Below are positions 1-64,000 of a DNA stretch of 64,000 bases, piece by piece. The stretch is taken from contig OZ024745.1 in the NCBI GenBank assembly GCA_964016885.1, forward strand, positions 107,756,001 through 107,820,000, given 5' to 3'. Each line of letters opens with the position of its first letter. Position 1 is the first letter of the stretch. A program made the position numbers and the translations under genes. The notes beneath the pieces were generated by a model, which saw only the letters and a list, made by a program, of their open reading frames with translations, was not told the DNA's origin and made no database searches. Source of the stretch: Eledone cirrhosa (Eukaryota).

Positions 1-1
1 T

Positions 2-355
2 TCGGAATTCTATTTCAAAGAAGGACAACGTTTTATAGTAAAACACAATTTCACATGCGCATCAGAAAATCTAATATATGTATTAACTTGCTCAGGTTGT
101 CGAGAACAATACATAGGCCAGACCAAAAACAGCCTCCGCCAACGCATGACTGTCCATAGATCCTAAATTAAAATACGGGAATACAGGAAAATACCACTGA
201 GTGAACACATTGATACCTGTGCCGCCCAAAATCATCCCAACTTCAGAATCTTTCCCCTCTACAAATTTAAAGATAATGCCACCCACACCCAGCGCATCAG
301 CAAGGAATCTTACTTTATTAACAAATACGGACCCCGTCTAAACACTTCTCCCTAA
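2..355 (+). pseudogene. C-terminal GIY-YIG endonuclease of a Penelope-like retroelement (one in-frame TAA at 164-166; 5' part outside window)
   Basis: Manual translation from base 2: ...FTCASENLIYVLTCSGCREQYIGQTKNSLRQRMTVHRS*...SEHIDTC...FRIFPLY...RISKESYFINKYGPRLNTSP*. It has the LIY..YIG motif, CxxC, catalytic R and E, and terminal LN. Absent from the ORF track. Confidence 0.88.
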
Positions 356-895
356 GACGAACCCACAACATACACACGTCAACATACATACCTACATCAG
401 CATACATCTCTATCCACATATAAACACAATGACATACGTAAACACACATGTTCTATGATGCAACACAAATATACACAAATTTGCATACCTTTTGATGTCT
501 ATAGATATAAACGTGCCGACACACACACATACATAAACGCACACATGCATTGCACACTGATGGGCACATACATATTTCTACACAAGTATTCCAATACGGC
601 AAGGCCTAATGGATTCCCTTTGCAGTACGAACAATCTGGACACTCACACACACCTTGGTATTATGCCAATACTATATATCATTTCACACCTTTTATTATT
701 AAGGTTTTTGATGTTCTATTGAGAGAATCGTTTTTACTGAAAATATCGAATAATGTACACCATTTTACCAGTATCACAAAAATACTGGTCCGTCCACACA
801 CACAATATACATTCTCACACACACACACATGTATACACACACACACACATATATACACACACACATACACACGCGTACATTAACATACAAAGAGA

Positions 896-956
<61 letters not shown>

Positions 957-1063
957 CTCCGTATAAGACAAGAGCTGAAAAATATCTTATAACATGTTAA
1001 AATATCCCCCACACACTTACAGACACATTCTTACTGACCATCCCTCTACCACGAATTACTCTG

Positions 1064-1139
<76 letters not shown>

Positions 1140-1791
1140 ACACACACACACTTGTCTTAATAGGCATTTGAACTGTCAACAGGCTGCGGTTCGCACACAC
1201 ATCCCTGCTGACCATTATCACAACAACGAAGCTCTTTACTACTACTACACACACACACACACACATATTTGTTTTGAAAGACTTATTTTTCAGTGACTTC
1301 TCAATCAGCCGACACAAACCTACATTTGGCGCAAAATCAATTTTTAACATTCACATGACCTCTACCGACCAATCAAAATTGTTTTGACCACAAGAATTTT
1401 TGCAACACGAATTGGCGCGAAACTTATTTTAATACCTCTGGAACCGCTTTTTTCACATAAAAACAGGTAGAATTTCCAAAACTAATCAGACTAGAGCAAA
1501 CATCACGGACGCTCTATCTCAAAATTATTTTTGAAAAGCATTAGAAATGCGCAACCAGTAAAGCTTAAAACCAAAACTGAATACTAACCAATACTATTAC
1601 TAATTTTCACTTATTCCTAATTAAACTATTTTTCACTGTGAACAATTTTTCAGCATTTTCTTTTCCGTTTACCAATATATCATAACTTGTGTGTTACACT
1701 TCTATTCTTTTAAATATATATATATATATATATATTTATATCCATATATATCTATAAATATATACATCCATATATATATATATATATATAT

Positions 1792-1905
<114 letters not shown>

Positions 1906-1948
1906 GTATATATATATATGTATATTCTTTTAAATATATATATATATA

Positions 1949-2279
1949 TATTATAAAGAAAACGAAAAATCAGTGATGCATCTGGACTTAGTTTATTTCG
2001 CGTTACAAATGTTTCGCCGGCATGTAGCTCGAGTCATGGTCCTTGTATGGATCTGGATGATTCTACTTCTGCGGGTTCTTTCAGACACGGGTGTTACGTC
2101 CGGAGCAAATTTTATCACGAGCTGCATGCCGGCGAAACATTTGTAACACGAAATAAACTAAGTCCAGATGCATCACTGATTTTTCGTTTTCTTTATAATA
2201 TCTACACTCTACTCTGATGAATATCGAGTGCTAATTTTGGCATACCGCCTATGGAAGCACCATAGCTACCACTATACAC

Positions 2280-2282
<3 letters not shown>
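1949..2282 (+). mobile_element. (TA)n-flanked fold-back PLE terminal fragment (family A) with partial hammerhead
   Basis: Inverted arms ~1949-2031 and ~2118-2201. Right arm starts GA-GCTG-catgc-CGGC-GAAAC (helix II plus GAAAC, CUGA lost) and is followed by a 3' tail to (TA)n. Confidence 0.7.
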
Positions 2283-2318
<36 letters not shown>

Positions 2319-2402
2319 AGGAAAACTGGAGTCTTTTTTTAATAAAAATATATATTTATTTGGTTCCTTTACCGGTTTCGCAGTTCTTCTGCTTTTCAAA
2401 AA

Positions 2403-2479
2403 TAGAATTGAGATGGAGGGTTTGTGGCCTTTCTCACATCAGATGTGAGAAAGGCCACAAACCCTCCATCTCAATTCTA
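2403..2479. repeat. Perfect hairpin, 38-bp arms, 1-nt loop
   Basis: 2403-2440 is the exact reverse complement of 2442-2479. Confidence 0.95.
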
Positions 2480-2611
2480 CTTATACTTTTCTGTCAGTTG
2501 ATTGAACGTTTGAAATTATATACTTTCCTTATGCATATTAACGACTGAGTAGCCTAATTTGCATATCGAGTGAGTTAGTCGGTCGGGCGTACCGAAAACG
2601 ATAAATGGTAT

Positions 2612-2654
2612 ACGATGCTGATGACAGCTAATAAGCTAGAAACTATTTCATCGT
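2612..2654 (+). ncRNA. Minimal type I hammerhead motif, family D, helix III degenerate
   Basis: acgatg CTGATGA c-agct-aata-agct-a GAAAC tattt catcgt; homologous to 19681-19725. Confidence 0.65.
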
Positions 2655-2669
2655 TCCTTTGTCAGTGTT

Positions 2670-3098
2670 AAATGAAGGCGGTGGTGTGATCCTCACGATG
2701 GACTCGGCTGACAACTGGATGCGTCCTACACGTGACAGTATCTGTTCGACATAATTCCACAGCTCGGTCACCCCTGGGCTCTGATCAATTGCGTGCAGAA
2801 CGGTTTCGATGTCCTGCTCGCATCTTGGGCAGGTCCTTTTAGCAGGATCTCTGCCAGGGCGTCCGTGCCTGTAGATTTTGTCTCCTCGGTAGCACTGCCA
2901 GGCCAGAGACCTCTGGAAGTTACCCATAGGCCCTGGTCGGAAAGTCCTCACGAACAGACTGGTCAGTTCGTCTTCCTCGATGCCTAGAGTTTCCCCCAGA
3001 ACGTTGTCACACTTATCCTTCACTAATCCCTTATAGAATGTTGAAGTGGAGTCTCCGTTGATTGCCGTTTCCGCTTGGTAGAGGGCTGTGAGCGCTTT
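2670..3098 (-). pseudogene. Truncated Tx1-like ORF2 C-terminal fragment abutting (GATA)n
   Basis: ORF 2643-3260 contains FQRSLAWQCYRG...CPRCEQDIETVLHA, matching ORF2 at 58568-61849. Confidence 0.9.
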
Positions 3099-3115
3099 AG
3101 ATAGATAGATAGATG

Positions 3116-3225
<110 letters not shown>

Positions 3226-4213
3226 TTTGTGTGTATGTGTGTGAAATCAGAAATATACACACATTAATATACACACGCGCAAACACACATGCACACAAAT
3301 ATGCAGTTAGTGAAATATAGTAAAAATGTGAAAGCCCACTAAAAGTAACTTTTCTACATTGCTTTGTAATATTATGTCGTCATCTTTTGAATAGTAATTA
3401 AATATGTTTGGGTGTGGTTTACAGTATTGGTTACACACACACTCTAATTAAGATGCCTCCGTCAGAGAGAGGTTGTCAAATGCGTTTGTTTTTATAGTAC
3501 TTCAACATTAACAACAGCAACATCTGCTGTAGTAGCTACAGTAACAGAAGCAACAACAACAACAGCAATGGTGAGAAGAAGAAGAAGAAGAAGAAGAAGA
3601 AGAAGAAGAAGAAGAAGAAGAAGAAGAAGAAGAAGAAGGTGGTGGTGGTGGTGGTGGTGGTGAGGATGATAGTGGTGGTGGTGGTGATGATGATGGTGGT
3701 GGTGGTGATGTTGTTGGTGGTTATAGATGATGGTGATGGTGGTGGTGGTGATGATGATGTTGTTGTTGGTGGTGGTGGTGTTGGTGGTGATGGTTGGTGA
3801 TGATGAAGATGACGTTGGTGGTGGTGATGATGGCGGTGGTGATGGTGATGAAGGTCGTGATGGTGATGATGAAGGTCGTGATGGCGATGATGATGGTGAT
3901 GATGATGATGATGATGATGATTAAATGGTACAAAATCTGGCAGAGATATCTACAAAATATGGGGCATGTAGAAGTTGTAATCATGCCATTAATAATGTGT
4001 GCATCGGCGACGGGAACAACCTAAATTAAGAACTAGAATTACGAAATTTTAAGTGACATGTGGATAAAACCTCTTCAGAAGAGGACAATCTTAGGAACTG
4101 CTTGTTTCCTGGCAAAGATTCTTGAAACACACAGAAAGAACATCTGAAATACCATTAATCATTTTTCAAAACTCAGCATAATAACAGGCATATGACTAGC
4201 TTGTTGAAACGAA

Positions 4214-5200
4214 TTAATTGTTTCTACTTTTGGCACAAGGCCAGCAAATACCCAGTGCATTACTGGTACTTTATTTTATCGACCCCGTAAGGATGAAAGG
4301 CAAAGTCAACCTCGGCGGGATTTGAGGGATATGACTAGCTTGTTGAAACGAAATAATAATAATTGTTTCTACTTTTGGCACAAGGCCAGCTATTACCCCA
4401 GTGTATTACTAGTACTTTATTTTATCGACCCTGTTAGGATGAAAGGCAAAGTTAACCTCGGCGGGATTTGAACTCAGAATGGCAAGGGCCGTAACTCAAT
4501 GCGTCAAGGCATAGCGTCCGACCCTCTACCGATACTGCCAATCCGCCGCCCTTACGAAATAATAATAATTGTTTCTACTTTTGGCACAAGGTCAGCAATT
4601 ATCCCAGTGTATTACTGGGACTTTATGTTATCGACCCCGTAAAGATGAAAGGCAAAGTTAACCTCGGCGGGATTTGAACTCAGACCATAAAGGGCCGTAA
4701 CTCAATGCGTCAAGGCATGGTGTCTGTCCCTCTACCGATACTGCCAATCCACTGCCCTTACGAAATAATAATAATGATTTCTAGTATAGGCACAAGGCCA
4801 GTAATTTTGGGGGGAGGGGAAAGTCGACTAAATCGACCCCAATACGTTACTGGTGCTTTATTTTATCGACCCCGTTAGGATGAAAGGCAAAGTTAACCTC
4901 GGCGGGATTTGAACTCAGACCGTAAAGGACCGTAACTCTATGCTGCAAAGCATGGCGTCCGACTCTCTAGCGATATTGCCAATCCACCACCCTATAATCC
5001 AACGAAATAATAATAATAATAATGTTTTTACTTTTGGAACAAGGCCAGTAATTACCCCAGTACATTACTGGTGCTTTATTTTATCCACCCCGTAAGGATG
5101 AAAAGAAAAGTTTACCTCGGCGAGATTTGAACTCAGAACGTAAAGGGACATAACTCTATCCTGCAAAGCATGGTATCTGATGTTCTACCGATACTGCCAA
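4214..5200 (-). mobile_element. Tandem cluster of about 5 tRNA-derived SINE copies (SINE-1)
   Basis: Repeated ggatgaaaggcaaagttaacctcggcgggatttgaactcag (reverse complement of B-box GAGTTCAAATCC plus conserved body), with (AAT)n tails. Confidence 0.88.
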
Positions 5201-5693
5201 ACCAAACAGCAGCAACAACCAAAACCTCAATAACAACAACAACCGAGAGGAATATACACAATTCCTAGAAGTTAAATGTCACCTGGTTGTTGTTTCATAG
5301 TTGTTCCTGCCGCTGTTGCTGTCGTATTTGTTGTTGTTGTTGTTGCTGCTGCTGTTGTTATTATTGATGCTGTTGCTGTTTCTGTTGCTGTTATTGTTTC
5401 TTAAAAAACATGGCCATGTATGAGTATATCTGCTACACTAGTCTCGACAAAGGATATTTGAAAACGAAATAACGTAGCTTAAATTTCCAACACGTGCCTA
5501 TCCATCCAATTTCAAATCCTTCGATTAAGAGTTATCTAGTAATCATAGAAATCTCTGTGTTTTTTTAGAAGGTGGCAATAGGACACCCCTACGGAAATTT
5601 ACAATGGAAACGTATCAGGAGTTAGCACCTAATACAAATATATCGATCTCATTTGCTATGAAATATAAGATAATAGTTTCCTTATTATTTACA

Positions 5694-5825
5694 TAGGCCT
5701 TTGCCATTCTGAGTTCAAATCCCGCCGAGGTTAACTTTGCCTTTCATCCTTACGGGATCGATAAAATAAAGTACCAATAATGTACTGGTTAATTGCTGGC
5801 CTTGTGCCAATAGTAGAAACAATTA
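5694..5825 (+). mobile_element. SINE-1, 5'-truncated
   Basis: tctgagttcaaatcccgccgaggttaactttgcctttcatcc...gtagaaacaattatt. Confidence 0.85.
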
Positions 5826-6184
5826 TTTACATAGGCCTTTATTTCCTGTTCTTTCTCTTCTCACTCTCCTCTATTTTTATATTTTTCTCGTATTTCTTAT
5901 CCTAAGTTCTGATGATGAACTACCGCCCGAAACATTAAGACATTTTTCCTACTATAACAATTATTAAGCTAATATATATCTGCATTGTATTATATTGTTT
6001 GCTTTGTTATTTTCTGTTTAGTCTTCTCATACTAAGTAACTAATATTGCCAAGAAGCGAGTTGAAATGCTAAGGAATTGCAGTTGCTTTTCTAAGAGGCT
6101 AAGGTGTAATTTGAAAGAGTTTCGTTAGCAAATTCTAGCAGCTCGAGCAACCACACTGGACTCTTGTTTGTTTGTGTGTGCATG

Positions 6185-6216
<32 letters not shown>

Positions 6217-6370
6217 TTTATGTATCGAGGATTTATGTGGTTATTTTTGATAGTGTCTCTCTCTACCTTATATTTTTGTAAACTATCATTATGGAAGATT
6301 ATATGAAAATAAATAGTCAATAGAATGTAGATAGATAGAGAGAGAGAGAGAGGGGGGGGGGGGCAATGAA

Positions 6371-6482
<112 letters not shown>

Positions 6483-6943
6483 GCATACATACAACGAGCT
6501 CTGCTCCAAAACACCCAGCTAATACGACTCTTGATAAACTTGTGCTGTTTGCAACAAAAAATAGAAAATGCCTCATTTTCCGACTCTTATTTTCTTGAAT
6601 GCACCGCTACACTACCACACAATTGGTCATTAAACTTCCGTCGGCTTATCTGTAGAAAGAAAGCATTTATTTCTATTCTTATTTTCAACTGCAACATCTC
6701 GTTTTATGTATTATTATTTCTTTCGTATCTTTTTTTAAATTGCCGTGCAGGTATCGTTATATTGGCGCCGGACTAATAGTCGCTTTTAGCGCTCAATCAA
6801 CTACGCTTTTATTTTAAAAGGATTCTTCGACTCCATTTGTCTCTGCCACAATGCACCCATCTATATCTAAATAACTTATTTTCTATTTATTTCTCTATTC
6901 ATCTATCTATTTATCTATATATGTATCTCTCTCTTTCTCTCTT

Positions 6944-7062
<119 letters not shown>

Positions 7063-7110
7063 ATATATATATACATATTGTATAGCAAACCATGTCACTC
7101 TTCTTTCTTG

Positions 7111-7153
<43 letters not shown>

Positions 7154-7396
7154 GGTTGACTGTGCAAATGGGAAAACTAAAACACAATACATGGGTAGGA
7201 TTATATATATTTTGCTATAGCTGGGGAATTATACAATACCAGTGATTCAGGGAGGTGGGGTGCAATGAGTTCTGTGGGGGGGCAATGTGTTCTGTGCTTA
7301 ACTGCGCTCTTTTAAACTAATATGGGTACACAACCATAAAAAATAACAATATATATACTACATAGTGCGTACGTTTGCGTGCATGTGTATTATATG

Positions 7397-7463
<67 letters not shown>

Positions 7464-7467
<4 letters not shown>

Positions 7468-7591
7468 CCATTACTCTCCAGAGTACTCGATACTTGGGGT
7501 AATAGTGTGGGTAATATGAAAAAATTCAGGATCCATTCGGATTTAGCTGTTGAAACGACCGGAGCTCAGCCGTCGGGGTCTTGAATTTTTT

Positions 7592-7593
<2 letters not shown>
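7464..7593 (-). mobile_element. Diverged family B fold-back fragment
   Basis: Shares gagtactc.atacttggggta.tag.gtgggtaata and gagctcagccgtcggggtc with 16731-17159. Confidence 0.7.
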
Positions 7594-7686
<93 letters not shown>

Positions 7687-7756
7687 AAATAAATAAATAA
7701 ACAGTCTAAATAAAGATGGCGTAGGCATACAATACAACAGGAGGAAACATAATAGC

Positions 7757-7798
7757 ACCACTGACGATGTTGCAGATGTGCAACGAAAGAACTTTGTT
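7757..7798 (+). ncRNA. Degenerate minimal hammerhead motif
   Basis: acca CTGACGA t gttgca-gatg-tgcaac GAAAG aa CTT tgtt; helix II perfect, helix I weak. Confidence 0.5.
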
Positions 7799-7882
7799 AG
7801 ACTATATATATGTGTTTGTGTCTATATTATATCTGTATTTTTGACCGTTGGTCAGTCAATAGTAACAATGAGGACCGAATAA

Positions 7883-8260
<378 letters not shown>

Positions 8261-8637
8261 CATTTCGCCTGAGAGAATGAAACAAAAGAGAAACTCTGAG
8301 TGGAGAAGAACTAAAGAACCAAATTTGTGTATATCACACCTCTGAGCAGGCAACGAGTTCTCTTTTCTCGTTTGTGAAAGAAAAATGTATAAATTTGTGT
8401 ACATAGATGTATAGTTTGTACATAGATTAATAAATTCATTTATATATATATATATATATAGTAATAAGAATATTTATATTTATATATGTTTAATACAACT
8501 ATAAATATGGAGGGTAGTACTAAATATATATATATATATATAGATAGATAGATAGATAGATAGATAGAGGGTGAGAGAGAGAGGCAGATTCATATATATA
8601 TATATATATATGATATATATATAGATATACATATATG

Positions 8638-8671
<34 letters not shown>

Positions 8672-8687
8672 TATGATATATATATAG

Positions 8688-8742
<55 letters not shown>

Positions 8743-8744
8743 TA

Positions 8745-8863
<119 letters not shown>

Positions 8864-9543
8864 GAGAGATGGAGGGGAGATAGAGAGAGTGAGAATGAGT
8901 GAGAGAGAGACCGATTCATATATATATATATATGTACACATATACATATGTATATGTATGTGTGTGGATGTATGTATATGTGTTTTTTTATTCGTTTGTT
9001 AATGTTTCTATATAGATTCTTACATGGACCTTTAATACATACAACCAAATAAGCAAGAGGACTTTTCTTATTTTCTTCTGACTTAAATTATATTATATTG
9101 CCTATCCCCTGTTATCTTCTTTTCCTTTCATTATCATCTACTCTCATCTACTCTCATCTACTATTATCTCAACATCTTTCACTCTCCATATTTTTCTCTT
9201 GTTATACTTCCATGTTTTCTTCTTTTCTCATTATACCTCATTTTTTTATCTATTATCTCATTTTTCACTTTCTTTCTCTTACCCCACCTTCTTTTCACTC
9301 TCTCTCGCTCTCTCCCTCTTTCTCTCTCTCAATCTCTCTCTCTCACTCTCTCTTTCTCTCTCAATCTCTCTCTCACTCTCTCTCTTTCTCTCTCTTTCTC
9401 TCTCTCAATCTCTCTCTCTTTCTCTCTCTCTCTCTCTAACTCTCTCTCTCTCGCTCTCACTCTCATTCTCTCTATCTCTATCACTCTTTCTCTCTCTCTT
9501 CCTCTTTCATCCACTCACTCTCTCTCTTTCTCCCTCTCTCTTC

Positions 9544-9654
<111 letters not shown>

Positions 9655-10764
9655 GATATATATATACAGTATATATATCTATAATTACTATATCCCTCAT
9701 TTCTTCTTGTTCTTATTATTAGTCTTTTTGTTTCAACTTCCTATATATTATTTACTTTTCTTTCTCTTAATCTCCGCCCCTTCTTCGTTTATCACTCCAG
9801 TATTTTTCAACAATCACCAATATATGTTGAGTTTTCTTCCAATACATTTAGATTATGTCTTCTCTCCCAGGGCAAGTATTTCAATTCTACTTGCTTAAGA
9901 ATCGTGTCTCTATTAGAAAATTATATTAAAGTATATAAGTAAATGTGTACCAATCTACCAACCTTAAGCTGCATCATTTACATTATATTATAATAGGCAT
10001 TTTTTTTTCTGTTTTTTTTTTGTAGGAGGGGTGTTTTTTTTTGGGGGGGGGGGGATGTTAAGGTTTTTATCTTTTTAATCTTTCAAGACCTTATCGTTTT
10101 TTGAATGAAACGTTTTTGGGGGGATTATAATCATGTCAGATTTCGAATGTTTTACTGTTGTAATACAAGAGCATGTGATACCTTCGAAATATATGATAAA
10201 CACAAGAGATACAGTGGAGACACACGTAATTAATCAAAATACCGTAAATAATCATATTTCCGCAGCATCTCTAAAATGTGAAGGCGTGTTGTTGATTGTG
10301 AGTTCGATTCCTGGACCGAGCAGTGCGTTATGTCCTTGAGCAAGACACTTTATTTCACGTTCCTCCTTCTACCTGGAGTTGCGACCGATAGATAGTATTA
10401 GCAATTGGAAAAACTAACCGAAACATTGTTTATTCGGTCCAATTTGACGAAAGTCGATCGACTGTCTCTAAAATGTCATCAAGTTACTACCACCTAATAT
10501 GTGTAAAATACACAATGCCGTCCGTAAGAATAAATATGGAGAATATCCCAGAACAAATATAGAGAATACCTCTAAACAATTATGTACGTAGGGTCCCTTA
10601 ACTCCTGATAGAGTCGTAGGGGCAATGTATTGACATACGGCGTTTCTAGGGCATTTTAAGCCTGGCGGAGCCCATCTCTCTCCAGATCTGAGTACAGCAG
10701 ATTTCTTCCAGAGAAAGATTGAAAGTGAGAAAGTGGAAATGAGAAAGAGATATAGAGGAAGAAT

Positions 10765-11228
10765 CCACCCCAGTACTAGACTGGTACTTTTTTTATCCAC
10801 CTCGAAATGATGAAAGGGAGTGTTGACCCCGACGGGATTTGAACTCCGAGGGCAGAAAGCCGGAACGAATACCATAAAGCATTCTATCCGACGTTATAAC
10901 GACTTTGCCTATCACACTTTCTAAACAATTATACCGATTGTAAATCTAAACTATAATAAAGTAAGGGGTGCGGGACTGCGTCCAGAATATATTTTTTTTA
11001 TCCCGTTTGTAAAATAAGTTGGATTACTTTGAATAAATAATTGTTTCTACTTTAGGCACAAGGACAGCAATTACCCAGTACATTACTTGTACTTTATTGT
11101 ATCGACCCCGTAAGGATGAAAGGCAAAGTTAACCTCGGCTGGATTTGAACTCAGACTGTAAAGGGACGTAACCATGCTAGAAAGGATGGCGTCCAACCCT
11201 CTACCGATATTGCCAATTCACCGCCCTT
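10765..11228 (-). mobile_element. Two SINE-1 copies (~10765-10915 diverged; ~11038-11228)
   Basis: Same body and B-box motif as the other SINE-1 copies. Confidence 0.8.
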
Positions 11229-11619
11229 TTACTTTGAATAAATAATGAATGAATATTACATAATTTATCTATTAAAGTTCGTTATTCTTGATTAAATATA
11301 AATAATATTATTGCTTATTTTAAGATTCACTTCTTTAAAATTTTCAAATGTCAACACTTCCGGTTAGCGATCGCTTAAATAAACATTCATATATTTCCGT
11401 CACTAATTTATATATAATATCGTCTTTTTTTTTTAATGTATCATGGATTACGTTACTGATTACATAAGACAGTGTAACACAGTCTTCGTTCAATTTCTGT
11501 GTATATTGTCAATTACGATTTTATTTGATGTATCATATCTACATGCATATATACTTGCGTATAATATCAATATGCCCAAAAGGTGGTTTTTCTGCTAGTA
11601 GAGAATAATAGAAAGCAAA

Positions 11620-11719
11620 TTGGTAGAGCCGAAAGAAAGTCATATAGAGTGATTTGCGACATTCCTCCGGGTTCTCTGAGCTCTAAGTTCAAATTCTGCC
11701 GAGGTCAACTTTGCCTTTC
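11620..11719 (+). mobile_element. SINE-1 5' half, truncated at a TA-run insertion
   Basis: aagttcaaattctgccgaggtcaactttgcctttc, then an unrelated inverted-repeat element. Confidence 0.7.
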
Positions 11720-11947
11720 GTATATAAAAATAATAAAACAGCGCACATGGCATCCTAGCGAGTCTCACAAACCCACACCACTAGAAATCACAGCCAGGCT
11801 TACACGACATTTGAAATAGCTCAACAAATTAACGGAGCCGAATATATTAAATGTATATATTGAGTTAGGAACTCAAAATAGTTTCATGTGCGCTGTTTTA
11901 TTATTTTTTATATATATCATATATAGATGTGTCTAGGATACTAATTC

Positions 11948-12022
11948 ATCACCCACTGATGAGCTTGGATTAGTATTTCTATTCACAATTAATTTTGCGA
12001 AACAACAAGTTGTCTGGGTGAT
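11948..12022 (+). ncRNA. Type I hammerhead ribozyme, canonical core, predicted cleavage after GUC at 12014
   Basis: atcaccca CTGATGA gc...gc GAAACAAC-aa-GTTGTC tgggtgat: 8-bp helix I, 5-bp helix III. Confidence 0.88.
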
Positions 12023-12683
12023 TGGTAGTTACCACAATTCCGGTTTGTATTTATTTTCTTAATGTTTTCTTAAATTGAGACAAGCGAACCCAGTTGTCTA
12101 TAGTTAGTACTCTTTTCACCTTAGCAAATTAGGTACCCTACGATTTGAACACATATATCTATATACCTGTGTTCGCTTTGTGTGTGTATACGTACATCAT
12201 ACATACATATATATGCATACATACTTTAATTAACACGCCCATACACATGTACATACAATTGTACATTCATATGTATTCGCATATATGCGCATACATAGAT
12301 AAATATATACATTCATACATACATAGTACGTACGTATGTACATACTTATATACATACATGCTTCTCAATCCAATACTTTTTTATTGTAATACATCTCCAC
12401 TTCTGTAATTTTTCAAAGAATTGTCTGTTTCCTTTTTGTTAAAATAATGGGTTTATTTTAAAATGAAATATGACTGGATTTCCTCAATCATTTTGAAACA
12501 TGCATTCTTTAATTGAAATATTCTGCAGCTGCTCGGAACAACCTATATGGATATAAACTTGTTTACTGTTTAGTAGTTAATTCCATTTCTTGATATATTT
12601 TTGATACAGCCAATAAGAGAGCTTCTATCTAGTTGTTCGACATGCAAAAAATAGCAACCACATTGCCGTCAAATAACATATTA

Positions 12684-12895
12684 TAATTGTTTCTACTTTT
12701 GGCACAAGGCCTGCAATTACCCAGTGCATTACTGATGCTTTATTTTATCAACCCCGTAAGGATGAAAGGCAAATTTTACCTCGGCCGGAATTGAACTCAG
12801 AACTTAAAGGACCATACTGCAAAGATGGTGTCTGCAAACATCAGACACCATGCTTTACAGCATGGTGTCTCATCTTCTATCGATACTGCCAATCC
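12684..12895 (-). mobile_element. SINE-1
   Basis: Conserved body; small internal inverted duplication at ~12824-12851. Confidence 0.82.
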
Positions 12896-13451
12896 ATAGA
12901 TACCTTCAATTACAGGTCTACTTTATGAGGAGTCGGCTAGATTTTCACTATAAAGGCAACATCTATTTCACCTCTATAATTTTACAACACTAAACTCTCA
13001 TCAAATTACATTACACAAGGAGCCAACAGCATTTGTAATTATATGATATGCTAGAAATAGCAACCAAATTTCCCTAAAATCGCACGCTGTTCTCATAAAT
13101 ACTACAAGTATAATATAGAGCTAGACTCACTGTCTGTAAGAAAAGGTTTAGATCAGAAATCTTTCGATCCTAGAATATAAATGCCTTTCATGATAGGTCT
13201 AATCAATTAGAGTTGATCTGGAGCTGAGCAACAACAACAACTACTACTACTACTACTACTACTACTACACTACTGCTACTGGGTTGTAGACATGCTGTAA
13301 ATAAGTTAATGTATATGCTACCACTCCAGGTTCACTCGAAACATCCGTTTCTGCTCCACTCAACATACTTAATATGAGGTATCTTTCAGACTATTCATTA
13401 AAGTGTTTGCTTTCCAAATTTATTAGTATTCTTATTAATATTGCAATGTTT

Positions 13452-13630
13452 GAGGGCGGTTTTATAGCATAGAGTTATGGCGCTTTATGATCTGAGTTCA
13501 AATTCTGCCGAGGTTAGCTTTGCCTTTCATCCTTAGGCGGTCGATAAAATAAAGTACCAGTAATGTACTGGAGTCAATTTAATCGACTTTCCCCTCCCCT
13601 AAAATTGTTGGCATTGTGCCTAAATCTTAT
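13452..13630 (+). mobile_element. SINE-1
   Basis: tctgagttcaaattctgccgaggttagctttgcctttcatcc. Confidence 0.82.
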
Positions 13631-14318
13631 TACCAATATTACGGCTTTCCGGAATGTCAACATACAGGTGTCAACATACAAATTCAGTATTTTGAAAATA
13701 ATAGTTGTAACTATTAAATTTATTGATATAATGAGTCGTTGTAGGGCTTCTACATATTTGCTAGACTATATCATAATTAGGCAGCAGGACTGAGGTTGTT
13801 CACACATTATCCAGGTGATAAAAGAGGCAAACCGTAGCATACACTATCAATTATTCAACCAAAAGTAGCTTCACTGCAATCTCATAATATAACAAGACTT
13901 CCCAAGCCCATTAAACATACAACAGGGAAAGAGATATGGATAAAGCTTTGGAATTTTAGGAAGAAAATTTCCAAGTAGCAGGAATAAAACATTGACAAAA
14001 CGTATGACACAGGTAAAACTGTATTTGTTAAACCAACAAGGAAAGAAGTTCGGTTTGCTTGTGATGATGCAACTCTTGCTTAATGTCAGAAGAATGCAAA
14101 CACAATGACAAGAAATGTCTCCAGTCTTCCAATACTCAGCTAAATTCATTAAACCCATTAGGAGACTATAACTGTAAACCCTAAAGGTAAAGTAGGAATT
14201 ACTCCAGGGGTAATTTACCTGACGTAATCAACTATTATTTATAGTTATTCGCATTGAGGATATAACTTAAAAGATTTTCCTAATGCTTTGTAAATTGACC
14301 AAATATTTAGAAAAGAAT

Positions 14319-14417
<99 letters not shown>

Positions 14418-14510
14418 ACTCTTTTACTCTTTTACCTGTTTCAGTCATCCGGCTGAGGCCATGCTGGGGCACCGCCCTGTATATATATATGGGTATATAT
14501 ATATATATAT

Positions 14511-14736
<226 letters not shown>

Positions 14737-14912
14737 GTAGACAGCATATATATGTGTAGGTATGTATACTCCCTCTGATAGTTTGTAAAAACTTTACATA
14801 GATCTATAGGATATGCATACCAACACTAACATATATATCCTAGAAACGATCGTAAAATGATGAATTTTTTAATATAAGGAACTGTTTCTTTGTTTATTCA
14901 TTATTTTATTAA
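14737..14912 (+). mobile_element. Family E fragment, hammerhead truncated in core
   Basis: Homologous to 22190-22368; retains GAAACGATCGTA but lacks CTGA. Confidence 0.75.
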
Positions 14913-14913
14913 T

Positions 14914-15015
<102 letters not shown>

Positions 15016-15046
15016 AGATCAAAAGATGGTTAAAGGAGTTCAATAT

Positions 15047-15115
15047 ATTTTATTATGCGCATTTCAAAAACAAACATCATCAAACAATAATATTTGTGTT
15101 TTCATCAGATAAAAC
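15047..15115 (-). ncRNA. Type I hammerhead (family C, mirror copy)
   Basis: Reverse complement of 15181-15249. Confidence 0.8.
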
Positions 15116-15180
15116 AGGAGAACATGATATGAAGGCTAAAAAAACACTTGTTGATAGTGCAGTTTTAAATCAACATATAT

Positions 15181-15249
15181 GTTTTATCTGATGAAAACAC
15201 AAATATTATTGTTTGATGATGTTTGTTTTTGAAATGCGCATAATAAAAT
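15181..15249 (+). ncRNA. Type I hammerhead (family C), AUA site at 15242
   Basis: gttttat CTGATGA [long helix II caaatattatt/gatgatgtttg] GAA-ATGCGCAT-A ataaaat. Confidence 0.82.
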
Positions 15250-15371
15250 ATATTGAACTCCTTTAACCATCTTTTGATCTTATATTATGCATACTCCAGT
15301 CCCACAAACTGTAGAGTGCTTCTTATCCGATATCTGCATTGCTTTATTGTACTACAATAAAACTCACCTCC

Positions 15372-15413
<42 letters not shown>

Positions 15414-16694
15414 TATATACATATAAGAAAATTTACACAGAGAAACCATAACTAGACAGGAAGCAGTGATAGACATAGCAACATCGGCATACTTCCATCA
15501 AATTCTTATGCTGGAATTATAAGTGGCATATATATACATTTCTTGTGTTTAAGGGGTTATTTTTTCTCTTATAAAATGGATTTTATTTGATAGATTTGGC
15601 ACATGAAATTTTTCTCTCTATTATTTAGTTGAACAGTTCAAATATCCCTACGGATAAATATATCTTGGCAACTTCAGTCTGTTGACCCAGAAATTGTAAG
15701 GTTTTCAAAGATCCTCACTTAATGGTTTTTATTTTATTTTTATGTTTTTCTTTGGAAAGTGGCCATGATCAGTGGTCATGATCAGAGAACCACCAAGTTT
15801 TCTGCAGGGTTAAGAAAATGAAAATATTAATATAATAAATATAAGATGGAGACAGTCAGTGACGTGTAGGTAAGAGGCTACTTGACATATTTACGTGGTT
15901 CTGAGTTCGTTCCATACGAGCAGTACTATTCGAAGTTGTCTTCCGTTGAATTCGTTGTCAGAAATTCTACAAAAGCCAGTTAGATGAATCAAGTATTTCT
16001 CTTTGTTTCGAATATATGGATAAACCACCTTTACTCTCGGCGGACGTTGCCTTCTTTTCTCTTGCGTAATCAATAAAATACATACCAGATGTATTTGACT
16101 AGAATAATTGAATGTGGTGCTCGAGCACGACCGCTTTCTTTTACTTGAGACTACTCAATAGATGACAACACAAAGCAGTAATGTTACGCTCTATTACTGC
16201 TTCGTATTTCACGTAAGAGGCTTACTACATATGTAAATATAATGTTTCTAGGTGGTCATTCAAAAATAATGGAAAATATAATAAAATACAAAATAATGGA
16301 AAATATAATAAGATACAATAAATACAACGAAATATGTGTTGAGTAATATGTAAAATGTCATACTATTATTGGAAGTCGTCTTCTAGATCTATGCGTTGAA
16401 TTGGTTGTCGGAGATTTTAAGAAAACCCATCAGATGAATCGGGGATTCCTCCGTTTAGGTTATCTATACAAATATATGCAGTGTTCTGAAAGATGAGGTT
16501 AGGTCTCTGAAGTTAGAGATTTAACATATTGGGGAGAACCGCGAAAACATTTTATTGTGTATTTTCATTTGGATAATCGGGTTTAGTTTTAGGGTTTAGG
16601 ATTAGGGTTAGATTTAGGGTTAGTTTTAGCCCTTGGTCACGGTTAGGGTTTCCGTTTTCCGGATTATATCTTTCACCGTTTTGTAGGTTTGTCG

Positions 16695-16732
<38 letters not shown>

Positions 16733-16823
16733 CGAAGGAAATGTGGTAAGGAACCAGGTGGACCATAACGCATCAAAGTACTCAATACTTGGGGTAGTAG
16801 AGTGGGTAATAGGAACCAGTAAG

Positions 16824-16917
16824 ACCCGGACAGCTGAGCTCAAGCCGTTTCGACGGCTAATTCTGGACTAAATGAAAATTTATCCTGGTATTTAAATAGC
16901 CGATCTTCTCAAGGGGT
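16824..16917 (-). ncRNA. Type I hammerhead, U3-A8 variant core (family B); first helix I pair mismatched
   Basis: Reverse complement of 17051-17144 with one G>C change. Confidence 0.65.
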
Positions 16918-17050
16918 AATTCCATATATGGTCAAAGTGATTGTCAAAAATCAGTAGTAATACTGTGGTTGCAAATTAGTAGGGGAGATGGTGGCTAAAC
17001 CTGCCAGTAGGAGAAAGAGGGGAGGGGGTGGAGTAGACCCAATCGGAATT

Positions 17051-17144
17051 ACCCCTTGAGAAGATCGGCTATTTAAATACCAGGATAAATTTTCATTTAG
17101 TCCAGAATTAGCCGTCGAAACGGCTTGAGCTCAGCTGTCGGGGT
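17051..17144 (+). ncRNA. Type I hammerhead, U3-A8 variant core (family B), GUC at 17139
   Basis: acccc TTGAGAA ga(t)cggcta...tagccgtc GAA-ACGGCT-tgagctc-AGCTGT-C ggggt. Confidence 0.78.
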
Positions 17145-17234
17145 CTTACTGGTTCCTATATATATATATATATATATGTATATACATGTGTGTGTGTGTG
17201 TGTGTTTCTACTGTGTTTTATTGATCTATTGACC

Positions 17235-17272
<38 letters not shown>

Positions 17273-17454
17273 ATGTATATACATGTGTGTGTCTGTGTAT
17301 GTGTGTATTTATATTACTTTGTGTTCTTTTCCCTCTTTAGTTGGTTGGTTATCTATTTATTACTGTATTATTCCAAGCAAAATTGAAGTTTGACACCGCT
17401 AAAATCTTCCTACTCTTTTAAGTTATTATTATCCTTATTATTGTTATTATTTTT

Positions 17455-17985
17455 AGGGTGATGGATTGCCAGAATCAGTAGAGCGTCAGACAGCCTGCTT
17501 CGTGTCATGGAGTTTCGGCCCATTACATGCTGAGGTCAAATCTTGCCTCAAATCCTTAAGCGGTCGATAAATAAAGTACCAGTCACGCACTGGGGTTGAT
17601 TTAATCAACTTTCCCCTCCCCCAAATTACTGGCCTTGTGCCTATACTAGAAATCATCATTTATTATTATTTTGTTATTATTATTTATATTGTTTGCACGT
17701 TGTATATGTAAACCCCCACTGTCCCTGTCTTTTGTATTGTCCCCTATATGTCGGCCCTTGTGGCCAATAAATGAAACTATTATTATTATTAGTAGTAGTA
17801 GTGAATTGGCAGTATCGGTAGAGGGTTGGACGCCATGCTTTCTAGTATAGTTACGTCCCTTTACAGTCTGAGTTCAAATCCCGCCGAGGTTAACTTTGCC
17901 TTTCATCCTTACGGGGTCGATAAAATAAAGTAGCAGTAATGTACTGTGTAATTGCTGGCCTTGTGCCTAAAGTAGAAACAATTAT
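17455..17985 (+). mobile_element. Two SINE-1 copies (~17455-17655, ~17802-17985) flanking a Tx1-like 3' end (~17700-17778)
   Basis: SINE bodies; middle segment tttgtattgtccc...ccttgtggccaataaa resembles the Tx1 3' termini. Confidence 0.78.
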
Positions 17986-18679
17986 TATTATTATTAGTAG
18001 TAGTAGTAGTGGTAGTAGTAGTAGTAGTGGTGGTAGTATTTTTCGGGGAGGGGGGCAGATATTGTGGGTGGAGAAAAAGCAATTTCAGTATTTTTTTTTT
18101 CCTCTTGTTGTATCACTAAAAGTGAATTATATCAAGCTATAAAATTACGTGAAATGTAAAATTCTAGGCTTTCGATATCAAAAAAAAGAAAAGATTCAAA
18201 CATTTTAAATGAAATTCTTACAAGCAATGTAAAGCACTCTAATGATGAGACGCCAAGTGACGAGATCTAAAACGCACTTCTACGACTACACTAAAATTAA
18301 GCAGCAACAATAAAACAGATAGGGTTAAGTGACAAACAAGAAAGCAGAATTTCTAAATTGCTCCAACACATATTTTTCGTCCATTTTTTTTTTCTGCTTT
18401 TGTGTATGTTTACTAATTATGTTATAAAAAAAATGATTCGTTCAAAATAAACTTGTTTGTTTTATACAGTACGAGAGAAAAAAAAATAGAATTAAAATTT
18501 ATATTATGGAAATTACAAAATAAATATTGAAAAAATATTAAAAATAAATCACGAGAGAAAAGAAAATGTCATAAAGCGTAAATCATACACAATATGTGTA
18601 AGGTTTCAATTTTGATATATATCAGCCTTGCCTATTTACATCGATTTATGAAATATACATAATATACATAAATTGATTT

Positions 18680-19190
18680 TTATGTTGTTCTTCTGGTTAG
18701 TTTTATTCTTCTTGAGGATGGTGGTGCTGCTGGTAGTGGTGGTGGGGGTGTTGCTGTTGCTACTTGTCGTGGTGGTGGTGACATGGTTATAGTTTTCTTC
18801 TGATTGTTTTTCTTCTTGTTTTAAGCTAATACAAATACATTTTTTTAAATTCTTATTACTTTCATTTTGGGTGGTGATGTTGCTACTGGTTGTGGTGCTG
18901 CTGCTGCTGCTGTTGCTAGTGGTGGTGGTGGTGGCGCTGTTGCTACTGGGGGTGGTGGCTGTGCTTATAGTTTTGTTCTGATTGTTTTCCTTGTTGTTTT
19001 AAGCTAATGCAAAGACTTTTTTAATTCTTATTACTTTCATTTTTGGTGGTGCTGTTGCTACTGGTTGTGGTGGTGGCGGTGGTGGTGATGGTGGTGGTGG
19101 CAGCGGTTATGATTTTGTTCTGATTGTTTTCCTTGTTGTTTTAAGCAAATGCAAAGACTTTTTTTAAATTCTTCCTACATTTCATTTTTC
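18680..19190. repeat. About three diverged tandem copies of a GGT-rich/T-rich unit
   Basis: Repeated ttctgattgtttt..ttgttttaagc.aat.caaa.ac.tttttt.aattctt..tac.ttcatttt. Confidence 0.75.
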
Positions 19191-19453
19191 ATCAATTTCC
19201 TATGGTGAATGAAATTTCAATAGTTGGTTACAAACGAAGGAACATAATATAGCAGGAAATATTGTTGTTGTTGTTGTTGTTGTTTCTAGAAAGAACTAAC
19301 AAATAAACAAACTAAAAATATCAGTTGATTTAGAAGTAGTGTTATGAAAAAAGGAAAACTAAACAGCACACAGTTCATATATAAAGACACAGGACATATA
19401 AATCTCAGTGAAGTACAAAACATAAAAATAGTTATATCCATGTAGTAAATATA

Positions 19454-19507
<54 letters not shown>

Positions 19508-19680
19508 TCTGCCTCACACATGCACACAATTACGGATACATTTACATATAAATATATTTATGTATATACATATATGTATATATATTTAACTCACTCAATA
19601 TGCAAATTAGGCTGCTCAACCGTTAATTTTCATAAGGAAAGTATATACTTTCGAACGTTCAACTATCTGGCAGATGGGTA

Positions 19681-19725
19681 AACGGTGCTGATGATAGCTA
19701 ACAAGCTTGAAACTAGTACATCGTT
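19681..19725 (+). ncRNA. Minimal type I hammerhead (family D), GUA at 19718
   Basis: aacggtg CTGATGA t-agct-aaca-agct-t GAA-ACTAGT-A catcgtt. Confidence 0.85.
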
Positions 19726-20152
19726 CCTGTGTCAGTGTTGAACAAAAAGGTGACGTGGTTGCCTTAACACCGTATGGCATAAATTCAGGCTGTTCAGTTT
19801 GTTTACAAACGAACAAAGCGACTTTATAATAAACGCCGCTAAACTGATACGTGCATATATGTATGTGTACCTGTATGCATATGTATATATATATGTATAT
19901 ATATATATATGTGTGCATGCTACTGCACGTCTGTATACATATATGTATGTACGTATACATGCATACTTACATTTAAGTAAGTGCCATACTAAGAGTGAGA
20001 AATGAAATTTCGTTTTCATTTTGTTTCAATTTATCGTTTTCGGTATGCCTGACCGATTTAACTCACTCAATATGCAAATTAGGCTGCTCAGCCGTTAATT
20101 TTCATAAGGAAAGTATATACTTTCGAACGTTCAACTATCTGGCAGATGGGTA

Positions 20153-20197
20153 AACGGTGCTGATGATAGCTAACAAGCTTGAAACTAGTACATCGTT
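20153..20197 (+). ncRNA. Minimal type I hammerhead (family D), second copy
   Basis: Identical to 19681-19725. Confidence 0.85.
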
Positions 20198-20500
20198 CCT
20201 GTGTCAGTGTTGAACAAAAAGGTGACGTGGTTGCCTTAACACCGTATGGCATAAATTCAGGCTGTTCAGTTTGTTTACAAACGAACAAAGCGACGTTATA
20301 ATAAGCGCCGCTAAACTGATACGTGCATATATGTATGTGTACCTGTATGCATATGTATATATATATGTATATATATATATATATATGTGCATGCTACTGC
20401 ACGTCTGTATACATATATGTATGTACGTATACATGCATACTTACATTTAAGTAAGTGCCATACTAAGAGTGAGAAATGAAATTTCGTTTTCATTTTGTTT

Positions 20501-20921
<421 letters not shown>

Positions 20922-21191
20922 TATATATATATATATATATAAAGAGAGAGAGAGAGATAGAGAGAGAGAGAGAAGGGGGGTGAGAAATAGATAGCTAGAT
21001 AGGTAGGTAGATAGATAAGTAGATATATTGATTTATATTCTAGCAATGAGTATATGTGATGATTATAATCAGGTATAAATTAGCGAGAACTTAATTGAAA
21101 TGCGATCTGCAACGCTGTTATATTTTTTGAAGTAAATGAACTCAGGAAAATCAGTGACGCAGTTGTAGAACCTTGATACATCTAGAAAGAG

Positions 21192-21252
<61 letters not shown>

Positions 21253-21352
21253 CCATACATGTAATGTACTAATATAATGGATTTTTAACACTTGGTGTAG
21301 CTGTAGAAGCGACATATGACATATTCATATCTGAAAACAACTGATTTCTTTC

Positions 21353-21436
<84 letters not shown>

Positions 21437-21682
21437 TAGAGAGAAAACATGTGGATGTGTGTTGCATGCAAGAGATGAGATGGAGAGGTGCCTCAGCAAG
21501 ACTAATCGCAGGCAAACAGCTTAGCTATAACTTTTTCTGGGTAGGAAACAAAGGATTAGCATTTTACCGGCCGAGAAGTGGATTAACAAGACAATAGAGG
21601 TAGTCAGGGTAAGTAATAGAATCATTAACATTAGATTAGTTGTAGGCAATAGACTGCTGACAAAAAACAACTGATTTCTTTC

Positions 21683-21744
<62 letters not shown>

Positions 21745-21756
21745 TATCTCAATATT

Positions 21757-21898
21757 GATCTGGTACTTTATATTATCGATCTCCAAAATATGAAAGGCAA
21801 ACATAACCTCGGCGCGTGATTCGAACTCAGAGCGTAGACAGCCTGAACGAATACGTCTAAGCATCTCATCCGACGACCTAACAACTCTGCCAATTCAC
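21757..21898 (-). mobile_element. Diverged SINE-1
   Basis: tgaaaggcaaacataacctcggcgcgtgattcgaactcag. Confidence 0.72.
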
Positions 21899-22112
21899 TG
21901 TCATATGTGCATACATGTACACATTTATTTCTGTTTGGGAGGGGGTTTTTGCACTGAGGGACAGAAATAGCAATTAGGAAATAAGTTAAATGATGCAACG
22001 GGATGTGAAGAAATGGTTTGATGCATTATGTTGAGCGTATATTGAAAATGTAAAGCAGATAAATCTGAGAAAAGAAAAATGTTATTTTGATAGATAGAAA
22101 GACTGACAGATA

Positions 22113-22178
<66 letters not shown>

Positions 22179-22180
22179 GA

Positions 22181-22310
22181 TATTTCTGAAGACAGCATAT
22201 ATATGTGTAGGTATGTATATTCCCTCTGATAGTTTGTAAAAATTTTACATAGATCTATATAATATACATACCAACACACACATATATATCCTTGAAACGA
22301 TCGTAAAATG
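22181..22310 (+). ncRNA. Type I hammerhead with ~100-nt helix II domain (family E), GUA at 22305
   Basis: tattt CTGAAGA cagc atatatatgtgt.ggtatgtatatt ... aatatacatacc...acacatatatat cctt GAA-ACGATCGT-A aaatg. Confidence 0.72.
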
Positions 22311-22366
22311 ATGAATTTTTTAATATAAGGAACTGTTTCTTTGTTTTTATTCATTATTTTTATTAA

Positions 22367-22475
<109 letters not shown>

Positions 22476-23082
22476 CAATCTGCTCTGATTGAACAGATAT
22501 AAAACTAACTAGACATTTAAACCTCCTGGCAGAGCCTATCCTTCTCCAAGCCTGAAAACAACTGACATTTTCCAGGGAAGGAGAATGTGAGGGTGTGAGA
22601 GGGGACGTAAGAAATAGAGACTTCAGTACTGGACTGGTATTTTATTCATCTACATCCCAAGGAAGAAAAGCAAGGTTTGAACTAAGGCCTAAGAAGGCCA
22701 GAATTAATACCGTAAAGCATACCACCCGATGGTCTAACGAATCTGCCAATTCGCTATTTACTGAACAGGCGTATTATATGTTTCAACAATTGACAATTTT
22801 GTCTTTTGTTCTGATATAGTGTATCTAGCCCTACCTTATCCAATGCATGTGCGGATCGTCCTGCAACAACCTATCTGAGTATGCTATGTGCCTACATGGG
22901 AGGAAATTTAACGGATCTTTGAGTGATAATGCTAGATCAAGACGAATGGGAAGCCCACTGTTCAATGGATCGAGAAAACTCGCCTCACCTCGTAAGTGAG
23001 TGAGTTATGTTTCAAGAGGTTTGGCTATTGGTTCTAGTAGGTCTTGCAATCGCATTAATACTTTTTAATTGGTTCAATGAAA

Positions 23083-23267
23083 TAATTGTTTCTACTTTAG
23101 GCACAAGGCGAGCAATTATACCAGTGTATTACTGGTACTTTATTTTATCGACCCCGTAAGGATGAAAGGCAAAGTTAACCTCGGCGGGATTTGAACTCAG
23201 ACCACAAAGGGCCGTAACTCAATGCTGTAAAGCATGGCGTCTGACCCTCTACCGATGCTGCCAATCC
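23083..23267 (-). mobile_element. SINE-1
   Basis: Near-consensus copy. Confidence 0.88.
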
Positions 23268-25364
23268 TGAATGAAATAATGCTGTTGTTATCCCTGAACA
23301 TACAGATGTATGATCAAAGTCGCTTCAGATGTAGCTACGGCACTTTTCTTCAAAACTATACTATCCAATGCGAACTTCTTTTAGAACGGTGGTTTGGGTT
23401 TCAGAATGATGTTACTGTTGTTTTTAGCAGTCGAGTATTTACATAGAGTCTCCCTGGTGGTTTTCTTTAATAGTGTAATTCTTGTTGTTGTTTTAATATA
23501 ATTTACTAAACCTAAGATCAATGATACCCGATCCCTTTATTCAAATATAATACATCTATTACATTATTGAATGCGATCTTCTCTTTTAACTCATTATGGA
23601 GTAGAATGTGTCTACTGTCTAGTACATCTAGTGACCACCTAAAATCTATAGCATTGACTAATAAGCCATGTGGTTTCTTTACGATGTATTTTAGTGATAC
23701 AAGTTGAAAAGCCTTTTGGTCTTATTAATCAACCCGCCTGGTTGTGGAAAACCTCCGTAATGTACTAGCTTATCAAGACCCGTAACTCGCAATGACATTA
23801 CACTGAAAAAAAAACATGATGACAGCAACAACAATAACAATAATAAGTCCACAAATGTTATGACATTTTCAGTTGAGATGAAAGGATTTATTACGACACT
23901 CATGTCTATCATATTAATAGAATTAGAGACGAAAGTAAGAGGAAATAGATTCAATTAGAAATCGAAACTTGCTCCGTGGTTTAGCAATGTCGGTGATTCC
24001 TATATACAATACTCGCCATACTGCATTATTCATATCAATGATATGGTTTCTATCTAGCGATATTTAAAGCAACACGTTATCCCTTCAATTTGAGTGGCAA
24101 CACGTATTTTTACTTCGTATATTCATTTCCGTTTGTTTTTCTTACTTATTTATTTTTTCTTTTTGTCATTGTTGTTTGTTGTTTGTTTACTTGTTTTCCA
24201 TTGTTTGTGGTTATTCATATTTATTCATCAAAGCCAATTTTCATTACATTAGATGTGTGTTTATCAATAACTGCCTGAAATATTGTTCTGATAAACTACT
24301 GACGAAAGCCCCCTGATGTATTCGAAGCTACTTTTGCACATAGACTGTTATACATAACAATAGGCAACAACCGCCTTTACTATGTATGATATGCAGAAAA
24401 AAGATTGAGAATGTGTGAGGGAGTGGAAGTGTGGTGAATAGAAAGGGTGGAGAATGGAGGTGTAAATGATGTAGATGTGTGTTGGGATACGTTGGGTATG
24501 GACACTCAACTGAAATGCAAATTATGCTGAATATTCTGTGCTATCGGAATTGAAACAACGCGCTCGTTATAGATTCAGATTGACAGTATAATCGCTTAAA
24601 TATATTCCAAATAGTTAATTATCTTTTATCATCAAAGGGGAAAAGCGAATCAAGAAGGTCCCTATACAATAAGATAGATTCATACGGCATTCTGTGATAG
24701 AAAGATAGATACATAGACAGACGAATGGACGAACGGACGAACGGACAAACAGACTAAACAAACGAACAAAGAACAGGGTATGTAAACTGATAGAGAGAGA
24801 AAATGTCGATAGATGGCGTTGTTCCAAAAAGCTGGATAGAAGCCAAAACTTTCTGAATTTTACCAGTGAGATAGGAGTTATTGTTCCCTCATAACCAATC
24901 ATTATAAAAATATGCTGTAAACGTCTCACTGAAGCTCGTAGGTCATATGATTCACATTTGTTGTTGGTTTGATTTATAGGTTCAAAATGGAAGCCAGGAT
25001 GAACACAAGTTCTCTTTTTTCTTGTTGTTGTTGTTATTTTCAACCATTTTCTTTATTATTATTTTTTAAATTCGTGTTCATAAAGGTGATTATGGGTGTT
25101 GAACTTGTATTGAAAGGAAACCCGGAGCTTCAGTCTTTACGAGAACACCCGGCATTACAAGGGAAATAAAGCAGTAGTCAATTTGTTGAATTTGTATCAT
25201 GGCATTTTTGTAGGAATATATTTCTGACTTATTGTTTATATTATTTCCTACAGGGATAACAAAATGAACTGTACTTTTTTTAATGTTTACTTACTTTTAA
25301 ATGACCTATCATAAAGGAAATAACATATGTACACTCACAGACACACACACATACACACACGTAT

Positions 25365-25394
<30 letters not shown>

Positions 25395-25395
<1 letters not shown>

Positions 25396-25578
25396 AGCTT
25401 TCGCTGTATTTTTGACTAAAGAAATTTTAGCCTGATAGTGAAGTTTAGAACCCTCAAAGAAATGGAAAAAAGTTGAGTATTGACGTACCCAATGAACTCA
25501 TCGTTTTCCAGTTCTTTGAGGGTTCTAAACCCCACTATCACGCAAAACTTTCTTTAGTCAAAAATACGGCGAAAGCTT
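25395..25578. repeat. Imperfect ~84-bp-arm inverted repeat in a (TA)n-flanked insert, ending in GAAAGCTT
   Basis: aagctttcgctgtatttttgactaaagaaa... versus ...tttctttagtcaaaaatacggcgaaagctt. Confidence 0.8.
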
Positions 25579-25628
25579 CTATTTCTAATTTCAAACACGC
25601 TCGCTGTTTCAAAACATTCTTGCCTCTC

Positions 25629-25663
<35 letters not shown>

Positions 25664-25728
25664 GTATGTGTGTATATATATATATATATATAAATATATA
25701 TATATTTATATATACTTATATATATATA

Positions 25729-25868
<140 letters not shown>

Positions 25869-25873
25869 AATAA

Positions 25874-25968
<95 letters not shown>

Positions 25969-26380
25969 CCTTTTAAAGGTGAGAAGGAGTTGATAAAATG
26001 TATATTAACGAAGTGCTGGAGTCGGTCAAATTGTCAAATTGACTAAAAAACCTCCCTCAAAATGTGCAGTCTTTATTTGAAAGTTTCAAAAATCGATAAC
26101 AGCACACTGTTTATGTGGGTTTGCATGAGCATGTGTATGCACATGAATGTTTAATAAACTACCCTTCGTTCATTTGTAAGTTAACTGTATTTTGTAGTTC
26201 GTTTTGTTGTTGCTTAACCCAGTGTATCCGCTGTCGGTGGCCATGTTTAAGACCAAAACAAAAAGAAAACAGAAAGAATTTTCTAACTCCAGTTAGATGC
26301 AAGACACACAACAACGGGAACGCAAACCCTCCATCTCAATTTCCCTATGATATATGTAATATATGTGTGTATATACATAG

Positions 26381-26635
26381 GTGGAGGCACGTGGCCTAGT
26401 GGTAAGGGTGTTGAATTTACGATCATAATGTCGTGGGTTCGGCTCCTGTGTTGCTTGTTGTGTTCTTGAGCAAAAAACTTCAGTATACTCAGCTAAAAAT
26501 GAATACCAGAAATAGCTGGGGGTTTAACTCTGCGATGGACTGGCGTCGTATCCAGGGGGTGTCTTATAGTCTCAGTCGCTTCACGCCATGAAACCGGGAT
26601 AAGCACCGGCCAAATGAGCCTTCTGGCTTAAGACA
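26381..26635 (+). mobile_element. Second tRNA-derived SINE family (SINE-2); related fragment at ~10285-10362
   Basis: A box TGGCCTAGTGG, B box GGTTCGGCTCC, ttgtgttcttgagcaa, gcgatggactggcgtc..atccagggg. Confidence 0.8.
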
Positions 26636-26664
26636 GATTTTAGACTTTTTTGGTATAATATATA

Positions 26665-27318
<654 letters not shown>

Positions 27319-27979
27319 GGCCGAAAGAGAAAGAAGTTATTTCATATTTCGTAAAAGAATATTCAAGTCTAGAATCGTATTGAAAATATAAGTTTAATAC
27401 TATTATAACATACTTCCACATTTATTTTGCTGGAAATCGAGGTGGTCTTGCTAGTAAGGAAATAGTTACATCTCTGACAGGGGTTGTTTTCAGTATGTAG
27501 TTAACAACTATACATTTTTTTTTGTATTTTTTATTGTTGTTGTTTTTGTTTCTGTTGTTTTTATACATAACGAGCTCCTAATTTGAAAAACATAAAGCAA
27601 AGTCTATGTATTATTTTGTATATATTCATAAGACAAAACAGAGAAGACACTTTTTACTTTAAATGAATTGGTTTTCGACACCTCGCTCATATGTTTTCTT
27701 CTATTTTTCTATTTCCTTTTTTTTTATATATAGTTTTTACATGAAAGACCTTCATTCTTCAACTAGTAAATCAAGAGACTTTTTTTTATTTAGACTTCAA
27801 ACTTGTGGCACTACATTTGTGAAACTGCCAACAATAGGCGTCGAAACGTAAACAGCTGTAAGTAATCTACTCAAATTTCTGAAACTGTGAACTGAATAAA
27901 CAACAAAGATAAGGAAGAAAAGGAAGAAAATATATATATTTCTTTCTGGCATAGTCTTTATATATATATATATATATAT

Positions 27980-28030
<51 letters not shown>

Positions 28031-28035
28031 AATGC

Positions 28036-28077
<42 letters not shown>

Positions 28078-28080
28078 GCG

Positions 28081-28114
<34 letters not shown>

Positions 28115-28236
28115 CATATATATATATATACATATATATGTATATATATAAATATACATATATATATATATACATACATAAACATGTATATATATATATA
28201 TATAACTACAAATATATGTACACTCACACATACACG

Positions 28237-28281
<45 letters not shown>

Positions 28282-28631
28282 TGTGTGTGTGTGTGTGTGC
28301 ATATATACAGTTGTATAAATATATGTTTGTTGCTTTCATTTGATTTTCGTCAAGGGGGGAGAAGTTGAGATTTTCTTTAGCGAAGTGGTCAGGCAATGGG
28401 TGATGAGAGTAGTATAGTTGTGACCTAAGTTAGCTGTTATTTTAATACATTACTTCTGCAAAATACATTTCAATTGCGACTAAAAACATACGTCACAAAT
28501 ATCTTTAGATTTTATCTTTATTTAGTTTTCTTCGTTTAATGTTTTGATTTCTGTTTTTCTTTCCCCTCTATAATCTAAATTTAAGAAAAAGAAAATAGAC
28601 GTTGGAACCGTTAGATATACTAGACCCCATA

Positions 28632-29125
28632 ATAATTATTTTTACTTTTGGCACAAGGAAAGGAATTATCCCAGTGCATTACTGGTACTTTATTTCATCG
28701 ACCCCGTAAGGATGAAAGGCAAAGTTAACCGCGGCAAGATTTGAACTCAGACCATAAAGGCTCGTAACTCTTTGCTGCAAAGCGTGGCGTCCGACTCTCT
28801 ACCGATACTGCCAATCCACCTAATAATTGTTTCTGCTATTGGCACAAGGCCAGCAATTATCCCAGTGTATTACTGGTACTTTATTTTATCCACCCCGTAA
28901 GGATGAAAGGCAAAGTCAACCTCGGCGGGATTTGAACTCAGAATGGCAAGGGCCGTAATTCTATGCGTCAAAGCATGGCGTCCGACCCTCTACCGATACT
29001 GCCAATCCACTAATAATTGTTTCTACTTTTTGCACAAGGCCAGCAATTACTCAGTACATTACTGGTACTTTATTTTATCGACCCCGTAAGGATGAAAGGC
29101 AAAGTTAACCTCGGCGGGATTTGAA
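28632..29125 (-). mobile_element. Three tandem SINE-1 copies
   Basis: Repeated body motif joined by taataatt. Confidence 0.88.
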
Positions 29126-29589
29126 ATGATGGTTATATACATTTGTACATACACATGTGCGCATGACTAAAAAATATATAAGGAATTTCGATTACGCGTA
29201 TGGATATCTTTAAAAGATAAGTTTTTCTGTATTTAACAAGAATTAATTTTCTTTTTCAAGTTCTTTGAATTCTTCCTTTAACCAAGAAAATCGTTTCTCA
29301 ACATTAGATTTTGACAAGAATTAAATGGCGTATAGTTGTTTACTATCAGGTCACACCTGGTTAAGAAAAGCTATGATCAACGTCATTCCAATCAAACTAT
29401 CTCGTCATTTTTCTATGCACAGTAAACTGGCTATGACATTATCTTATGTGACATATTTCTAAGGATGTGGTGTATCATGTTAAAGAGTCCCTTCAAGTAT
29501 TCATGATCGCTATTTGAATATCTATCAGACCCTTATTTATAAATTTATAAATGACTCTTTAACATCTACTAGCTTCGTATTTTCCTCAT

Positions 29590-29651
<62 letters not shown>

Positions 29652-29687
29652 TATAAATATTAATAAAATAGATTTTTTCTTTTGATC

Positions 29688-29752
29688 AATTACATTTTAT
29701 TATACATATTTCGGATGTACAACAGTACGTCCTCATCAGACAAAATATAATT
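29688..29752 (-). ncRNA. Type I hammerhead, canonical core, AUA site
   Basis: Reverse complement reads aattatattttgt CTGATGA ggacgtac-tgtt-gtacatcc GAA-ATATGTAT-A ataaaatgtaatt; 13-bp helix I. Confidence 0.86.
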
Positions 29753-30080
29753 ATACATGACATACCCTGAGATGTTAAATGGTTAAGATTTAATGAAGGT
29801 AGTGATTAACCTAAGAGAAAATTTAACATATATAGCCAAATTATGAGAAAATGCGAAAACGTAATAAATTCATTAGAGAATGTGTGAGTAAGAAAAACGT
29901 TGCTTAATGTAACTGTTCTAGAGATTTTAAAATGTATGATACCTCGATATATCTAGGAAAACATCTCATGAATCATAACAGCCAGTGATAGCCACTGGAA
30001 AAGGATTTATATAGAGGGAAAGATAAGGGGGGGGGGATATATGCAGAAGGAGATTTTTTCCGAAAGTTAAACGGTTAAAT

Positions 30081-30155
<75 letters not shown>

Positions 30156-30156
<1 letters not shown>

Positions 30157-30462
30157 CCAAAGATTAATATGGTTCATTGATTACTCAATGAATACAGTTT
30201 TACAATAGATTAAAAGCACTCAACAAATAAATATTTCTGGAGTTTTAATATTATTCAAAATATTAACAAATGAAGATATTCGCATAATCAAAATATATAC
30301 TTTATTATTTATATTTCGAAGGTACTGTGTTGTTGTTTTTTTCCAGTACTGTTTTTTTTTCGTACTGGAAAAAAAGACAACACAGTACCTTCGAAATATA
30401 TATAATAAAGCATATATTTTGATTATGTGAATTTCTTCATTTTTTAATATTTTGAATAATAT
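30156..30462 (-). mobile_element. Fold-back element with partial hammerhead (helix II plus GAAATATATATA)
   Basis: Arms 30248-30349 and 30362-30462; tail 30156-30247; (TA)n flanks. Confidence 0.75.
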
Positions 30463-30467
30463 ATATA

Positions 30468-30561
<94 letters not shown>

Positions 30562-30625
30562 AGGTAAAACTTGAACCGTTAAGTTCTCATTCCTGGATAT
30601 GTCAATATTTATAAAACAAACTTTG

Positions 30626-30686
30626 TATTTTATCTGATGAGTGCGTACCAAAGTTTTGGTACCCTTGAAATATATATAATAGAATA
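30626..30686 (+). ncRNA. Type I hammerhead, AUA at 30678
   Basis: tattttat CTGATGA gtgc-gtaccaa-agtt-ttggtac-cctt GAA-ATATATAT-A atagaata; distal helix I extension 30605-30617/30693-30705. Confidence 0.78.
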
Positions 30687-30737
30687 AATATGGTTTTATA
30701 AATATAGTTTCCATTTATTAATATCATTGATATATAT

Positions 30738-30790
<53 letters not shown>

Positions 30791-30818
30791 GTTTGTAAAG
30801 AAGGAATTTCATATTAAT

Positions 30819-30904
30819 ATGTTATAAGTTTCACAGAGGATAATCTCGAGAGTTATATCGATGGGATAGACCTGACTCCATCATCGATCTGTTCTTCAGA
30901 CCTG
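30819..30904 (-). ncRNA. Degenerate hammerhead with branched helix II
   Basis: Reverse complement: CTGAAGA acag...ctgt GAAAC; helices I and III are poor. Confidence 0.4.
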
Positions 30905-31103
30905 TGAACATGAGTCCATGTGTCAGAGAAGCAACACGTTTAATATATACACTCTGCTAGAGCATCGGATGATCGAAGTGGTACCATCTCCGATAATCAA
31001 CAATATTACTGAATTACTGAATAAACTACAAGATATGTGTGGGTATATGTATGGTGTATGTATATATGTATATTTGAATATACATGTATATATATATATA
31101 AAC

Positions 31104-31914
<811 letters not shown>

Positions 31915-32031
31915 TTTGTGCGTGGGAAGTACAGTGAAATACTGGTGTTGGTACCAAATCAAGCACTCTATGCTTATAACAGAAAAACGAAACTTCCTCT
32001 TTTATATATTTATATGTGTGCATGAGTGTGT

Positions 32032-32086
<55 letters not shown>

Positions 32087-32091
<5 letters not shown>

Positions 32092-32235
32092 TTCAATCGG
32101 AGGTAACCACAGTAAGGTACTCAAAACGTAGCAGAGTATAGATATTTAATATAGAAATGGCTTCTACAGGACTAGAACTGTTTCGTTCGAAGGAAATCAT
32201 CACTTCTAGTCCTGTAGAAGGCATTTCTATAGTAA

Positions 32236-32238
<3 letters not shown>
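32087..32238 (-). mobile_element. Short fold-back element, hammerhead cut at C3
   Basis: Arms tatagaaatggcttctacaggactagaa / ttctagtcctgtagaaggcatttctata; reverse complement TGATGA..GAAAC lies between them. Confidence 0.65.
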
Positions 32239-32300
<62 letters not shown>

Positions 32301-32304
<4 letters not shown>

Positions 32305-32480
32305 AACGAGTAGGACCCCGACGGCTGAGCTCAAGCCGTTTCGACGGCTAATTCTGGACTAAATGAACATTTTTATCCTGGTATAGGGTCCTACTCGATC
32401 CTATTACCCACTCTACTACCCTAAGTATTGAGTACTTTGGTGCGTTATGGTCCACTTGGTACCTTACCACATTTCCTTCG

Positions 32481-32482
<2 letters not shown>
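32301..32482 (+). mobile_element. Family B fold-back fragment
   Basis: Inverted partial HHR, then gggtcctactcg...tail...ccttcgt(TA)n. Confidence 0.85.
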
Positions 32483-32557
<75 letters not shown>

Positions 32558-32564
<7 letters not shown>

Positions 32565-32927
32565 AGATCAAAAGATGGTTAAAGGAGTTCAATATATTTT
32601 ATTATGCGCATTTCAAAAAGAACATCATCAAACAATAATATTTGTGTTTTCATCAGATAAAACAGGAGAACAGATATGTTGATTTAAAACTGCACTATCA
32701 ACAAGTGTTTTTTTAGCCTTCATATCATGTTCTCCTGTTTTATCTGATGAAAACACAAATATTATTGTTTGATGATGTTTGTTTTTGAAATGCGCATAAT
32801 AAAATATATTGAACTCCTTTAACCATCTTTTGATCTTATATTATGCATACTCCAGTCCCACAAACTGTAGAGTGCTTCTTATCCGATATCTGCATTGCTT
32901 TATTGTACTACAATAAAACTCACCTCC

Positions 32928-32931
<4 letters not shown>
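32558..32931 (+). mobile_element. Family C element with hammerheads at 32596-32663 (minus) and 32737-32805 (plus)
   Basis: Near identical to 15009-15374 with the spacer in opposite orientation. Confidence 0.88.
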
Positions 32932-32971
<40 letters not shown>

Positions 32972-32975
<4 letters not shown>

Positions 32976-33164
32976 AAAATGTTTAACCCCGGCGGCAGAG
33001 CTCAAGCCATTCGACGGCTATTTCTGGAGTCCAGAAATAGCCGTCGAAACGGCTTGAGCTCTGCCGTCGGGGTCATACTTTTTCCTATTACCCACTCTAC
33101 TACTCTACTTATTGAGTACTATGCTGCGTTATGGTCCATCTGGTTCCTTACCACACTTCCTTCG

Positions 33165-33166
<2 letters not shown>
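32972..33166 (+). mobile_element. Family B fold-back fragment
   Basis: Hairpin centred at tctgga-g-tccaga (~33029), then tail. Confidence 0.85.
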
Positions 33167-33209
<43 letters not shown>

Positions 33210-33448
33210 TAAAATGATTCATACGCTGACACACTGTCGGTAATAATATACATATTTTCATTTCAGTTATACCTATTCTATTTTCACAAACATTAAATAT
33301 TGAATCAGAAAAGAATCACGACTCTTATAATATATTGATATATAGATAAATACATAATTACAAATAGATCACTAATTTCATTTTATATCTCTATTCCAAT
33401 GATTCCATATTATACCATATGTATATAAATATGTATGAATATATATAA

Positions 33449-33515
<67 letters not shown>

Positions 33516-33614
33516 TATATATATTCATACATATTTATATATATATATATATGTATATATGTATACACACATACACACATATATATATATATATAGATAT
33601 ATATATAGAGAGAG

Positions 33615-33661
<47 letters not shown>

Positions 33662-33782
33662 CATATATATATATATATGTTTATATATATTCATACATAT
33701 TTATATATATATATATATGTATATATGTATACACACATACACACACATATATATATATATATAGATATATATATAGAGAGAG

Positions 33783-35373
<1,591 letters not shown>

Positions 35374-35422
35374 ATATACATATATATTTATATATATACA
35401 TGCATACATACATGCATGCATA

Positions 35423-35563
<141 letters not shown>

Positions 35564-35999
35564 ACATACACGATGGCTGCAAACTCTGCTAAGAGTATTG
35601 CAATCGTTTGTCAGATTACAGAAAATGGCGCACTTTTAGGCTACAGCCAGCCACACGACCTGTAGCATATCCTATACAAGCAATGCCTGTGTTTTGAAGG
35701 TTTTTTAAGTGGATAAAGGCCTTGCTCTCGACCAATCCCACTCTCTGAGCATCAAAAACACTACCCGAAAAGGTGAACGGGTCAACATCATCAAATGCTT
35801 CCGAAGTCGCAGGTTTTTTTTGGTTTTTTTAGAGTTTCCTTCTCTTAGAAAGGTGTTGTGACAACAACTGGGAGCCTTTCACATACATATGTACGTACTT
35901 TTATATATACAAACATACATACATAATATAATAATATAATTGGCTGCTTGCAATAGAATGTTGTTTTAAAGGAAACTTGCAGTTTCACATCTTTTCTTT

Positions 36000-36630
36000 A
36001 CAAAAACAACAGGCACAAAGACACAAACATAACAACCAAACAACAACAAAACACACCAACATAACAACCAAACCACAAAACACACCGACATAACAACCAA
36101 ACAACAAAACACACCGACATAACAAGCAAACAACAACAAAACACACCAACATAACAACCAAACAACAAAACACACCAACATAACAACCAAACAACAACAA
36201 AACACACCAACATAACAACCATACAACAACAAAACACACTAACATAACCAAACAACAAAACACACCGACATAACAACCAAACAACAACAAACACACCAAC
36301 ATAACAACCAAACAACAACAAAACACACCGACATAACAACCAAACAACAACAAAACACACCAACATAACAACCAAACAACAACAAAACACACTAACATAA
36401 CAACCAAACAACAAAACACACCAACATAACAACAAAACACACTAACATAACAACCAAACAACAAAACACACCAACATAACAACAAAACACACCAACATAA
36501 CAACCAAACAACAACAAACACACCAACATAACAACCAAACAACAACAAACACACCGACATAACAACCAAACAACAAAACACACCAACATAACAACAAAAC
36601 ACACCAACATAACAACAAAACACACCAACA
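36000..36630. repeat. AC-rich minisatellite, ~30-33-bp unit
   Basis: aaaacacaccaacataacaaccaaacaacaac repeated. Confidence 0.9.
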
Positions 36631-36749
36631 GAAGGAAATTAAAATTACTATAACAATATTTATACATCAAGTTATTTTATATATATACCTTTATTTTTTG
36701 GCATCACAATTTTTTCCTCATCTATCTTAACGTTATTGTAAATGTCGTC

Positions 36750-37518
36750 TTTGTTGTTGTTGTTGTTGTTATCGCTGCAGTTGTTGTTATCGTTGTTGTT
36801 GTTGTTGTTGTTGTTGTTGTTATTGCTGCTGTTGTTGTTGTTATCGTTGTTGTTGTTCTTGTCGTTAATGTTGTTGTTATCGTTATAGCTGTTGTTGTTG
36901 TCGTTGATGTTGTTATCGTTGTAGTTGTTGTTATTGCTGCAATTGTTGTTGTTATCGATGTAGTTGTTGCTATTGCTGCTGTTGTTGTTGTTATCGCTGT
37001 AGCTGTTGTTGTTATCGTTGTAGTTGTTATTGCTGCAGTTGTTGTTGTTATTGTCGTTGTCGTTGCTGTTGTTATCGTTGTAGTTGTTGTTATTGCTGCA
37101 GTTGTAGTTGTTGTTATTACTGCTGTTGTTGTTGTTGTTGTTGTTGTTATTGTTGTTGTCGTTGATGTTGTTGTCGTTATCGTTGGCGTTGATGTTATTG
37201 TTGTTGTTGTTGTTGTTATTATTGTTGTTGATGTTATCGTTGTAGTTGTTATTGCTGCTGTTGTTGTTGTTGTTGTTGTTGTTAGTGCTGTTGTCGTTGA
37301 TATTGTTGTTGTTATCGTTGGCGTTGATGTTGTTGTTGTTGTTGTTATTGTCGTTATTGTTGTTGATGTTGTCGTTGTTGTTATTATTGTAGATGCTGTT
37401 GCCGTTATTGTTGATGTTGTTGTCGTTGTTGTTATTGCTGCTGTTGTTGTTGTTATTGTTGTTTTCGTTGATGTTGTTGTTGTTGTTGTTGTCTTTGTTG
37501 ATGTTGTTATTGTTGTAG
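36750..37518. repeat. Degenerate (GTT)n tract
   Basis: Gives the poly-Asn ORF artefact. Confidence 0.9.
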
Positions 37519-37522
37519 TGAA

Positions 37523-37668
37523 TAGGGCGGTGAACTGGCAGTATCGGACGCCATGCTTTGACGCATCGAGTTACGGCCCATGCCATTCTGAATTCAAATC
37601 CCGCCGAGGTTAACTTTGCCTTTAATCCTTACAGGGGTCTATAAAATGAGGTACCAGTAATGTACTGA
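37523..37668 (+). mobile_element. SINE-1
   Basis: tggcagtatcgg...gaattcaaatcccgccgaggttaactttgcc. Confidence 0.82.
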
Positions 37669-37679
37669 GGTACATTAAA

Positions 37680-38090
37680 TTATTGCTATTATAGTTACTA
37701 TTGTTGCTGGTACTACTGTTGATATTGTCGTTGTTGTTATTGTTGTTATTATAGCTACTATTGTTGCTGGTACTACTGTTGATATTGTCCTTGTTGTTGT
37801 TGTTGCTATTATAGCTACTATTGTTGCTGGTACTACTGTTGATATTGTCGTTGTTGTTGTTATTGCTATTATAGCTACTATTGCTGCTGGTACTACTGTT
37901 GATATTGTCGTTGTTGTTGTTGTTGCTATTATAGCTACTATTGTTGCTGGTACTACTGTTGATATTGTAGTTGTTGTTGTTGTTGCTATTATAGTAGCTA
38001 TTGCTGCTGGTACTACTGTTGATATTGTCGTTGTTGTTGTTATTGTTGCTATTATAGCTACTATTGCTGCTGTTACTACTGCTGTTATTG
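37680..38090. repeat. 60-bp tandem repeat, about 6.5 copies
   Basis: Successive 60-nt lines are near identical (tattatagctactattgttgctggtactactgttgatattgtc). Confidence 0.93.
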
Positions 38091-38247
38091 TTATGGCTGA
38101 TGAAGTATTTTGCTGTAATTTCCTTATAATGCGTTTATTTTCAAATAATTTTTTTCTATATTCCAATTGTTTTCTTTTTAAATGTAATTTTGGTTCAGAT
38201 TTTCATTTATTTCATTAATAACATATACTTTATCTTTTGATTTCGTG

Positions 38248-38406
<159 letters not shown>

Positions 38407-38485
38407 GTATATATATACGTATAAGTATATATATACATAAATACATACGTTTAAGTATATATATACATATATTTATTTATATACC

Positions 38486-38519
<34 letters not shown>

Positions 38520-38564
38520 CATATATTTATTTATATACCTATATATATATATACATATATATAC

Positions 38565-38640
<76 letters not shown>

Positions 38641-39275
38641 GTTTATATGTATACCTCTACATATATATATATAAATATAGATAGATAGATATATAGATAG
38701 ATAGATACCTATACATTATTGTCTGTTTATTTCTATATTTATTTTTGTCTATTTTTTTGTTTCATTTTTTTCCGGGAGGGTTAGGTTTGAGGTTGGTGGG
38801 AAAAAAAGGGTTATATATATTACTATTCGAAATTATGTTTGTAATATTTATTGTTGATATATATATTAAATGCTCTTTTTGTTTTCATACTTATCTTTAT
38901 TCTCACCACTGTTCTTATTGTTTTAGGTCGTGGTAGTGTTGTAGTTATTATAGCTGTTGATTATTTTTTTGCAGAGGGTGTGGGTGAGTTTATTGTTGTT
39001 TCTATGGTTGTAATTTATATTTTTTGTTATTTTTTTATTTTATATTTTATTTCCTGTAGTTTTAGGGTTCCCTAAGTTTATTTTCTCATTTCATTATTTC
39101 AATTTCGAAAATACGTAAAAAAGAACAGGAAAAACGAAAGAGACAACGACTCTCGGATAAGAAGTGACAAATTCAGAATAAATTAAATCTAGTTACATGA
39201 AAAAGAAAATGAAGGGTGGAGTAGGGGATTTAAAACAATATATACATATTATTATATACCATTTATATATTTATG

Positions 39276-39313
<38 letters not shown>

Positions 39314-39467
39314 CGGATGGGTGTGTGTGCGTGTGTATACATATATATATATATATATATGTGTATATGTGTGTATGTGTGTGTGTGTATATTTGTGTAC
39401 ATATATACATATATATATACATATATATACATATATATATATATATTTATATATATATATATGTATA

Positions 39468-39525
<58 letters not shown>

Positions 39526-39528
<3 letters not shown>

Positions 39529-40113
39529 GTGGAACACTGGAAGGTAATATCCGTAGTGGTAGAGCACTCAGTCCAAGGGACGAGTTAGGTAGAAGTGGTT
39601 ACACAACAGTTAGTTCACCATACCGAGAACAATTGTTTCACCTTAGCGGATCCTCAGCTCGTAATGGTCATGGTTATAAGAACAGGAAGGACAACCGTAC
39701 GAACGCACATGCGCAGAAACGCGGTCACTTCACACAGGCAATACTAGACTGCGTGCGAGAGGTTAAAGGGAGTAACTGCGAAAGTCCGAAAAGTGTTTAG
39801 ATTGAAAATAAAATTACAAAGTATAAGTCCGGAGCCTTGTAGTTATGCAATATTTGGCGACGTGTGGACAACGTGTGAAAAATTCACTCCTCGTGTTTAG
39901 GCAATCACTATTGCGTAATCTCTTTAGAATAGTTATTCGTTCGTCAATACACGTCGGATTTCCCCTTACGTATGGCTTGGACTTAGTGATGCCTTTCCAT
40001 TGAATGGAGTAGCTATACTTGAGTCCTTGAGGGACCATACGTGGCTCCCTCAAGGACTCAAGTATAGACTAATCCATTCAATGGAAAGCCATCACTATGT
40101 CCAAGCCATACGC

Positions 40114-40116
<3 letters not shown>
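39526..40116 (-). mobile_element. 5'-truncated Penelope-like element: GIY-YIG C-terminus, hammerhead, tail, 5' snap-back
   Basis: ORF 39814-40053 YSIQWK..SKPY..C.DERITIL..CLNTRSEFFTRCPH; HHR 39617-39668; inverted arms 39965-40034 and 40046-40116. Confidence 0.82.
39617..39668 (-). ncRNA. Minimal type I hammerhead, GUU site
   Basis: Reverse complement: accattacgag CTGAGGA t-cc-gctaa-gg-t GAA-ACAATTGT-T ctcggtatggt. Confidence 0.78.
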
Positions 40117-40147
<31 letters not shown>

Positions 40148-40148
40148 T

Positions 40149-40245
<97 letters not shown>

Positions 40246-40362
40246 TGGATGGATGGATAGACGATCATATATATAATATACATAGTTACAGAAATCTATT
40301 TGCGTGATATATATATATACTTTTTACACTCTTTCTCACTCTCAATGTATATTTTATGATTG

Positions 40363-40497
<135 letters not shown>

Positions 40498-40519
40498 ACA
40501 TATAAATATATACATATAA

Positions 40520-40585
<66 letters not shown>

Positions 40586-40653
40586 ATAATATATACATAT
40601 AATATATATATATATTATATATATATATATATATATAATATATATATATATAT

Positions 40654-40682
<29 letters not shown>

Positions 40683-40684
<2 letters not shown>

Positions 40685-40874
40685 GGAACGAGTAGGACCC
40701 CGACGGCTGAGCTCAAGCCGTTCCGACGGCTAATTCTGGACTGAATTAGCCGTCGAAACGGCTTGAGCTCAGCCGTCGGGGTCCTACTCGTTCTTATTAC
40801 ACACTCTACTAACCTAAGTATTGATACTTTGGTGCGTTATGGTCCACCTGGTTCCTTACCACATTTCCTTCGTT
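40683..40874 (+). mobile_element. Family B fold-back fragment
   Basis: Hairpin centred at ~40738 inside helix II, then tail. Confidence 0.85.
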
Positions 40875-40950
40875 ATATTATATATATATATATATTATAT
40901 ATATATTATATATATATATATATATTATATATATATAAATATATTATATA

Positions 40951-41042
<92 letters not shown>

Positions 41043-41160
41043 TATATACATTATATATATATATATACATTATATATATTTATATGTATACATACACACA
41101 TACATATATACATATATATATATATTTATTATATATATATATATATAATATATATATATA

Positions 41161-41549
<389 letters not shown>

Positions 41550-42015
41550 CAGATACATCATATTATATTAGCTGCAAAATTGCTGAATTATTTTTCTGTA
41601 TTCTGGAATAACATTTTGTGTTTATTTGGTTGTGAATTTGTATTAATATATATTTTTATTTTCAAATTTCTCTTTGCCCTAACATTTTATTTACAATCAA
41701 AAATACATTTACTTTCCTTTTTCCATAACATGTCCTTGCTTTTTCTTGTTATTGCTATTGTCATTGTTATATTGTCTTGTTATTGTTTATTGTGGTTGTT
41801 GCTGTATGGTGGCGGTAGTGGTGGTGGTGGTGGTGGTGGTGGTGGTGGTGGTGGTGGTGGTGGTGGTGGTGGTGGTGATTGTGGTGTTTCTAATATTGTT
41901 TTATTCTAGTATGTGCGTGCATATACATATATACATTCATGTATGTATGTGTGTCTTTATGCACTATGTATGTATATATATGTGTGTGTGTGTGTGTGTG
42001 TGAGTGTGTGTGTGT

Positions 42016-42063
<48 letters not shown>

Positions 42064-42108
42064 GGAAAGAGTGAGGGAAAGATTTATCTCTCTCTCTCTC
42101 TCTCTCTC

Positions 42109-42140
<32 letters not shown>

Positions 42141-42191
42141 CATACATACATATATATATATATACATATATACATATATATATACATATAC

Positions 42192-42226
<35 letters not shown>

Positions 42227-42448
42227 GGTATATATATACATATATATACCTATATACTTATACATATATATATGTGTATATATATATATATATAATGGGT
42301 GTATATAAAACATAAATGTATGTAAGTATATATGTGCAAGCATGTCTCTTATATATTATATATTGCATTTTTTTCAACTACCCTCCTTTCAGCCATGTAA
42401 TAATTTATTTAACTGTCATAACTCCAGTAAAAAGCAGTCACATAAAAT

Positions 42449-43035
<587 letters not shown>

Positions 43036-43399
43036 TAATAATAACAATTATTATTATTATTAACTTTGCCTTTCATCCTTAAGGGGTCGATAAAATAAAG
43101 TACCAGTAATGTACTGGGTAATTGCTGGCCTTGTGCCTAAAGTAGAAACAATTATTATTATTACTATTATTATGTACATGTGGTGGTAATATTGGTGGTA
43201 TTTGTGGTGGTGGTAGTGGTGGTGTTGTTGCTGTTGTTGCTGGTTGAGGTGGTGCTGGTGGGGGGTAATGGAAGGATGGCCGGTGGGGTCGGCGGTAACG
43301 GCTTCGCTGGTGGTGTTGGCATGGTTAATTATAACTGTTTAAACAGCCTACCATCTTCCATCCTCACCACATGACCAGCCACACATATCTACTTCATAA

Positions 43400-44395
43400 T
43401 AATCCTCCTTCCGTTTCTGGTGCTATCCGCTTTCTCTCTCAAGTACCGCAGCATCATGATGTGTGTAAGAGGACCACTTGATGTTGAGGACGTGTCATAT
43501 ACAATGCTGATGAAATCTTTTCAGCTGCCTGATATGATGCCTGTAAGTTGTCCACGTTTAAAATCCATATAGCAGGGCTGTGAGAACACAGGTCTCATAC
43601 ATAGACAGCCTTGTGCTTCTTGTGATAGCACGATCTGAGCGGGCTCTCTTCTCAAGCTTCCTAAAGGCAAGACTCGCTTTCGCAATTCTGTGATCTATTT
43701 CAGCATCGAGGGTACCATCTCTGCCAAGTGTAGTTCCCAGATACACAAAGTTGTCCACCACCTCAAGTCTCTTTCTTCTCACAAAAGTGTCTGGCTCCAC
43801 ATACTCTTCCCCCAACTGGTGAAGTGTACATGACCTCTGTCTTTTTTTATACTAATATTTAACCCAAACATAGTACATGCGTTGGCGAAGGTTCCTATAT
43901 CAATTGCATGCCCTCTACTGTGTGGGCCACAAAATCTGCATTATCAACATACAGGAACTACTTGACAAGAGTGCCAAATATTTTCAATTTGGAGTGAAAA
44001 CGTCTTTGATTAAAGACTTTGCCAAAGGTTCTAATTGGCAAGAATACACCAATTTCGAAGTCTTGGAAGACATGTCTGCAGCACGAAGTAGATGGAGGAC
44101 AGACTGTTGCCTTGCTAGACACCATTTTCCTCTGAAATTGGCTCTGAAAGTATCCCATTGGAGTTCACTTTTGCTTTCATATTGTGTTGGAGTTTTCCGA
44201 ATACACAACAAATTCATAAAGGCATCTAAGTTTCACCAATAGGACCCACAAAATGCACTACGATTAACAGTATCGAAGGCTTTGGTAAGGTCAACAATTA
44301 CTTGGTACAGTGCTCAACACACTTCTCCCAAAACTGACGGGCTGAAAAAATCATGTCCATAATACCCCGCCCAGCTCTGAATCCACACTTGGTTT
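43400..44395 (-). pseudogene. Degraded RTE-clade LINE reverse transcriptase fragment
   Basis: LEVVDNFVYLGTTL..DAEIDHRIAKASLAF..LLYG; reverse complement of ~44335-44390 reads CGFRAGRGIMDMIFSARQ. Confidence 0.85.
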
Positions 44396-44590
44396 CAACT
44401 GGATCAGCCGTAGATTTTCCCAGGTAAACATAAATAGGTTAAATAGATTAATAGGTCAAAATGAAACAAAAACAAATTTAAAGTATAAAAGTTAAAAGTT
44501 TACAAGTTTAAAAAAAAAACATACACCCAGCGTATGCAAACAAGCCCACACACATTTACACCCACATAATATATACATATATATACACTA

Positions 44591-44810
44591 TTGGATGGCC
44601 GTTGACTCTCAGGAGTACCTCCGCCCTTTGTCAGGTTTTGTTTTTCATACCGCAGGGTGTCCAATCACCATCCTCAACAAGCAACCTTTAGTCGCCAACG
44701 TCCCAACCATGTGACAGGTTGTACTGGGTTACATGCTACCAATAGTACCGTACGTACATACATACATACATACATACATACATACATACATACATACATA
44801 CATACATACA

Positions 44811-44843
<33 letters not shown>

Positions 44844-45450
44844 GGTGGCTGCCAGCTCGTTTTCGAGTACGGCCACTACTTTATATCCATGTAGGAGAAC
44901 CCTTACTGATGCGCTGAACGAATGTGACTTTTTAGTCCAGTCAGAGACATGAAAACTCTGGTACAAACACTACACTTGTGACAATTATTGACACATAGTG
45001 CTGGGCCGATGGTACCATGTGACAACAAGTGCAGAGAGATCTCCAGATATAAAGCAATCTCTGTGCCATGAAGCTTTTATAGTGAGCAAAGGCACTGCAC
45101 AAAGCCAGTCCCACTCTCTTAACCAAGATGATATTTACCAAAAAGAAGAACAAGTCAACATCATTGGATACCATCAGGGTTGCAGGTGTTATATCAGAGT
45201 TTTCCTTCTCCTAGAATTCTGCCTTGACAAAGGCTAAGGGGTCATCTCTCCCGGTGATTTTGGATGGCCATTGACTCTTAAGAGCTCCTTTGCCCTTTGA
45301 CAGGTTTTGTTTTTAGTCCTGCAGGATATCCAAAGTCACCCTCCTCACCAAGAAACCTTGGTGGGGTTGCCAGTTTAGTCGCCAACAAACCCGACCATGA
45401 GACAGGTTGTACTGGGATACATGTTACCAGTAGCACCAACTGGTGACCTG
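44591..45450. repeat. Two diverged copies of an interspersed repeat (44591-44750, 45260-45450), each followed by (TACA)n
   Basis: ttggatggcc.ttgactct...gccctttg.caggttttgtttt...gacaggttgtactggg.tacatg.tacca.tag.acc. Confidence 0.75.
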
Positions 45451-45536
45451 ACATACATACATACATACATACATACATACATACATACATACATACATAC
45501 ATACATACATACATACATACATACATACATACATAA

Positions 45537-47670
45537 AAATTACCGCCCAATTGCCTGCCAAAACATCATGTATAAATTATATACTGGGTGCCTTAACCTG
45601 TTCTTACAGGATCACTGTGCTACCAACATCATAACACCTGAGCAGGCTGGTGGAAAGAGGGAGGTGTGGGGTTGCATAGATCACCTACTAACTAACAAAA
45701 TGACTCAGGAAAAAACAACAAAGAATCGCAGAAACATGACTGTCGTGTGGCTGGACTATCAAAAAGCATTTGATAGTGTACCTCATGGGTGGATTGTTAA
45801 GGCTTTACAATTAGCTAAAGTCCCACAACCATTGGTAGCTGCTGTTGAACGCCTGACCAAGAACTGGTACACCAGTTTGATCCTTAGAGGTGAGAAGGAG
45901 CAGGTTAAGACTGATAAGATACATTACCAGAAGGGTATCTTTCAGGGTGATAGCTTGTCAGTGCTACTCTTCGTTCTCTCACTGAATCCACTATCTTACC
46001 TACTCAGGAAACAAGGTGGACAAAGAAGTGGGACCAGAAGTATCTCCCATCTTTTCTTTGTTGATGACCTGAAGTTGTATTGGCCAAATATCAATGACAT
46101 CAAGAAACAATTGGACCTCATTACACAATTTTCAACCGACATCAAAATGAAATTTGGTGAGTCCAAGTGTGCATATTTGGCAGTAAAACGTGGAAGAGCT
46201 GTGCCCTCCTCTAGAAATCTAGAGATGAACAGCCTGACAATACAACCTCTGCAGTCAGGTGACAACTACAGATATCTTGGACAGGATGAGAATGTCAGAT
46301 ATGATGGACCCATAAATAAGGAGAGAACCAGAACTGAATACCTCAGAAGAGTAAAGAAAATATGGTCATCAGAACTGTCAGCATACAACAAATACATTGC
46401 CCACAATACTTATGCTGTGCCAATTCTAACGCCAACATTTGGCCTACTGAACTGGTCATTGCAAGAACTAAGTGAGATGGATGTTAGAACTCGAAAACTT
46501 CTCAGTGTTACTGGGAACTTTAACATCAATGGTGATGTGGATAGGCTATACTTCTCACGCAAGGAAGGTGGCCGGGGTCTAAAATCAATATTAATAACAT
46601 ATGAGACCCGGATAGTGACACTGAAGCAACACCTTCAACAGAGGAAAAAGGTTGGCAACCAACTTGCCCAGGTTTATGACCATGAAAAAAGAAATATCAT
46701 TAGAATAGCGACTGATCTGGAGGAGAGATATGGACTAAAGCCTGATATAAATCTCTCACCCAGAGAAATCGGAAGATCCTATTCAATGTTCAAACAAGAT
46801 TAAAAAAATTGACCAATTTACAGAAAAAGTTGTGCATGGATACTTGAGGCGTAAAACACAGACCATAGAGGGGATAAACCACTCAAAAAGCCTGGCATGG
46901 AGTTCCGACAAGTTTATGACATCACACCTTGAGGGATATCTCTATGCAATACAGGAACAAGAACTCCCTACCAAATATCTGCTGCACAAAAGAGGAGGGC
47001 CAGCAGCTGACAATAAATGTAGGCTATGTAAAACAAAGATCGAGGATGTAAGCCACATTGTTGCCAGCTGCGAAAGAATGTCATCTCGCTACTACCTCCC
47101 CATGAGACACGATGGGATAGCTAGAACCATCTGGAACGCACTTCGGACAACAAAATTAACAACAAACGAGGAAGAATATATTGAGACAGATGGCACTAAG
47201 GAATACTGGTGGAACCTGAAAATAAAAACTGCCACCAAATTAAAGCACAACCGGCCAGATATTGTAGTTTGGGACCACACATTGAAAACGTGTTCTGTTG
47301 TGGAGATCAGCTGCCCACGTGATGTAAACGTTGTCAGAAAAATACAGGAGAAGGAGGACATCTACGGACCATTGATGAGGAGTTTACAAATCCAGTATCC
47401 AAGATACACCTTTAGCTTCATACCCATCATTATTGGTGCTACGGGTTATATACCAACCCGCTTGGACCAAAGTATGACTGAACTTGGATTTGCGGACAAA
47501 AAGCGCAGCTCCCTAATTCATAGTCTACAAATGGCTGCGATAGCTGGCACCTTCAAAATTTGCAAAACATTCTTGCGATTCAAGGGATGACAATTTCTTT
47601 TCTTTTACAACCTTGCCACCAGGAAGGTGGCCGGTCAAAAAAATATACTCAAAATTAAGAGAAAGAGAAA
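45537..47670 (+). mobile_element. 5'-truncated R4/Dong-type non-LTR retrotransposon (RT, CCHC, restriction-like endonuclease), one frameshift at ~46800
   Basis: NYRPI, QAGG, LDYQKAFDSVPH, GIFQGDSLS, FVDDLKLY; CRLC..H..SC, RHD, RPDIVV..EIS; (TACA)n on both sides. Confidence 0.92.
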
Positions 47671-48184
47671 ACATACATACATACATACATACTCACATAT
47701 ATGTATATGTATGTGTTCATGTGTTTGTGTCTATGGCTTTAGGTCTATATGTGTGATGACTTTAGGTGTATATGTGTGAGGGCGTACTTTCCTCCATCTG
47801 TGTGTGTGTTTATGTATTTGGGTGTATGCATAGAGAGAGAAAGATGGGAAGAGTATCTGAAAGAGTGACAAAACAAAGAAGACAAACAAAAAGGGATAGA
47901 ATCCATGTCTATAGTTATTAAACAAGGAAGAATTAGAGATACGATCAAATAGATAGATGGGTAGTTGGGTGGATATATAGACATAGAGGCAGATAGAGAG
48001 ACAGCTGGATAGGCAGGTTTATTGATAGACAGACAGATAGACGGGCTCACAGGCAGAGAGATCAATTTACATATATATATATATATATATGTGTGTGTGT
48101 AGAGAGAGAGAGAGAGGGGGGAGAGAGAGAGAGGAGGAGAGAGAGGGGGGAGAGGGGGGAGAGGGGGAGAGAGAGAGAGAGACG

Positions 48185-48230
<46 letters not shown>

Positions 48231-48316
48231 GAAAGGGGGAAGAGATACATAAATAGATAGAGACAGAAACACAGACATACAGGCGAACAGGAAGATAGAC
48301 AAACAGACAGATAGAG

Positions 48317-48436
<120 letters not shown>

Positions 48437-48789
48437 TGATAGATAGATAGATAGATAAAGTGTGAGGAAGAGAGACTGATTGAATGATTGATTAATTGAT
48501 ATTAACCGGACAGTCAGGCAGTCCGACAGACTGATAGCTGGCAGGACCAGCATAGAAACAATTAAACAGGGTTAGCCAACATGTCAGCAATGTAACCTGC
48601 CTGTAAACCAACAAACCAACACACCATCCAACATTAAGCTGTACATAGTCAAATAAGCAGACAAAAATTTAATTCTCGAAATATTCTATTTGATCAAGAA
48701 TTATGAAATTATATTAGCCAGCTAAGAATATATTGAAAAGTGTTACCTTTCACACACTCCTATTTATGTGTCTATAGCGACACAATGCG

Positions 48790-51700
48790 AAGGACTGTGA
48801 TTTTTCGCACAAAAAATCGGCTTTCCTTACTCCAGGCGAAATTGAAATCGTCTTGAAAGAGGCAATGGCAGACATACACTTCATACAAAAGGCTAAACTA
48901 TATGGAAGCATTTCGCTGCTCTTCAAAAGTGAGGCCCTTGCGAAAAAAATACTCAGTGACCCCAGTCACCGCTGCCACACACACCTTTTTCCCTACATAC
49001 ATGGGAAAAAGAACACAAAAAATAAACATCACCAATATACCACCCAACATTAACATCTGGTGGATTCTGGCAGGGTTCTTGGAGGAGGATGAAGACACAA
49101 TACTGTCGATTCAAAAATCCACAAGAAACACCTGGAACAGCACAAACTTGGAAATTTTGGTCCAAATGAAACCGGACAGAATTTCCAAAATACCAGAAAG
49201 AGTGCCAGTAGACAATACAAACTATATACAGATTTCAGCAGAAGGGGTGAGGCCACATTGTTGTAAATGCGCAAGCAAATAGCATTTAAAGGCCTCCTGT
49301 CCCCTCTTACGAACAAACACCAACCCACCCAAAAGAGTACTGTTACCAACACTAACACCAAAACCACAACAACAACAACACACAAAACAAGCAAACACAC
49401 AAAAACAAACAACTGCTCAATCACAAACAACAGAAAAAACACAAACAATTCCCCTGAAAACACAGTCCCACCCCATCCCACTCCATCCAACACTACCACA
49501 ATCACACACACAAACACACCATCACACAACATACCCCTCCCATACACCCCTGATGACGATTCATCGTCAGACGAGACTACTTCTCCAGAGGTGGATGGGG
49601 AGTGGCTGTCATGTTTCGGAAAAACAAGGACCTTGAAATACACTTGGACTCGGAGGGTAGACCTGGTAGTCCTAGACTTGAAGAGTGTTGGAGGTGGAGC
49701 CTTCAGACTGGTGGCCGTCTATGCCATGACTGGGCAATCGCAGCTAGACTTCTTTAGGCGTCTAGAGTCTTTTCTGGGAACGTCTCGCTCCTTCCTTTTA
49801 GTGGGGGACTGGAATGGTATCCTAGACGCACGATGGGACTATGTAGGAGCATGTCCCAGTAGAAGGGGTGCAACAGCCTTAAAATTTTAATCGGCCAGTT
49901 CCAACTGGCCGATAGGTATCGACTAGATTTCCCGACTACACTACAGTGGACGTAGACAAACCGCAGCGGGACATCTAGATCGTATTTAGATAGGTTCTTT
50001 ATTAGAGAGAGAGAGACAAGTAGATGTTAAGCTGTCCACAAATCTACATGGTTGCCTATTCAGACCACAAACTAGTCACCTGCATAGTAAACCGTGATAG
50101 AATACATAGACAAGGACACGGATACTGGAAGCTGAACATCTCGTTACTTACACGTAAAGCCTACAGTGAACGGATAAGTAGATTAGTTAAGCAACAGTTG
50201 ATGAGGGGGTACTCTCTCAAGAGAGCAATTAGAGTCGATAACTTTTAGCAAAGAACTAGCCTTAGAGAAAAACAAGACAGAAACAGAACTAATAGCCAAG
50301 GTAGAGGAGGCACTTAGGAGTGGCAACTCAGCTAGAGTGCTAGCAACGAGAACGGCACTGGACCAGTTCTTCGATGCGAAACACGAAGGCTGCATGGTCA
50401 GAAGTAAATCACATGCTCTAGGAAACGAGGCAGCAAAGCTGTTAGCTGGGCCCGAGTGGCAGAGGCGAAAAGTGGCAACAAGTCCACGATTCGGTCTTTA
50501 AAAGACCAAAACGGACGCGTGCTACTTGACTCCAAGCGGATGTGCACGGCCTTTCAGTGACACTTTGCGCAACTGTTCGAGCAGAACAACGGTTCAATGG
50601 ACTTCGGTTCATACCTCGACGGCCTGCCGCGTCTCTCGAGCATGGACGCCGAGTTCTGCGAAAAACCGATCACAGCCACTGAGATACGGGACGCTCTGGG
50701 CCGCTGCGAGAAACGCAAATCACCCGGTCTAGATGGTCTACCCTATGAGTTTTACATAGGCATGCCGGACTTGTTCTCTGGCGTCCTCGAAGCCTTCTAC
50801 TGCAACTGGCAGCAGAACGGGAGAATTCCCAGTTCTGCAGGCAGGGACGTAGTAACCCTGATCAGGAAAGACGAGAACAAGGGGGACGAACTAAGCAACT
50901 TTAGGCGCATAACTCTTCTCAACACAGTGTTAAAGATTTTGGCCAAGGTGTTAGCAACGAGGCTGGCCTTGTCGTCGAGAATCTGGTAGGGAAAGTGCAA
51001 ACGTGTGCTATCCCTACCAGGTCCAAACACGACAACCTCCACCTAATGCGATACATCATAGAGAGGGTGGGGTGTAAACCCGGCTTCGGTGGGGCTCTTT
51101 AGATCAGTCTAAGGTGTTCGATAGGGTCGACCATCGATACTTGGAAGCGGTTCTCGAGGCGGCCGGTTTCGAACTCGTCTTCGGAGGCTGGATCAAAGCA
51201 ATGCACACCAACATCTACTCAACTGTCAAGGTGAACGGCTACCTATCGCAGACTGCGGAAAGCGGCGTCGTCTTATGCCGACGACGTGACAGTAATGGTG
51301 TCGAAAACATCGGAAATCGGGGTGATCGGCAACTTACTGCAGGAATACGAAAGTCTCACAGGAGCAAAACTGAACCCGGACAAGTCTGTCGATTTGCAAC
51401 TCGGAACGTGGAGAGGCAAACCGATGCCGTCCGACAGCGTCGTCGGACGCTGGACGGAAGGACCGGTGAAATTGCCCGGGGTCTGGTTCAGTCCGGACCT
51501 CCAGGTGGAGAAAAACTGGAACGAGGCCACGGCCAAGGTATTTGCGCTCACCCAGAAGTGGGCAGAGTGCAAACTATCCTTTAAAGGTCGAGCGGAGGTG
51601 GAGAACACTTTCATAGCGTCCGTCATCTGCCGCTTGACCGTCGTGCCTTGTCCCCGTGAATACCTCACCAAGATGGAACGCATGCTCTTCCAGTTTCTTT

Positions 51701-52590
51701 GGAAGAAGCAGGCTCCACTGGGGAGGAGATCCGTCTGCTGTCAGCACCCTTCCAACGGAAGGCTAGGAATGCCGTGGCTGATGAGGCGCAAACATGCGCT
51801 GAGGCCACGGCACCTCCAGGTATTCCTCACCTAACAACCGGTGTGGGCACTGTTTGTGAGACAGGCCTTCCCGCGACTTGTCTCGCTGACGGAGCTGCAG
51901 TCCTAGGTCAAGCGGAGACCGAAGAAGATGAGCACCTGGCACAACGCTCAGGCGCTCACAATCCTCTGTCAAGCGGGCACAGCAATTAGTGGAGACTCCA
52001 CTTCGACATTCTATAGAGGATTAGTACGTCACATGTGCGACACGTACGACACGTACTCAGAGAGACTCTGGGCGTCGTTCAATAGAACTTTCCGCCCGGG
52101 ACCTATGGACAACTTCCAAAGGTCCCTGGCCTGGCAGTGCACCGAGGAGCTCTACCAGTTCGAAATAAGATCTACAGGCACGGACGCCCCGGCAGAGATC
52201 CTTCCAAGAGGAAGTGATCAAGATGCGAGCAGGACATTGAAACCGTCTTGCACGTAATTGTACACTGCCCACAATTGTACACTGAAAGGTGGGTGAATGT
52301 AGCAAAAATGGCCCGAGTGATTGGGTCTTCTGTTTATAAGTCTGTAGGTTAAAGAAGAGAGCAAAAGGAAGAAAGGAGCACTTGCACAACACGCTCCTGG
52401 AGTTGAGGGTTGTTCTATCGACGGGATATTAAACAACCCATTTGTAATACCTCCCCCCTATTGGGGATTTCAATTGTTAAATTTGTTTGTTTTAATAATA
52501 TTTTTTACATGACTGTATGTAAATTCCCGGCGTGCGTCTTTGTATTGTCTCCTTTTCTTGTGCGTCCTTGTGGCAAATAAAGAAATCTAT
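48790..52590 (+). pseudogene. Decayed Tx1-like LINE (ORF1 and ORF2 remnants)
   Basis: Fragments LLVGDWNGILDARWD, YSDHKLV, KSPGLDGLPYEF, FDRVDH, YADD align with the 58-64 kb element; 3' end ccttgtggcaaataaagaaa then tctatct. Confidence 0.92.
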
Positions 52591-52619
52591 CTCTCAATCT
52601 ATCTCTCTTTCTCTCTATT

Positions 52620-52652
<33 letters not shown>

Positions 52653-52657
52653 TTATT

Positions 52658-52740
<83 letters not shown>

Positions 52741-52741
<1 letters not shown>

Positions 52742-53639
52742 AACATTTAGATATAATTAGTAATAAAATGTATCATACCTAAACTACTCCTAGATTCCTC
52801 GACTACGTAGTTTCGTGGCATAAACAAAAACAATACATCATAAAGATATAGAGTCCTTGCGAGATCTGCCGACTTATCAAGAGGTAACCTCTTGATAAGT
52901 CGGCAGATCTCGCAAGGACTCTATATCTTTATGATGTATTTTTTTTTGTTTATGCCACGAAACTACGTAGTCGAGGAATCTAGGAGCAGTTTAGGTATGA
53001 TACATTTTATTACTAATTATATCTAAATGTTTCTTCTCTCTTCATAATGTATTTTTAACTCTGATACTGGTTCAGTCTAATTCAACCGGATTGGTCTGTC
53101 CCAGTCATTCATTGAGCAACATCGGTAAGGTTGGCACCATTAACTCACGGTTGGGTGTGGATGCATTCATGTATATGTGTGTGTCCGCATGTATCTGTGT
53201 GTTTCTAAATATATTGTTCATAACTCCCTCTGGTCGAGTAATCTTTGAAGTGTGGTGACTGCTGGAAAGCTGCCATTACTCATACTTCTCTCCCCCTTCA
53301 CCACCTCTTCTACGGCTTCGGTATAAATACCCCCTCCGCCTCCGTGGTATTTTCTTCGGGGTTATAAGAGGCTTAGCTCTGTTTCTCGACCGTTATATCG
53401 CGTGACTATCTCCCTCTCCGCCTTTTGGGATTCTTTCTCACGTCGTGTAGACGCGTTCTTGAAGCTAGTAAAATGGGGTATCCTCTTGATAAGTCGGCAG
53501 ATCTCGCAAGGACTATATATCTTTATGATGTATTGTTTTTGTTTATGCCACGAAACTACGTAGTCGAGGAATCTAGGAGCAGTTTAGGTATGATACATTT
53601 TATTACTAATTATATCTAAATGTTTCTTCTCTCTTCATA

Positions 53640-53643
<4 letters not shown>
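52741..53643 (+). mobile_element. Family H: 593-nt HHR-to-HHR unit plus 145-bp perfect fold-back; U3-A8 hammerheads at 52796-52884 (minus), 52888-52976 (plus), 53481-53570 (plus)
   Basis: tcctc TTGATAA gt(c)ggca...tgccac GAA-ACTACGTAGT-C gagga; hairpin axis at 52886. Confidence 0.88.
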
Positions 53644-53679
<36 letters not shown>

Positions 53680-53732
53680 AGTGGCAAATGAAATTTCGTT
53701 TCATTTTATCCGTATATATATATATATATACA

Positions 53733-53960
53733 GGTTTAGGGTCAGGCTGTCAGGGTTAGGTTTAGAGCTAGGGTTAGGGTTAGATTTTAAATCTAACCCT
53801 AATCAGGATTAGGGTTATTTTTAAATTACGTTTAGGGTTAGAGTTCATGTTAGGATTATGGTTAGGTTTAGAATCAAGGTTAGTTTTAGAGTTAAGTTTA
53901 GTGTTAGGTTTAGAGTTGAGACTAGTGTTAGGGTTTGTATTAAGGTTATTGTTAGGGTAA
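53733..53960 (+). repeat. Degenerate TTAGGG-like repeat (similar tract at 16580-16650)
   Basis: gggttagggttag and variants. Confidence 0.7.
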
Positions 53961-54318
53961 ATATCTACTTGTTGAGGAATATATATATATATATATATAT
54001 AGTTATAATTTGGGAGGGTCAAGCTGCCAATAAAAACACACCCAGCTGTTGGATTTCACTTCAATTTATTATATATTTCCGGTTGGTTGGTTGGTTGGCT
54101 GGTTGGTTCAATAAACGGATGGTTGTTTATATATTGCCAAAACTCTTTCGTCACACATTATGTGACCCCCTCTGTGACTAGGTTTTTATTTTGTGTCTCT
54201 CCTTTGTTCTATCCTACACCATCTTGTTTTTGTTTTTATTACCAGCATAACTCTCCCAAATTATAAAAATGTCTGTTTCAACACACGTTTTCAGATGAGA
54301 AATCTTGCAAAACAAATT

Positions 54319-54367
<49 letters not shown>

Positions 54368-54401
54368 ATATTCGCGTATATATATATATATATATTTTAT
54401 A

Positions 54402-54496
<95 letters not shown>

Positions 54497-54987
54497 ATTC
54501 GCGTATATATACATCCATATATATCGATACATGTATACATAATGTATGTGTATATGTGTGAGTGTGTGTGTGCATGCATATATGCATGATGTATATGTGT
54601 GTATGTATGTATGCATGGTTATATGCATTTTTTTCCTATATAGTTTTTTTTAGGTGGGGGAAGAGTCTCTTGATTTTTCTAAGCAATCCAATGATTTTTA
54701 GCTGAGCTGACAAGGTAGCTGATAGGGTTTGGCATGGGTTGGCGTATTCTGGTGGTATTTGGTGTAATGATGGTGGGAGAAACTCGTTAGAGTGGGTATT
54801 TCGCCCAGAATCATGATGAAAATTGAATTAAGAAACTCTGCTGTATATGTGTAGAAGTGAAGGCTAATTTATGGTAACCGATCTGCATGACTGGTTGAAA
54901 TCAGATGAAATGACGCAAATAAATAAATGATGATCGCATTGATAATATTAATAATAATAATAATGATAATAAAAATAGTAATAGTAT

Positions 54988-55110
<123 letters not shown>

Positions 55111-55690
55111 AGGAAAATGTATACTTGTACACACACACACACACACACAAACACACTCATATATATATATGAATGTATATATATATATATATATGAGTGT
55201 GTTTGTGTGTATGTGTGTGTGTATGTGTGTGTATATATATATAATTTGTCTTTGCAAGATTTCTTATTTGAAATCGTGTGTTGAAACAGATATATATATA
55301 TTTATTTATTTATTTATTTATCTATATTTATTTGTCTATATATATATATATATATATATATACGTAGGGGCACTCACATACACATACGTATACACATACA
55401 CGCACACATACATACACACATATGCATGTGTGCATATGTGTGTAAAATAAAGAATGGGCGAAAGCTGGATCTAAATAAGGTGATGTCAATGTTATTGAAA
55501 AAGACCTTATACTGAAAGAGAGAGCTTCGTTGATAGAGAGAAAAAGAGAGGAAAACAGAAGAAAGTATACATCAGATACATAGAAACATAAACAGATGAG
55601 AATAGCTCATTTAAGGATTTTTATCATCTCCATCATCATCATCGTCATCATCATTATCATCATTACCATCATCTGCATTTTTATTTCAAA

Positions 55691-55904
55691 TGGGCGGTGG
55701 ATTGGCAGTATCGGTAGAGCGTCGGAAACTATTTTTTGCAGCATAGAGTTACGCCCCTTTACAGTCTGCGTTCAAATACCGCCGAAGTTAGCTTTGCCTT
55801 TTATCCTTACAGGGTTGATAAATAAAGCACCAGTAATGTACTGGTGTCGATTTAGTCGACTTTGCCCTGCCCCCAAATTACTGGTCTTGTGCTTATAGTA
55901 GGAA

Positions 55905-55944
<40 letters not shown>

Positions 55945-56546
55945 GTCAAAAGAGGCGGTGGATTGGCAGTATCGGTAGAGGGTCGGACGTCATGCTTTGA
56001 CGCAAAGAGTTACGGCCCTTTCCATTCTGAGTTCAAATCCCGCCGAGGTTAACTTTGCCTTTCATCCTTACGGTGTCGATAAAATAAAGTACCAGTAATA
56101 CACTGGGTGATTGCTGGCCTTGTGCCAAAAGTAGAAACAATTATTATTATGTCGAACGAGGGCGATGGATTGGCAGTATCGGTAGAGAGTCGGACGCCAT
56201 GTTTTCTAGCATAGTTACATCCCTTTACTGTCTGAGTTCAAATCCCGCCGACGTTAACTTTGCCTTTCATCCTTACGGTGTCGATAAAATAAAGTACCAA
56301 TAATACACTGGGTAATTGCTGGCCTTGTGCCAAAAGTAGAAACAATTATTATTATGTCGAACACAATACTTTGTAGCATGGAGTTACGGCCCTTTACTAT
56401 GTCAGTTCAAATCTTGCCGTGGTCAGCTTTGCTTTTTATCCTTACGGGGTCAATAAATAAAGTACCAGTAACGCACTGGTGTCGATTTAATCGACTTTCC
56501 CCCTCTTCCCTTCAAATTACTGGCCTTGTGCCTAAATCAGAAACCA
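55691..56546 (+). mobile_element. Four tandem SINE-1 copies
   Basis: ggcggtggattggcagtatcggtagag...gagttcaaatcc... separated by (TTA)n. Confidence 0.88.
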
Positions 56547-56819
56547 TTATTATTATCATTATGTGAAAACCTCTACTAACGTAACCGCCATTACTACGTT
56601 GTTTGTCCGTGTAATAACAGAAATTATTAATAACAGCCGACTGACTAATTTTGTTTCCTAATGTAATAAGCACAGTGATTTCCGCCATTTGCATTTTTTT
56701 TACAAACTAAATGAATGAATAGAATTTTTCAGACTGTTTTTCACTACCTCTTTCTAACTTATTCACTCATCCTTAAACTCATTCTCCAATACCTTCCCCA
56801 TTCTCTTCTTCTCTCTTCC

Positions 56820-56858
<39 letters not shown>

Positions 56859-57078
56859 TCGTATATACCCTGATTATATCTAACCCGCTCTGTTTCTCTG
56901 CTTTTCGAATATCTATCTTCAGCTGAATACTCAAAAATAATCGACAAAATTTGCGGGTGAACAATGGAAGTAAACCAGATTTGAATATAGAAATGAATGT
57001 TATTGCTAGGTTCAATGGTATACATACATATACATATAATTATACACATACATATACATATGCATATATATATATGTA

Positions 57079-57150
<72 letters not shown>

Positions 57151-57264
57151 TATATATATATATTATATATATGAATATATATATATATTATATTTATGAA
57201 TATATATATATTCATACATATATATATATTCATACATATATATATTCATACATGTATATATATT

Positions 57265-57343
<79 letters not shown>

Positions 57344-57352
57344 GTATGTATT

Positions 57353-57398
<46 letters not shown>

Positions 57399-57477
57399 TA
57401 TATTCATATATAGATATATATTCATATATATATATATATTCATATATATATATATATTCATATATATATATATATTC

Positions 57478-57603
<126 letters not shown>

Positions 57604-57946
57604 GATATGCATGTGTGTGTGTGTGTGTGTGAAGTAAGGCTGGTGGGTATGTTTGCTTCGTTGCAGCTTTTTCATATTTTTCTTGTACCAGATTATTCTC
57701 AAGCCTTGCACTTATACTACATGTTTGCTCCATTGGTAATACGTTCAATCAATAATTACATTGCTGCTGTTTCAATTTCTAGAACCTCCCTTTAGAGCAT
57801 TGACTATGTATGATTGAAAGAGAAAATGGAATGGGGGAGAGGGGGCAAAGAAAGAAAGAAAAAAAGATAGATAGATAGATAAATAGATAAAAAGGATAGA
57901 TAGATATATTGATAGATAGATATATTAATAGATAGTAGATAGATAA

Positions 57947-58001
<55 letters not shown>

Positions 58002-58003
58002 TG

Positions 58004-58110
58004 TTTCTTTATTAGCCACAGGGGCTCAAAAGAAGGGGACAAATACAAAGGGGGAAGTTTACATACAATAAAAACGTGTAAAATATGATCACAAGTAGAT
58101 AGATAGATAC

Positions 58111-58151
<41 letters not shown>

Positions 58152-58154
58152 GAG

Positions 58155-58198
<44 letters not shown>

Positions 58199-58318
58199 CA
58201 GATAGATAGATTTCTTTATTAGCCACAAGGGCGCAACAAGAAAAGGGGACAATACAAAGACATGCCGGGGATTTTACATACAGTCGTGTAAAAAATATAA
58301 AAACAAACAATTTGAACA
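58004..58318 (-). mobile_element. Two short Tx1-like 3' termini (58004-58095, 58211-58318) embedded in (GATA)n
   Basis: tttctttattagccaca.ggg..caa.agaa..gggacaa.tacaaag matches the termini at 58340-58385 and 52535-52585. Confidence 0.82.
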
Positions 58319-58567
58319 TAGATAGATAGATAGATAAATTTCTATTTATTTGCCACGAGGGCACAAAAGAAGGGGACATTTACACAGTGGGGGAGTTTAC
58401 ATAAATCGAGTAAAGAAAAAAGGAATAACAATAATAATATAACAATAAAAGTCCTCAAAAGGGAGGGGGCGTGTTGGGGATTGCACATACCCCCGAAAAG
58501 TGTGCAACTCTTTTCGCGGGGGAAGCCCAGAGAGGAGGCGCTCCCCCTTTCCTCTTCACTTCTTCAC

Positions 58568-61500
58568 CTACAGAACAATGTAGAGAGAAGGCCCATTTAC
58601 ACGGGCCATTCTCGCTTCTTTCACCCACCTTTCATAAAACTGTCTGGGACCAAGCACTTCTCTCTCCATCCTGATTCTTCTTCCGAAGTGGTATCGGAAG
58701 AAGTAAACCAGGTGATGGCCGGAGAGAAAGTCACCCGACCTCAGATTCAGGCGCGTCCACCACACAACCTCTTTCATCATGGCTATTACGCACAGAAAGA
58801 CCGCCTCTGCTTCATTTCTGAAGGGAGGAGGCGGCTTGATGTTCACCACAGACTCGGCGGTTAATCGAATCGGCGCCACACGCGACAGCAGTCGTTCGAC
58901 GTAGCCCCACAGATCGGCAACGCCCGGGCAGTGTACCAGTGCATGCGCAACGGTTTCCTCGTCGCGCACGCATCTGGGACAGATCTTTTTCGCGGGATCC
59001 CTGCCCGGGCGCCCGTGTCTGTAGAGCTTTTCTCGAACGGGCAGAGCCCCCCGGTAACACTGCCAGGCTAGGGACCTCTGGAAGTTGTCCATGGGTCCCG
59101 GGCCGAAAGTTCTACCGAACAGGCTGGCCAGTTCGTCCTCCTCCATGCCTAGCGACTCTCCAAGGGTGTCGTCGCCCCTGCTAGCCACCAACCCTCTATA
59201 GAATGTTGAGGTGGATTCTCCACTGACAGTCGGGTCCGCTTGCCAGATAGCCGTGAGCGCCTGGGCACACTCAGTGTGCCAGTTGCCCAGTTTTCTCGGT
59301 CTTTGCTTCACCCAGGATTGCAGTTCGGTGAGCGAGACGAGCTGTGGGAAGGCTCGCCTCACAAACGGGGCCCACACCGGCTGACCGTTGAGGAATACCT
59401 GTAGATGCCGTAGCCTCAATGCGTGCCTACGCATCAACAGCCACGGCATACCCAGCCCTCCTTTCGAAGGGTGCTGGCAGCAGATGGATCTCCTCACCAT
59501 GGGAGGCCGCTTCTTCCAGAGGAACTGGAAGAGCATGCGTTCCATGATGGTGAGCTTTTCCTTGGGGCAAGGCACGACGGTCAGGCGGTAGTAGATGACG
59601 GACGCTATGTAAGCGTTCGTCACCTCCGCCCGACCTTTCAGTGATAGTTTGCACTTGGCCCACTTCTGGGTCAGCGCAAACACCCTGCTCGTCACCTCGC
59701 CCCAATTCTTCTCCACCTGGAGGTCCGGTCCGAACCAGACCCCGAGCAGCTTCACCGGGCCCTCCGTCCACCGCCCGACGACACCGTCTAACGGCATCGG
59801 TTTGCCCCTCCACGTTCCGAGTTGCAAACCGACTGACTTGTCCTGGTTCAGCTTAGCCCCCGTCAGCCTTTCGTATTCCTCCAGTAGGGTGGCGATCGCC
59901 CCGATTTCCGAGGCGTCCGCCACCATTACTGTTACGTCGTCGGCATAGGCCGAGACCGCTTTGTGCAATCCCGGTTCCAGGGGTATGCCCCGCAGCAACT
60001 CCAACTTCCGCAGCAGTGGCTCGAGAGTCAATACGTACAGAAGGGAGGAGAGGGGGCACCCCTGTCTGATGGATCGGGTGATTTGAAACGGCTCCGAGAG
60101 GTAGCCGTTTACTTTAATCCTAGAGTAGATGTTGCCACTGTGCATGGCAGAAATCCAGCCCCTGAAAACGGGTCCGAAGCCCGCCGCCGCTAGCACCGCA
60201 TCCAGGTAACCATGGTCGACCCTATCGAACGCCTTAGATTGATCCAAGTTGATCAGGGCCCCACCAAAGCCGGGTTCGTAGCCAACCCTCTCTATGATGT
60301 ATCGCATGAGGTGGAGGTTGTCGTGAATGGACCTGGACGGGATAGCGCATGTCTGCGCGTCTCCCACCAAACCACCCACCACAAGCGCCAACCTCTTCGC
60401 CAACACCTTGGCCAAAATCTGTAACTCTGCATTCAGCAGAGTTATGGGCCTAAAGTTACTTAAGTCGTCCCCCTTGCTCTCGTCCTTCCTCACTAGCGTG
60501 ACCACGCCCTTGGTCACAGAACAGGGAATTCTCCCGTTCTGTTGCCAGTTGCAATAGACAGCCTCGAGGAGTTCGGAGAACAAGACCGGCATAGCTAAAT
60601 AAAGTTCGTATGGTAGACCATCGAGACCCGGGGATTTGCGTCTGCTGCATTGGCTGAGCGCTTCCCCGATTTCAGTGGCTGTGATTGGCCCTTCGCAGCA
60701 CTCCGCTTCGCCGCTCGAAAGACGCGGTAGACCGTCGAGGTATGGACCGAAGTCCACATCCCCGTCCGGCCCCCCGCCACCTCCGAACAGTCGAGCAAAG
60801 TGCCTTTGAAAGGTCTCGCACATTCGCTCAGGTTCAAGGATCACCCGTCCATCCTGGTCTCGCAAAGACCGAATGGTGGATTTAATCCCACTCTTGGCTT
60901 CTGTCACGCGGGCCCAGCTAACAGCTTTGGTCCCCTCGTTTCCTAAAGCACGTATTTTACTTCGGACAACGCAGCCTTCGTGCTTCGTGTCAAAGAACTG
61001 GCTCAATGCCGTTCTCGTCGCTAACACTCTGGCTACGTCTCCGCTCCTAATCGCCTCTTCTAGTTTATCTGTTAACTCCCTTTCCCTCCTATTTCTATTC
61101 GCCGCTAGTTCCTTACTGTAACCTATCGAACTTACTCTAATCTCTCTCTTTAGAGATATCCACCACCTACTGTTGACGATCGCTCCCGTCAACCGCATCT
61201 TAACTAAGCTACTAATCCGGTTTCTGTAATCTTTCTTTGTCGGTAAGGACAAATTCATCTTCCAGTAACCGGGACCCTGTCTATGCGTTCTATCAAGGTT
61301 GACCACGCAGGTCACTAATTTGTGATCTGAATAGCCAACCATGATCAGTTCTGGACAACTAAATACGTCCCTATCCTTACTCCTAACCAAAAACCTATCT
61401 AGGTACGATCTAGATTGTCCACTGCGGTTTGCCCAGGTCCAGGTTGGCGCAGTTGGACAATCTAGTCGAAATCTATCGACCAGGTCGAATCGATCGAGTA

Positions 61501-62006
61501 ACCCCTTGAGGCTGCTACACCCCCCTCTATCGGGACATGCCCCTGCATAGTCCCAACGCGCATCTAGGATTCCATTCCAGTCCCCCACTAAAAGCAGGGA
61601 ACGCGACGTTCCTAGAAAAGTCTCCAGACGTTGGAAGAAGTCGGCTCTCTCCGCCCCGAAGGGAGCATAAAGACCGACCAGTCTGAAAGCCCCGCCTTCA
61701 CCACCTCCGACGTCCAGCACCAGTAATCGACCCCCCGGGTCCGAGTGAACAATCTGTACGTCGAGAGTTAGACGTTTATCCAGCAGTACGGCAACTCCCC
61801 CCCCCCCCGCCTCCGGGTTGACAGAGAGATGCGTGCATCTCAAAGTCATCGAAGGCGGGCGCCAGCTGTCTCACGCTGCTGATCCGACTCTCGCAAACAA
61901 CCATCACATCTATACTTTGTGACCTGAGGTCACTTAGAAGCTTTGCTTGCTTCCAAGCTGAGCTCAGGCCACGCGCGTTCAAACAGCCAACTCTCAATTG
62001 ATCTAT
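58568..62006 (-). CDS. ORF2: APE endonuclease, reverse transcriptase, C-terminal CCHC; frameshift in G12 run at 61797-61808
   Basis: CLNARGL, CES, GDWN, SYLDRF, SDH; FRPITLLN, LDQSKAFDRV, RQGCPLS, AYADD; CPRC..H..HC. The N-terminus lies in ORF 61776-61997. Confidence 0.93.
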
Positions 62007-63865
62007 TTTGGTGTTGAAAGTGAAGAAAGAAAAGCACTTACCTCTCCGGGTTGCGTAATTTCCATGGCATCAGGTGTGTTGGGTGGAGGGATGTTTTGTG
62101 GTGGTGTGGGGGTACACGTGTGTGGTGGGGTTGGGGTATTTGGAGTTGTGTCAGGGAGAGGGGCGGTTATGGGGAAATCTTTCAAGAGGACGCGATTCAA
62201 CGGTTTTAAACAGGGGGGGCTCACGTCCCGTCTAAATTGTTCTTTTAAGGAACGATAAAGGTCCAGAGGGACCTTTATCATTTTTAAATGGGTGAAGTTC
62301 TCTGTTGAGATAAAGTTTGGCCCTTCGGTCTGCACCATAGGGTTATTGTTTATTAATTTAACCAGTTTTTTGTTTTCTTTATTTATATATGTGTATTGCA
62401 ACGTCTTTTTTTGTGATGCTGTCAATGTTTCGGAGAGGGGAGGCGCAGATTTATTTTTGTTTGTTGAGGGTGGGGTGTTTTTGATTGGAGTTGGTGTTTG
62501 TGTGTGGGTTATTTGTGGTGTGCTGGGTGTGTGTTTTCTTTTTTTTCTTTTAACTTGTCTGAAGGCTTCTCCTCCTTCTTCTTCAGAAGTTGGGGGAAAC
62601 TCTTCAGCGCTAGGTGGGAGGGACGTGTTGTGTGGTTGTTTTTTTTTTGCGGGAGGGGTAGATTTGTTACTGTTTTTTTTATTATTTGTTTGGAATGGGT
62701 TTTGTGGTGGTGGTGGTGGTAATGTTTGTGTCGTGCTTGTGGTTGGTAATGGTGGTGGTGATGTTTGTGTTGTGGTTGGTGGTGGTGATTTTTGTGTCGT
62801 GCTTGTGTTTGGTGCTGGTGGTGGTGATGTTTGTGTTGTGTTTGTGGTTGGTGGTGTCTGTATTTTGTTTGCTGTGTGTGGTATTAGTGTATTTTTGGAG
62901 GTGGGTGGTGCTGGTGTACTGTTTGTGGTGGGTGTGGGCAATAGTCCTTTTTGGGGGATACGTTTCGGGCAGTTAGCCTTAACGTGTCCCCTTTCCATGC
63001 ATAAATAGCATGCTGGTCTTCTCCCCTCTACAATTATGTCTATTGGGGTAAGGTCATCCAGCCAGATGCGATCCGGGATTTGTGCTATTCTTTCGGGCCT
63101 CATTTGGACTAGTATGTCGAGGCCCATTCCCAGGAACGCATCTCCAGTTGCCTTCCCCATTGACAGCATAGTGTCTTCGCCCATATCAATGAAGCCAGCA
63201 ATAGCCCACCAGAAGTCCATTGTGGGCAGCATTGTTTTTACTTTTACCCTCTGTGTTCTTCTACCCATGTAGGAGGGATAGAAGCTATATGTTGTCGACG
63301 AGAGTGGGCTTAGGGAAAGCTGAACCGCCGTTTCTTTGTCTCTTGTTAGGACCGAAATGCTGCCATAGAGTCGGTCCTTTCGTATGAAGAGAATATTCTT
63401 CATATAGTCTTTTAGGACTAACTCTATTTCCATTTGGCTGGGCTGTGCTGGCTTTCTTGACTGGTTTAGTATAGTTCTGTATATAACTGTGTTTTCTGCT
63501 CTGGCTTTCTTGAATTCTGGGGGGGAGTTAATGGAAAACATTCCGTTTTCCCCCAAAACAATATGTTTCTTTGCTTCGGCCAGTTTTTCTCTGGCGGCAG
63601 TTAGGTCAATTGGTGTGTATGTAATGGATTGCTTTGTTTTCTGGGCGAAAGTTGCCCTGTCGTTATTTGTATTATTTTCTGTTTGTTTGTTTTCTGTTTG
63701 CTCATTTTCCTTAACATTTGTTTTTTCATTTTGTTTGTTTGTTTCAATGTCTAATTTTGTTGTAATTATTTTTTGTTCTTCAGACTTGGGGGGCGTGGCA
63801 GAGCTAATGGCAGACATGTCTGCCATCTTTTCCGCCATGCTGCCAAGAAAGAAATTTTTCGGCAA
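62003..63865 (-). CDS. ORF1: gag-like nucleic-acid-binding protein with CCHC knuckle and Pro/Thr-rich tail
   Basis: 620-aa uninterrupted ORF, CYLCMERGHVKANC, immediately upstream of ORF2. Confidence 0.9.
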   Translation of the reverse strand: MPKNFFLGSMAEKMADMSAISSATPPKSEEQKIITTKLDIETNKQNEKTNVKENEQTENKQTENNTNNDRATFAQKTKQSITYTPIDLTAAREKLAEAKKHIVLGENGMFSINSPPEFKKARAENTVIYRTILNQSRKPAQPSQMEIELVLKDYMKNILFIRKDRLYGSISVLTRDKETAVQLSLSPLSSTTYSFYPSYMGRRTQRVKVKTMLPTMDFWWAIAGFIDMGEDTMLSMGKATGDAFLGMGLDILVQMRPERIAQIPDRIWLDDLTPIDIIVEGRRPACYLCMERGHVKANCPKRIPQKGLLPTPTTNSTPAPPTSKNTLIPHTANKIQTPPTTNTTQTSPPPAPNTSTTQKSPPPTTTQTSPPPLPTTSTTQTLPPPPPQNPFQTNNKKNSNKSTPPAKKKQPHNTSLPPSAEEFPPTSEEEGGEAFRQVKRKKRKHTPSTPQITHTQTPTPIKNTPPSTNKNKSAPPLSETLTASQKKTLQYTYINKENKKLVKLINNNPMVQTEGPNFISTENFTHLKMIKVPLDLYRSLKEQFRRDVSPPCLKPLNRVLLKDFPITAPLPDTTPNTPTPPHTCTPTPPQNIPPPNTPDAMEITQPGEVSAFLSSLSTPK

Positions 63866-64000
63866 AAATAGATATTTATTTTACCCCCTAAACAGGGGGT
63901 AAATGCAAAAATGTTTCCCTAAATAACAGGGGTTAGTGTTCCAAATGTGTTGCACTAAAAAATTTATCCGGTACTTACAATAGTAAGGGTAAATCCCGAT

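Follow-up and report, generated by a model that had tools for sequence, protein, structure and literature searches.

The locus examined here carries a hammerhead motif whose core reads UUGAGAA where the canonical core is CUGANGA. It lies in a 64,000-nt stretch of the Eledone cirrhosa assembly (hereafter the window), and it raises three questions, namely whether the U3-A8 core is a family state, whether it arose by compensatory change, and whether such a motif cuts RNA in cells. Judged from sequence, it is a type I hammerhead motif in the terminal repeat of a young, (TA)n-inserting Penelope-like element (PLE), and it probably cleaves, after C17, a minor fraction of the element's RNAs in cells.

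Anatomy of the motif and its host element

The plus-strand sequence at 17045-17159 has type I hammerhead anatomy, with three helices around the core and helix I open:

17045..17055, plus strand: helix I 5' strand (distal 17045-50, proximal 17051-55)
17056..17062, plus strand: core U3 U4 G5 A6 G7 A8 A9
17063..17116, plus strand: helix II, with proximal stem, internal loop and distal hairpin 17083-17103
17117..17139, plus strand: G12 A13 A14, helix III with self-complementary loop, and G-U-C17; predicted cut after 17139
17140..17156, plus strand: helix I 3' strand with bulge 17145-50; 17140 is G1.1, the end point of the cleavage-site palindromes

In helix I, 17051-55 pairs with 17140-44 and, across the 6-nt 3' bulge, distal 17045-50 pairs with 17151-56. 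Helix II pairs 17063-71 with 17109-16, leaving one bulged U, and 17083-90 with 17095-103 in the distal hairpin, so that this 54-nt domain is far longer than the canonical 4 bp. GAAA occupies 17117-20, helix III (17120-25 with 17133-38) is capped by UGAGCUCA at 17126-33, and the GUC ends at C17139. U4 G5 A6, A9, G12 A13 A14, A15.1-U16.1 and H17 are all present. The core and helices described in the first-pass annotation were recovered in the sequence, and they correspond to the minimum free energy (MFE) fold of 17045-17159 (-27.5 kcal/mol). In that fold the probability of pairing is 0.94-1.0 at 10 of the 11 pairs of helix I and 0.6-0.76 at proximal helix II and at 5 of 6 helix III pairs. The folding energy itself is ordinary (z = -0.52; 51 of 200 shuffles fold as well), and helix I is lost in the MFE fold of a 401-nt context. 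Rfam covariance models gave 0 matches at gathering score and no hammerhead among the 11 matches at E up to 10. The motif falls outside the minimal PLE hammerhead class (min-HHR), where helix III is absent or 1-2 bp long; here it has 5 bp in all subgroups and 6 in F-I. Judged by eye, only the youngest subfamily could accommodate a pseudoknot of the helix II loop with the bulge of helix I.

The span 16824-17159 had been taken as one motif. It does contain the hammerhead, but in two inverted copies, since positions 16731-17159 form one insertion flanked by (TA)n, with a hammerhead in each of its two inverted arms (strand given where assigned):

16695..16730: (TA)n target, left flank
16731..17044, minus strand: 5'-truncated element arm, 314 nt; its end is T2, the distal of two 3' termini, ~100 nt beyond the predicted cut
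16809..16923, minus strand: second hammerhead copy, with N3 at 16912 and a predicted cut following 16829
17045..17159, plus strand: inverted arm with the whole hammerhead; its end is T1, the proximal of two 3' termini, ~20 nt beyond the predicted cut
17157..17180: (TA)n target, right flank, sharing TAT with the element end

The plus arm is identical to the intact element over 115 nt, and the minus arm differs from it at 4 positions; in the minus hammerhead, G1.1 corresponds to C at 16828 and the first (core-proximal) helix I pair is broken. At least six copies had been claimed for this stretch. The number agrees with the six insertions of the lineage in the window but not with core-bearing copies, as the core is held by the 16731-17159 insertion only; the other five are cut off before the core and belong to older subfamilies:

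7464..7582: sister-lineage stub (Z-type helix III), without core
14511..14638: older-subfamily insertion (E-type 3' end), both arms ending at G1.1, 4-nt spacer, without core (by eye)
32294..32482: G-type insertion, one arm ending within 1 nt of the cut site and the other ~66 nt upstream, without core (by eye)
32965..33166: older-subfamily palindromic stub, truncated in helix II, without core
40677..40874: G/H-type palindromic stub, truncated in helix II, without core

The host element consists of 3.54-kb tandem units and inverted partial copies, with an intact 719-aa ORF and a ~78-nt tail. The start codon lies 190 nt downstream of the predicted cut, and the motif recurs after the ORF. All 62 scored ORF matches show 99-100% identity, while the best 120 ORF homologs listed show 38-54%; one half of helix III has 11,306 exact matches in the 3.0-Gb genome. 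The ORF translation contains RWR, DKT, CxCX5C, CxxC and CxH and no CCHH, and the target is (TA)n. Compared with the accessible text of Craig 2021 (PMC8557442) and, by eye, with its supplementary alignment, the translated element carries the marks of the Hydra clade, with RWR replacing RWK. Its architecture is that of an EN+ PLE, namely a single ORF between pLTRs, tandem and inverted 5'-truncated copies, and a tail. Reverse transcriptase (RT) and C-terminal GIY-YIG motifs are visible in the translation, and one homolog carries PF01541, which we take to be the GIY-YIG family. The call of these two domains is based on motifs, because Pfam and PDB sequence searches with the ORF and with a 40-protein alignment returned nothing informative for RT or endonuclease. 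A non-LTR retrozyme, built of non-coding tandem monomers of 170-400 nt, was ruled out, as the units are 3.54 kb long and coding and the stubs are inverted; Naiad, Neptune/Nematis and retrozyme readings were rejected on domain order, linker motif and unit structure. The root could not be placed in a protein tree that included distant outgroups, and a metagenome scan for hammerheads beside outside homologs gave 8 loci, 3 of them with one identical canonical CUGAGGA motif. Elsewhere in the genome, five tandem 3.54-kb units plus an inverted copy, with several open ORFs, were observed at G000:C1:91473243-91493732 (L071-L073), and insertions L019, L033, L070, L071, L079 and L083 have fragments of further Hydra-like families nearby (32-60% protein identity).

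Several further hammerheads and elements were observed around the insertion. A second U3-A8 family (core UUGAUAA, palindromic helix III, ~59-nt helix II domain) is found in the window at 52880 (minus), 52892 (plus) and 53486 (plus); its core is common to 19 of 19 genome matches, and no Hydra ORF relative was found near these 19 loci. A third U3-A8 motif, UUGAAAA with a short helix II and a palindromic helix III, occurs at L077:647 and elsewhere, with 7 descriptor matches, some overlapping, so the genome holds at least two U3-A8 families besides the Penelope-like lineage. Canonical CUGAUGA families are present in the window at 11956, 15108/15188, 20811, 29739, 31386/31871 and 32656/32744, often as inverted pairs and most with palindromic helix III; none was matched by Rfam. 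LINE-type ORFs with RVT_1 and zf-RVT lie at 45379-47590 (plus) and 58568-61870 (minus), the latter also with Exo_endo_phos and with an upstream 625-aa ORF (62003-63880) without Pfam match. A weak Ctr copper-transporter match at 54923-55447 (plus; E 1.6e-4, below the cut-off) is possibly a host-gene exon, and tandem 146-206-bp repeats of one abundant SINE-like sequence occupy 4186-4806 and 28630-29125.

Positions 3 and 8 along the lineage

A genome search with the core pattern returned 2,178 matches, against 0 for the reversed control. U3-A8 was found in 2,149 of them, 16 lacked U3, 13 lacked A8, and none was C3-G8. U3-A8 is the norm of the subfamily and not the state of a decayed copy, in line with the first-pass annotation. 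The expectation that descriptors fixed on CUGA would miss the motif also held, and Rfam likewise gave no match.

Core states were then counted by hand for each subfamily, using patterns with positions 3, 7 and 8 free. Subfamily A is largely U3·G8 (30 of 35, with 2 U3-A8 and 3 other). Among 100 matches listed of 646 for B-E there were 52 U3-A8 (N7 = A, C, U or G), 45 C3·A8, 1 C3-G8 and 2 other, and among 100 listed of 1,301 for F-H there were 70 C3·A8, 28 U3-A8 and 2 A3. The sister lineage Z (100 matches listed of 541) gave 88 U3-A8, 7 U3·G8, 1 C3-G8 and 4 other; in its oldest layer (100 listed of 185), 4 CUGAGGA (C3-G8) rows stand amid U3·G8 rows. The 3-8 pair is non-Watson-Crick in subfamilies A (U·G) and E-G (C·A). 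As C3 makes up 24% of the depth at position 3 in contigs of an independent run, it is no assembly error.

The first-pass annotation had read C3U plus G8A as a compensatory change. Positions 3 and 8 do differ between subfamilies, but not through one compensatory step, because the lineage was amplified with U3·G8 and with C3·A8 on the way. In a tree built from endonuclease-region DNA (31 rows, at most 5 of them youngest copies, rooted on 3 Z1 copies of U3-type G8), the order is a U·G grade, U-A, a C·A grade and again U-A. Monophyly of the C·A group, which was defined by core state after an earlier tree had been seen, was rejected (p-AU 2.7e-6). The within-group distance drops along the lineage from 0.217 (Z1) to 0.030 (youngest), and the U3-A8 side branch D (0.050) is about the same age as the C3·A8 subfamily G (0.044). 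The ribozyme-region tree, in which the grouping rule mislabelled three rows (L114, L240 and L259), conflicts with the ORF tree at the base, placing Z2 between Z1 and A while A joins elsewhere; the basal order and a C3-G8 ancestor are therefore unsure. A single straight path from C-G through U·G to U-A is weakened, as the U3-A8 group Z2 sits between both U·G groups in the ribozyme-region tree. One copy (L335:1416-1533, minus strand; core UUGAGGA) joins a Z-type 5' helix II strand to an A-type remainder and is an intermediate or a recombinant.

The rest of the motif is far more constant. With all seven core letters free, 97 of 100 matches listed of 1,959 keep U4 G5 A6 A9. In each of the 11 subgroups the commonest state has G12-A14, C17, the proximal helices I-III and the GAGCUC loop. 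No subfamily state departs from U4 G5 A6 A9 G12 A13 A14 C17, whereas N7 occurs as any of the four letters. For 17 chosen copies, 90.5% of 306 helix cells are paired, against 17-50% in slid controls, and one A-U/G-C swap in helix II represents one inherited event. The 10.2-11.2 pair forms in the youngest subgroup only.

The C·A copies might hold no mismatch at all, if in CUGAGAA G7 served as G8, with N7 lost and an extra A before G10.1, and a C-G pair were restored. C3 occurs as a subfamily state solely with G7 (43 CUGAGAA, 1 CUGAAAA, 1 CUGAUAA and 1 CUGAGGA among 100 matches listed of 646), and an extra base before 10.1 is common in the PLE hammerheads covered by the accessible text of Cervera 2014 (PMC4209133). 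However, a single origin on a G7 background accounts for the C3-G7 link equally well. Model hammerheads are strongly impaired when N7 is lost, and we regard this register shift as very improbable.

Insertion ends at the predicted cleavage site

Arm ends were surveyed in 100 matches listed of 15,634 to the 20 bases after the cut. Of these, 47 have the 3' terminus at T1 (~+20) and 43 at T2 (~+100), in both cases within (TA)n; a further 3 continue into the ORF, and the remaining 7 end at other points. The same two ends were found in contigs of other sequencing runs. On the 5' side, 65 of the 100 listed arms break off within helix II, 34-45 nt before the cut (~17095-17106), 9 include the whole core, and 4, which are the paired arms of two insertions, end precisely at the cut. 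The usual insertion consists of two inverted arms with two fixed end points, joined to (TA)n. Since both fixed ends lie downstream of the hammerhead, whole copies would derive from uncleaved RNA.

Ends at the site itself were collected with a short-palindrome pattern that allowed end points between 3 nt before the site and ~13 nt beyond it, which returned 188 loci of the youngest subfamily. Junctions were classed by hand at 49 distinct loci listed of the 188. Both arms end exactly at the predicted site in 29 of the 49, comprising 17 with both arms at G1.1 and a foreign spacer and 12 direct joins, where a 2-nt palindrome at the site makes the exact end ambiguous. The others have an arm 1-3 nt short (12), are ambiguous (4) or read at least 2 nt past the site (4). 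In older subfamilies, at-site palindromes account for 24 of 50 listed in G/H (of 104 per 18,656 arms), 9 of 50 listed in C (of 57 per 9,726 arms) and 3 of 16 in E (per 3,026 arms). Per 1,000 arms, at-site palindromes number 7.1 in the youngest subfamily, 2.7 in G/H, 1.1 in C and 1.0 in E, while read-through palindromes climb with age (1.0, 1.2, 2.7 and 3.6, respectively), and the ratio of the two rises along the lineage from ~0.3-0.4 to 7. The ends at G1.1 are likely to reflect run-off of reverse transcriptase on cleaved RNA.

To a large extent, 3' end type follows the core, with 77 of 77 U3-A8 in the youngest subfamily, 5 of 6 U3-A8 in C, 6 of 7 C3·A8 in E and a mixture in G/H (14 and 16). 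A specific lowering of cleavage by C3·A8 was apparent against the youngest subfamily but vanished against a U3-A8 subfamily of similar age (E, C3·A8-type, 3/16 versus C, U3-A8-type, 9/50 at-site; P-value = 0.73, Fisher test) and was therefore rejected. Furthermore, of 20 G/H at-site loci listed of 24, 19 gave a tail, and 16 of these lack the letter that marks the U3-A8 subfamily H (present in 3 of 19, against 6 of 6 U3-A8 H tails and 0 of 12 C3·A8 tails); 7 of the 19 carry an older marker seen in the C3·A8 subfamily F. RNAs of the C3·A8 era therefore ended at the site as well. Cut-site ends are thus not tied to a Watson-Crick core, which is evidence against our preferred explanation, and it follows that wobble cores cut, or cutting occurred in trans, or the polymerase stopped there.

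If wobble cores cut, the 3-8 pair would be loosely constrained, and any pyrimidine-purine combination, including U·G and C·A wobbles, would have let the element spread. These two wobbles are isosteric. It is conceivable, although we hold it only tentatively, that the PLE hammerhead cuts RNA in vivo with a 3-8 pair tolerating U·G and C·A, that the lineage passed through every combination of C/U with G/A as it transposed, and that the cut-site share is a fossil record of ribozyme efficiency. Against this, in the deep-mutational scan of Roberts 2023 (PMC9901934), as far as its accessible part extends, the 3-8 pair was rescued only by a G/C swap.

If cleavage needs a Watson-Crick 3-8 pair, U3·G8 and C3·A8 RNAs might instead have been cut in trans, through helix III/helix I dimers with co-active U3-A8 sister RNAs. 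The predicted dimer of the motif has -71.5 kcal/mol, against twice -27.5 as monomers, the GAGCUC loop is kept in 11 of 11 subgroups, and the U3-A8 branch D was available at about the age of C3·A8 subfamily G. Metazoan PLE hammerheads cleaved only as dimers or with extended helix III, according to the accessible text of PMC4209133. However, two different RNAs would have to meet, and helix III of the monomer already has 5-6 bp; cutting in trans therefore appears improbable to us.

The motif might also be mainly a structural signal derived from a hammerhead, for protein binding or for RT start and stop, the G1.1 end being a polymerase stop at the three-way junction. Positions 3 and 8 would then drift by transitions because catalysis hardly matters. 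The at-site ends in C3·A8-era copies agree with this reading, as do the mismatch core that formed the trunk for three subfamilies and the fact that most arms already stop within the motif; in addition, hammerhead mutants of PAc still insert in vitro (PMC11167929, accessible part). Against it, U4 G5 A6, A9, G12-A14 and C17 are fixed as subfamily states whereas N7 is free, and the ratio of at-site to read-through ends grows along the lineage. Moreover, both arms stop at G1.1 with single-nucleotide precision and frequently bear untemplated A/T, whereas the stall zone in helix II is spread over 12 nt. We consider a purely structural role unlikely, though somewhat less so than cutting in trans.

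For the hammerhead that probably cuts in cells, the following course may be proposed. The putative RT-endonuclease would nick both (TA)n strands, and cDNA would start downstream of the hammerhead, at two internal sites. Synthesis would then stall at distal helix II or at a protein bound to it; a minority of templates would already be cleaved, so that the enzyme runs off at G1.1 and adds untemplated letters. Optional dimers between tandem repeats are a further prediction, made from the self-complementary helix III.

Comparison with published systems

The published systems are compared here on the accessible parts of their reports. The U3-A8 core had been called rare in nature, which is overstated, since natural U3-A8 hammerheads were published by Perreault 2011, ~1,300 matches were reported in Cercyon PLEs of S. 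mansoni (Cervera 2014, PMC4209133), and this genome adds the further U3-A8 families described above. Large helix III variants are also known, in fungi and protists (Cervera 2014, PMC4209133).

The nearest systems are the Hydra-clade PLEs, e.g., Hydra-1_Obim (PMC8557442), which share with the present element the ORF with RWx, DKT, CxCX5C, CxxC and CxH but no CCHH, whose C-terminal endonuclease is putative here, the (TA)n target, the tandem and inverted arrangement and the terminal-repeat hammerhead. In File S2 of Craig 2021 (PMC8557442), 26 of 26 Hydra hammerhead rows are CUGAnGA, having been found with a CUGANGA descriptor, and they show a 3-4-bp stem III and a 3-10-nt loop 2, whereas here helix III has 5-6 bp and the helix II domain 54 nt. 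The U3-A8 core, the 3.5-kb unit and the ~78-nt tail further distinguish the present family, which was set apart from Hydra-1_Obim by eye only. Searches fixed on CUGANGA miss nearly the whole lineage.

Cercyon of S. mansoni (PMC4209133) likewise has U3-A8 in a PLE repeat, more than 1,000 copies, opposite-strand pairs and a palindromic helix III region. Its hammerheads lack helix III and need dimers, whereas here helix III is predicted to be competent in the monomer and helix I is bulged and extended. No subfamily history or junction analysis for Cercyon was found in the accessible text of Cervera 2014 (PMC4209133).

PAc, a Poseidon element of Anolis and the one PLE studied biochemically (Frangieh 2024, PMC11167929), also has two RT start sites and 3' ends downstream of the hammerhead, defining a tail, and an AT-rich target, and uses uncleaved RNA as the main template, as the present element may do. 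The PAc hammerhead is C3-G8, overlaps the start codon and is dispensable for in vitro insertion, and it left no RNA ends at its site, whereas here genomic junctions pile up at the predicted site. The HDV-like ribozymes of R2 (Eickbush 2013, PMC3774820) resemble the present case in that the position of RNA self-cleavage is read in genomic 5' junctions; they are another ribozyme in another element class, where cleavage makes the normal 5' end, while here it would mark a minor truncated class only.

Craig 2021 (PMC8557442, accessible part) calls the function of PLE hammerheads unclear, and cutting in cells and the need for it in transposition are both at issue. Junction counting in a high-copy family offers a genome-only test of in-cell cutting, applicable to any PLE. 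The subfamily series supplies natural C3-G8, U3·G8, U3-A8 and C3·A8 versions of one ribozyme and a rare view of compensatory change with its intermediates. The literature searched contained no report of PLE junctions at a hammerhead site or of C3·A8-amplified subfamilies, which does not establish their absence from print. Compared with the systems above, the U3-A8 core alone is known; its enlarged architecture, the succession of four core states and the junctions at the cut site are what appear to set this hammerhead apart.
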